From: Eledone cirrhosa
Lineage: Eukaryota
DNA length: 64,000 nt
Direction: 5' to 3'
Assembly: GCA_964016885.1 (NCBI GenBank)
Contig: OZ024741.1
Location: 164,176,001 to 164,240,000, forward strand
Part shown: one piece after another, positions 1 through 64,000 of the stretch
Layout: the number at the start of each line of letters is the position of its first letter
Numbering within the stretch: the first letter of the stretch is position 1
Made by a program: the position numbers and the translations under genes
Notes under the pieces: generated by a model
What the model was told of the DNA's origin: nothing
The model's database searches: none
What the model saw: the letters and a program-made list of their open reading frames with translations, nothing else

Positions 1-1300
1 GAAGAAGAGAGGGTAGATATCCTATGGTTAATATTAGGGATGAAGTCTTTAAATACTATGGGGGGATGGCATGACTGTTTATTTATATATTTTAGATTTT
101 CATTAGGTTTATGGTAAGGTTTAAAAGAAGCAGTAATTAAATCAAGATTAATATCAAGGAAATTGGCGTTGGTTAGATTTGTATCTATAGTAATTTTAAG
201 GTTTAGATTAGAAAAAGTATTTTACGAAATGTGGTATGAGAGACTGCTAGTCCGTCTGGTGGTATGAGAGACTGCTAGTCCGTCATCTCAATATAAACAG
301 ATAGTATGATTTGGGAATTTCTCTTTTAGTGTGTAGGAGGAATAAGCCAATTAAATCACATACATCGACACTATCAAAAGAATCCATTGAGACATCAAAA
401 GGATTTTCTGGGTTTGATTTATTTACTCAGGTTTCATCTTTGGTAAAAAGTAAAGATTTTCTAACATGCAAAATTACATCCTCTTCTAGTTCCAATATAT
501 TAGTATAATGTTTAGCAAATTCTAAAGCTTTGGTTAATAAGGAGTGAGTGATAGGTTAGAAGTCTACTATATCAAATTGAGTGAATCTAGACATATTTTT
601 CTTTGGTATAGTATTAAACCATAAAACCACTGAAGATGTATTTAACCATTGATAAAGTTCTGTTTTACTTCTTATTTGTTTGATGATGTTTCTTAAGATT
701 TTTTTTACTAGCAAAACCAATTTCTGATTTAGGAGGGTTAATAAGTCTACAACTAGGTCTGTTAATGAAATCTACTTTGTGGTCTTTCAGTGAAATATAG
801 ACTTTACGTTTTGCTAGGCTTTCAGTTCTATTGTCTATTTTTAATTTACTTGTAATGTCTTTAGCTTCATTATTTATAGTGTTATAGGTATTATTTTTGG
901 CTTTTTGATATTTGGTAGTCATACTATCAGTTAAGAGTTGGTTATGTAAATGGTTTATTTACTTCATATAAGATTTTAGGTTTTTTCGGAAAATACAAAC
1001 TTATTATTAGAAATATCATTAGCAATTTTAGTTTGAAAATTATTATTGTACTTACGAAATTTTAGTTGGTTGATCATATTAACTAAGTCTGATTCAAAAG
1101 GGGCCATATCCTTAACTCTTGGTGAGTATTTGCATGACTTGATGTCAAAGTAATCCTTTAAATTTATGCCGTCAAAAACCATAGCCTTCCATCTCATTCT
1201 TTGTACAACATTCTCAATCAACATTTTAGTGTAAGAAGCATTAGAGGCTGTCGGGATGTTTTTAATAGAGTAATCCATTTCATATATTTCCATTATTAAA
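1..1300 (-). mobile_element. Decayed Penelope-like retroelement, RT region (runs off window start)
   Basis: Minus-strand fragments YSIKNIP...RMRWKA, LKDHK...CRLINPPKSEIG, FTQFDIVDF*P, FDVSMDSFDSVDVCDLIG, LY*DDGL match the YRDDGL-type PLE RT; stops, frameshifts and a 28-bp tandem duplication near 231-284. Confidence 0.8.
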
Positions 1301-2249
1301 CTTTTTCTTTTTATCGACATCAAAAGGATAAAAGGCATAGTTACCCCCAGCGGCATTTGATTTCAGTGCGCCAAAATGAATCCTGCAAAGCATAAGAAAA
1401 GAAATTTATTTCGTTAATTCAGAAGAAAGAATGTAATAAGAAATTATTTTTAAAAATACGGAAAAGGAAGAGACAGGCAATGGCTCTAGTGTCACAGAAG
1501 AGTGAGGATGGGGAGGGTTCTAGTCAACATTCTAACGATTCTGCCAATTCGTCGCTTGTACTAATATTACATCGCATCAAAATGTTAAAAACACTGAAAT
1601 ATTAAATATATAATTTTATAGTTTTGAAAGAAAACCATCTCAGGATACAACTGAATGGGGTTGTTTCCCTTTGTAGAATGACACCAAAACTGTTTAATCA
1701 TAACTTCTTTAACAAGGCATGTTTTTAATGAAAGTTTGCAGAAATATGTTTTCGAAAGTGTAGATTACGATTATTTTGGTGGATTTTTTTTTACCCCAAT
1801 TTACAATTATAGGAATCACATATGTTCCAGAAATCAAAACCTCGATGAGCAGTGTTTTAAACTTCTATTTATGCCAGTCTAGAATTCAAATTCTCCGTTT
1901 TTCTCTTGGATTTTCAATTAATATTTTACATGTTTTTTTAATAATATGCCACATTCTGTCGGACCCTTCCTGAAAACTAACCTTCTCCTAAAGTTACCCA
2001 TTTCCTGTCCACCACCATTGCTATATGATCCAATCATAACTCAGCAGTTTATAGTAAGTTCTCTTACAAATCAGTATAGCAAAGCTACCACCTCGGTTAT
2101 TACTCCTTAAGTTTAGACCTGTTTGCTAGGTGGACTGCGAAATTTGGAAATTCTGAACATTCAATGACAATGTCACAGATAAAGATAAATTCACCTCCCG
2201 CTGCAGGACGAGAATACAAGAACCCGACCCCTCTTTATTTCAGACACGG

Positions 2250-4850
2250 ATGACCAACATAATTCCGTCTCCCAGACCCCTCCCTCCTTCTCCAACCCAC
2301 CTTCCCAACTTCAAAGTTGGTACCATGAACGTAGGCACATTGAAAGGTCGTTCAAATGAGATGCTTGAATGTAAAGAAGTTGATGTGTGTTGTGTTGAAG
2401 AGGCTAGATGGAGAGGTGGGTCTGCCAGATTCATCGTGGGTAAAAAACGATGCTATAAACTTTTCTGGATGGGAAATGACAACAGACTGGGTGGTGTAGG
2501 AATTATGTTAGCTGAAAAATGAGTAGATAAGGTAATTGACGTAAATAGAATGAATGACAGAATAATTAAAATAAGACTAGTTCTAAATAGAACTACTGTG
2601 ACAATAATATCCGCTTATGCACCCCAATCTGGTCTACCTGACATTATAAAGGACAGGTTCTATGAGACGCTAATGTACACTACCTCCCAAATAACCGATA
2701 GCGACTACTTAATTATTGCTGGCGACCTAAACGGTCACATTAGACAATATAGTGATGGCTATGATGGAATCCATGGAGGCTATGGGTTTGGAAATAGAAA
2801 TGAGGAAGGCTTTAGAATCCTGGAATTCTGTGACGCTAATAACCTAACTATCTGTAACACAAACTTCAAAAAACGAGAAAACCACTTGATCACCTATAGA
2901 TCAGAGGAACACGCCAGCCAGATAGATTATATCCTTACTAGAAAACGTGACAAAGTGTCTGTTGTAAACACTAAATCCCTCCCCCGTGAAGAATGCACCT
3001 CCCAACATAGCCTAGTAGTTAGTGACCTCATAGTCAGGCATAGACGTACTCGACGACAGAGGAGGACTGCCTTGAGGAGAAGAATATGGAAGTTGAAGGA
3101 CCCCATAGCCAGTGACAAATATAAAAGCTTATTACTTGATACCTTTGACAATAAGGAAGAGCAATTAGAGAAGTGCAATATAGAGGAACAGTAGGAATTC
3201 TTGAAATTGAACCTGCTGAAAGCGACGGATGAAATCTGTGGCCGGAGCAGACCTATTGGCAGGAGGACAGTAACTTGGTGGTGGAACAGTAAGGTAGAGG
3301 AGATAATCAGGGCAAAAAGCAGGCTTGGAAAGTATGGCAGGATGGGGGAAGTAGAGAATACTATCAAGTGGCCAGGAGAGAAGCTAGAATACAAGTGTAC
3401 CTTGCAAAAAGGGAAGCAGAGGATAGAAAGTTCAAGCATGTTCTACAACGTGAGGACCAAAAACGTGGTGTTCAGGATTGCTAGACAATGTGTCAAGGAA
3501 AACAGTGATATTGTCGGGGAGAAGTGTGTCCGTAATGATAATGGTGTACTTGCCCTCACTGATACTGATAAGAAGATAGCTTGGAAGTGTCACTATGAGA
3601 GACTATTAAATGAGGAGAATAAATGGGAAAAAGATAGTCTGCCCCAAATCGATCCAATAGAAGGACCAGTGGTGCAAGTTAAAGGTAGTATACTAAGTAA
3701 GGCAATCAAAGATATGAAGACAGGCAAGGCAGCTGGGAGTTCGGAAATAGTTGCTGAGATGTTGAAGGCATCTGGAATGGTGGGACATACTATGGCCACC
3801 CGTATAGTAGACCAAATAATACAAAATGGAGTCATACCAAAAGACTGACGTAGCAGCAGCATCATTAACTGCTACAAGGGTAAAGGGGATGCTCTAGATA
3901 GGGGAAACTATAGAGGCATTAAGTTAGTTGACCAGATCATGAAGGTCCAGAAAGAGTTATATCGCAATCAGAGAGCGAATTGATCTAGATGAAATGCAGT
4001 TTGGGTTTGTGTCAGGTAAAAGTACCACAGATGCTCTTTTCTTTGTACAACTATAGAAGTACCTAGCTAAAAGTAAACCCTTCTACTTAGCTTTTGTAGA
4101 CCTGGAGAAAGCTTTTGACAGAGGCCCCCGCTCCATTATCTGGTGGGCTCTTAGAAAACTAGGTGTAGATGAATGGCTTGTGAGAGCTATATAAGCCATG
4201 TATAAAGAAACAGTCAGTAAGGTTAGAATTAACAATGAATATTGTGAAGAATTTAGTGTAAAAGTTGGTGTTCATCAAGGCTCTATCCTTAGCCCCCTCC
4301 TATTTATTATTGCCCTTCAGGCTATAACAGAGGAGTTTAAGACCGGCTGCCAATGGGAACTCCTATACGCAGATGATCTAACGCTCATAGCTGAATCAAT
4401 GGCTGAACTAGAGAAGAAATTCCAAACATGGAAGCATGGCCTAGAATCAAAAGGCATTAAAGTTAACTTGTCTAAGACTAAAGTTCTAGTTTGTAGAAAG
4501 GAAAATGGGCACAGGGGCCCTCATGGAAATGGCCATGCTCAGTCTGTAGGAAAGGAGTAGGCAGAAATTCCATTTTATGTCCCAAATGCAAACTATGGGT
4601 ACATAAAACATGTAGTGGGATCACAGGTAAGCTAACTAAGAACGTAGATTTTATATGCGGCCGATGCTCGGGTGCAATAAGTAGCAAGTGCCCACTGGAT
4701 ACTAGCTCCTTCTATTGCCCAGATGGTTCTTTCCGTTACCTGAGTGACAAAATCAGCAGTCGTGGAGAGTGTTCTGAAAGTACAGTAGCCAGAGTCAGAA
4801 CAGGATGGAAAAAGTTCAAAGAGCTTATACCGCTGTTGGCCACAAAACTA
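2250..4850 (+). mobile_element. RTE-clade LINE ORF2 pseudogene (AP endonuclease + RT)
   Basis: GTMNVGTL, SAYAPQ, AGDLNGH, SQIDYIL (APE); FVDLEKAFD, GVHQGSILSPLLF, LLYADDL (RT); Cys-rich insert; many stops and frameshifts. Confidence 0.92.
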
Positions 4851-5049
4851 TTCCGCCTAGAAATTATTGACTGAAATGGAAGCGCTATAGGTCATCAGGA
4901 TTTCTTACAAAATTAACAGGGGAAGGCGGGGTTGTGGGCGTATATGGGTGTATTGTCTGGTTTGGGGGAGGCGTGAAGGGGATGACGCCCGTTTGATGGC
5001 ATTCCTTAGATTCTACCAATTCCTCAAATGATTCCTTAGCATGACCTGG

Positions 5050-5125
5050 ACACTGGCCGCGTACCGGTAGCTGATGGCTCGCGTACCGGCACCGGTCCGC
5101 AGACCACCACTTTGAGTAGCACTGG
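5050..5125. mobile_element. Possible hAT-type MITE terminus (similar end at ~6175-6212)
   Basis: ...ccggtccgcagaccaccactttgagtagcactg, reading as CAGTG-type TIR on minus; related ccggtccgc...tttgagaagcact at 6179-6211. Confidence 0.4.
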
Positions 5126-5388
5126 TCTAGGTTATTAGTTTCTTAATAACTAGAACCTCTCCCAGTGATTGATATTTTATTACTGAATTAAGCTTCCATA
5201 ATTTTTGTATTTTTTTTTCTTTGTATATTCGATTAATGTTATTCTTATAATTGTTGTTACTTCAATTAATAAGTATTATTAAAATTATGGATATTCATTC
5301 TCCATTGCGCGTGGCACTGTCCTCAATTGAACCACGACTGGAAGAAGAAACAGGCTCACCTTTCACACTAGTAAAGATTAAGGTTATA

Positions 5389-6045
5389 GGCGATATCCAA
5401 TTTTAGCTGTCTAAATGCCGCTTACTTGCTGCAGTTGCTGCTTACTTCAATGTATGAGGCTATTCCAACAAATTTACATTCCCCCTTTTTTTTAGCCGTT
5501 AAAAGAAATATAGATTTTTTTTGGGGGGGGGGGGGGGGGATTTATTAGAGAGGGGGGGGTGCTCCCTTCTTCTCTTACTGCATTTTTATTACAATCACTA
5601 ATACTTACTATTATACCGAGGGGCCCTGCCCGTTTGGGAAAGGCTCTACAGACACGGATTCCGGGACGGAAACCCCTTGGAAAAGAAATGTCCCAGATGC
5701 GTTTGCAACGAGGAAACTGTGGTGATATGTCGCCAACCAACAAATGGTCCTCTTGGAGAAAAAGGCACTCAGTCACAGCCAATTCCATGAAAGATGGGTG
5801 AAAGTAGCAATAATGGCCCGTGTACGTGGGCCATCTCTCTATATCGGCTTGTACAGGTAAGAGAAGAAGGGAGCACACACACACACACACACACACACCC
5901 TCTCTAATAAATCGCAAAAATAAATAAATCTATATTTCTTTTAACGGCTAAAAAAAAGGGGGAATGTAAATTTGTTGAAATAGCCTCATACATTGAAGTA
6001 AGCAGCAAGTAAGCGGCATTTAGACAGCTAAAATTGGATATCGCC
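5389..6045. mobile_element. Fold-back/MITE-like element with ~190-bp terminal inverted repeats
   Basis: ggcgatatccaattttagctgtctaaatgccgc...ctcccttcttctcttac (5389-5578) is the reverse complement of 5857-6045. Confidence 0.8.
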
Positions 6046-6709
6046 ATTATTTGTTTACAAAATAAATAGAAGATAAAAAATGGTCAACTTTTATTATATT
6101 CATTATATATATCGTTTCCGGTATAAACTAATATTACTACGAAATATTAGCCGTACGTGGCACATTGAAAAAAAATGCCGGTCCGCCACATCAGTTAGTT
6201 TGAGAAGCACTCACCTAGACCATATTAATATTCATTTTATATCTTCTCTGTAATATTATAAAACTACTGTGGTTGGAAATTTACCTGGATTAAACTCTGA
6301 ACTGTCTTATTCCTATATTGGTGTGAACTCTAAAATTTGAGCTTTGTTTGTGTGTGAGTGTGTTCGAAATATATTTTATTTTGAAACTTAGCTGCCGTTT
6401 AGAACGACCTACCATCGAGCAGTGCTAAATGGCGGCAAAAACATTATATTATATAACTAGTTGGTCCCTACAGTAAAATATGACGGTTAATTGTAGTATT
6501 TTATATATTAAAAGGGTACAAAACGAAGCTTTTAGTTTAATAATTCTTTTATGAAATTTTTTTGTTGAAAAAACTACGCACAACAAACATAGATAACCAA
6601 GATAATATATTGGTGTGCTTATGCATACATTTATATGTACGATTATATAAAATATAAACACATATACTCACACAAACACTAACACAATGATTGTTTCTAC
6701 TTTTGGCAT

Positions 6710-6989
6710 TGTAGCCGGAGGCATTGGGACTTACCTTGCGTCTTTCTATCACTCGTTCCACTGTCCACGTAGGGTACTACCAAACAGCGTCTCCTCACGC
6801 GGCGCTAACAGCCAAGTGGCCGCTGCCCACCGATTGGTCCCTCGTGTCGCCCCCGTCCTCCTACTTCCGGTCAGGTGTCTCCCAACTTCCGGCAATCCCC
6901 CTTCTACGCCAGCTCAACACACCCCTCTATCTCACGGCAGCCCCACACGCACCCCTGATCTCAAGGATCAATCCCCCCCCCCTATCACA
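6710..6989 (-). repeat. 3' LTR of Gypsy element
   Basis: TGTGATAG...GCTACA termini on minus; similar to 10165-10399; partial third copy at ~7735-7928. Confidence 0.8.
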
Positions 6990-9900
6990 TTGCTCCATGT
7001 CAAAATTCACAATCCACCTAGGTTGGTGGCGGCTCCGTTGTGATCTCCGCACTGCTGGGGCGGCACTTTCGTTTTCTTCTTCCTCGGAGTCAGTCACAAC
7101 AATGACTCTACGGATGTCCAAGATGTGACGTGGCATTCCGTCCACAGACACGTTATTTTGGGAATTTACGGCGGTTACCATTCCCTTGCCCCATTGAGAT
7201 GTGCAACGCGCGTTCGGGGGCTTGACCCATACTTCTTCCCCCACTCGTACGAATTCGCTCTCTCTCTCTCCACCGGTTGGTGTGGTACCGTTCACGGGTG
7301 TCGCCATTCGTATCTATATATTGCCCTGTGCGGCACAGACTCCTCGGCCTGTCCCACCCGAGGAGGCATGTACCAGAACACTGCCTCCATTGGCGGAATG
7401 TGCCCCCTTTCCGCCATGGCCTTGATCGTGCGATGGTGTCTCTCCACGATCCCATTTCCGCTCGGCCTGTATGCCACTCTGAAGAAGCAGCGATCCGAGT
7501 GAAACGCCCTGCTGTTGTCCATCAGCAGTTCATCTACAGGGCGCCGCTCCAAGAATATCTCTCTCAGCGTCCGCGCGATTTCCTCCGCAGTCCCTGTCTT
7601 CATTTCCCTCCATATCGCCATCCGTCCCGGTTCACAATCGACCATCGAGAGATATGTTTCTTGTCAGTAGTATGTCACGTCCACCGCCAATCGCTTCTAG
7701 TTGTGATCCACCGGGATGCTACCTGTCTCGTGCACACCGATTGGTCCCTCGTGTCGCCCCCGTCCTCCTGCTTCCGGTCAGGTGTCTCCCAACTTCCGGC
7801 AATCCCCCTTCTACGCCAGCTCAACACCCCCCCCTCTATCTCACGGCTGCCCCACACGCCCCCCTTATCTCAAGGATCAATCCCCCCATCACATTGCTCC
7901 ATGTCAAAATTCACAACCCACCTAGGTTGGCAGGGTCGATAGACTGGCATCTGTCGCAACCTCCGACCACTCTGCTAACATCAGAGTCGATTCTTCTGGC
8001 TAGGAACAGGGTCCTATCCACTCTCATGTGGTGCATGGCGTGCAGTCCCCTCAACTCCGAATCACCCAGCCGACACACTGCCACTATCCCCTTCTCTGTG
8101 TCCTCTGGCGTTTCCAGTCAGGCTTTCTTCACCCTGGTTAATACGTCTGCCGTTTTACTCAACTCCAGGCCGAACTCGGTGGACACCTCTTCCAGAGTTC
8201 CTGGGCGGCGCTTTATCAACATTTCTGTTGTCCCTCTCGTTCGCACCCTCTTCTCACTGGTAAGTACTGATCTCACCCATCCGAGTACAGTGGCCGAGTC
8301 AGTGCGAATTTCTATAGTGCGCATCCCCCATGGCAGGGCGAGATTCACTCCTCTCAGCACAGCATCCAGTTCGGCTACGTTGATGTGGTTGCAGTCCTCC
8401 TCCTTCCTGGGCCAGGCTGCGTCCTCGACCTCGACGCCCCCTATCTCCAGAGTCACCCCTAGTGCTATGTTGCTGGCATCACACCATACAGTCCCGCTCT
8501 CCGATTTGGGGGAAAAACCAGCGTCGTCTCACTGGGTCATTCGCCTTTACCCTCTCCACGATCTCCTGCATCATGGCCACTGTCCTCTCTCCAACCCTGT
8601 CACCCCAGCTCACCCCATCTGCTCGTCTCTTGACATAGCTGCATGCCGTCCGGAGCCACCCTGCGATCGGATAGTAGCCCACCAATTTACACACATTGAA
8701 AAGAGTTCCCGTCTATTCATATCGGGGCCCAGTTCCAGGACTTCGTTACCTCTCCGAAACACCAGTGTGCCCGTCGTATCTCTTTGCAGCCTGAGTCCTA
8801 GCGCGGCTCCTCTTTCCATCGCATTCGGCGGTTTCGCGGTCAGCCTGAACCTTCCCAAGTGGCCTGAGACCTATGCTGCTGACACCACCGTCTCGTCCAC
8901 CAAGATGTCGTCAATGTAGGAGTTGGTGACCCTCTTCACCTTGTCTGCTTTTCCCAGAATGTCCTTGAGGACCGTGGCCATGATTTTTGGTGCAGAGTTC
9001 AACCCGAAGCCAAGCCTGGTCAGGCAGTATGTCTGTCCCTTATACCTGACCAGCTGAAATTTACACAGCTTCTCATCCATGTGTAACTGCAGATATGCCG
9101 ACTTTAAGTCGACAATCGTGGAGGCCCCCGTCATTCGTCTCCATTCTCGCAAGGTTTACCCGCAAACATCCATGACCTCACCACCTGTGTGGCATGACAC
9201 GTGTTCGTTCAAGTCCAACACCGGCCTAACCTTGTTCTTCATGGGCTGCACTACTGCCATTAATGGCAACACTCCACACTTTACCTCCTCCTTCCAGGGA
9301 ATCAGTATACCCTCCTCGATCCATCTCTGTACCTCTCCCTCAAACTCGCTTCTGGCATTTCCTTTCAGGGTGTGCTGATAGCAGCCCACTCTGTTCTTCA
9401 GTGTTGGTGGATCTCGCTTCCCGTACCACTCAACTACCCACCGCTGCCCATCGAACACCGCCCTAAAATCCATGTCCTGTATGGTATTTTCTTCTTGGAT
9501 CTCCCTGTTTTTCGTGGATTCTCCCAACACACTCACGGCACATGATGTCTCCTCGCTACCAAACGTTACCCCGACTTCACTCACTGTAACACTCCTTAAG
9601 CAGCCAATCACACCCATGCCCATTACTACATCGATTCCGTCAACCACCTGGTCAATCACGATCGCCCGAAGCCTAATTTTTCTTCCCCGTACCACCATTG
9701 ACACCTTGCTGCTACCTCTGCATCTAATTTCCCTGCCGTCGACTGCCCTTATACTGCTCATCCCGCTCCACTGTTTAACTACCTTCGTGGTCACTAGTGT
9801 TATCGTGCAACCCGTGTCCACGAGTGCTCGCGATGGCTTCCCCCCTCCCCCCACCAGAACTTCCACTACGAGCAGCAACTGCAAAGGCTCCTCTACTCTA

Positions 9901-10164
9901 CCGGCGCAGTAGTCCTCCTTGGACCATTTCCCTGGTCGTAATGATTGGCAATGTGGCCTGGTCGCTTGCAGCGGTAGCAGATTATGGCTGGCTTCGGTTC
10001 TCTGCAGTCCCTTACCACGTGCGCGAGCACTAGCATTTGAAACACAGGCCTCCGAACGCACGCGGACGACTATTCACAGCGGCTGGTCTCCATTCGTTGT
10101 ACGTCGGTCGCTGTCGACTGCCATGGGCTTCCATCGCTGTCAGCGCTGCAACATTCCCCCTCAC

Positions 10165-10399
10165 GGAGGCATTGGGACTTACCTTGCGTCTTTCTATCAT
10201 TCGTTCCATCGTCCACGTGGGGTACTTCCAAGCAGCGTCTATCTTCACACGATCCGTCTCCTCACGGTGCTAACAACCAAGTGTCCACTGCCCACCGCTT
10301 GGACCCTCGTGTCGCCCTCATTCTCCTGCTTCCGGTCAGGTGTCCCCCAACTTCCGGCGATCCCCTCCCACAGCAGCTCTACACACCCCCTCTATCACA
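10165..10399 (-). repeat. 5' LTR of Gypsy element (truncated on inner side)
   Basis: Begins TGTGATAG on minus; shares ggaggcattgggacttaccttgcgtctttctatca and cttccggtcaggtgtc with the 3' LTR. Confidence 0.8.
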
Positions 10400-10562
10400 A
10401 TGCATTAGGCGATTTAGCGATCTCTCTCTATAATTCGTAGTCTTTCTATTTTTAGATAGATACATAAATATAACGTTGCGCCCTTATAATATCTGTCTGT
10501 ATGCCCGGCTGTCTGCATTACGACATTATGACGCGGTGTGTGTGTGTGTATATATATATATA

Positions 10563-10607
<45 letters not shown>

Positions 10608-10617
10608 TATATATATA

Positions 10618-13391
10618 CTAGCAGTTTAGCCCGGCGTTGCTCGGGTTTGTTCATTTGCTATGAAAAGTTACATACAGGTAAACGTGGCTTGAAAGCGAAT
10701 AAGCTTATCAATTAAGTGCATAAAGCAGTTGAACCGGTTATTAAAAGTTACGAACCAATTAGCATTTTGGACAATCAATGATGGGTTAATAATCTTCCAA
10801 TAGCGAATTTAGTAGACCAAAGCTGCAAGATGGTGGCCCTAATGCCGCTGGGTGTCAGATCTGTCCGCCATGGGTGACCCTACCAGGAAATAGTTTTCCA
10901 GACGGCATAGCTCCAACACCTCCAACACCTGCACCAACATCTATAGCACCTCTTTGTAGACGATATTGCTTGTCATCCCTTGAGGAGTGTAAGCAAAAAG
11001 TCCATTCCTGCTCCCTACGCGGAAACAGGCAACATAAAGTTGGCCATGGGAGAAGCATGGCTCTCCCAAATGGATGCCCGCCACCGACAATGTTTGCCCT
11101 TGTGACTTGTTATGGACATGGCAAAACATGGTCTCACCGGGAATTGGTATCGCCGGAAATCGAACGGGATATCTGACGCCAAGAGGAAAAAGGTTCATCC
11201 TTGGAATGAAAACATTCTCCTCTCTCCCGCACCCCGTTACAATGGTGGCCTCAATAGAGTGGGGCGTCAGTGACTTGACGACCATGCGAGTACAGTTGCA
11301 CTGTTTTGGTGGACGCAATTTCCTTATTAGCATAATGGGACAGCCAACCCTAAGCTTAAGAATGTGAGGTGGGAGCCCTGGGGGCTCAAGGGAATTTAAT
11401 AACTCAACCGGATAATTAACGATATCGTCGGGGTCTGACGTCCGGTCGATAGATTTGAAGATGTGCTCTTTACCGGGTATCTTCTCAATCAGCTGCTCTT
11501 TAATAAAATTAACCATGCTATTTTTCGGAGCCAAACGAGGTTTTTAAAGTTAGATGAGACATTAGGAAAAACTGCTTCCCAAAGGTCAGATGGGCTGCTC
11601 ACAATGTTACACAGGGAGTCGATTGCTATGCCGCCCTTGTTATCCGCAGGGACCTTGCCCTCACCAAGTGCTAAAACGTTCTGAGCAAATGCTGCAGACA
11701 TGTTGTCACCATGCAAATGAGCACGCATATTTGTGCTCAGGTACAAACTCTTCACTTGGAGCCACAACATGGACGACTTAAGACAGGCACGCACTTCATC
11801 AGTTCTTGTTCCTTTGGAGATGACGGGCAGCGTTTGCCGAAAATCCCCTGATAGCAGAAGGGTTACGCCACCCATAGGAGCCGTAGAATCCCTAATGTCT
11901 TTCAGGGTCCTGTCCAATGCCTCAAGGGCACCCTTGTGTGCCATTATGTACCCATCCCAAACAATGAGGCAACACTTTTTGAGAACCAGAGCTTCGTGTG
12001 AACTCTTGCTGATATTGCATGTTGGTCTCTCAGTTTTTATTAAATCCAAGGTGAGTTTAAAGGTTGAATGTGCTGTCCTGACTTACGGGCACAGTGTAAA
12101 CCCTTCCAAGACCAGGTTGTCTTTCAACAGCCTGACCTGACTTTCTTCGCACCCAAGTGTTTTTCGACTATATAAAGTAGGATGGAACCTGGGGGTACAC
12201 AATTGTTTGCGCAAATGGATCGAACTGGCAAAGTTTGAAGAAACCCGTCAGAGTGGCCTCTTTCGGATCGGCGACCAATTTGGCGGCGTTTTGGTCCGTA
12301 AAGTAAACCCTTTGCGCATTTTCCAAATGTACCGCAAGCTGTACGATGGCAGGGTGCCGTTGGTGTAGGGGTAAACCAAAAAGGCACCAAAAAGCTTCAT
12401 TGCTAGTGATATACCACTCCGCCAGATATTCTGAGACCTCGTCCCTTCTATTTTCAGCTTGAAATGCGAACATTGCGGCATCAGAGCCCTTATTTACATA
12501 TTTGCATATGTATTTTATCGACTTGACGGAGTTGCAAAACTCAACGTTGATGTGGGCGTTGAACATCTTCAAGAGAAGCGGGCCGTTCTCGGGCCGTCTC
12601 CGCCTGTACAGAGGGTACCCGTTGCCACAAGTCTGAGTCTGGTCAACAAATGTTTTGGGGTATCCCTTACTGCACGACCCCCCTTTCAGACACGTGTGAT
12701 GCTCATTAGGACCCGACGCACACGGACCATGTTAGCTTTGACGATGTCATGTAATTCCTGGTCAGTTGCTGGGTTAGGGATTTCAGCCGAAATGAAGCTG
12801 TCTATGGCATTTGATTGATTTTATCAGCTAACCAAATCAAAATGTGAGCATGTGGCAGCCCTCGTTTTTTCCATTCGACCGTGAACATGTCACATTTTAC
12901 AGCCCCAAATACCTGACCCTTTTTGATTAAAGCCATGAGTTTAGCCACTTTCAGTCTGAACACTCTGGCAATGAGGTCATGTCTGTTCGAATAATTTTGC
13001 CCGGGAAAAAGTTCACGGGTTACATTCCGATTCATATGTCTGTAGCATTAATCTGTTATATGAAGTGTTATTTTGCGGGTTGTTATTTGCAATAAGCCGA
13101 TTGAAAATGCCCCAGATAAGCCGTATGTCAATACGGAACGCTCCAATGCAGTGTTGTCATATAGGGAGTGAAGAGCGACAGAGAGAGTAAAGCAGTTAAA
13201 TTATAGAGAGGGGGAATGATCATGATCGATTTTTGCCCTTATTGTTGATGGCTTTGAAATTTGTTTGCTTCATGACCTCTTCCTGGCCAAAAGCAATAAT
13301 TGTCCCGACTTTGAATAGAATCCGTTGGAAATTGTGGACGTGCATACGTTACAAACCTTAACACACACATCCTCAGCTTTATATATATAGA
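10618..13391 (-). mobile_element. Helitron with deleted RepHel (Rep + Pif1 helicase fragments) and both termini
   Basis: VEWKKRGLPHAH, HINVEFCNSVKSIKYICKY, LLSGDFRQTLPV, KSQGQTL...HGQLYVA; 3' hairpin cccgagcaacgccggg + CTAG at ~10618-10646; 5' TCTATATATATAAAG at 13391. Confidence 0.92.
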
Positions 13392-14474
13392 TATAAATCT
13401 GAGGATGTGTGCGTTAAGGTTTGTAACGGATTCACGTTACACACACACTATATATATATGAAAAATATGAAAACATGGCGTGCTGCGTAGGTTGTAAATG
13501 GGTTACATATGAATAAATTTAGTCCTTTATCAGTGATCTTCCAGCCTTCATTGCTATTTCATCGCTTTAAAGACCATATACCTCTGGTTGGTGCGAGCAA
13601 CGGCTAAAGAAAGTCGTTGGGACACGTAAATAGGGGGAATGAGCGAGACAGTAAACAAACAAAGATGTTAATGCAACGAAAAGTGATGAAGAAGGAGTCA
13701 AGTCCCTGAAATCGATAAACATAAGTTCTGTGGAATCGTGGACGAGAGAGAATAAAGACCATCAAACCTGGTTGAAATGTGAGTTAGGAAAGAATTTCGC
13801 ACAGGTCAAACGGGAGGAAGAAGGAGTCAAGTCCCTGAAATCGATGGACATAAGTTCTGTGAAACCGTAGACGAGAGAGAATAAAGACCATCCGACCTGG
13901 TCAAAGTGTGAGTGAGGAAAGAATCTCGCACAGGTCAAACGGGAGGAAGTAGGAGAGGGAGTAGCAGAGAGTGAGTGAGTGAAAGTGTGAGGAAGAGGCT
14001 AACAGAGAGAGTGACTGGAAGAGGGAGTAAAAGGAAGTGAGAGATACAGAGAAAAGGGGAAACAGTAAGAAAGAAACAGACGGGTCACAGCGGAGGAAAA
14101 TATATATGAAAAATATGAAACATATATATATAGTGTGTGTAACGTTTTTCGAAATATTTACTTCTGCGTTCAGATTGATTTTTTTTTTTAGTTTCAGAAG
14201 ATCCCGTTAACGGTGAAAGTAGCGATTCTTTGCTTAATCTTTAAATTGTTTTTTTAATATATATATATTTTTTTTTTCTACCCGCCGAAATGCGATTCTC
14301 GATGAATTTATATTTATATATATAATTATATATTCGTGTACAGATATTTTTGCATACACAATAACAAAATATAAACAAACGTATTTATTTCACGAGGCTA
14401 GATAAGGATAAATATATATCAAATATATAAGAACGCTAGAGGAAATCCCGAGCAACGCCGGGCCATTCTGCTAG
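13392..14474 (+). mobile_element. Non-autonomous Helitron of the same family, carrying an insert
   Basis: 5' sequence ctgaggatgtgtgcgttaaggtttgtaacg mirrors the neighbouring Helitron end; 3' cccgagcaacgccggg hairpin + CTAG at 14447-14474. Confidence 0.7.
13690..13949. repeat. Two-copy ~130-bp tandem repeat
   Basis: gaaggagtcaagtccctgaaatcgat...cgcacaggtcaaacgggaggaag occurs twice. Confidence 0.85.
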
Positions 14475-14783
14475 TCTATATATCTAAAACAGAGAATAAG
14501 TGTTTGGCTGTCTGTCTATTTGTCTGTCCGATCACTAAAACTCGAGAAACACCCAACCGATTGTTTTCAAACCTTACACATGTAATACTTATGGTCATGT
14601 GAGTGTTTTGAAGAAAAAAAAATTCAAATTTTCAATGCCCTACGGACTGCAATAGTCGATTTAGCGATCTCTCTCTATAACTTTTAGTCTTTCTCTTTTT
14701 AGATAGATACATAGATATAACGTTGCGCCCTTATAATATCTGTCTGTATGCCTGGCTGTCTGCATTACGACATTATGACGTAG

Positions 14784-14790
<7 letters not shown>
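14475..14790 (+). mobile_element. Helitron/DINE-like 5' fragment; related copy at 10410-10535
   Basis: TCTATATATC start directly after CTAG, (ctgt)n tract; gatttagcgatctctctctataa...gacattatgacg shared with 10410-10535. Confidence 0.55.
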
Positions 14791-14823
<33 letters not shown>

Positions 14824-14889
14824 CGTTTTTCGAAATATTTACATATATATATATATATATATATTGTTATGCTTTGGGAGGGTCATGTT

Positions 14890-15008
14890 GCCAATAAGAA
14901 ACACACTCACCAGATGCGTTCACTCCAATTTAAGAATTTATAAGTTTCCGGTTGTTCATATATTGTCAAAGTTCTTTCGTCACACATTCTGTGACCTCTT
15001 CAGTGGCT
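14890..15008 (-). ncRNA. Possible degenerate hammerhead at PLE 3' end
   Basis: agcca CTGAAGA ggtcacagaatgtgtgac GAAA gaa; stem II is clear, but the stem III/I partner (ttcttattggc) lies ~75 nt away and is one base out of register. Confidence 0.4.
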
Positions 15009-17222
15009 GGGATTCTTTTCTTTGTTTTTGTGCCTCTCCTTTGTTCTGTCCTACGCCATCTTGTTTTTGTGTGTTGCTTGCTTAGTTTGCGCATGTGTTA
15101 CATCCGGGTGTCTGTGTGTGTTTATATTTGTTTATTTATTTGTTTATTTACATGTTACTGGTTGGTTGTTTGTTCTATGTGTGTGTGTGTGTGTTTTCAT
15201 TTTGTCCTTAATTGTAAGTTGTGACGTTGCTATTCCATTCATGTTTTCTATTTAATTTTGGTTGGAGTTCATTTATGTTTATTGCTTCTGTGATTTGTCT
15301 AAACATTACGTCTTTTCTGTGTGTATATTCTATTTTTATTTCTATGTTCTCTAATTTGCCCTTATGTTCTATTTTAGCATGTTGGTGGAGTACTGATGAA
15401 TCTTTTCTATCTTGAAGCTCTCGCCAGTGTTCATTTAACCGTTCTCCTATACTACGAGCTGTCTCACCTATGTACACTATATTCTTATCTTTACATTGTC
15501 CTCCAGTACATCTTATGCTATATACTACATTTCTAGTTTTACAGTTAATATGGGGGCTTAGTTTACAGATTATGCATTTCTTATCTATACAGGGAGGTCT
15601 TTGAAAAGGGTATGTATTGCTAATAAGTGTTTTTATGGAGGTAACTGGTCTTTCTACTATCTTAATATTAAGTTTATGTTTATCTAGGGCCCTTCACCTA
15701 ATTCACCTCTAGGGGTTGTATTGATGAACATTACACTCTGGTATTTATTGCTATCAGACCATGAGTTTATTCTATTAACCTTATTCCTAGTTCTTTCTAA
15801 TCTCTTCCAAAATTTGCAAGGGGCAGGTCCCATTTGTATCATTATTTACCATTTTTTCCCATTTGGTTCTGGCTCCTCTATATACTCTGATTTTATCTCT
15901 CTGATTGTAACCAGAGAACTGCATACGGTGGATGAAGTGTTGTATGTGTCTCTCTAGTTCTTTGGGGTTGCACATGCGGGACACGTTTCTCATCACCCGT
16001 ACCAAATCCGCAATCAGTATGTTGATTTTGGTGTAATGCGAAACAGCTGAGTTTCGGTGGATCAGATATTTGGAAGTCATGGGTTTGGCATAATGGGAAT
16101 GGAGGATTTGTTTTTTTTTGTTGTTAATGGCTTCTAACCAGAGCTCTGTGTCTAGTACAGGTAATCGATGGTTGGGGTGTTTTCTTGGGTAGTCTATAGT
16201 AACTCTAATACTTTGGTGGATGGAGTTAGCTATTTGCTGGATGCTTTCCATGGTGTTTTTCTCTAATTCCTGACTGTTCTCTAGTGGCGGTGTTTTTACT
16301 ACGATGTTTATATCATCAACGTAGCGGGAGTACATTATCAGGGTTAAGAGGTTGCTGTCTTCTAATTGTTCTTTAAGTTTAAGTCTTCTGTCCCACCATA
16401 CCATGAATAGGTTAGCTATGTCACCTGCAATGCTAACACCAATAGCTGCTCCCTCCTCTTGGGCATATGTTTTTCCATTAAATTTGAACATATGTTCCTT
16501 AAGGGTTAATTTTATACTGGCCCCCACCGCATGTGCAATCATTTTCTTTAGTTCATCGTGGTTTTCGGGGGGTCCGTATGGCTCTGGTCCACCCATTCCA
16601 TCTTTCTGTGTGAGTTTTCTTGGCCATTGAGGTAATGGTAGGTGGTCTGGCTCTTGCTGGTCTTGTAGGGCACAGGTTGCTAAGGTCATATGTATCTAGA
16701 TAATCATTACTATAGGTAAGTTTAAGTAGGAGTCTCAACTCACTGGTATCAATCCCACGGAATTCAACATTGCTCTCACTGATCATTTCTACGCATTTCT
16801 CCACAGCAAAATCCACGTCAATGGATGGATATAGGGACACAACATCCATACTACCTATTATGCAGTCTGTTAGGTCCCTAGATCGGTTACTTTCGCTGAT
16901 TCTGCCGAGGAGGTCCTCCGTGCTGTCACATATATCTGGGGACATTTCAATGATGGGGCGTATGATCAGGGAGAGGAAGTAGAAAAGTCTGTAGTTACTA
17001 GCAATGTTAGCTTCACAGACTGGCCGTGTTGGTGGTCCTGTGACAGGGTCACTGCTCGTTTTATGGTCTTTTCGAAGCCCATACACGCTGGCACGTCATT
17101 GTTCCAGGCCTGGAAGTTGTTGGCAGTCCTTTTATTGGGCTGCATTATGTTTGTCCACATCATCATATGGGCATTGAAGAAATATAAGAAGAAATTCAAA
17201 GATGGTTAAAAAAGTTCCATAT

Positions 17223-17291
17223 ATTTTATTATGCGCATTTCAAAAACAAATATCATCCTGGGACGATAGTTGCGTTCTCATCAGATAAAAT
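17223..17291 (-). ncRNA. Type I hammerhead ribozyme (PLE pLTR type)
   Basis: attttat CTGATGA [~16-bp stem II with G-U pairs and 2 mismatches] GAAA tgcgca TA ataaaat; perfect 7-bp stem I, palindromic stem III. Confidence 0.85.
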
Positions 17292-18164
17292 AAGGTAACA
17301 TGATATGATACCTAAAAAACACTTGTGAACAAGAAAGTGTCCTGTCAACATATGATAAAAATATATAATAGGAGAGAGAAGATTGGAAAAAAGAAGGAAG
17401 AGCGAAAAGGAAAAAGAAGGAGAAAATAACGGAGGAAAAATTTAAGAAGGAAAGAGAAAGGAGAGAGAGAGAGACTTTTAATCGGGAAACGCTGTCAAAA
17501 CTGAAAAACAGCTGTAAATAACGGCTAAAAAATATATATACGGCTACGAAATAAATAAATAAATAAATTGATGAGGTTTATGTGCTTAAACTAGGTATAT
17601 TATTTAATTAGGGTTTATATACTAAAAAAATTGATTAAGAGGTGTAAAAATTTATTATTAAAATAAAATAAAGTAAAATAAAATTAAATTAAATGATTTA
17701 TAAGCGTAGAAGACATATGTCATAGTTTGTTTAAATAGAGTGTAATTGAAAAATGTGTGAAGAGTTATTTATGTGAAAAAATATATATATGTGTAGAAAT
17801 AAGAGTAGTCAAACCATGTCAAAAATTAAAAATTAAAAATTTGCTAATAAAAATTATAGATTATATACAAAAAAAATTATATATGTGGGAAAACTATTTA
17901 AATATTTAAATATTATTTTAATCCACAAGTAAATAAGCGTAGAAAAAAACGTAGAAATAAACATATGACGTCATAATTTGTTTACAAACTCTACGAAGGT
18001 TTATACTGATATGATAAAGGAGGGAAAATGAGCGGCTTAAAAATAGTGAGAAAAGAATATAAAGAAACATTAAATATGAACTATTTACATATTATTTTGT
18101 ATCACCAAGTAGATAAAGGAATTTGCTAGAGTGATTTAAAGCGTAGAAGACCATATAACGTCAT

Positions 18165-18359
18165 AGTAGAAGGAAGACGCAGCAGAGGAAGACCACAAAA
18201 ATCATGGGCGGAGGTGGTGAGTAGACCTCAGATTGCTGAAGCTCACGGAGAAGAGGACGAAGGACCGTGACAAGTGGAGAGATGTTGTGCTGAATAGGAC
18301 CCGTCCCACCCTTGGAAGCAGGGAAAAGCGGACGTAAAGTGATGATGATGATGATGATG

Positions 18360-18360
<1 letters not shown>
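18165..18360 (+). mobile_element. RTE LINE 3' end with (GAT)n tail
   Basis: RGRP..W..VV...D..KWRDVVLNRTRPTL-like end, then gcggacgtaaag(tga)n; matches the reverse complement of 21815-22000. Confidence 0.8.
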
Positions 18361-18395
<35 letters not shown>

Positions 18396-18451
18396 ATACT
18401 ATAAGAATAAAGGAACAAGGATTCAGTGTTTCATCATAACATATTTAATAT

Positions 18452-18541
18452 CATATTACATATGTTTCACTATCTATCAGCTCGAGGAATGACCTATTAT
18501 TGATCGAACCTGACTCTGTAATAGAAAGGTCATCAGATATG
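18452..18541 (-). ncRNA. Type I hammerhead ribozyme (left arm)
   Basis: catat CTGATGA [~60-nt imperfect stem II] GAAA catatg TA atatg. Confidence 0.75.
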
Positions 18542-18776
18542 TTTCCTATGTGATCTCGTCTCCGATTCTATGCCTGGAATTCTCTAGCTATTAGATATAT
18601 ACAGCGCATTCTAACAACGTGGTATTCTGCATCAGCTCATTGATACATTGGTGAAAAGCGTGCCATCTCAGGGGCCTAATGAACGAATTGGTATGTTGAA
18701 TGAGCAGGCACATGTATGTGCTGTTAGAAGGGATCGTGATGTCTTTCGACGAAGATGAGTTCTGAAACTTCTGAAT

Positions 18777-18866
18777 ACATATCTGATGATCTTTCAATTA
18801 CAGAGTCAGGTTCGATCTATAATAGGTCTTTCCCCAAACTGGTCGATAATGAAACATGTAATATGT
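18777..18866 (+). ncRNA. Type I hammerhead ribozyme (right arm)
   Basis: acatat CTGATGA [~60 nt] GAAA catg TA atatgt; 6-bp stem I, palindromic stem III. Confidence 0.75.
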
Positions 18867-18910
18867 TATTAAATATGTGATGCAACACTAAATCCTTGTT
18901 CCTTTACATA

Positions 18911-18953
<43 letters not shown>

Positions 18954-18982
18954 AAAGAATAGAGGTGTAACACACAAGTTAT

Positions 18983-19468
18983 TATATATTGGTAAACGGA
19001 ATAGAAAATGCTGACAAATTGTTCACAGTTGAAAAATGGTTTAATTAGGAATAAAAGAGTATTAGAGATTGTATGGGTTAGTATTCAGTTGTGGTTTTAA
19101 GTTTTTAAGTTTTTACCGGTTGCGCATTTCTAAATGCTTTTCAAAAATAATTTTGAGATAGAGTGTCCGTGCTGTTTGCTCTGATCTGATTAGTTTTGGG
19201 AATTCTACCTGTTTTTATGTTAAAAAAATGGCTCCAGCGTTATTTTTGTGTTGTAAAAATGCTTGTGGTCAAAACAATTTTGATTGGTCGGTAGAGGTCA
19301 TGTGAATGTAAAAAGTTGATTTTGCGCCAAGATTGTTTTTATGTTAAAATGTTAGAAAAGTGGCTCCAGCAAAAATTATGGTCAAAACAATTTTGATTGG
19401 TCGGTAGAGGTCATGTGGATAAAAAATTGGTTTTGCGCCAAGATTGAGAAATGACTCTTTCACAACAA

Positions 19469-19506
<38 letters not shown>

Positions 19507-19896
19507 TAGTAGTAGTAGTAAGGTGTTCGATGCTGCGACAATAGCCACCAGCGATGTGTGTCAAATGGCTATTAAGATAAGTGTGTGTGTGTGTGTGTGT
19601 GTGCGTACATACACACAGCAGAGTCATTCGAAGGTCAAAAGATATTTTTCAGCTTTTGTCTTATACGGAGAAGTGCGTGTGTGTGTGTGTGTGTATAAGT
19701 CTCTTTGTATGTTGATGTACGCGTGTGTATGTGTTTGTGTATATATGTGTGTGTGTGTGTGTGTGCGTGTGTGGGTGGACCAGTATTTTTTCCCCCCTGG
19801 TAAAATGGTGTACATTATTCGATTTTTTCAGTAAAATCGGTTCTCTTAATAGAACATCAACAATCTTAACAAAAAAAGGTGTGAAATGATATTCAC

Positions 19897-19928
<32 letters not shown>

Positions 19929-20503
19929 TATATATTTTCACTACATATATATATATATATATATACATATATACATACATATATATGCACATATATTTTT
20001 TTGTATTGCACCATAGAGCATGTGTGTTTACGTGTGTCATTGTGTTTATATGTTGGTAGAGATGTGTGCTGATGTAGGTATGTATGTTGACGTGTGTATG
20101 TTGTGGGTTCGTCTTAGGGAGAAGTGTTTAGACGGGGTCCGTATTTGTTAATGAAGTAAGATTCCTTGCTGATGCGCTGGGTGTGGGTGGCATTATCTTT
20201 AAATTTTACCAGGGGGGAAAAAAATACTGGTCCACCCACACACGCACACACACACACACACACATATATACACAAACACATACACACGCGTACATCAACA
20301 TACAAAGAGACTTATACACACACACACACACACGCACTTCTCCGTATAAGACAAAAGCTGAAAAATATCTTTTGACCTTCGAATGACTCTGCTGTGTGTA
20401 TGTACGCACACACACACACACACACACACTTATCTTAATAGCCATTTGACACACATCGCTGGTGGCTATTGTCGCAGCATCGAACACCTTACTACTACTA
20501 CTA

Positions 20504-20541
<38 letters not shown>

Positions 20542-21028
20542 TTGTTGTGAAAGAGTCATTTCTCAATCTTGGCGCAAAACCAATTTTTTATCCACATGAC
20601 CTCTACCGACCAATCAAAATTGTTTTGACCATAATTTTTGCTGGAGCCACTTTTCTAACATTTTAACATAAAAACAATCTTGGCGCAAAATCAACTTTTT
20701 ACATTCACATGACCTCTACCGACCAATCAAAATTGTTTTGACCACAAGCATTTTTACAACACAAAAATAACGCTGGAGCCATTTTTTTAACATAAAAACA
20801 GGTAGAATTCCCAAAACTAATCAGATCAGAGCAAACAGCACGGACACTCTATCTCAAAATTATTTTTGAAAAGCATTTAGAAATGCGCAACCGGTAAAAA
20901 CTTAAAAACTTAAAACCACAACTGAATACTAACCCATACAATCACTAATACTCTTTTATTCCTAATTAAACCATTTTTCAACTGTGAACAATTTGTCAGC
21001 ATTTTCTATTCCGTTTACCAATATATAT
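18983..21028. repeat. Near-perfect long inverted repeat, ~820-bp arms with ~400-bp spacer
   Basis: 18983-19806 is the reverse complement of 20203-21028; the ORF track gives identical peptides on opposite strands. Confidence 0.95.
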
Positions 21029-21271
21029 ATATATATATATATATGTGTGTAAAAAGTAAACAGAAATAACAACACAATTGGTACAGTATATAGAAGGAAT
21101 ATATTAGGTTAACACTTGAAATAGCAGGAAAAGGGTCTTGCCGTTTCTGACGCTAGACATTCATGACAAGAAAGAACGAGAAAAATTTGACAAAAAAACA
21201 AAAAAATTCAATGGTGAAATTATGAAATGAATTATAGTAAAAAAAAATTCCTTGTTGCTCAAATATAAACC

Positions 21272-21690
21272 AATCATCATCATCAAGGTTTAGCGTCCGT
21301 GTTCCACGCTTGCATGGGTTTAGACGGGGGTTTTCCCACTTGAGGCAAGAGTGGTTGTCTTGCTCGCATAGGACTGTCTGGCGGGTTTTCTACAGCTGGA
21401 CGCCCTTCCTAACACCAACCACATTAACAGTGTGGGGCTGGGAGGTTTTTACCATGTTGCCTACACGGCCACATTACAGCGTGGACTGTCTGGCGGGTTT
21501 TCTACAGCTGGATGCCCTTCCTAACACCAACCACATTTACAGTGTGGAGCTGGGAGGTTTTTACCGTGTTGCCTACACGGCCACATTTACAGCGTGGACT
21601 GTGTGTTTTTTTTGTCGTGACACCTACACGATCTCATTTGTTTCGGCCTGGATGGTGTGGCACCAACATAACTTTACATTGAAAGGGGCG
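21272..21690 (-). mobile_element. RTE-tailed non-autonomous retroposon; related pieces at 27103-27279 (+) and ~45600-45810 (-)
   Basis: gtgttaggaagggc(a/g)tccagctgtagaaaacc motif and ...gcgtggaacacggacg...(gat)n tail; internal ~110-bp duplication. Confidence 0.7.
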
Positions 21691-21814
21691 GTGTGGATGG
21701 GTGGGGGTGGTGGGACGGGGGGGGGGGGGGGGGGGGGGTGTTTTGATAGAGATGCCTACTGACTGTAGTAGGTTTTACTTTGTATTTAATGTATATAACA
21801 TTTTAAATATATAT

Positions 21815-23215
21815 ATCATCATCATCATTTTACATCCGCTTTTCCCTGCTTGCGAGGGTGGGACGGGTCCTATTCAGCACAGCATCTCTCCACTTGTCAC
21901 GGTCCTTCGTCGTCTCCTCCGTGAGATTCAGCAATCTGAAATCAGCTCTCACCACCTCCGCCCATGTTTTCCGTGGTCTTCCTCTACTGTGTCTTCCTTC
22001 TACTGGGATTTCTTGGCTCTTCTTTACCCAGGGGTCATCCTCCATGTGCATCACATGTCCATACCATCACAGTCTTCTCTCCCGCACACTATAACTTATA
22101 CACAGTTTCTCTCTCAACTCATTTATGCTTGGTCGTTCACACGCATTGACATTGCATATCCAATGGAGCATGCTTGCTTCATTTCTCTCCAGCTGTCACA
22201 TATCCTCTGAAGTTGCTGCCATGTCTCACTACCATGCAGCATCGCGCATCTCACACATGTCATATAACCAGCCTTTCGTACGCAGGGAGAAACCCTTCTT
22301 TGTCAACAGAGGAAGCAGCTCCCTAAACTTCTTCCAAGCCGTCCTTATTCTAGATACTATGGCCTCAGAACAGCCCCCCCCCCCCTGCCATGCTAATCTG
22401 ATCACCTAGGAACCGGAAGCTATCAACCACTTCTATAGAACCCACCTGCATTTGAAAAATGTGTCTATCACTGACTTCTACTGTCAAATTTTCCTGTACA
22501 TCTACTGCATACGTAGTTTTCCCTACCTGTGACTTTGCCTGCTATCCCACTACATCTCTTGTGTACCCCAGATCTGCATTGTGTACATTTTATAGAATTT
22601 ATGCCAGTTACTTTTCTACATATCGAACAAGGCCATTTCCCTGATGGAATCAGTTTTGTTCTCTTTTCTACTTATCAACACTTTTGTTTTAGCTATGTTC
22701 ACTCTCAGTCCTCTTGATTCCAACTGCTGTTTCCATAGCCAGAATTTATTCTCTAGCTCCTCCACTGATTCTGTTATAAGAACCAGATTGTCAGAATTAG
22801 AGAAGTTCCCATGGGCAGCCAGTCTTAAACTCTTCTGTTATGGCTTGGAGGAATATAATGAATAAGAGCGGGCTGAGGACCGAACCTTGATGTGCTCCTA
22901 CTTGTATCTGGAATTCCTCACTAAAATCCATTCTTACCCTCACTTTACTCACAGCACCTCTGTATATAGCTTGCACTGTCCTCACAAGCCATTCCTCTAC
23001 ACCTAGTTTCCTTAGGGATCACCAGATGACAGATCAGGGTACCCTATCAAAGGCCTTCTCTAGGTCAACAAAAACTAAGTATAGTGGCTTATTCTTCATT
23101 AAGAACCTCTCTTGTAGTTGTCTCACTAAGAAGAGGGCATCTGTTGTACTTTTTCCAGGCACAAAACCAAACTGCATCTCATCTAATTTGACCCTTTCTC
23201 TAATTAGTTGCACTG
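21815..23215 (-). mobile_element. RTE LINE, 5'-truncated RT-to-tail fragment
   Basis: MQFGFVPGKSTTDA, FVDLEKAFD, GAHQGSVLSPLLF, GRHSRGRPRKTW, (GAT)n tail. Confidence 0.9.
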
Positions 23216-23399
23216 ATTTAATATATATATTAAATTAATTTAAGAATAACTTCGCTTAAAAATATTATATTCAACAAAATATAATATTGATAAAATTTGA
23301 TCAGTAGCGAGTATAATGTTTTATTTTAAATTGGTTAATTGTTAATTAATTGTTGTTTTTGTTTTTTTCAGCTTTGGTTTTACATTGGGTTTAATTTTG

Positions 23400-26300
23400 T
23401 TTTGTTTGTTTTTTATATCTAAAGAACTTCATCATAAACAATGTTTTTAACTTTTTCATCTTTTGTGTAATGATAAAGATTATTAGGATTCCCAATCTTG
23501 AAAGTGATATATGTAGTGGTCCATGAGAAAATACTTCATTTTTAAGAATGATACCAACTTTTTTAAATGTTTGACCTTAACTGGAAATTATAATCTTGTA
23601 AACCTCACTGGCTCCTTTACAAGTAATTTAATTCTTGGTAACAGTACTAATTAATATTTGTACTTTCCATTTAGTATTTTTGCTTCAATTACATTATTTG
23701 TAAGGGATTCCACTATTAACCTCATTCCGTTGCATAACTTTGGAGTTTTTTTAATTTTTAAAAAGAATAATTGGAGCTCCTTTCTTCAAATTGAATTCAT
23801 GTGGTGGAAATCCCAATAATTCTAATAAATTTAAGAACTCAACCGGAATATCTACTGTTTCATTTGTATCTACTACTTGATCTATAGAATTGTAGCTTCT
23901 TAATCTGTTCTACTTTGTTAAGTAACCACATATTAATAGCATCAACATTATCGTTTTTAGCAGCTAAAATTATTCTGCCTGACATCCGTTCTGTATTAGT
24001 GTAATTAATTGCAATGTCCTCAAAAATAATGTTTCTAAATCAATTTCATTCTCAACACTTTCCCACTGGTAATAATTGTTTCTACTTTTGGCACAAGGCC
24101 AACAATTATCCCAGTGTATTACTGGTACTTTATTTTATCGACCCTGTAAGGATGAAAGGCAAAGTTAACCTCGGTGGGATTTGAACTCAGACCATAAAGG
24201 GCCGTAACTCTTTGCTGCAAAGCATGGCTTCTGACCGTCTACTCATACTGCCAATCCACTGGTAATAATTGTTTCTACTTTTGGCATAAGGCCAGCAATT
24301 AACCAGTGCATTACTGGTACTTTATTTCATCGACCTCGTGAGGATGAAAGGCAAAGTTAACCTCGGCGGGATTTGAACTCAGAATGGCAAGGGCCGTAAC
24401 TCTATACGTCAAAGCATGGCGTCCGACCCTCTACCGATACTGCCAATCCATGGTAATAATATGTGATTGTCATCACTTGGGATCCTTTTTTCTCCTATTT
24501 CTAATAGTTTACTTGCAAAGTCCTGTAAGTCATTATTTTTTAGGATATGCACTCTCATATTAATTCTTAATGACAATTTGTGGAATAATAACCATAAATG
24601 GGATGCCTTGATAGATGCATCTATTTTATCAGCTTTTGTACCTCCTGGTATTACTGGAAGTATTTGTCACCAGCTAATAAAACAGCAATACTACCAAAAG
24701 GTAAATTATTCTTTTTAATCTCTTTCAATGTTTTATCAACAGCCTCTAAAATCTTTTTGTGTGACATTTAACTTCATCCCATACTAATAAATTACAATTT
24801 TCTAAGGTTATCCAAATTCGACTGTTTTTTCTAATTGATGTTGTGAATTCATCAAGTATTGATGATAAAAATGGTAATTTAAACATTCAATGTACTGTTT
24901 TTCCATTATCTAATAAAGTTGCTGTTATTCCCAAAGAAGCAACGGCTATACTAATAGAAACATTCATTTTATTATTTGCTAGTAAAAGATTGATCAAAAA
25001 TGTTTTTCCAGTTCCACCTGGAGCATCTAAAAGGTATGTTTGTTCATTTCTATTGGTTATTGAATCAATGATTGTATTGTAAATAAGTCTTTGTTCTTCA
25101 TTTAACAATGGTTCATTCACATCTACAAAGTTTCTTATTTCTAAGTGTTCGTTTACTCTTTCAATATTCTTTACTTCTAGTTCTTTATAAGTTGGTTCAG
25201 GTTGTCCTATTTCAATCAAAGCCTTTTGTCCTATTTCATATAAAGGAACTTTAAGTTTGTGTAAAAGTTCACTGTATAATATTTCTTCATCATTTATTTT
25301 TTCTTGTTGATTGTTTGTCAATCGATTTAGAATATCAACTGACATTGGTTGTTTAAATTCTTCATTTAATACTACAGGATCAGAAGGATTGCAATGAATT
25401 AGAATTATTGCAAATAAGCATCTCACTTGGTATGGCAGTTTGCTAGAAACAGTTTCTCTAAGTGCTAGTTTTAGATGATTGTCATCTTCTAACAACCCCC
25501 TGGCCAAACATGCTTCTCTAAATGTATTATAGACAATACCCTCATGTGTTTTTACATGTTTGAAAGATTTTGGACCTCTAACTACGTTCAGCAATAATCT
25601 GAGACAATAGCATTCTGTTTGATTAGGTGGTACAGTGTAAATTCTAGAACATGTTTGCACAAATCTACCATTCAATCTTCTTTTCCATGTTTTATTGGCA
25701 GTAAGGGTATAATGAGATGGACTGTCCTTATATAAGAAACTTCTTGCATACTTCTCACTTTTGTTCAATTTGAAGAACGAAATTAAAGTTGTATTTTGGG
25801 GGTTTCTAATTCTACTTTCAACATTATTGATGGTGGAGTACACTCTTTGACCATTTTCTAAATGTATATCCAATTGTTGAACAGCTGGGTATCGCATGTG
25901 AATAGTAAATTGAAGGAGTCTCCAAGCAGCCTCATTACTATTGAGATAATGTCCTGTTACACACTTATTGACTTCATTATGTTGGTCATTATTCCATATT
26001 CTTAGAACGGCAGCATCACTACCTTTATTAAAGTACTTAATTATATATACTATAGCTTGAACAGAGGAGCAAAGTTCTACATTGATATGGTTTTAAATAC
26101 TTTCAAAAACAATACAATCCTTACAATCCACCTATTGTCAATTGTATATGTTTTTGAGTTTCTTGTTATTGTTGCTGTTCTTCCTATGTAAGGGATATCA
26201 TGTGACATCTGTCCTGGTTTCATTAATTTAATATTTTGGGTAATTTTTCCTACATTTTACATCATTCACACATGGACATGCTGGATTTAATAAACCACAT

Positions 26301-27248
26301 GAACCATGGACCATTTGTATAGTGACTATATCATAAGGATTAGGATCATTAATTAGATCAGGAATTTCTGCAGAGTTTACTGAATCTGATTGATTTGGAT
26401 GAATTGTTTGCTCTAACCAAATTAAGATATGAGCCTCTTTTCTGCCATTCTACTGTATATATGTAGGCCTTTGTTTTGCCAAATATTCCACCTCCCTTAT
26501 CAACCAATATTTTCATAATTTTGTTTAACTTTTGTTTGAAAACTCTTGCAATTATGCTGTGCCTATCTTCGGGTTTTTGACCTTTGTATAGGTTCTCCAT
26601 GATCTCATTCCATTTAGGATTGCAAGTGAATGTTATAAATAAATCAGGCCTACCATATTCTCTCACATAACACATTGCATCTTGAGTGTTTCCTGCCAAT
26701 ATCTTGGACTTCCAACAAAAGTAGAAGGTAAAATTACAGCTCTACCTAATTCTTGTGCATTATTTAGAGAATCTTTTAAAAGCGAATACTCTTCGACCCT
26801 TAGCTTGGATTGGTGCTGTTTAATGTACAATAACCATTCAAACTCAATTTTGGAATACATATCAACTAAATACATTTGAAACAATTATTTACATCTTACA
26901 ATTTGATTCCAAGTATTTCTTAGTTGTAAATGATATGCATAATATTGCCTGCATGTAACGTTCTTATTTGGGGCGTTTGATTTGTATTTGGGTTGTATAA
27001 ATGTAAATCCAACGAATAGCTACCATGTCCTCCCCAATAAATCAAAGGATATTGTAATGGCTCATAGGATCTATGTAATTCATTGATTTTCTTTACAGAA
27101 TGTGGTTGGTGTTAGGAAGGGCATCCAGCCGTAGAAAACCTGCCAGATAGTCTTGTATGAGCGAGACACGGTCACACGACCAACCTTGCCTCAAGTGGGA
27201 CAACTCCCGTCTAACCCATGCTAGCGTGGAAGATGGACGTTAAATGAA

Positions 27249-27279
<31 letters not shown>

Positions 27280-28330
27280 TTATATTTATAAGTAAAAATG
27301 ATGTTTCTTAGTGGAAATTCAGTTCCAACCATTACTAATCCCACATTGTTAGATACTTGGTCATTGTACCTTTGTGCATGCTCACCAGCTGGTACTCTAT
27401 CTGCACAAATCGACAATTAAAGATTTGGACTGTTAACAAAAGATGCCATAGTTTTAATTTGTCTGATAAACTCACTATTTTCCAAAAGCACCTCTTGGAT
27501 GTTTCTTATAGTGTGTGTGTTTCAGGAAACCTACTATTTCTAATATTAATTTGTTCATTTAAATCAAGCATAAAATAAACTCGTGCATATTTAGGAATAT
27601 TATCAACTGCATTATACAATGAACTTAATTCTATGATAAATTTGACCTTGTATTTTAAAAACTGCCATGAATCCCGGCAGAGACATTGATTCATCGACTC
27701 CAAAGGATGTCATTTGTTATATTTTTTTATATTCTTTAAGAAGTTTTTGGAATCCAGTGTTTTCCCCTAGCATTAGTGTATTTAAAGGTTCAGGTAGTCT
27801 TTCAATTAAATTCAATTTAACTTTACCATTTGAACAACATAATCCCTTAGGTTCATCTTTAAATAGTTTTGCACAACAATGCTTACAAACTACTGACATT
27901 GTTCCTAACTTTGATAGATTATCATAATTTTTACTTGGATTATATTCAAATGCTGCATTTGTAAATGATTTAACAAAACTACGTAGTTCAGCATGCCTAG
28001 ATCTTTTTACTTGAGTTACAATTTCTTGTACCTCACTAGTCTGAGAACATCCTGCTTCATTGTGAGAAATTCTATTTTATTTTCCTCTCTTATTTCATAT
28101 CTTTGTTTTTCTGTCAAATTCCCTCTCAACTCTTGGAGAGCTGATCTGTTTTCGTCTCTAATTTCATTTCTCCTTTGAATTGAGAGCCTTTCCCGTCTTT
28201 GATACTCTCGATTTCTTGCTCTCTGAACTTCTTTCTCTTCTTCATTCATTTCCTTTCTCTTTCAGCGCTTTCTTTCTGAGCTATTTGAAAATTTCCTTAC
28301 ATTATTAATATTATTGTTTTTTAAGTTTTC
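23400..28330 (-). mobile_element. Second Helitron RepHel pseudogene (AT-rich family)
   Basis: CKHCCAKLF...CCSNGK, ILPSTFVGSPRY, YGRPDLFITFTCNPKW, VEWQKRG, HLENGQRVY, LDAPGGTGKTFL, decayed helicase C-terminus. Confidence 0.92.
24070..24455 (-). mobile_element. Two tandem tRNA-derived SINEs (family A) inserted in the Helitron
   Basis: A box TGGCAGTAT.., B box GAGTTCAAATCC, core ttgcctttcatcct...ggtcgataaaataaagtaccagt, tail agtagaaacaattatta; cca(c)tggtaataat repeated at all three junctions. Confidence 0.85.
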
Positions 28331-28345
28331 ATTATTATGCGCTGT

Positions 28346-28560
28346 ATTATGATATCAATATTAATACAGTGCATAATAATCGTTTCTACTTTTGGCACAA
28401 GGCCAGCAATTATCCTAGTACATTACTGGTACTTTATTTTATCGACCCCGTAAGGATGAAAGGTAAAGTTAACCTCGGCGGGTTAACTTTGCCTTTCATC
28501 CTTACGGGGTCGATAAAATAAAGTACGAGTAATGCACTGTATTAATATTGATATCATAAT
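28346..28560. repeat. Hairpin made of a SINE-A fragment plus flanking DNA
   Basis: Inversion centre gttaacc-tcggcg-ggttaac; outer attatgatatcaatattaatacagtgcat is mirrored at 28532-28560. Confidence 0.9.
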
Positions 28561-29014
28561 TTTCTGAAGTCACCCTGTTGTTAAATGAATTTGTGTCGTT
28601 TGCTACAATGGCGAAAAAATATGGATGATAAAGAAGAGTAAGATGAAATAAGAAAGGTTTGGAAAAGAAAGAATATAGTGGTCCAATTGTTCTAACAACG
28701 AAACACCCTGATCTTGAAATGAACGATTTCTACAGATACATTCACTCTTAGCAAACGACAATTACTTGTGTGCGTATGTGTAGGTTTGTTTGAGTATGTG
28801 CGCATGCGTGTCAGTGTCATAATATACAGCCAATCATGTAGTTATCAACCCCAAGCAAACATACAGCCCCCTCTCCCCCCCCCTCACATATCTCACTTTG
28901 TCAGTGTTGGTGGGAGCGAGTCGTGGTAGCAATAAGAGTACATACAACAGTGACAGTAGGAGAAGGTATGTGACGTCATAAGATAGACAAGACAGAAAGT
29001 TTTGAGATAGATAT

Positions 29015-29183
29015 GTTTCTTTTATTTGCCACCAGGGCATCAAAAGTGGGACAAGTACAATGGGGGGAGTTTACACAAAAAGGCGTCCTCAATAAGGAGG
29101 AGGCAATAACAAAATATAAAAATAAAATAAAATATAACAAAAAATAAAATTTATAACAAAATCCTCAATAGAGAGGAGGCGCC

Positions 29184-29226
<43 letters not shown>

Positions 29227-32200
29227 CGCACACACCCCCGAAAAAAGTGTGCAACCCTTTTCCTCAGGAGCACAGAGAAGGTGTGCTCCCTCGTTCCTTC
29301 CTCCTTTCCACCTACAGGCTTATGTAAAGAGAAGGCCCATTCACACGGGCCATTTTCGCCACTTTCACCCATCTTTCATAAAAACGACTGGGGTGGAGCA
29401 CCTCTCTCTCCATCCTGATCCTTCTTCCGAAATGATATCGGAAGAAACGGACCAGTTGTTGACCAGAGAGAAAGGTGCCTGACCTCAGTCCTTTCAGACG
29501 CGTCCACCATACAACTTCTTTCACCGTGGCTATTACGCACAGAAACACCGCCTCTCCTTCATCTTTGAAGGGGGGAGGCGGCTTGATCATTACAATAGAC
29601 TCGGTGGTCAACCTGATCGGTCCCACCCTTGACAGCAGTTGTTCGACATAGCCCCACAGATCGGCTACGCCCGAGCAGTGTACCAATGCGTGTGCAACGC
29701 TTTCCTCGTCGCACACGCATCTGGGACAGATCTTTTTGGCGGGGTCCCTACCCGGGCGCCCATGTCTGTAGAGATTTTCTCGAACGGGTAGAGCCCCTCG
29801 GTAGCACTGCCAGGCCAGGGACTTCTGGAAGTTGTCCATAGGTCCCGGGCTGAATGTCCTACCGAACAGGCTGGCCAGTTCGTCCTCCTCCATGTCTAGG
29901 GCTTCTCCGAGGGCGTCGTCGCACCTGCTGCGTACCAGCCCTCTATAGAATGTTGCGGTGGAGTCTCCACTGATAACCGGATCCGCCTGCCAGAGGGCGG
30001 TGAGCGCCTGGGCACACTCAGTGTGCCAGGAGCCCAGTTTTCTCGTCTTTGCTTGACCCAGGATTGCAGCTCGGTGAGTGAGACGAGTCTGGGAAAGATT
30101 CGTCTCACAAACGAGGCCCACACTGGTTGACCGGTGAGGAATACGTAGAGGTGCCGTAGCCTTAATGCGTGTTTACGCATCATTAGCCACGGCATCCCCA
30201 GCCCTCCTTTCGAAGGGTGTTGACAGCAGATGGATCTCCTCACCAAGGGAGCCCGCCTCTTCCAAAGGAATTGGAAGAGCGCGCGTTCCATCTTGGCGAA
30301 GGTTTCCCTTGGGCAGGGCACTACGGTCAGGCGGTAGTAGATGACGGACGCTATATAGGTGTTCGCCACCTCCGCTCGACCTTTCAGGGATAGTTTGCAA
30401 CTGGCACACTTCTGGGTCAGTGCAAACACCCTGTTCGTAACCTCCGCCCAGTTCTTCTTCACCTGGAGGTCCGGTCCGAACCAGACCCCGAGCAACTTCA
30501 CCGGGCCCTCCGTCCAGCGTCCGACGACGCCATCGGAGGGCATCGGTCTGCCCCTCCACGTGCCGAGTTGCAAACCGATCGACTTGTCCCAGTTCAGCTT
30601 AGCCCCTGTGAACCTTTCGTACTCCTCCAGTAAGGTGCCGGCCGCCCCGATTTCGGAGGCCGTCGACACCATTACTGTCACGTCATCGGCGTAGGCCGAC
30701 ACCACTTTCCGCAATCCCGGTTCCAAAGGGATGCCCTGCAACAACTCCAGCTTCCGCAGTAGTGGCTCGAGAGTCAACACATACAGAAGGGAGGAGAGAG
30801 GGCACCCTTGTCGGATGGACCGCGCGATTTTGAACGGCTCCGAGAGGTAGCCGTTCACCTTGACCATAGAGCAGATGCGGCCGCTGTGCATAGCATTGAT
30901 CCAGCCCCTGAAAACGGGTCCGAAGCCTGCCGCCGTTAGCACCGCATCCAGGTAACCATGGTCGACCCTATCGAACGCCTTAGCCCCACCAAATCCGGGT
31001 TCGTTCCCAACACTCTCTATGATGTATCGCATGAGGTGGAGGTTGTCATGGATGGACCTGGACGGGATAGCACATGTCTGCGCATCTCCCACCAGGTTGC
31101 CCACGACAAGCGCCAACCTCTTTGCTAGCACCTTCGCCAAAATCTGTAACTCTGTATTTAGCAGAGTTATGGGCATGAAGTTACTTATTTCGTCCCCCTT
31201 GTTCTCGTCCTTCCTCACTAGCGTGACTACGCCCTTGGTCACAGTACAGGGAATTCTCCCGTTCTGTTGCCAGTTGCAGTAGACCGCCTCGAGGAGATCG
31301 GGGAACAAGTCCGGCATAGCTAGATATAGTTCGTATGGAAGACCATCGAGACCCGGGGATTTGCGTTTGCCGCATTGGCTCAGCACGTCCTCTATCTCAG
31401 CGGCCGAAATCGGCTCCTCGCAGGACTTCGCCTCCCTGTCCGAGAGACGTGGCAGGTCGTCGAGGTATGGACTGAAGTCCACATCCCCAACCGGCTCCCC
31501 GCCCCTTCCGAACAGTCGGGCAAAGTGCCTTTGAAAGGCCTCTCACATCTGCTTAGGCTCAAGAATCGCCCGTCCATCCTGGTCTCGCAAAGACCGGATG
31601 GTGGATTTAGTTCCACTGTTGGTCTCTGTCACGCGGGACCAGCTAACAGCTTTGGTCCCCTCGTTTCCTAGAGCACGTATTTTACTTCGGACAACGCAGC
31701 CTTCGTGCTTCGCGTCGAAAAAACTGACTCAAAGCCATTCTCGACGCTAGCACTCTGGCCACGTCGCCGCTTCTAATTGCCTCTTCTACTCTATCTATTA
31801 GCTCCCTTTCCTTCCTATTCCTATCCGCAGCTAGAACCTTACTAAATTCTATCGAGACTACTCTAATCTCTCTTTTTAGAGATACCCACCACCTGCTGTT
31901 GACGATCGCTCCAGTCAACCGTTCCTTAACTAACGTACTAATCCGATCCCTGTAAGCTCTACTTGCCGGCAAGGACAAGTTGAGCTTCCAGTAACCGGGG
32001 CCTTGTCTATGCGTTCTATCAAGGTTGACCATGCAGGTCACCAACTTGTGGTCTGAATAGCCAACCATGAGCATTTCTGGACAACTTAAAATGTCCCTGT
32101 CCTTATTTCTAACTAAAAACCTATCTAGGTACGACCTAGATGATCCGCTGCGATTTGACCAAGACCAGGTTGGCACCGTCGGAAAATCTAGTCGAAATCT

Positions 32201-33540
32201 ATCGGCCAGGTCAAATCGGCCGAGTAACCCCTTGAGGTTGTTGCACCCCTCTCTATCGGGACATGCCCCTGCATAGTCCCAACGTGCATCCAGGATACCA
32301 TTCCAGTCCCCCAATAAAAGCAGGGAACGGAACGTCCCTAGAAAAAACTCCAGACGCTGGAAAAAGTTGGGCCGCTCTGTCCCAAAAGAGGCATATGCAG
32401 CTACCAGCCTAAAGGCTCTACCTTCACCACTGCCAAGGTCCAGCACCACCAGTCGACCCCCTGGGTCCAAGTGAACTATCTGTGTTGCAAGGCCCAGATG
32501 TTTTTGCAGCAGAATGACAACCCCACCCCCACCTCCGGGCTGACAGAGAGATGCGTGCATCTCAAAGTCGTCAAAGGTGGGGGCTAGCTGCCGCATGCTG
32601 CTGATCCGGGCCTCGCAGATAACCAACACATTTATAGATCGTGACCTGAGGTCATTTAGAAGCATTGCTTGCTTCCAAGATGAGCCCAGGCCACGCGCAT
32701 TTAGACACCCTACTCTTAGCACAGCCATGTTGGTGGTAAGGAGAAAAGGTACTTACCTCTCTGCGTCCCGGGAAACGGGCCGCTCAATTTCCATGCTGGT
32801 TGGGGATGGGTTGTTGGGTGGGGTCGGGTGGTGGTTTGTGGAAGTGAAGGGGCATCAGTGTGTTGTGGGGTTGGGGTGTTTGTGGTTGAGTGGGTGGGGG
32901 GTGGGGGATGAATTTTTTTAGGAGGACGCGGTTGATTGGTTTGGCGCAGGGGACTGGGGGGGGGGGGGGGGGGGGGGCACGTCCTCCGTGAAATTTATTT
33001 TCAGTGTTTTGTAAAAGTTCATTGGGACTTTAATCATTTTTAAATGAGGTAGTCCCACAGCAGTTATAAAGTTAGGCCCTTCAGTTTGGACCGAAGGGTT
33101 TGCTGAAATTGTTTTCAGTAGTTATGTAATGTATATTGTAAAGTCTTTTTTTGTGTAGCAGTTAGTGTTGTGTGACAGAGAGGTGTAGTTTGTGTTCTCT
33201 TGGGGAGGGTTAAAGTTAACATGTGTGTCTGTGGTGCGTCTCCTCTTCTTTCTTTTTACTTGTTGGAAGGGATCTTTTTCGTCTTGCGACGAAAGGGGTT
33301 CGTCTTCCTTGTTGGGTGGGAGGAGTATGTTTTCTGGTAGTGTTTGCGGTGTGTGTGTTTTTGTATTTGTTTTGGGTGGAGAGGGATTGGGTGGGACAGT
33401 ATTCTGTGTTGTTTTTTCACGTGTTTGTTGTTGTTGTTGTTGTTGTGGTGGTGGTGGTGGTGGTGTTGGTTTTTGTTGTTGTTGTTGTTTTGGGGGTGGT
33501 GTTGGTGTTGGTAACAGTGTTTTTTTCTGTGTGAGCTGGG
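29015..33540 (-). mobile_element. L1/Tx1-clade LINE: ORF2 nearly complete but frameshifted, decayed ORF1 tail
   Basis: VGCLNARGL, LLGDWNG, SYLDRF, YSDH, GPGYWKLN; KSPGLDGLPYE, AKAFDRVDH, RQGCPLS, AYADD, GGLG; C-terminal CPRC...ESVAHALVHC; AATAAA near 29020. Confidence 0.93.
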
Positions 33541-33560
33541 GACAGATAGATAGTTATATA

Positions 33561-33876
33561 CAGGGGCCCCGTTTGCCATAAAAATGTGAGGGGGACAAAC
33601 CAACATTTGTTGATTCTTAAAGGAACATAATAATGAAAATATTGTGTACAGTGCTCAGGTGCACTACAACATGTTAGTATTGCTTATGGTCCCTTTCGCG
33701 GACCCTATCACATAAGCAAGATTTTACGCTAATTAAATTTTATATATTCAAATGAAGTTCAGATATAAACAAAATAAGCTTAAAACGAATTTATTATATT
33801 AAATAAACAAAAAAATAAAACAGACGTTTGAAAAAGAGACTTGTCCCCTAGTACCCCCCCTGAAACAAGGCCCTTG
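33561..33876. mobile_element. hAT-family MITE
   Basis: CAGGGGCCC...GGCCCTTG termini; interior is the reverse complement of 35730-35925 and 34230-34265. Confidence 0.65.
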
Positions 33877-34229
33877 GATATATAGGTAGGTAGGTAGATA
33901 GATGTGTGTGATTGTAAAAATTATTTTTATCAAACAGATAGAATATGGATGGTAATTCAAGTTAATACACTTCTCAATGTTATCTAATGGTCACCCTATT
34001 TCAATGCATATGTAATAAATATTTTTTTAAGTATGTCTGTTTATATATATGTATGTGTAAATGCGCGTGTTTGTAATTCTATTTTCTATATATCTTTCTA
34101 AATAAACACACAAACACATACATTCACTCAAATATATATAAATATATTTTACACAAACACCCATATACACACAAACGTTCACATACCTGCATTTTACACG
34201 CATACACATACACTCACACAGAGTTGAAC

Positions 34230-35930
34230 CATGGGCCTTGTTTCAGGGGGGTACCAGGGGACAAGCCCCCCTCCCCCACTTTTTCAGGAACGGGGGACAA
34301 ACCATCATTTGTCCACCCTACTTTTTCCCCAATTCAAAAATAAAGAAAATCTCACTAACAAGTCATACATATGCATAATACCTATTTTTACATGTTTATT
34401 TATATGAATATATATAGACCCTAAGTTATAATCAGTTGTAATAGACCCTAAGTTGTAATTTTGTTTGTTCGATATTTACATCCATTTGCTCAAAATTAAA
34501 ACAGATCAACGCATCAATAATTTGAATGAGAATTGTATAACATTTTTATATGTATTTGTCTCACTAAGTGAATATAGACAAATTTTAGGACCTGTTTAAT
34601 ACAGCAGAAAAAATGATTTATCAACTCAATACTTCTCCTTTGGAGCTACACAGGCAACGAAAAGTTCCTAAAAGATTCCAGGAAGGAAATGTATTAAAAT
34701 ATCAACACTGCAGTTTTCGATCATTACAGAGTGCAGTATTTGCAGCTACAGGATACTGCAATAACAAATTTGAAAGATTTTTTTTCACAGGATTTAGCAG
34801 ATTATGAAAAACAGCGATATTTTACTCAATGGAAAATTCTATGCTGAAGTGATCATGCAGTATCCAGAGCTTGATGTATTGGTCATCTAATAGTTACCTC
34901 GCGTTATAATTATGTAAGAAAGTTATGAATTAAATTTTTAATTATTTGATTAAAAACTTTTTTTTTTTAAACATAAATTCAAAAGTGTCTATTATACATC
35001 AGAATAATGTCGTATCCAATATAGAATATTGCTGAAGATTTTTTTTTTAAAGCACGGCGCCAAAGGAGCTCTTGAAGGTGAGTGCTGAAAAGTGCTTCGC
35101 TTATTCCTCTCATGGCACAGAATTTGACTTTGCAAAGCCCCCAGCTGCCTTCCACACGGTTTGTGTGGATTGAAGGGTCCTTGGGGTCCACAAAGTTGTA
35201 ACGATGGTTACAAAAAAAATTATAATTTATGCTTCTTATTTACTTTTCTTTAAATTATTTTTTTTGTTAAATTAACAAAAAAAAAATTGAATACTTTAAA
35301 ATTTAATTAATAATAACTTTCTTACTTAATTACATTAAAAAAACCCAAATAATAATAAAAAAAAACAAATAATTTAACAACATAACCGATGAATTTCCTT
35401 TAAGGAAATCTCTCGAGGATCATCGTAAAATATTAAGTGAAATGCAACCAGAAGTCCGTCGTATGTTTCCAAACGTTGAGCGATTGCTCAGGCTACTTCT
35501 AGTGAAGCTGAAAGATCTTTTAGCGTTCTGCGGAGACTCAAAACTTGGCTGTGATCGACCATGACTCAGCAAAGGTTGAATCATATTGTAATATGCCACG
35601 TTCATAGAGATGTTTTGAAAAAAATTGGTTGTGAAGAAATTGCTAAATAATTTATTGACAGCAATGATGCGAGATATAATAATTTGGATAGTTCTAAAAG
35701 ACAATAAATTTACTTTATATTTTTTTTTTATTCAAACGTCTGTTTTATTTTTTGTTTATTTGATATAATAAATTTTTTTTAAGCTTATTATTTTATATCA
35801 TTTGAATAAGTAAAATTGAATTAGCGTAAAATTTTACTTATGTGAAGGGTACCATAAGCAATACTAACATGCTCCTTTAAGAATCAACAAATGTTGGTTT
35901 GTGCCCCTCACATTTTTAAAGCAAATTAAT
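34230..35930 (+). mobile_element. Deleted hAT transposon with C-terminal dimerization-domain remnant
   Basis: catgggccttgtttcagggggg terminus; FPNVERLLRLLLV..AE(R)SFS.LRRLKTWL.STMTQQRLNH...HVH at ~35460-35610. Confidence 0.75.
34960..35215 (-). mobile_element. Merlin/IS1595-like transposase C-terminal fragment nested in hAT
   Basis: NHRYNFVDPKDPSIHTNRVEGSW...HLQELLWRR. Confidence 0.75.
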
Positions 35931-36189
35931 TTTTTTCACCGTAGAATTTTCACCATCCCACTTCCATCGGTGGATATATAAATATATTTTCCACAACCAT
36001 TCATATAATCACAAGAATCAATGTGTGTAGCCAATTCGCTATACATATACACACACAAATGCCGGTGGAAAAGGTTTGGAAGGTCTGTTGGCTGCTTTGC
36101 CGTAGTAATTTCACCATCCCCTTCCTCCCTTTTACACACACACATACTCACCACCCCACTTCTATCGCGGGACTGACACACGGACACGA

Positions 36190-36286
36190 TTATAATTGTT
36201 TCTACTTTTGGCACAAGGCCAGCAGTTAATCTAGTGCATTACTGGTACTTTATTTTATCGACCCCGTAAGGATGAAAGGAAAAGTA
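36190..36286 (-). mobile_element. SINE family A 3' fragment (others at 6688-6709, 48070-48222)
   Basis: ataattgtttctacttttggcacaaggcc...ttttatcgaccccgtaaggatgaaagg. Confidence 0.8.
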
Positions 36287-36295
36287 AGGCTTGTA

Positions 36296-38819
36296 AGCTG
36301 TCAGAAGTGATAGTAGGCGAAGGTGACGTCATTCGTCAACCTTCTCAATCGTAAACATCGTTTATTTCCGTATTACCACGGGTTATTTTAATAAAGCATA
36401 TCGATGTAAGTGGAGTTACTTAAATGAAAATATAGGTGGCCCTTAAAAGGCCCAAATTAGAAATTAATTAGAAAACAAGTCATGATTATCAAATAAATTT
36501 GATTTAATCATTTATATTTTCAGTCATGGTTATCAATGTAGAAAACAAGTCATTTTCACCAACAGTGGAGTTACTTCTGACAGCTAATACCATGAACTTA
36601 AATGAATTTTCACCAACAGTGGAGTTACTTCTGACAGCTAATACCATGAACTATATTTTCATAGCCATGGTTATCAATGTAGAAAACAAGTCATTTTCAC
36701 CAACAGTGGAGTTACTTCTGACAGCTAATACCATGAACTATATTTTCATAGCCATGGTTATCAATGTAGAAAACAAGTCATTTTCACCAACAGTGGAGTT
36801 ACTTCTGACAGCTAATACCATGAACTATATTTTCATAGCCATGGTTATCAATGTAGAAAACAAGTCATTTTCACCAACAGTGGAGCTACTTCTGACAGCT
36901 AATACCATGAACTTAAATGAATTTTCACCAACAGTGGAGTTACTTCTGACAGCTAATACCATGAACTATATTTTCATAGTCATGGTTATCAATGTAGAAA
37001 ACGAGTCATTTTCACCAACAGTGGAGCTACTTCTGACAGCTAATACCATGAACTATATTTTCATAGCCATGGTTATCAATGTAGAAAACGAGTCATTTTC
37101 ACCAACAGTGGAGTTACTTCTGACAGCTAATACCATGAACTATATTTTCATAGCCATGGTTATCAATGTAGAAAACAAGTCATTTTCACCAACAGTGGAG
37201 TTACTTCTGACAGCTAATACCATGAACTATATTTTCATAGCCATGGTTATCAATGTAGAAAACAAGTCATTTTCACCAACAGTGGAGCTACTTCTGACAG
37301 CTAATACCATGAACTTAAATGAATTTTCACCAACAGTGGAGTTACTTCTGACAGCTAATACCATGAACTATATTTTCATAGTCATGGTTATCAATGTAGA
37401 AAACGAGTCATTTTCACCAACAGTGGAGCTACTTCTGACAGCTAATACCATGAACTATATTTTCATAGCCATGGTTATCAATGTAGAAAACGAGTCATTT
37501 TCACCAACAGTGGAGTTACTTCTGACAGCTAATACCATGAACTATATTTTCATAGCCATGGTTATCAATATAGAAAACAAGTCATTTTCACCAACAGTGG
37601 AGTTAACTTAAATGAAAATATAGGTGGCCCTTAAAAGGGCCAAATTAGAAAACAAATATATGGTTATCAAATTTTTTTCACCAACCCTATACATTTATGA
37701 AGAAATGTTTAGAAAACAAATTTGTTTCACCAACCTTATTCAAAAGCATGGATACAGTCCACATGGAGACAAGAGACAGTCCCCATGGAGACAATCATCA
37801 CCAACACCACCAACACCAAGTGTAAATAAATAAACTTTAATCTTCACTTTGTGATAATACACGCATTTGCAAGTTGAAAAATATGAATTCTACAATATAC
37901 CCAAGTGTTAATGGGATTAACCATCGCGATCTTTCCATCGCCACCGTTACTACAGCAGATACCATCAATTGGTTGAAAAGTCATGGACTTCTGAATACAC
38001 AAAAGGTCTGCTCTTCATGTGGTGAACGCATGTTGGAAGTAGCGAAAAAAAATGTGTCAGATGGGATTATCTGGTCATGTGGAAGACCATGGAGAAAATA
38101 GGTGTCGATTAGAATAGGCACATTTCTATAAAATAGTAATTTGAAGTGTGAACAAATAGTTGATATATTGTATTATTGGGCAAAAGAAGATTTAGCCAAG
38201 AAGATTTCACAGGAATGTCGTATCGCGAATGTGGCCGTAACAGATTGGCGAAATGTTTGCCTTGATGTATGTGCAGAGTATTATATGGCACAAAACATTA
38301 AGCTTGGCGGGCATACCGAATTGTCGAGATTGACGAAAGCGCCTTCGTGAGAAGGAAATACCATGTTGGCCATCTGGTGAAAACACAGTGGGTTTTTGGT
38401 GCTTTGGAAAGAGGTACCAGAAGATGTTTTTTAGTAACAGTAGAAGACCGGACAGCAGAGACACTTTTAGCCGTTATACAGGATCGTATATTGCCTGGCA
38501 CAACTATAATACGATCGATCAGCTAGGCTATCAACATTTGACTGTGAACCATTCCATCAATTTTGTTGATCCTGTAACATTTGCCACAACGAATCACATA
38601 GAATGCTTGTGGAAACATGTAAAGAATAGGAATAAAATGGAAAACGGAACAGCCAGAAACTTGCTTCAAACCCATCTAATTGAATTCATGTGGCGGTATG
38701 AATTTAAAGGTGAAATTTCCCAAAAGTTATTAGAACATATTCGTCATCTGTATCCATAAGAATAAGGTTGGTGAAAAAAATGTTTCTAAACATTTCTTCA
38801 TAAATGGTGAAAAAAATTT
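36296..38819 (+). mobile_element. Merlin (IS1595/ISXO2-like DDE) DNA transposon, transposase pseudogene at 37874-38759
   Basis: CSSC..M....DG..W.C, VEIDESAF..RKYHVG...QWVFG, HLTVNHSINFVDP...TNHIECLW...HLIEFMWR; ORF flanked by inverted repeats 37672-37741 / 38760-38818. Confidence 0.88.
36526..37605. repeat. Minisatellite of 87-bp and 54-bp units (13 full units + 1 partial)
   Basis: ttttcaccaacagtggagttacttctgacagctaataccatgaact repeated; both unit lengths are multiples of 3, giving a 361-aa repetitive ORF. Confidence 0.95.
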
Positions 38820-39212
38820 GACACTACAACGCTATTAGCTGTCAGTCCAGTGGAAAACAGGCGGTGACGTCACTCGTCAACATCGTTTATTTCCGTATTA
38901 CTACCACGCGTAAGTGGAGTTTTCACGCGTTTTTCTTTTTTTTAGAGAGAGAGGGAAGAGGAGAGATAGGGGAGAGAGAGAGGGAAGACTTAAAAGGGCT
39001 AAATTAGAAAACAAATAGAAAACAAGTCTTGGTTATAAAGCATATCGATGTAAGTGGAGTTACTTAAATGAAAATATAGGTGGCCCTTAAAAGGGCCAAA
39101 TTAGAAAACAAGTCATGGTTATCAATGTAGAAAACAAGTCATTCATAAATTTAAGTTTTATAATCAAATTTTTTTCACCAACAAATATGACAGCTAATAG
39201 CGTTGTAGTGCC
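38820..39212. mobile_element. Non-autonomous Merlin derivative with ~25-bp TIRs
   Basis: gacactacaacgctattagctgtca ... tgacagctaatagcgttgtagtgcc; interior matches 36296-36545. Confidence 0.8.
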
Positions 39213-39247
39213 CGCAATTCTGTATCTTTACGTATATTGCGCATAGA

Positions 39248-39480
39248 TACGAGGGTTGACAAAGATACTCTCATGGAATGTGACCAAATGAGGTTTATTT
39301 TTCAACATAGTCTCCCTTGCGTTCCACACACTTCTTCCATCGGTGTTGCAGTACTGAGATCAATGTTTTTCTCGGTAGTGGCAGTTGTAGGACGTCCAGA
39401 CATTGGGTGATCTTCAAGAATCCCCTATCCTTTCCTAAATTCGGCTGCCCACTTTTGCACAAAGGAAAATTGTGGTACAA
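39248..39480 (-). mobile_element. Mariner remnant
   Basis: C-terminal RWKKCVERKGDYVEK* and TA-CGAGGG terminus. Confidence 0.75.
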
Positions 39481-40227
39481 TATTGTAAGGTCTGCTTATA
39501 GCATTATTCATCTTTCAAAAATGAAGGTCCACATTTCCTCGACTTCAATACATTTGATTACATTTTATTGTATTGTAAACATTAACTTTTATAGAAATTT
39601 TATTACAAAATTTCAATTTAGTTCGATTTTTGGGAATTTATTTAACAAACATGGAAAAATAAGAAAAAGAATAAAAGAAAAAATAATTTGATTGCCTTTA
39701 ATAAAGAAGATAAATAGAGTGGAACTGATTTCCGGGTCATACTAATGAAACAAGGTTTTTTTCCATTACTGATATTATCTGTCTGCCGCAAGTCCTGGTA
39801 GAAGATGCTACACGAACTAAAGTATTTTACTGAAGGACGCAACATGCAGCAGGATCGAAGAAACGAGCCCATGACTTTATAATGGTTAGTCCAGTACCGT
39901 AACCCCTAAGGCATGTGCCTTCACAGAGGAAAGGTAAATCATATTATAACAGATTAGATGGGTACTATGTTAGATGTGACTATGTGTCATATTATACCAA
40001 AGAGGAAGTGTGCTGTATAATAAACATTGATATCAGGTTGATTCAATAACTACCTGGTCCCAAATATGAACCCATGAGCTTATGGTCGTCAGTCAAACAC
40101 TTTAACCATTGTATGTATGTATGTATACACGTATGGATGGATGTATGTGTGTATACATGTATGGATGGATGGATGTATGCATGTATGTATGTATACATGT
40201 ATATATGTAAGTATGTATGCCTGTATG

Positions 40228-42645
40228 AGAACAACTGGAAGGACTTCAGGAGCTCGGTCTATGAGGCTTCAGCAGAGGTCCTTGGCTTTGTCACAAGAAA
40301 ACAAGGACTGGTTTGATGAGAATGACCAGGAGGTCAAGGCTCTGCTAGACAGAAAACAAAAGGCACTTGATGCAGTTCTTAAAGGCGGTATCTCTGTTGG
40401 TGACAATTATGAGCGTTACAGACAGGTAAAGAAGGAAGTGCAGGTGAAACTCAGGGCTATGCAAAATACCTGGTGGAGCAACAAAGCAGATGAAGTTCAA
40501 GTGGCATCTGACGGCAACAATTTGAAACTGCCGCACTTTCTACTCACAGAGGTGTATGGCCCTTTCAGCTCTCCAGTGGCCCCTTTGAGATCGAAAGATG
40601 GCAAGCAATTACTGCGTGACACAAACGACACTTGACAAATAGGGAGATCACTTTGATGAGCTCTTAAACCAGGTTGATGATGATTTCATTTGTTCCATTC
40701 CTATTGAACCAGTGAAGCATATGAGATGGCTAATGTATCTTCTCTTGCAGAGGGGACTTCTGTTGTGCATAAGCTGAACTGTGGTAAGTCTCCTGGTATG
40801 GATGGTCTGAGTGGAGCGGTTTTGAAGTGTGGTGGTGAAAACTTAACGCAGCGCCTCACTGACCTCATGAAAATGGTGTGGGAAGATGAGAATGTCCCAC
40901 AAGAAGGATGCGCTCATGGTGATTCTCCATAAAGGAAAGGACAGCAAAGACAAATGTGGCAATTATCATGTCATATCCCTTCTTTCAGTAGTTGGTAAAG
41001 TCGTGTCGAATATTGATGGATAGATTGATCCCAAGAGTTGCTCTGAATGTGTTGCCTGAGTCGCAGTGTGGGTTCAGAAACGAAGGAGGAACAGTGGATA
41101 TGATCATTTCTGCTCGGCAGCTGCAAGAAAAGTGTATCCAACAATGTATGGAACTTTACCAGGTCTTTGTTGACTTGACAAAGGCCTTTGTGGAATTGAC
41201 TGTCAATCGAACTGCATTGTGGGAAAAAAATCCAAGGTAGGGTAGAAGATTCTGCATCTTTTCCATGATGACATGAAGGCTTTGGTCAGTATTGGTGGTA
41301 GCATCTCTGAACCAATATCAGTTGAAAATGGAGTGAAGCAGGGGGACATTCCGGCTCCAACTCTGTTTTCCTTATATTTTACGATAGTGTTTCTCATGGG
41401 GTTTACATCAGGTATCGCACTTCAGGAAGGTTGTTCAACACCAGGTGCTTTGGTACAAGCACAAAAGTATTAACATCTATAATCCGAGAGTTTTTGTATG
41501 CAGATGACTACGATCTTTTGCACACTCACAAAGTGACATGCAGCATATTATGAACTCTTTTTCTGCAGCTTGCAGCACTTTGGGCGTCACAATAAGCTTG
41601 GAAAAGACTGTTGTGATGTATCAGCCAGTACATGGAAACAAGTACACTGCACCAAGTGTGTACGTGTACGGAAAGAGGCTAAAAGTTGCTGACAAGTTTG
41701 TTTACCTTGGTAGTACGTTGAACACTTCATGCACACATGATAATGAAATATCCTTAAGAATCAAGAAAGCCAGTGATGCTTTTGGACGGCTGCATCAACG
41801 TTTATGGTCCAGACGAGGTATCACTATCGAAACCAAGGTGAAAGTGTATTTGACTTGTGTCGTCTCCTCTTTACTTTATGTTTGTGAAACGTGGGTCATA
41901 TACAGAAAGCACCTCAAGGATCTGGAGAGATTTCACCAACAATCTCTTCATAAGTTACTTGGGGTGTGGTGGAAAATGTTCGCCAGTGATTTGGAAGTTC
42001 TAGAACGGAGCAGGTGCGTGACTATAGAGAGCATAATCTTTCGGTATCGGTTGAGGTGGTGCAGTCACGTGGTCCGGATGTCTGATGATCGTATTCCAAA
42101 GCAACTTCTCCATGGAGTACTGTGTGAAGGAAGGTGACCACCACACAAACCAAAAAGGCGGTACCGAGACTGTATCAGGGGCACCTTGGCTTGTGCTGGA
42201 ATTTCATCTGACAAATGGGAGAAAATGGCTGACGAGCGTGTGAAGTGAAGACGTTTGATCCAGTCAGGTGGTGAACACTTTGAAACTCGTCGGAGAGAAC
42301 ACCTAACACTGAAAAGGAAGGTGGGGATTGAGACTGTTCTGAACTGTCTGCTGTTGAACATCATCTGGTTTGCCAGCACTGTGGTCGAGTCAGCCTAAGC
42401 AAAGCTGGTTTGATTAGACATGAACAAAGTCATATCAGTAGACCTCATGTAGATCTGAAAAGGTGTAAGAAATGTACAAGCATGGGAGGTCTTAAAAGAT
42501 ACATGTGAACATACAGCCAGAACAAAGCAATGGAAGGTTTCGGGGGAGCCTAAAGTTTGGCTGGTTTAAAGAGTCACATTTGTGCTTCACATTTTTGAAC
42601 ATTTTATCGGGCGATGGCAATACTTGAACACGAGTTTGCAGCAAT
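40228..42645 (+). mobile_element. RTE (BovB-like) LINE, 5'-truncated
   Basis: DWFDEND, GKSPGMDG, LPESQCGFR, FVDLTKAF, GVKQG...PTLFSLY, FVYLGS, RLRW.SHVVRM.D.RIPKQLL, C2H2 remnants. Confidence 0.9.
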
Positions 42646-43169
42646 ATGTAGTATGTATGTCGGGTCACTCTTGACTGCTATTGGTAACATGTAACCCAGT
42701 ACAACCTGTCGCAAGTTTACTTGGTGAGCAGGGTGATTTTGGACACCCTGCAGGACAAAAATCAAAACCTGTCAAAGGGCGGAAGATCTCATAAGAGTCA
42801 ACGGCCATCCAAAAGTGTGTAAATATGTATATACACATGTACATATGTATGTATATGTATATATACAGCCTTTGTCAGGGCATTCTTCTAGGAGAAGGCA
42901 AATCAGGAAACTGGGATAACTCCGATATAAAACCTGCGGCTCAGTAGTTACCGATGATGTTGATATTTTCTTCTTTTCGGGTTATAGCTACTGTCGCTCA
43001 GAGAGTGGGATTGGCTCAGTGCAGTCTTTCCTCATATAAAAAATATGTTCATGCACAGGCATTGCACGATAGAACTAATTAATAATTATTAATAATGGTA
43101 TATTGTGCAATGGCCATACTCGATAACGAGGGGGCAGCCATCATGTATGCGTGTTTGAGTGTGTGCGTG

Positions 43170-43202
<33 letters not shown>

Positions 43203-43329
43203 GTGCATGTGTATATATATATCTCCATATACATATTTATTCAGCTGATATAGGCTGGATTGGTTGGAATATTCTGACGCGAATTCTTTCTGCTCTGTTA
43301 AATCGAAACAAATCTTGACTTTTTATTTG

Positions 43330-43980
43330 AGGTTTTCTATATAAGAGACCGGGAGACCATGTTGATACTATGAAGGCCATTTGTCCTAAGTAGCCTGGAC
43401 TATTGCTCCCAGCTGTGGTCACCCCATAGTATCAAACTAACCACGGAACTTGAGACAATCCAACGAAGCTACACCAAGAGGATTGCACGATGAAGGAGAT
43501 GAGCTACTGGCAGAGGCTAAAAGAACTGAAACTCTACTACTTGGAATGAAGACGTGAGAGATACGCAGGGATATACATATGGAAAATCCTGGAGGGACTA
43601 GCGCCAAACTTTGGTATTGAGAGCGGGACCAACCCCCGAACAGGACGCCATTGTGTGGTGACAAAGGTCCCGTCTTCCACATCTAGAACAAGAAGCAGAT
43701 ATTGCAATAGACTGGGGTTCAAAGGCCCTCAACTCTTCAACAAACTGCCGAGGGATTTGAGAGATCTACATGGTGTGGCTGTGGATATTTTCAAGAAACT
43801 TCTCGACACCCTGTTATCCAGGATCCCGGATGAGCCCACATCACGGTACGAAGGTAACCTAAGGGCAGCAGCAACGAACTCCCTCTTACATCAATGGCCA
43901 GCCAACACAGGCTTGAGATAGAATGTGTAGCAACAAGGGCAGTCCCTAATCATGGTCTCAGCCGGATGGAACAGCTAAAA
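43330..43980 (+). mobile_element. CR1/L2-group LINE 3' fragment; second copy on minus at ~45912-46245
   Basis: LDYCSQLWSP, IQRSYTKRI, MSYWQRLKELKLY.LE.RRER, GPQLFNKLP, LDTLLSRIPDEP. Confidence 0.85.
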
Positions 43981-44009
43981 GAGTATATATATATATTTAA
44001 TATAGAAAT

Positions 44010-44061
44010 GGCTTCAACAGGACTAGAACTGTTTCATTCGGAGGAAATCATCAGAAAAGCC
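44010..44061 (-). ncRNA. Probable type I hammerhead ribozyme, solo
   Basis: ggctttt CTGATGA tttcctccgaat GAAA cag-ttctagtc-ctg TT gaagcc; stem I needs one bulge, stem II is short. Confidence 0.55.
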
Positions 44062-44179
44062 GACTGTCAATGTAATATGGTGGTATTTATACATTTTCTG
44101 GTGGTAGGGGAGGGTAGTAAATTGATGCTAAGTAGACAAACACATACACACTGACAGGCACTCCTAATTTTCAAGATTC

Positions 44180-44797
44180 ATTTATTCCAAACAAACAATT
44201 AGGGTTCACCGGTGGCACAAACCCCTGCTGAAAATGTTTTCCCTTCGATTAATATGCAATTTAAACCATAGGTAAATGACAAGATATTCACATCATTTCA
44301 GCAAATTTCAATAAAATTACAATACCCTAATGGGGGTTAAACCCCCTATTAGGGTTCACCAGGGGGCACAAAATTCCCGCTGAAAGTTTTTTCGGTTCGA
44401 TTTATATGCAATTTAAACCATAGATAAATGAAGAGATATGATGCCTATTCACAAAATGTCTATACTATAAGACACGTTAATGGTGGTTAAACCCCCTATT
44501 AGGGTTCCCCGGGGGTACAAACCCCCACTGAAAACTTTTCCCTTTCGATTTATATGAAACTTAAACCATAGGTAAATGACAAGATATGATGCCTATTCAC
44601 AAAAGTTTTCAATTGATATTTTGAAAAAAATTGTTTACAATACAAAAAATGATGTTTTCCAATTTTTCATGCATTATATTTTACATTGAGTAATATTGAG
44701 TTTTTCTCCATAAATTATATCACTGATTTAAAATCAATCATCATTTTCTTACAAAAAAAATGTGTGAAACGCAGCAAGGTGCTGGTAATTCGGCTAG
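44180..44797 (+). mobile_element. Non-autonomous Helitron-like element with three ~150-bp internal repeats
   Basis: ttagggttc...ttaaaccatag units at ~44200, 44350, 44500; 3' cagc-aaggt-gctg hairpin followed by CTAG. Confidence 0.65.
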
Positions 44798-44834
44798 TAT
44801 ATATATATATGTGAGTGTGTGTATATATATATGT

Positions 44835-45405
44835 GTGTGTGCTCATTATGTAGGAGAGGTGTAGGTAGAAACTCCATCCTCTGCCCCATATGCAAACTAT
44901 GGGTACACAAGAGATGTAGTGGGATCTCAGGAAGTTTAGTTAAGAATGTAGGCTCTACATGTAGCAGTTGCACCAGGACAGTAAGCAGGACAATCACTGA
45001 AAACAAGTGACATCAAAGTCTGGGAGGACTTGGTAAAAACAATACCGAATTAGCAGCGGGGGGGTTCTGAAAGAACGGGATGGAAGAAGTTGAGGGAGCT
45101 ACTGCCACAGCTGGATACAAAAGGCTTTTCCCTCAGAATAAAAGGTAGACTGTATGATGTGTGCATATGAACGGCAATGTTGCATGGTAGTGAGAGCTGG
45201 GCACTGTGTGTAGTAGACTTGCGTAGATTAGAAAGGAATGAGCTTGTATGCTCCGATGGATGTGTAATAGTAATATACGCGAACAGCAAAGCATAAACAA
45301 ACTGAAAGAGAAACTAGGCATAAGAGGAATCAAATGTTGTGTGCAGGAGAGGAGATTATGTTGGTATGGACATGTGATTCGTATGAAGGATGACAGCTAC
45401 ATAAA
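44835..45405 (+). mobile_element. RTE LINE internal fragment
   Basis: CSLCRRGVGRNSILCPICKLWVHKRCSGI, GWKKLRELLP, MLHGSESW, WYGHVIRM. Confidence 0.85.
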
Positions 45406-46249
45406 GTCCCAGAAAGACTTGAGATGAAGTGATAAAAGCCGACCTTGCCCAATTGCACCTCTGAAAGGCAATGACACAGGACCAAGATCTCTGGTGTTGT
45501 GAGGTAATACAGAAACCCCAACTTCCCACGGGCCCAGGCTAAGGCTGAAACATACATACAGTATGCACCACACCATCCCACCCGCCAATATATCTTTCAT
45601 GAGAACAGGCCGAAACACTGTAAAGTGGTCGTGATGGTGACACGGTAAAAAACACCCAGTCCACACTGTAAAGTAGTCGTGGAGGAATCACAACAAAAAA
45701 CACCCAGTACTCACTGTAAATGAGCTTGGCATTAGGAAGGGCACCCAGCTGTAGAAACCAAGCCAAAATCAGTTCTTTATGAGCAAGACATGGTCACCTG
45801 ACCTAACATTGCCAACAATAGAAGGCACATGGCTCAGTGGTTAGAGCATTGGGCTTGCAATTGAAAGGTTGTGAGTTTAATTCTCGGACCAAATTTAAAT
45901 TTTGAAAACCAAGTTGAGGGCCTTTGAACCCCAGGCTATTGCAATAGCTGCTCCTGATTCTAGATGTGGAAGACGGGACCTTTGGTACCACACAGTGACG
46001 TCCTGTTCGAGAATTGGTCCAGCTCTCGATGCGAAAGTTTGGTCTTAGTCCCCCCCAGGATCTTCCATATGTATATCATTGCATATCTCTCCTGTCTTCA
46101 TTCCGAGGAGTAGAGTTTCAGTTCTTTTAGACTCTCCCAGTAGTTTATTTCCTTCATCGTGGAAACCTTCTTGGTGTAACTTCATTGGATTGCTTCAAGC
46201 TCCATGGTTAGTTTGATACTATGGGGGTGACCACAGCTGGGAGCATTCA

Positions 46250-46607
46250 TCATTTCATTTTACGTCCACTTTTTCCCTGCTTGCAAGGGTGGGACGGGAA
46301 CTGATTCTGGCTTGATTTCTACAGCTGGATGCCCTTCCTAACACCAACCTCAGTTACAGTGAGTGCTGGGTGCTTTTTTCCCGTGGCACCGCCACATCCA
46401 CTTTACAGTGTGTGCTGGGTGCTTTTTTGCCGTGGCACCTCCACGACCACTTTGCAGTGGAATGATAGGGACCCCAGTCCTATCATCTCATTTCTACAGC
46501 TGAGTAAACTGGAGCATGTGAAATACAGTGTTTTGCTCAAGGAAACAACACATCACCCGGTGTGAGAATTGAACTCACAACCTTTCGATTGCAAGGCCAA
46601 TGCTCTC
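46250..46607 (-). mobile_element. tRNA-derived SINE family B with RTE tail (also 53513-53845 and 61015-61350; head only at 45821-45890 +)
   Basis: Head ggaggcacatggcttagtggttagagcattggccttgcaatcgaaaggttgtgagttcaattc (A and B boxes), ccttgagcaa core, tail cccttgcaagcagggaaaagtggacgtaaaatga. Confidence 0.85.
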
Positions 46608-46609
46608 AA

Positions 46610-46820
46610 TATGTATATATATATATACACATATATATAAACTAATATATACACACACACATATATAAACTAATATACACACACACACATATATAAACTA
46701 ATATACACACACACACACACACACATATAAACTAATATACACACACACACACACACACATACAAACTAATATACACACACACACACATATAAACTAATAT
46801 ACACACACACACATAAACTA

Positions 46821-46851
<31 letters not shown>

Positions 46852-46912
46852 TACACACACACACACACAAACTAATACACACACACACACACACAAACTA
46901 ATACACACACAC

Positions 46913-46955
<43 letters not shown>
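46610..46955. repeat. Compound microsatellite (aactaatata + (CA)n units, then (TA)n)
   Basis: Directly visible. Confidence 0.9.
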
Positions 46956-46959
<4 letters not shown>

Positions 46960-47032
46960 GACGTAAAATAAGAAAATATTTTTTTTTTTTTTTTTTTAAT
47001 TTTAAAAAAATTTTTTACTTACTTAAATTTTC

Positions 47033-47114
47033 ACTCCAACTAATTAGTTTCTGCAATGGGATAAAGACAGTTACGTAATCCAACTGTCGAGAATTCATTG
47101 CGTCATCAGGGAGT
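47033..47114 (-). ncRNA. Type I hammerhead ribozyme
   Basis: actcc CTGATGA c-gcaatg...gacagtt/aactgtc...cattgc-a GAAA ctaattag TT ggagt. Confidence 0.85.
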
Positions 47115-47592
47115 CTATTCTCAGTTAAGTCTCCAGGCAATGCGCGGACACTGGCGGCTCATATAAAAATAATAATAATTCGGTAGATCGAACAGCTTGC
47201 GAGGACTGGATTCTATGTACCGAAATTCTCACTGCTTCAAGTCAAATGGCCGATTCTAAAGAATCAATCACGTGACACAGAGGCTAGTTAGAAGGAATGG
47301 GATGGTAAGATGACTGACGCCTACTAACACCCCAAAAAAAATTTTTTTAGAAGTGCTTTTGACAAGTTTGCGCGACAAATCAGTGATTTGGAGATAAATA
47401 TAGATAATTTAATATATCAACTAACATAAGCGCACAGATGCACGCCCATGCCAGCAAATACACAGGTTATGTCATAGTACCTAGGTGGTTCAATGCAGGA
47501 GAATGCAGAACAATAATATAAAGGACGTAAAATAAGAAAATATTTTTTTTTTAAAAAAATTTTAAAAAAATTTTTTACTTACTTAAATTTTC

Positions 47593-47674
47593 ACTCCAAC
47601 TAATTAGTTTCTGCAATGGGATAAAGACAGTTACGTAATCCAACTGTCGAGAATTCATTGCGTCATCAGGGAGT
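47593..47674 (-). ncRNA. Type I hammerhead ribozyme (identical to 47033-47114)
   Basis: Same sequence offset by 560 nt. Confidence 0.85.
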
Positions 47675-47808
47675 CTATTCTCAGTTAAGTCTCCAGGCAA
47701 TATATATATATATATATATAATGTAGGAGGTGAGTTTTATTGTAGTACAATAAAGCAATGCAGATATCGGATAAGAAGCACTCTACAGTTTGTGGGACTG
47801 GAGTATGC

Positions 47809-48034
47809 ATAATATAAGATCAAAAGATGGTTAAAGGAGTTCCATTTATTTTATTATGCGCATTTCAAAAACAAATGTTGATTTAAAACTGCACTATCAA
47901 CAAGTGTTTTTTAGCCTTCATATCATGTTCTCCTGTTTTATCTGATGAAAACACAAATATTATTGTTTGATGATGTTTGTTTTTGAAATGCGCATAATAA
48001 AATATATGGAACTCCTTTAACCATCTTTTGATCT

Positions 48035-48042
<8 letters not shown>
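47809..48042 (+). mobile_element. Small fold-back PLE-derived element with ~65-bp inverted ends
   Basis: aatataagatcaaaagatggttaaaggagttccat...aaacaaa mirrored at the right end; homologous to 17197-17335. Confidence 0.85.
47935..48003 (+). ncRNA. Type I hammerhead ribozyme
   Basis: gttttat CTGATGA aaacacaaatattat-tgtttg-atgatgtttgttttt GAAA tgcgca TA ataaaat. Confidence 0.85.
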
Positions 48043-48072
<30 letters not shown>

Positions 48073-48222
48073 ATAATTGTTTCTACTTTAGGCACAAGGC
48101 CAGCAATTACCCAGTACATTACTGGTACTTTATTTTATCGACCCCGTAAGGATGAAAGGCAAAGTTAACCTCGGCGGGATTTGAACTCAGACTGTAAAGG
48201 GACGTAACTATGCTAGAAAGCA

Positions 48223-48792
48223 TAGTAATAATAATACATATGAAGACTAAAATCCAAAGAGGGCTCGATAGGGATAAATATATATCAATTATATAAGAAC
48301 CGTAGAGCAAATATTTATTAAAATAACAGATTAAAGTTTAAGCAAAGAATCGGCTGCTTTCACCCTTAATGGGATCTTCTGAAACTAAAAAAAAAAAATC
48401 AATCTGTGAACGCAGACGTAAATATTTCGAAAAACGTTGTAACCGAAGGAAGACAGGAAGACGATACTTTGGTTCGTGGAGACGTAGTTTTAGGTATTTC
48501 TTCCTGCTTGGTACGGGTATGTTCTTTGTAGAAATATTCAGATGTTGTTTCTGCATGATGAATATAAGTCAATAGAGTACTCAATCAAGGGAGCCAAATA
48601 GTAATAATAATAAATTTGAAGACTAACATCCAAAGAGGTCTCGATAGGGATAAATATATAAGAACCGTAGAGCAAATATTTATTAAAATAACAGATTAAA
48701 GTTTAAGCAAAGAATTGTCTGCTTTCACCCTTAATAGGATCTTCTGAAACTAAAAAAAAAAATCAATCTGTGAACGCAGAAGTAAATATTTC
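48223..48792. repeat. ~200-bp direct repeats around a short PLE-like N-terminal fragment
   Basis: 48223-48428 repeated at ~48599-48792; part is the reverse complement of 14140-14236; spacer encodes ISTKNIPVPSRKKYLK on minus. Confidence 0.7.
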
Positions 48793-48929
48793 TAAGCCGA
48801 CCTTTCCCAATTGCACCTCTCAAGGGCAATGACACACGACCATGACCTCTGGCGTCACACAGTAATACAGAAGACCCGACTTTCCACACGAACATATTGA
48901 CAATATTTGTTTTCCTTTGTTTTTTTATG

Positions 48930-51900
48930 TCCTATCAACTAATCCGACCTCCAAAATGCTTGCAATTGACTATTTTTTTTAGCATATTAACAACAAATAT
49001 GATGTCCACTGCAATTAAAAATGGCTAGCTTTGTGAATGGTTTTTCCACCCACTTTCTGCCTTCATTTTTCTACAAAGCTAATCATTGACGATAGGTTTC
49101 AAAGTTATATTCATTCATAATATGTGAAAAAAAAAGTCAACTGCAAGCATTGGTGTGATGTAAATGATAGGAGTAGGTGTTCTGTAATAAATTTACCATA
49201 TGGTGAAGTATGGTTATGGTGAAGTATATGGTGTGGATTGGGGTAGATTAATGTGCTGTGCTGTGCTTTGTTATAAGTAAGGATTTAAATTTCCACTTTG
49301 ATTTATGTTAGAAAAAAAATTTTTCCTTCATTTTTGCCTGTGTTATCAACTTCCAAGAAGCTCGCAGTGGACTATGCTTTTAGCATATTATCAAAAAATA
49401 TGACTTCCGCTGCAATAAAAAATGACTAGCTTTGTAAATGGTATTTCCACCCACATCCTCCCTCTTTTTTCTACAAAGCTAGTCATTTTCGACAGTTTTC
49501 CATGTCATAATTATTGATAATATGTGCGAAAAATAGTCAATTGCAGCACCTTTGATGTCAGATTGGGTGGTAAGAACACACACACAAAGAAAAAAGAGAC
49601 AGAGAGAAAATTTTTCACACTGAGATCAAAAGCATGGTGTGTTAGTGGTTTTAGTGTTAGTGCTCAGATTAGTGGTTTATGGTAGTGTTAGTTTTAGTGG
49701 TAGTGTTAATGTTCAGGTTAATGTTCGTGTTAATGTCAGTTTTAGTGTTAGTGTTTACGGTAGTGTTAGTGCTAGTTTTTGTTTTTCTGTTAATGTTAGT
49801 GTTTATTTTAGTGTTGAGGTTAATGTTAGCTTAGTTTTCTGGTTAGTATCAGTTTTCGTGTTAGTTTTAATGTTAGTGTGCAGGTTAGTGTTAGTGTTTT
49901 TTTTAGTGTTAGTTTTTATGGTAGTGTTAGTGTTACTGTTAGTGCTCAGATCTGTGTTACTGTTTATGGTGTTAGCTTTAGTACTAGTGTTTAGGTTAAT
50001 GTTAGTTTTAGTGTAAGTGTTCAGGTTAGTGTTAGTGTTCAAGTTATGTTAGTGTTAGTTTTAGTGTTAAGGTTAGTGTTAGAGATTGTGTTAGTGTTTG
50101 TTTTTGTGTTAATATTTGTGTTAGTATCTCTGTTAGTGTTAGTGTTCAGGTTAATGTTAGTTTTAGTGTAAGTGTTCAGGTTAGTGTTAGCGATTGTGTT
50201 AGTGTTAGTTTTAGTGTTAAGGTTAGTGTTAGAGTTTGTGTTAGTGTTAGTATTTGTTTTTGTGTTAATATTTGTGTTAGTATCTCTGTTAGCATTATTG
50301 TTTGATGTTTCCATTAGTGTTAGTGTTAGTCTTTGTTTTTGTGTTAATGTTAGCATTAGTATTTATGTTAGTGTTAGCATGAGTGTTTGTGTTAGTGTTC
50401 AGGTTAATGTTAGCTTAGTTTTCAGGTTAGTGTTAGTGTTCAAGTTAATGTTAGTTTTAGTGTTAGAGATTGTGTTAGTGTTTGTTTTTGTGTTAATGTT
50501 TGTGTTAGTATCTCTGTTAGCATTAGTGTTTGATATTTCCATTAGTGTTAGTGATTGTGTTAGCGTTAGTCTTTGTTTTTGTGTTAATGTTAGCATTAGT
50601 ATTTCTGTTAGTGTTAGCATTAGTGTTTATGTAAGTGTTCAGGTTAATGTTAGCTTAGTTTTCAGGTTAGAGTTAGTGTTCAAGTTAATGTTAGTTTTAG
50701 TGTTGAGGTTAGTGTTAGAGATTGTGTTAGTGTTTGTTTTTGTGTTAATATTTGTGTTAGTATCTCTGTTAGCGTTAGTGTTTGTTTTAGTCTTGAAGTT
50801 AATGTTAGCTTATTTTTCTGGTTAGTATCAGTTTTCAGATTAGTGTTTGTGTTACTTTTAGTGTTAGTGCTCAGGTCAGTGTTAGTGTTTATGGTAGTGT
50901 TAGTTTTAGTGCTAGTGTTCAGGCTAATGTTTGTGCTAATGTTAGTTTTTGTGTAAGTGTTCAGGTTACTGTTAGTGTTTGTATTAGTGTTTACGGTAGT
51001 GTTAGTTTTAGTGCTGGTGTTCAGGTTAGTGTTAGTGTCAGTTTTAGTGTTAGTGTTCAGGTTAGTGTTTGTGTCAGTTTTAGTGTTAGTGTTTGTGTTA
51101 GTTTTCTATTTATGTTAGTTTTCAGATTTTGTGTTTGTGTTAGTTTTCATGTTAGCGCTAAGTTCACTGTTAGAGCATGTGTGAGTGCAAGTGTTAGGGT
51201 AAGTGTTATTTTTAAAGTTAGGTTTTCTACTTTCCAGGAAAAAAGTTGATCCCCTCTAACTTGAGTGGTGTGATATATTGTGGTAAAGTATAGTGTTTCA
51301 TAGTCTTGTGTGGTATTGTCTATTGTTGTATAGTGTAGTATGGTATATTGTTTCATAGCATGGTCTGATGCGAGGTCGTACAGTGTTTCGTAGTGTGGTG
51401 TTGGATAATCTGGTAGGGTATAATGTTTGTGAATGTGGTGTGGCATGGTATAGGTTGATGTAGTGTGGCTTAGTTTGATTATAATAATACAAATAATAAT
51501 AACAATAATAATAGTACTAATAATTGTTTTCTTGTTCCTTTTCTTTGTCTTCTTCTGTGCCTTTGTTTTCTTCTGTGCCTTTGACTTCTTCTGTGCCTTT
51601 GACTTCTTCTGTGCCTTTGACTTCTTCTGTGCCTTTGACTTCTCCTGTGCCTTTATCTTCTCCTCTGCCATCTAAATACCAAAAACAAAGAATGTAAAAC
51701 ATATATGTTGCCTATCTCTTAGACTTTACAAAGTGCTGAGGAGATAAAGTTAATTTAAAGACCAGTGTGCTCATGCACTGTGATCCTATAATGTATCTTA
51801 TAAGCTATTTCATAACTAAAAAACAATGTCAAACATCAACAAAAGTATATACAAATATCTTTGAATGTTTAAGTTAAACCTAAATAGACTGTATCTACAG

Positions 51901-54900
51901 GTCATTAGGTTAAGACTGAACTAAGATCATATCTATAAATCATTAGGTTTAGACTGAACTGAGATCATACTTTCTTCTTCTTTTCGTCATCTTCGTTTCC
52001 CGTGTCTTCTTTGACTTTGTTGTCATTTTCATTTTAGTCGTCTGCTTCGTCGTCTTTTTCTTCTTTTCCATCTAAATATAAACAAAAATTGTAAACAAAT
52101 ATATAGCTGATCTCTCAGACTTTCACGAAACACCGAGGAGATACAGTTAATATAACGAGTGGGGAGCTCATATATATATATATATGGTATAGCATGGCGG
52201 TATGTGGTCTGGTGTGGTACAACATGGTGTGATGTGGTGTGGTATGATATGGTGATGGGGGGTGGGGGGGGGACACAACGTTAGATTAATGTTAACAATA
52301 CACATGTAGCATCCACATGTGATGAGAAGGGGGAAACAGTGTTTAACTAATTTTAACATTACATGTAGCATCCATCTACAGGTGATTAAGTTAAGACTGA
52401 GGTGTAATCATATGAAAAGGTCAATTTAAAACTACACTGAGATTCTGCTTAAAATGATGGTCAATGAAGTGTTTACTTACTCAGATCCTTTGAAATAACT
52501 TTCTTTCTCTTACTGTAACTGGACATACCTACGAAATAGAAAACAGTCGAATAGACAGTGGTGTGGTGTGGTGTAGTGTAGTGTGGTTTAGTGTAGTGGA
52601 CAGTGGTGTGGTGTAGTGTAGTGGAGTGTGGTTTAGTGTAGTGGACAGTGGTGTAGTGGAGTGTGGTTCAATGTAGGGTGGGGGATATGGTGTAGTGGAG
52701 TGTGGTGGTATGTAGTGTGGTAGCATGTGGTGTGATGGCATGTGATGTGATGTGGCGTGGTGAAAAGAGGCGAGGCGAGACAAGACGAGAGGAGACGTGG
52801 TGTGATGGCGTGCGGAGTGATTTGATGTGGTGTGATGTGATGGCGTGCGGAGTGATTTGATGTGGTGTGATGTGAAATTTTTTCATCCTATTTTTCATGT
52901 CCTATAAACTTCCAAGAAGCTCGCAGTGGACTATGCTTTTAGCATATTAACCAAAAATATGACTTCCGCTGCAATAAAAAATGACTAGCTTTGTAAATGG
53001 TATTTCCACCCACATCCTCCCTCTTTTTTCTACAAAGCTAGTCATTTTCGACAGTTTTCCATGTCATAATTATTGATAATATGTGCGAAAAATAGTCAAT
53101 TGCAGCACCTTTGATGTCAGATTGGGTGGTAAGAACACACACAAAAAAAAAAATGAAACGGGAAGAAAATTTTTCAGACTGAGATCAAAAGCATGGTGTG
53201 ATGTAGAATGGTGTAGTTTGTTGTGGTGTGGTTTGGATTGTTGTAGTTATGACATGGGAACCTATTGCAAATGATTGATTTCCATGTTATATACATTGAT
53301 AATGTGTAAAAAAAATAGTCATTTGTGAACACCTTTGATATCAGATTGGGTGGTAAGCACACACACACACAGAAAAAAAAAAAACAGGAAGAAAAATGTT
53401 CTCACTGAGATTAATAGCATGGTGTGATGTAGTATGGTGTAGTTTGATGTAGTTTAATGTGGTATGGTTTTCCAACCTCCAACATGCTCACAGCCGACTA
53501 TGCTTTTACCATCATCATCATCATTTTACGTCCACTTTTCCCTGCTTGCAAGGGTGGGATGGGAACTGATTCTGGCTTGATTTCTACAGCTGGATGCCCT
53601 TCCTAACACCAACCTCATTTACAGTGAGTGCTGGGTGGTCTTTGCCATGGCACCTACACGACCACTTTGCAGTGGAATGATAGGGACACCAGTCCCTATC
53701 ATCTCATTTCTACAGCTGAGTAAACTGGAGCAATGTGAAATAAAGTGTCTTGCTCAAGGAAACAACACACCACCTGGTCTGAGAATTGAACTCACAACCT
53801 TTCGATTGCAAGGCCAATGCTCTAACCACTAAGCCATGTGCCTCCATTACCATATTAACAACAAATATGACTTTAACTGCAATAAAAAATGACAAGCTTT
53901 GTGAATGGTATTTCCACCCACTTTCCGCCCTCTTTTTTCTACAAAGCTAGTCATTTTCAATAGGTTTCAAAGTCTTCATCGATAATATGTGCAAAAAATA
54001 GTTAATTGCAAACACTTTTAATGTCAGATTGGGTGGTAAGCACACACACAAAAAAAGACAAAAAAAGCAGGAAGAAAATTGTTCACACTGAGTTCAGTAG
54101 CATGGTGTGATGTAGTATGGTGTAGTTTGTTATGGTGTGGTTTGGTTTGGTGTAGTTTGGTATGGTTTTGTTTGGTGTAGTTATAACATGGAAACCTATC
54201 ATAAATTTACCAAGGTATGGTATAATCTGGTTTGGTGTAGTGTAGGTTAGTGTGGTGTGGTGTGTTATTGTGTTGCATCGTATAGCGTGATTCTCTTTAA
54301 ATTGAAATCATTAAAATGTAATGCCTATCTTCTATATCTTAAAGAGTGACCTTAAATGTGATTGCAAATGACTTTTTTCTCTGGATTAATGTTAGATTTA
54401 GGGTTAGTGTTAGGGTAAGTTTTACTGTTAATGGTAAGTTTATTGTTAGTGACTGTGTTACTGTTAGCATTACTGTCACTGTTAGTGTTACTGTAACTGT
54501 TACTCTTACAGTTACTGTTTGCGTTACTGTCTGCATCAGCGTTAGCATTTGCGTAAGCGTCTATGTAAGCTTTTGTGTTAGTGTCTATGTAGACTGGTGT
54601 TAGCATCTGCGTTAGTGTTTGGATTAGCCTTAGTGTTTGCGTATGGTGTCAGCATCTATGTCAGCATTTGCGTCAGCGTCTGCATTGGTGATAGTGATTG
54701 TGTCAGCATTTCCCTTAGCGTCTGAGTCAACATTAGTGTTAGCATTAGTGTTTGTTTCAGTGCCTACGTCTACATCAGCTTCTGAGTCAGCATTATCATT
54801 AGCGTCCGCGTCAGCACTTGTGTCAGTGTCAGCGTTTGCATCAGCGTGCACGTCAGCATTTGCATTAGTGTTTGTGTCAGAGTTTGCATTTGTGTAGGGG

Positions 54901-57900
54901 TTAGCATTTGCGTCAGCATCTGCATCAGCATTCACATTAGCATTAGCGTTTGCGACAGCGTTTCCTTTAACGTCTTTGCCAGCATTTCCGTTAGCGTCTG
55001 TGTCAGTGTTTCCGTTAGCTTCTACGTCAGCGTTTCCGTTAGCTTCTACGTCAGTGTTTCCGTTAGCTTCTACGTCAGCATTTCCGTTAGCATCTACGTC
55101 AGCATTTCCGTTAGCATCTATGTCAGTGTTTCCGTTAGCGTCTGTGTCAGTGTTTCCGTTAGCTTCTACGTCAGCGTTTCCGTTAGCGTCTACGTCAGCG
55201 TTTCCGACCGCGTCTGTGTCAGCGTCAGTATTTACATCTACATCAGCATCAGCGTTTCAGTTAACGTCAGTGTTTACATTAGCGTCTGTGTCAGCGTTTA
55301 CGTTAGCTTCTGTGTCAGCGTTTACGTTAGCTTCTACGTCAGCGTTTCCGTAACGTCTACGTCAGCGTTTTCCGTTAGCATTGGCGTTTCCATCAACCTT
55401 TCCTGTGGCGTCCGCATCATTGCAGCGTCTGCATATCCCATGTAAGCGTTAACTTCAGCATTTGCATCAGCGTTAGCGTTAGCCTTAGCTCTAGCGTCCG
55501 TATCAGCATTTGCGTTAGCGTCAGCATACACGTCAGCGCCGGCAATACTGCCTCAACATTTGCGTCAGCGTTAGCTTGGCTTTGGCTTCAGCAATCCGCA
55601 TCAGCAATTGCGTTTTGGAGATCAGCTTCGGCGGTAAGGGTAAACGCTAACTTCTACGCCTGCTTCTACGTAACAACTACGTCAGAGTTTTGTTAGCTTC
55701 TACGTCAGCGTTTACGTTAGCTTCTACATCAGCACCTACGTTAGCTTCTACGTCAGCGTCTACGTTAACATCTACGTCATCGTTTACGTTAGCTTCTACA
55801 TCAGCATCTACGTTAGCTTCTACGTCAGCGCTTACATTAGTGTCTGTGTCAGCGTTTGTGTTAGCTTCTACATTAGCGTCTGTATTTACATCTACACCAC
55901 CGTCAGCGTTTACATTTGCGTCTGTGTCAGCATTTACGTTAGCTTCTACGTCATCGTTTATGTTAGCGACTGTGTCAACGTGTTAGCATCTGTGTCAGCG
56001 TTTATGTTAGCGTCTGCATCAGTGTTTATATTAGCATCTGCGTAAGTGTTTACGTTAGCATCTGTGTTAACATGTGTCAGCGTCTGTGTCAGCATTTTCA
56101 TTAGTGTTTGCATCAGTGTTTCCTTTAGCTTCTACGTCAATGTTTACGTCTGCGTTAAGGTTCACATTAGCATCGCTGTCATCGTTTGCATCAGCATTTG
56201 CGTTTGCTTTCACATCTGCATCAACATTTGCCTCTTTGTTTGCATTAGTGTCTGCATTTGCTTTAGTGTTTGCATCAGTTTTAGCATTTGTGTCAGTGTC
56301 CACGTCAGCGTCAGAGTCTGTGTAGCATTTACATCAGCGTGTGCATCAGAGTCTTTGTCAGCATTCGCCTTTGCACCTGCATCAGTATTCACCTTAGTCT
56401 TTGTGTCAGCGTAAGTGATTGTGTCAACATTTGCGCTAGCGTTTGTGCCAGCAGAGCCATCTTCGTCAGTGTCAACTTTGGCGTTAGTGTTTCCATTAGA
56501 GTTCATGTTAGTGTTTGATTTTGTATTAGTGTTAGCAATTTTGTTAGTGTTAGTGCTAGCATTTTTGTTAGTGTTAGTGTTAAGGTTAGTGTTAGTATTT
56601 GTTTTTGTGTTAATATTTGTGTTAGTATCTCTGTTAGCATTAGTGTTTGATGTTTCCATTAGTGTTAGTGATTGTGTTAGTGTTTGTTTTTGTGTTAGTA
56701 TCTCTGTTAGTGTTAGTTTTAGTGTAAGTGTTCAAGTTAATGTTAGTGTTAGTTTTAGTGTTAGTATTTGTTTTTGTGTTAATATTTGTGTTAGTATCTC
56801 TGTTAGCATTAGTGTTTGATGTTTCCATTAGTGTTAGTGATTGTGTTAGTGTTAGTCTTTGTTTTTGTGTTAATGTTAGCATTAGTATTTCTGTTAGTGT
56901 TAGCATGAGTGTTTGTGTTAGTGTTCAGGTTAATGTTAGCTTATTTTTCAGGTTAGTGTTAGTGTTCAAGTTAATGTTAGTTTTAGTGTTAGAGATTGTG
57001 TTAGTGTTTGTTTTTGTGTTAATATGTGTGTTAGTATCACTGTTAGTGTTAGTTTTAGTGTTAAGGTTAGTGTTAGAGATTGTGTTAGTGATAGTATTTG
57101 TTTATGTGTTAATATTTGTGTTAGTACCTCTGTTAGCATTAGTGTTTGATGTTTCCATTAGTGTTACTGATTGTGTTAGCGTTAGTCTTTTTTTGTGTTA
57201 ATGTTAGCGTTAATGTTAGCATTAGTATTTCTGTTAGTGTTAGCATGAGTGTTTGTGTTAGTGTTCAGGTTAATGTTAGCTTATTTTTCAGGTTAGTGTT
57301 AGTGTTCAAGTTAATGTTAGTTTTAGTGTTAGAGATTGTGTTAGTGTTTGTTTTTGTGTTAATATTTGTGTTAGTATCACTGTTAGTGTTAGTTTTAGTG
57401 TTAAGGTTAGTGTTAGAGATTGTGTTAGTGATAGTATTTGTTTTTGTGTTAATATTTGTGTTAGTACCTCTGTTAGCATTAGTGTTTGATGTTTCCATTA
57501 GTGTTAATGATTGTGTTGGCGTTAGTCTTTTTTTGTGTTAATGTTAGCGTTAATGTTAGCATTAGTATTTCTGTTAGAGTTAGCATGAGTGTTTGTGTTA
57601 GTGTTCAGGTTAATGTTAGCTTAGTTTTCAGGTTAGTGTTAGTGTTCAAGTTAATGTTAGTTTTAGTGTTAGAGATTGTGTTAGTGTTTGTTTTTGTGTT
57701 AATATTTGTGTTAGTATCTCTGCTAGTGTTAGTTTTAGTGTTAGTGTTCAGGTTAATGTTAGTTTTAGTGTAAGTGTTCAAGTTAATGGTAGTGTTAGTT
57801 TTAGTGTTAAGGTTAGTGTTAGAGATTGTGTTAGTGTTGGTATTTGTTTTTGTGTTAATATTTGTGTTAGTATCTCTGTTAGCATTAGTGTTTGATGTTT

Positions 57901-60900
57901 CCATTAGTGTTAGTGATTGTGTTAGCGTTAGTCTTTGTTTTTGTGTTAATTTTAGCATTAGTATTTCTGTTAGTGTTAGCATTAGTGTTTATGTTAGTGT
58001 TCAGGTTAATGTTAGCTTAGTTTTCAGGTTAGAGTTAGTGTTCTAGTTAATGTTAGTTTTAGTGTTGAGGTTAGTGTTAGAGATTGTGTTAGTGTTTGTT
58101 TTTGTGTTAATATTTGTGTTAGTATCTCTGTTTGCGTTAGTGTTTGTTTTAGTGTTGAAGTTAATGTTAGCTTAGTTTTCTGGTTAGTATCAATTTTCAG
58201 ATTAGTGTTTGTGTTAGTTTTACTTTTAGTGTTAGAGCTCAGGTCAGTGTTTGTGTTTATGGTAGTGTTAGTTTTAGTGCTAGTGTTCAGGCTAATGTTT
58301 GTGCTAATGTTAGTTTTAGTGTAAGTGTTCAGGTTAGTGTTAGTGTTTGTATTAGTGTTTACGGTAGTGTTAGTTTTAGTGCTGGTGTTCAGGTTAGTGT
58401 TAGTGTCAGTTTTAGTGTTAGTGTCAGTTTTAGTGTTAGTGTTTGTGTTAGTTTTCTATTTAATGTTAGTTTTCAGATTTTGTGTTTGTGTTAGTTTTCA
58501 TGTTAGCGCTAAGTTCACTGTTAGAACATGTGTGAGTGCAAGTGTTAGGGTAAGTGTTATTTTTAAAGTTTAGCTTAAAGTTAGGTTTTCTACTTTCCAG
58601 GAAAAAAGTTGATGCTCTCTAACTTGAGTGGTGTGATATATTGTGGTAAAGTATAGTATTTCATAGTCTTGTGTGGTATTGTCTATTGTTGTATAGTGTA
58701 GTATGGTATATTGTTTCATAGCATGGTCTGATGTGAGGTCGTACAGTGTTTCGTAGTGTGGTGTTGGATAATCTGGTAGGGTATAATGTTTGTGAATGTG
58801 GTGTGGTATGGTATAGGTTGATGTAGTGTGGCTTAGTTTGATTATAATAATACAAATAATAATAACAATAATAATAGTAATAATAATTGTTCTTCTTGTT
58901 CATTTTCTTTGACTTCTTCTGTGCCTTTGACTCCTTCTGTGCCTTTGACTTCTTCTGTGCCTTTGACTGCTTCTGTGGCTTTGACTTCTTCTGTGCCTTT
59001 GACTTCTTCTGTGCCTTTGACTTCTTCTGTGCCTTTGACTTCTTCTGTGCCTTTGACTTCTCCTGTGCCTTCATCTTCTCCTCTGCCATCTAAATACCAA
59101 AAACAAAGAATGTAAAACATATATGTTGCCTATCTCTCAGACTTTACAAAGTGCTGAGGAGATAAAGTTAATTTAAAGAGCAGTGTGCTCATGCACTGTG
59201 ATCCTATAATGTAGCTTATAAGCTATTTCATAACTAAAAAACAATGTCAAACATCCACAAAAGTATATACAAATATCTTTGAATGTTTAAGTTAAACCTA
59301 AATAGATCGTATCTACAGGTCATTAGGTTTAGACTGAACTAAGATCATATCTATAAATCATTAGGTTTAGACTGAACTGAGATCATACTTTCTTCTTCTT
59401 TTCGTCATCTTCGTTTCCCGTGTCTTCTTTGACTTTGTTGTCATTTTCATTTTAGTCGTCTGCTTCGTCGTCTTTTTCTTCTTTTCCATCTAAATATAAA
59501 AAAAAATTGTAAACATATATATAGCTGATCTCTCAGACTTTCACGAAACACCGAGGAGATACAGTTAATATAACGAGTGGGGAGCTCATATATATATATA
59601 TGGTATAGCATGGTGGTATGTGGTCTGGTGTGGTACAACATGGTGTGATGTGGTGTGGTATGATATGGTGAGGCCGGGGGGGGGGGGACACAACGTTAGA
59701 TTAATGTTAACAATACACATGTAGCATCCACATGTGATGAGAAGGGGGAAACAGTGTTTAACTAATTTTAACATTACATGTAGCATCCATCTACAGGTGA
59801 TTAAGTTAAGACTGAGGTGTAATCATATGAAAAGGTCAATTTAAAACTACACTGAGATTCTGCTTAAAATGATGGTCAATGAAGTGTTTACTTACTCAGA
59901 TCCTTTGAAATAACTTTCTTTCTCTTACTGTAACTGGACATACCTACGAAATAGAAAACAGTCGAATAGACAGTGGTGTGGTGTGGTGTGGTGTAGTGTA
60001 GTGTGGTTTAGTGTAGTGGACAGTGGTGTGGTGTAGTGTAATGGAGTGTGGTTTAGTGTAGTGGACAGTGGTGTGGTGTAGTGGAGTGTGGTTCAATGTA
60101 GGGTGGGGGATATGGTGTAGTGGAGTGTGGTGGTATGTAGTGTGGTAGCATGTGGTGTGATGGCATGTGATGTGATGTGGCATGGTGAAATGTGATGTGA
60201 TGTGATGAAATGTGGCGTGGCATGGTGAAATGTGATGTGGCGTGGTGAAACGTGGCGTCGCGTGGTGAAATGAGGCGAGGCGAGACAAGACAAGAGGAGA
60301 CGTGGTGTGATGGCGTGCGGAGTGATTTGATGTGGTGTGATGTGATGGCGTGCGGAGTGATTTGATGTGGTGTGATGTGAAATTTTTTCATCCTATTTTT
60401 CATGTGCTATAAACTTCCAAGAAGCTCGCAGTGGACTATGCTTTTAGCATATTAACAAAAAATATGACTTCCGCTGCAATAAAAAATGACTAGCTTTGTA
60501 AATGGTATTTCCACCCACATCCTCCCTCTTTTTTCTACAAAGCTAGTCATTTTCGACAGTTTTCCATGTCATAATTATTGATAATATGTGCGAAAAATAG
60601 TCAATTGCAGCACCTTTGATGTCAGATTGGGTGGTAAGAACACACACAAAAAAAAAAAAGAAACGGGAAGAAAATTTTTCAGACTGAGATCAAAAGCATG
60701 GTGTGATGTAGAATGGTGTAGTTTGTTGTGGTGTGGTTTGGATTGTTGTAGTTATGACATGGGAACCTATTGCAAATGATAGGTTTCCATGTTATATACA
60801 TTGATAATGTGTAAAAAAATAGTTATTTGTGAGCACCTTTGATATCAGATTGGGTGGTAAGCACACACACACACACAGAAAAAAAAAAACAGGAAGAAAA

Positions 60901-63900
60901 ATGTTCTCACTGAGATTAATAGCATGGTGTGATGTAGTATGGTGTAGTTTGATGTAGTTTAATGTGGTATGGTTTTCCAACCTCCAACATGCTCACAGCC
61001 GACTATGCTTTTACCATCATCATCATCATTTTACGTCCACTTTTCCCTGCTTGCAAGGATGGGATGGGAACTGATTCTGGCTTGATTTCTACAGCTGGAT
61101 GCCCTTCCTAACACCAACCTCATTTACAGTGAGTGCTGGGTGGTCTTTGCCATGGCACCTACACGACCACTTTGCAGTGGAATGATAGGGACACCAGTCC
61201 CTATCATCTCATTTCTACAGCTGTGGAAACTGGAGCAATGTGAAATAAAGTGTCTTGCTCAAGGAAACAACACACCACCTGGTCTGAGAATTGAACTCAC
61301 AACCTTTCGATTGCAAGGCCAATGCTCTAACCACTAAGCCATTTGCCTCCATTACCATATTAACAACAAATATGACTTTAACTGCAATAAAAAATGACAA
61401 GCTTTGTGAAATGTATTTCCACCCACTTTCCGCCCTCTTTTTTCTACAAAGCTAGTCATTTTCAATAGGTTTCAAAGTCTTCATCGATAATATGTGCAAA
61501 AAATAGTTAATTGCAAACACTTTTAATGTCAGATTGGGTGGTAAGCACACACACAAAAAAAGACAAAAAAAGCAGGAAGAAAATTGTTCACACTGAGTTC
61601 AATAGCATGGTGTGATGTAGTATGGTGTAGTTTGTTATGGTGTGGTTTGGTTTGGTGTAGTTTGGGTATGGTTTAGTTTGGTGTAGTTATAACATGGAAA
61701 CCTATCATAAATTAACCAAGGTATGGTATAATCTGGTTTGGTGTAGTGTAGGTTAGTGTGGTGTGGTGTGTTATTGTGTTGCATCGTATAGCGTGATTCT
61801 CTTTAAATTGAAATCATTAAAATGTAATGCCTATCTTCTATATCTTAAAGAGTGACCTTAAATGTGATTGCAAATGACTTTTTTCTCTGGATTAATGTTA
61901 GATTTAGGGTTAGTGTTAGGGTAAGTTTTACTGTTAATGGTAAGTTTATTGTTAGTGACTGTGTTACTGTTAGCATTACTGTCACTGTTAGTGTTACTGT
62001 AACTCTTACAGTTACTGTTTGCGTTACTGTCTGCATAAGCGTCTATGTAAACTTTTGTGTTAGTATCTATGTAGACTGGTGTTAGCATCTGCGTTAGTGT
62101 TTGGATTAGCCTTAGTGTTTGCGTATGGTGTCAGCATCTATGTCAGCATTTGCGTCAGCGTCTGCATTGGTGATAGTTATTGTGTCAGCATTTCCCTTAG
62201 CGTCTTAGTCAACATTAGTGTTAGCATTAGTGTTTGTTTCAGTGCCTACGTCTACATCAGCTTCTGAATCAGCATTATCATTAGCGTCCGCGTCAGCACT
62301 TGTGTCAGTGTCAGCGTTTGCATCAGCGTGCACGTCAGCATTTGCATTAGTGTTTGAGTCAGAGTTTGCATTTGTGTAGGGGTTAGCATTTGCGTCAGCA
62401 TCTGCATCAGCATTCACATTAGCATTAGCGTTTGCGACAGCGTTTCCTTTAACGTCTTTGTCAGCATTTCCATTAGCATCTGTGTCAGTGTTTCTGTTAG
62501 CTTCTACGTCAGCATTTCCGTTAGCTTCTACGTCAGTGTTTCCGTTAGCTTCTACATCAGCATCTATGTTAGCTTCTACGTCAGCGTCTACGTTAACATC
62601 TACGTCATCGTTTACGTTACCTTCTACATCAGCATCTACATTAGCTTCTACGTCAACGCTTACATTAGTGTCTGTGTCAGCGTTTACGTTAGCTTCTACG
62701 TCATCGCTTACATTAGCGTCTGCATCATCGTTTATGTTAGCGTCTGTGTCAACGTGTTAGCATCTGTGTCAGCGTTTATGTTAGCGTCTGCGTCAGTGTT
62801 TATATTAGCATCTGCATAAGTGTTTACGTTAGCATCTGTGTTAACATGTGTCAGCGTCTGCGTCAGCATTTTCATTAGTGTTTGCATCAGTGTTTGCTTT
62901 AGCTTCTACGTCAATGTTTACGTCTGCGTTAAGGTTCACATTAGCATCGCTGTCATCATTTGCATCAGCATTTGCGTTTGCTTTAACATCTGCATCAACA
63001 TTTGCGTCTGTGTTTGTATTAGTGTCTGCATTTGCTTTAGTGTTTGCATCAGTTTCAGCATTTGTGTCAGTGTCCACGTCAGCGTCAGAGTCTGTGTAGC
63101 ATTTACATCAGCGTGTGCATCAGAGTCTTTGTCAGCATTCGCCTTTGCACTTGCATCAGTATTCACCTTAGTGTTTGTGTCAGCGTAAGTGATTGTGTCA
63201 ACATTTGTGCTAGCGTTTGTGCCAGCAGAGCCATCTTCGTCAGTGTCAGCTTTGCCGTTAGTGTTTCCATTAGTGTTCATGTTAGTGTTTGATTTTGTAT
63301 TAGTGTTAGCAATTTTGTTAGTGTTAGTGCTAGCATTTTTGTTAGTGTTAGTGTTCAGGTTAATGTTGACTTAGTTTTCTGGTTATTGTTAGTTTTCAGG
63401 TTCGGGCTCATGTTACTTTTAGTGTTAGTGCTCAGGTTAGTGGTTTATGGTAGTGTTAGTTTTAGTGGTAGTGTTAGTGTTCAGGTTAATGTTCGTGTTA
63501 ATGACAGTTTTAGTGTTAGTATTTACGGTAGTGTTAGTGTTTCCATTAGTATTAGTGCTAGTCTTTGTTTTTCTGTTAATGTTAGTGTTTGTTTTAGTGT
63601 TGAGGTTAATGTTAGCTTAGTTTTCTGGTTAGTATCAGTTTTAGTGTTAGTGTTAGTTTTTATGGTAGTGTTAGTGTTATTGTTAGTGCTTAGATCAGTG
63701 TTACTGTTTATGGTAGTGTTAGTTTTAGTGCTAGTGTTTAGGTTAATGTTAGTTTTAGTGTAAGTGTTCAGATTAGTGTTAGTGTTCAAGTTATGTTAGT
63801 GTTAATGTTAGTTTTAGTGTTAAGGTTAGTGTTAGAGATTGTGTTAGTGTTTGTTTTTGTGTTAATATTTGTGTTAGTATCTCTGTTAGCATTAGTGTTA

Positions 63901-64000
63901 GTGATTGTGTTAGTGTTAGTATCTCTGTTAGTGTTAGTTTTAGTGTTAGTGTTCAGGTTAATGTTAGTGTTAGTTTTAGTGTTAAGGTTAGTGTTAGTAT
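48930..64000. repeat. Large tandem duplication, period ~7.4-7.5 kb, about two units, continuing past the window end
   Basis: 51147-56560 recurs at ~58500-63350, including the same SINE insertion (53513 and 61015); contains (GTTAGT)n-like, (GCGTCA)n-like, (GTGTG)n-like and 18-bp arrays. Confidence 0.93.
51517..52528 (-). pseudogene. Putative three-exon relic encoding a charged low-complexity peptide (second copy ~58870-59943)
   Basis: ttttctatttcgtag|52528-52481|gtaagt; tttatatttag|52071-51971|gtatga; tttttggtatttag|51671...; purine-rich exons; in-frame stop in the middle exon. Confidence 0.45.

Follow-up and report, generated by a model that had tools for sequence, protein, structure and literature searches.

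In the window, a 64,000-nucleotide stretch of the Eledone cirrhosa genome, a search with the hammerhead pattern CTGATGA-N-GAAATGCGCATA returned two matches, one at 47942-47996 on the plus strand and one at 17230-17284 on the minus strand; 100 dinucleotide shuffles gave no match. The plus-strand match falls within a fold-back, an inverted repeat with arms of 72 nt (47804-47875 and 47976-48047) that are 96% complementary and lie 100 nt apart. The earlier note on this DNA had described the fold-back and had read its 5′ end as the antisense of the hammerhead 3′ half. It had also reported that the hammerhead and its flanks recur at 17 kb, beside a Penelope (PLE) ORF. Both observations held on re-examination. 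The left arm is indeed the 3′ half of the hammerhead in antisense, and blastn aligned 47900-48044 with 17326-17182 at 82% identity over 145 nt. The left arm alone (47823-47876) aligned with 17198-17251 at 94% identity over 54 nt.

We set the boundaries of the 48-kb element by comparison with 30 genomic copies, which were retrieved with a 28-mer spanning the cleavage site. Of the extent given previously, the end at 48042 stands, but the start at 47809 does not, as the left arm continues through an 86-nt tail to 47721-47723. The full unit occupies 47721-48042 (~320 bp) and has (TA)n at either side (Table 1). Its two arms meet head to head at 47875/47876 and have their 3′ ends outward. The whole hammerhead is in the right arm only, which spans the interval from the preferred 5′ end of the family (ATATGTTGA; here A/TGTTGA) to the terminus that we define as (i), ending in ...GATCTTATATTAT. 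The left arm comprises 67 nt of the element 3′ end and the 86-nt tail extension (~153 nt in total). Its inner part covers, in antisense, the hammerhead 3′ half as far as terminus (i) and ends 10 nt inside the 3′ strand of stem II. The tail abuts (TA)n at a second reverse transcription start site, (ii), and matches the 5′ start of the family's full-length units at 98.8-100% identity (19 of 19 blastn rows). On the right, a SINE adjoins from ~48062; contigs of four runs presumed to be RNA covered this SINE and not 47721-48042.

Table 1. Positions of the fold-back, its target flanks and the PLE-related features at 17 kb, in coordinates of the 64-kb window
Feature	Position	Strand	Basis and details
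Family X PLE copy, 5′-truncated, frame-broken	14861-17180	-	RT pieces 16553-17095 and 15787-16695; GIY-YIG 15208-15693
Second hammerhead module, solo, ~173 nt, sister subfamily (B-like)	17181-17353	-	ATATGTTGA at 17353-17345; 82% to the 48-kb copy
(AT)n microsatellite, left target flank	47700-47722		Sequence reading; the last AT is perhaps the element's (microhomology)
Left-arm tail, 86-90 nt	47721-47808	-	Reverse complement of the unit's first 86 nt, GCATACTCCAG...CCTCCTACAT
Left arm proper, last 67 nt of the element 3′ end	47809-47875	-	Inverted repeat; blastn to 17198-17251
Right arm, complete ~165-nt 3′ module	47876-48042	+	96-99% identical to 3′ ends elsewhere
Type I hammerhead-like motif	47934-48004	+	Pattern match, fold, pairing across copies
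(TA)n microsatellite, right target flank	48043-48070		Sequence, repeat search

The hammerhead-like motif

A hammerhead core is defined by C3-U4-G5-A6-N7-G8-A9, G12-A13-A14, an A15.1-U16.1 pair and a nucleotide other than G at the cleavage site. Reading the plus-strand copy by hand, we found all of the core positions of a type I hammerhead (numbered after PMC4209133). In detail, stem I pairs 47934-47941 with 47997-48004 (8 bp), the CUGAUGA core is at 47942-47948 and GAA at 47985-47987. Stem II (47949-47984) has 15 bp, with one C.U mismatch and with A10.1-U11.1. Stem III and its loop (47988-47995) consist of 2 bp, A-U and U-A, around GCGC, with A47988 paired to U47995. H17 is the A at 47996, and self-cleavage is predicted from this structure to occur at 47996/47997. 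Because the sequence of stem III and its loop, AUGCGCAU, is an 8-nt palindrome, the ribozyme would be a type I hammerhead of the dimer type.

Pairing was counted in 33 distinct copies. They come from 36 regular-expression matches, three of which were set aside: one was unrelated, one was truncated within stem I and one had a stem I deletion. The core columns are invariant in the 33 copies, except for N7 and for one copy each at other positions. With the hand-drawn structure, 96.5% of 807 cells are standard pairs, as compared with 39-62% for slid partners. Pair 10.1-11.1 varies on both sides (A-U in 25/33, G-C in 5/33 and G-U in 3/33, the 17-kb copy being one of these three). Covariation had been proposed as a check of the motif. 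Besides the two-sided change at 10.1-11.1, one-sided variation occurs in eight pairs. For the paired percentage, the shuffle control is barely exceeded, as 15 of 500 shuffles also attain the observed value. The percentage should also be read with the knowledge that the structure was drawn from one of the counted copies and that the 3′ half is fixed by the retrieval method. We take the pairing across copies as support for, and not proof of, a putative hammerhead structure.

The earlier note was also right that stem II differs between the two copies in the window while its pairing is largely kept. In the alignment, seven paired positions differ between the 48-kb and 17-kb copies, and standard pairs are found at 15 of 15 positions in the former and 14 of 15 in the latter. 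All of these differences are one-sided via G-U, so the comparison of the two copies alone holds no compensatory change. The G10.1-C11.1 pair, described as highly conserved among hammerheads in the available part of PMC4209133, is replaced by A-U in the 48-kb copy. Rfam returned no hammerhead model for either the 48-kb or the 17-kb copy, whether the gathering score was applied or E values as high as 10 were allowed. When the isolated motif was folded, stems I and II were recovered in the minimum-energy structure (-11.4 kcal/mol), and the motif was no more stable than shuffles (z = -1.2).

By eye, ~11 of 100 listed junctions (178 matches in total) are compatible with an arm that starts exactly at the predicted cleavage site, compared with 1-4 at neighbouring positions. 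About 7 of these 11 are ambiguous, as they have an AT overlap with the partner arm. A transcript of 47723-48042 (320 nt) has a predicted fold of -126.7 kcal/mol (z = -12.5), in which the two arms are paired. As this pairing buries the 3′ half of the hammerhead and the cleavage site, the ribozyme of the 48-kb copy would be silenced: in the predicted fold, its transcript would form a long hairpin in which the ribozyme is kept from folding.

The parent family and the neighbouring PLE

In the 3.0-Gb genome, the 28-mer at the cleavage site has 3,513 copies in the form ...ATATGG... and 15,310 in the form ...ACATGG..., the latter being the major variant of the family. The family 3′ end is present in at least 18,823 copies, and the reversed control pattern gave no match for either variant. 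Outer ends of the copies fall at two fixed sites that are 86 nt apart. At terminus (i), (TA)n follows directly; at terminus (ii), there are 86 nt more (GCATACTCCAG...CCTCCTACAT) before (TA)n. These 86 nt of tail are the first bases of the family's own unit. At a tandem junction the 86-nt sequence continues into the ORF, and where a full-length copy terminates (locus L031) it stops at (TA)n. Two direct copies 3,686 nt apart at this locus define a unit of 3.69 kb, and one of the two head-to-head copies at L031 has an intact frame of 821 aa. We searched the genome with the RT core (151 residues), and all of the 150 scored places were 98-100% identical and without stops. By manual count, 41 of the 150 scored RT-core copies have the 821-aa open frame. 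From the near-identical, stop-free cores and the open frames, the parent family looks young and is probably active.

Pfam identified nothing in the 821-aa ORF or in three of its relatives, and a sequence search of solved structures with this ORF found nothing relevant. The protein has 24 relatives at E <= 1e-5, one of them named from a cephalopod. When a profile of 16 sequences was compared with the RT of the PLE at 14.9-17.2 kb (family X), the alignment covered 426 columns with an E-value of 0.0014 and a probability of only 18%, and the motifs KDHK, FDI..YPSI, MG, Y.DD, LD and KP were in register. The C-terminus of the 821-aa protein aligned weakly to the GIY-YIG of family X.

According to PMC8557442, PLEs of the Hydra clade carry RWK, have DKT for DKG, a CxCX5C linker and no CCHH in the endonuclease. 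The clade is also described there as having C-terminal CxxC and CxH motifs, (TA)n targets and a hammerhead. In the 821-aa ORF we recognized by eye RRLRWT (RWK in the consensus of the relatives), HSDKTNN, the linker CNCRIKNKC, a single C in LIYECK...YFG, and CNLC and CLH near the C-terminus; the family loci are flanked by (TA)n. These short motifs, as read by eye, suggest that the 821-aa RT plus GIY-YIG protein belongs to the Hydra clade.

The supplement of PMC8557442 names one cephalopod Hydra family, Hydra-1_Obim (2,507 bp, (TA)n). As described in that paper, it resembles the parent family in its C-terminal GIY-YIG without CCHH, in the RWK-like, DKT and CxCX5C motifs, in its insertion into (TA)n, in having a hammerhead near the 3′ end and in its cephalopod host. 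Many RT motifs also agree, by eye, with the published Hydra-1_Obim protein. However, the unit of the parent family is 3.69 kb as against 2,507 bp, and the two hammerheads differ. In the published Hydra-1_oBim hammerhead, the core is CTGAAGAG, stem II has 7 bp and stem III 4 bp; in that of the parent family, the core is CUGAUGA, stem II has 15 bp, and stem III has 2 bp and is closed by GCGC. Given the differences in core and stem II, as judged by eye, the parent family is a relative of Hydra-1_Obim and not the same element. None of the papers listed in a literature search on Penelope, hammerhead and octopus describes the parent family. On its motifs, it would appear to be a new, or at least a separate, member of the Hydra clade.

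The ORF at 14.9-17.2 kb belongs, as judged from protein comparison, to a different PLE family from that of the hammerhead element. A tblastn search with the family X pieces against nine loci of the hammerhead family, each of them full-length or long, gave no match at E <= 1e-3, and the X protein and the 821-aa protein are connected by BLASTP only at E 0.035. In Pfam, the X ORF matches GIY-YIG above the cut-off (23.9 bits) and RVT_1 below it (E 2e-4). Its linker is CX4CxxC and its GIY-YIG core has two cysteines, features that place X outside the Hydra clade. Family X is abundant, with all 130 scored copies 82-95% identical to the one in the window, and a near-complete relative has ~1,243 codons. 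Relatives continue upstream of 17177 with coding sequence, and so the copy in the window is 5′-truncated. It is also broken into three frames, and its 3′ end abuts (TA)n. The 3′ UTR of X contains its own hammerhead-like motif, CTGAAGAG-GTCACA-GAATG-TGTGAC-GAAA, at 14971-15003 on the minus strand. With up to three mismatches allowed, we found this motif at 26 of 66 examined loci, mostly those of X; Rfam reported no hammerhead for it at any threshold.

The earlier note had proposed that the fold-back is a solo pLTR of the PLE at 14.9-17.2 kb, mobilised by that PLE as a helper in the same window. What favours this is the position of the 17-kb module. It extends from the preferred 5′ end of the hammerhead family to the 3′ terminus, with core and cleavage-site motif at 17284-17230, and it lies 8 nt from the truncated 5′ end of X on the same strand. 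However, the hammerhead tail, the 86-nt start and the tail of the sister subfamily were found in none of 25 sampled X loci at E <= 1e-8. Whether full-length PLEs of the 14870-17330 family carry the hammerhead pLTR had been proposed as a test; the X loci instead have a 3′ motif of their own, the situation in which the note itself would have regarded the 17-kb hammerhead as an unrelated neighbour. The ORFs are unrelated at the family level, the candidate helper is truncated and broken, and the 48-kb element is 96-99% identical to the 3′ ends of a different and intact family. An origin from X is hardly credible in the light of these results. The 17-kb module either landed later in (TA)n beside X or was joined to it by a template jump. 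More generally, a PLE ORF next to a hammerhead fold-back should not be assumed to be its source. For the 48-kb copy, the likely source of enzymes is its own family, which has many intact 821-aa ORFs at other places in the genome.

Layout of the insertions and origin of the fold-back

For each 28-mer variant, we took the first 100 places listed and tallied their neighbours within 6 kb. Minus-then-plus pairs, with the tails out, numbered 29 for one variant and 27 for the other, together 56 of 61 close pairs. The opposite arrangement, plus-then-minus with the tails in, occurred zero times for either variant among the 200 listed places. Same-strand pairs numbered one and three, all of them 3.7-4.4 kb apart, which is the spacing of full-length units, and no same-strand neighbours closer than 3.6 kb occurred among the 200 listed places. 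The spacing of the pairs has its mode at 236-256 nt, the distance given by two whole 165-nt modules that meet at their 5′ ends. The other pairs have spacings of as much as 5 kb, with RT genes enclosed in the long ones.

This layout bears on two other explanations of the inverted arms. One is a single truncated insertion to which the inverted arm was added later by local DNA rearrangement, for example by replication template switching. Microsatellites and palindromes are prone to rearrangement. Nevertheless, the same tails-out layout is seen in the great majority of neighbour pairs, and the left arm ends at the family-wide site (ii), which is absent from the right arm; the left arm is therefore no copy of the right one, and we consider this history highly improbable. 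The other is a MITE or foldback DNA transposon with 72-bp terminal inverted repeats, inserted at TA. The inverted repeats in TA-rich flanks have the appearance of such an element, but the arms consist of retroelement 3′-end sequence, one of them extends 86 nt past the repeat, arm lengths and junctions vary by locus so that the termini are not uniform, and the same pairs enclose full-length RT genes. Its probability is close to negligible. Snap-back self-priming of a single cDNA was rejected as well, as the short arm bears a tail that the long arm lacks.

The ends of individual copies were scored in a sample obtained by exact 28-mer retrieval from the first part of one contig (C1). The 3′ end lies at site (i) in 27 of the 60 sampled copies and at site (ii) in 28; of the five that end elsewhere, four are from the sister subfamily, whose end is spelled differently. 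The 86-nt tail is on exactly one arm in 18 of 20 inverted pairs (manual tally), and likewise in the 48-kb copy and all six loci sharing its junction. We found 285 loci at which a short arm ending 0-30 nt after GAAATGCGCATAA meets the same start of the long arm. Among the 100 of these loci that were listed, cut points occur at nearly every position, often with filler bases. The inner junction of the 48-kb copy was found, with at most one mismatch, at five other loci on five contigs (one of them C1), all in (TA)n and with the tail on either side. The six loci sharing the junction belong to different subfamilies, which also have full-length members. By itself, this recurrence would point to a fold-back copied as a unit; among thousands of pairs, where several hits on one position are expected, we read it as probably due to chance.

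As the inner junctions are scattered over 285 loci, the fold-back is best read as a by-product that is made anew with each insertion. A propagating fold-back family was considered and rejected on the same scatter, and the shared ACATGG is not a private mark of such a family. The 48-kb copy is likely, to judge from its junctions, a one-off insertion product and not a propagating fold-back. The earlier note had called it a minimal non-autonomous PLE derivative. The description as a non-coding derivative, made of pLTR or 3′-end sequence only and with an inverted extension, stands; the scattered junctions argue against a minimal non-autonomous element. The interval 47721-48042 is non-coding, and the copy is likely inert.

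Some features would fit a module with a life of its own. In 15 of the 60 sampled copies the 5′ end is no more than 4 nt from a single position (ATATGTTGA), where the solo module at 17181-17353 also begins. The spacings of inverted pairs cluster at a distance that corresponds to two whole modules, and the 48-kb junction is present at six loci. Retrozymes have, moreover, been proposed as derivatives of PLEs, according to the available parts of PMC7229834 and bioRxiv 10.64898/2026.07.22.740005. The fold-back or the 165-nt module could, on this evidence, be a non-autonomous retroelement of the dispersed retrozyme or SINE-like kind, with an internal start at ATATGTTGA and copied by PLE enzymes. This we regard as improbable. 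Pairs of less than 400 nt make up 16 of 29 and 15 of 27 for the two 28-mer variants, a like proportion that fits short copies spun off by each full-length subfamily. In addition, the lack of same-strand neighbours at short distance among the 200 listed places means that short tandem arrays were not seen, and the inner junctions are scattered. A narrower version, in which the 165-nt module is a self-transcribed mini-retroelement that Hydra-clade enzymes insert two-endedly, with one end priming at (i) and the other at (ii), is unlikely, although we give it some weight.

The comparison with known elements bears on the same point. Metazoan non-LTR retrozymes (PMC7229834; Li et al. 2026) are, in the portions available, short non-coding hammerhead repeats that are proposed to depend on PLEs, with a size range (170-400 nt) that suits the case here. 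They are, however, described as tandem repeats with circular RNAs (PMC7229834), and the parent family had no tandem array among the 200 listed places.

We conclude, with a probability of roughly 0.85, that the 48-kb element consists of two 5′-truncated 3′ ends of one abundant Hydra-clade PLE family, placed head to head in (TA)n, and likely by a single insertion in which both cut target ends primed reverse transcription. Under this model, both cut ends of the (TA)n target would prime reverse transcription of the element RNA. For the right arm, copying would begin at start site (i) and reach a fixed RNA 5′ end (~165 nt); for the left arm, it would begin at start site (ii) and stop after ~153 nt, with 10 nt of stem II copied. 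Joining of the two cDNAs would follow, and the hammerhead would be carried along as part of the element 3′ region. As the (TA)n target hides any target-site duplication, the single event is inferred from the layout and not shown.

The proposed steps have precedents in published work. In the available part of PMC8557442, PLE insertions are described with an adjacent inverted and 5′-truncated copy, often with a tail at one end, and with (TA)n targets. PMC4209133, in the part available, reports hammerheads ~100-700 bp apart on opposite strands. The 48-kb copy shares with the insertions described in these two sources the inverted 5′-truncated copy, the tail at one end, the hammerhead in the 3′ or pLTR region and the (TA)n target, and with those of PMC4209133 the distance of a few hundred bases between hammerheads on opposite strands. 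It differs from the PLEs of PMC8557442 in that its arms are only ~153 and ~165 nt; with both arms so extremely short, only pLTR sequence remains. At 86 nt, the tail of this family is longer than the 30-40 nt quoted there.

The model of two-ended priming rests on in vitro work with an element from another PLE clade. In that work (PMC11167929), a purified PLE protein cleaved and extended both DNA strands, and the tail was bounded by the two internal sites where it started reverse transcription; for this one PLE, insertion did not require the hammerhead. The element, Poseidon from Anolis carolinensis, thus resembles the parent family in its two internal start sites bounding a tail, and in cleavage and extension of both strands at AT-rich DNA. 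The two start sites and the processing of both strands would together give the layout seen at 48 kb. In Poseidon, however, the strands show no difference in start site, whereas one site per arm is found in 18/20 pairs here.

The architecture is known, and the fold-back is likely an expected PLE footprint, an ordinary dead by-product that matters little as a discovery. For annotation, the hammerhead fold-backs of this genome are best masked as stumps left by a Hydra-clade PLE family that is young and very abundant. Of wider use are the dozens of intact 821-aa ORFs and the thousands of two-ended insertions. They offer natural data on PLE integration, with two fixed start sites, one tail per insertion, a fixed 5′ end and stops at the stem II foot. 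If true, the rule of one site per arm would constrain the unsolved mechanism of PLE integration, as the published in vitro system does not have that rule (PMC11167929).

We found no rule for which arm is the longer, the tail-bearing one or the other: among unequal pairs, the arm at site (i) was longer in ~11 and the arm at site (ii) in ~5. Short arms, read by eye, often end at the base of stem II or a little way into it, which would fit stalling of the RT on the long stem II hairpin.

5′ ends of the hammerhead-family copies

Among the 60 sampled genomic copies of the hammerhead family (the abundant Hydra-clade Penelope-like element, PLE), a quarter (15 of 60) have 5′ ends within 4 nt of ATATGTTGA, where a small hairpin (GTTGAT...ATCAAC) has its 5′ foot. 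Random truncation would not explain this pattern well; it points instead to a fixed 5′ end of the hammerhead-family RNA, which could be a start site within the pLTR or a site of processing. The two copies in the window begin at this same family-wide position (see the table).

Arms and tails of the inverted pairs

Inverted pairs consist of two arms lying head to head with their 3′ ends outwards. At the 60 loci, the 86-nt tail, which separates the two start sites of reverse transcription, is carried by exactly one arm in 18 of 20 inverted pairs, whereas about half of the pairs would be one-tailed if the arms chose their start sites independently. This differs from published in vitro work on a PLE, which detected no difference in start site between the strands. 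At one inverted pair (L017/L018, G000 C1:35314244 and 35317183) the outer flanks are identical on both sides; this may be an artefact of the assembly, or a palindromic duplication of a large segment.

In the genome-wide junction lists, GCGCATTTC followed by 0–5 A is a frequent end of the short arm and coincides with the point at which the 15-bp stem II would be reached by the reverse transcriptase. These lists also show slightly more arms than expected that could begin at the predicted cleavage site, an excess that is ambiguous through AT overlap.

A hammerhead-like motif in family X

The hammerhead-like motif of family X, a separate PLE family, combines CTGAAGAG, a 6-bp stem II that includes the G10.1-C11.1 pair, the sequence GAAA and a short helix of AAAG with CUUU. 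The motif has no Rfam match; by pattern matching with at most 3 mismatches it is present at 26 of the 66 loci examined. Tails-out pairs were also seen for this motif, for example at locus L022 with a spacing of 196 nt. Locus L061 holds a near-complete family X copy of about 1,243 codons in total, in which a single in-frame stop at 6894-6896 (-) splits frames of 778 and 464 aa.

Other features in the window

Two histone 3′ UTR stem-loops lie about 1.5 kb apart, which suggests a histone gene cluster. The SINE-like repeat turns up often, and in many variants, in contigs of four runs tentatively taken to be RNA. The minisatellite arrays include repeats built on the hexamer TTAGTG, a higher-order repeat of 340 nt and repeats of the 24-nt unit TTAGCGTCTACGTCAGCGTTTCCG. 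The block recurs at a distance of about 7.4 kb, as with the 18-mer arrays at 51543 and 58907.

Coordinates of features in the window
Feature	Position	Strand	Remarks
Preferred 5′ end, hammerhead family	47876 and 17353		Same family-wide position
Family X hammerhead-like motif	14971-15003	-	3′ UTR of the window copy of unrelated PLE family X
Histone 3′ UTR stem-loops (two)	37601-37646 and 39058-39102	-	Rfam 37 and 34 bits, at or above gathering score
SINE-like repeat	about 48083-48200		Lies immediately to the right of the (TA)n
Large minisatellite arrays	49651-51148, 54943-56149, 56483-58506, 62423-62923, 63270-63998
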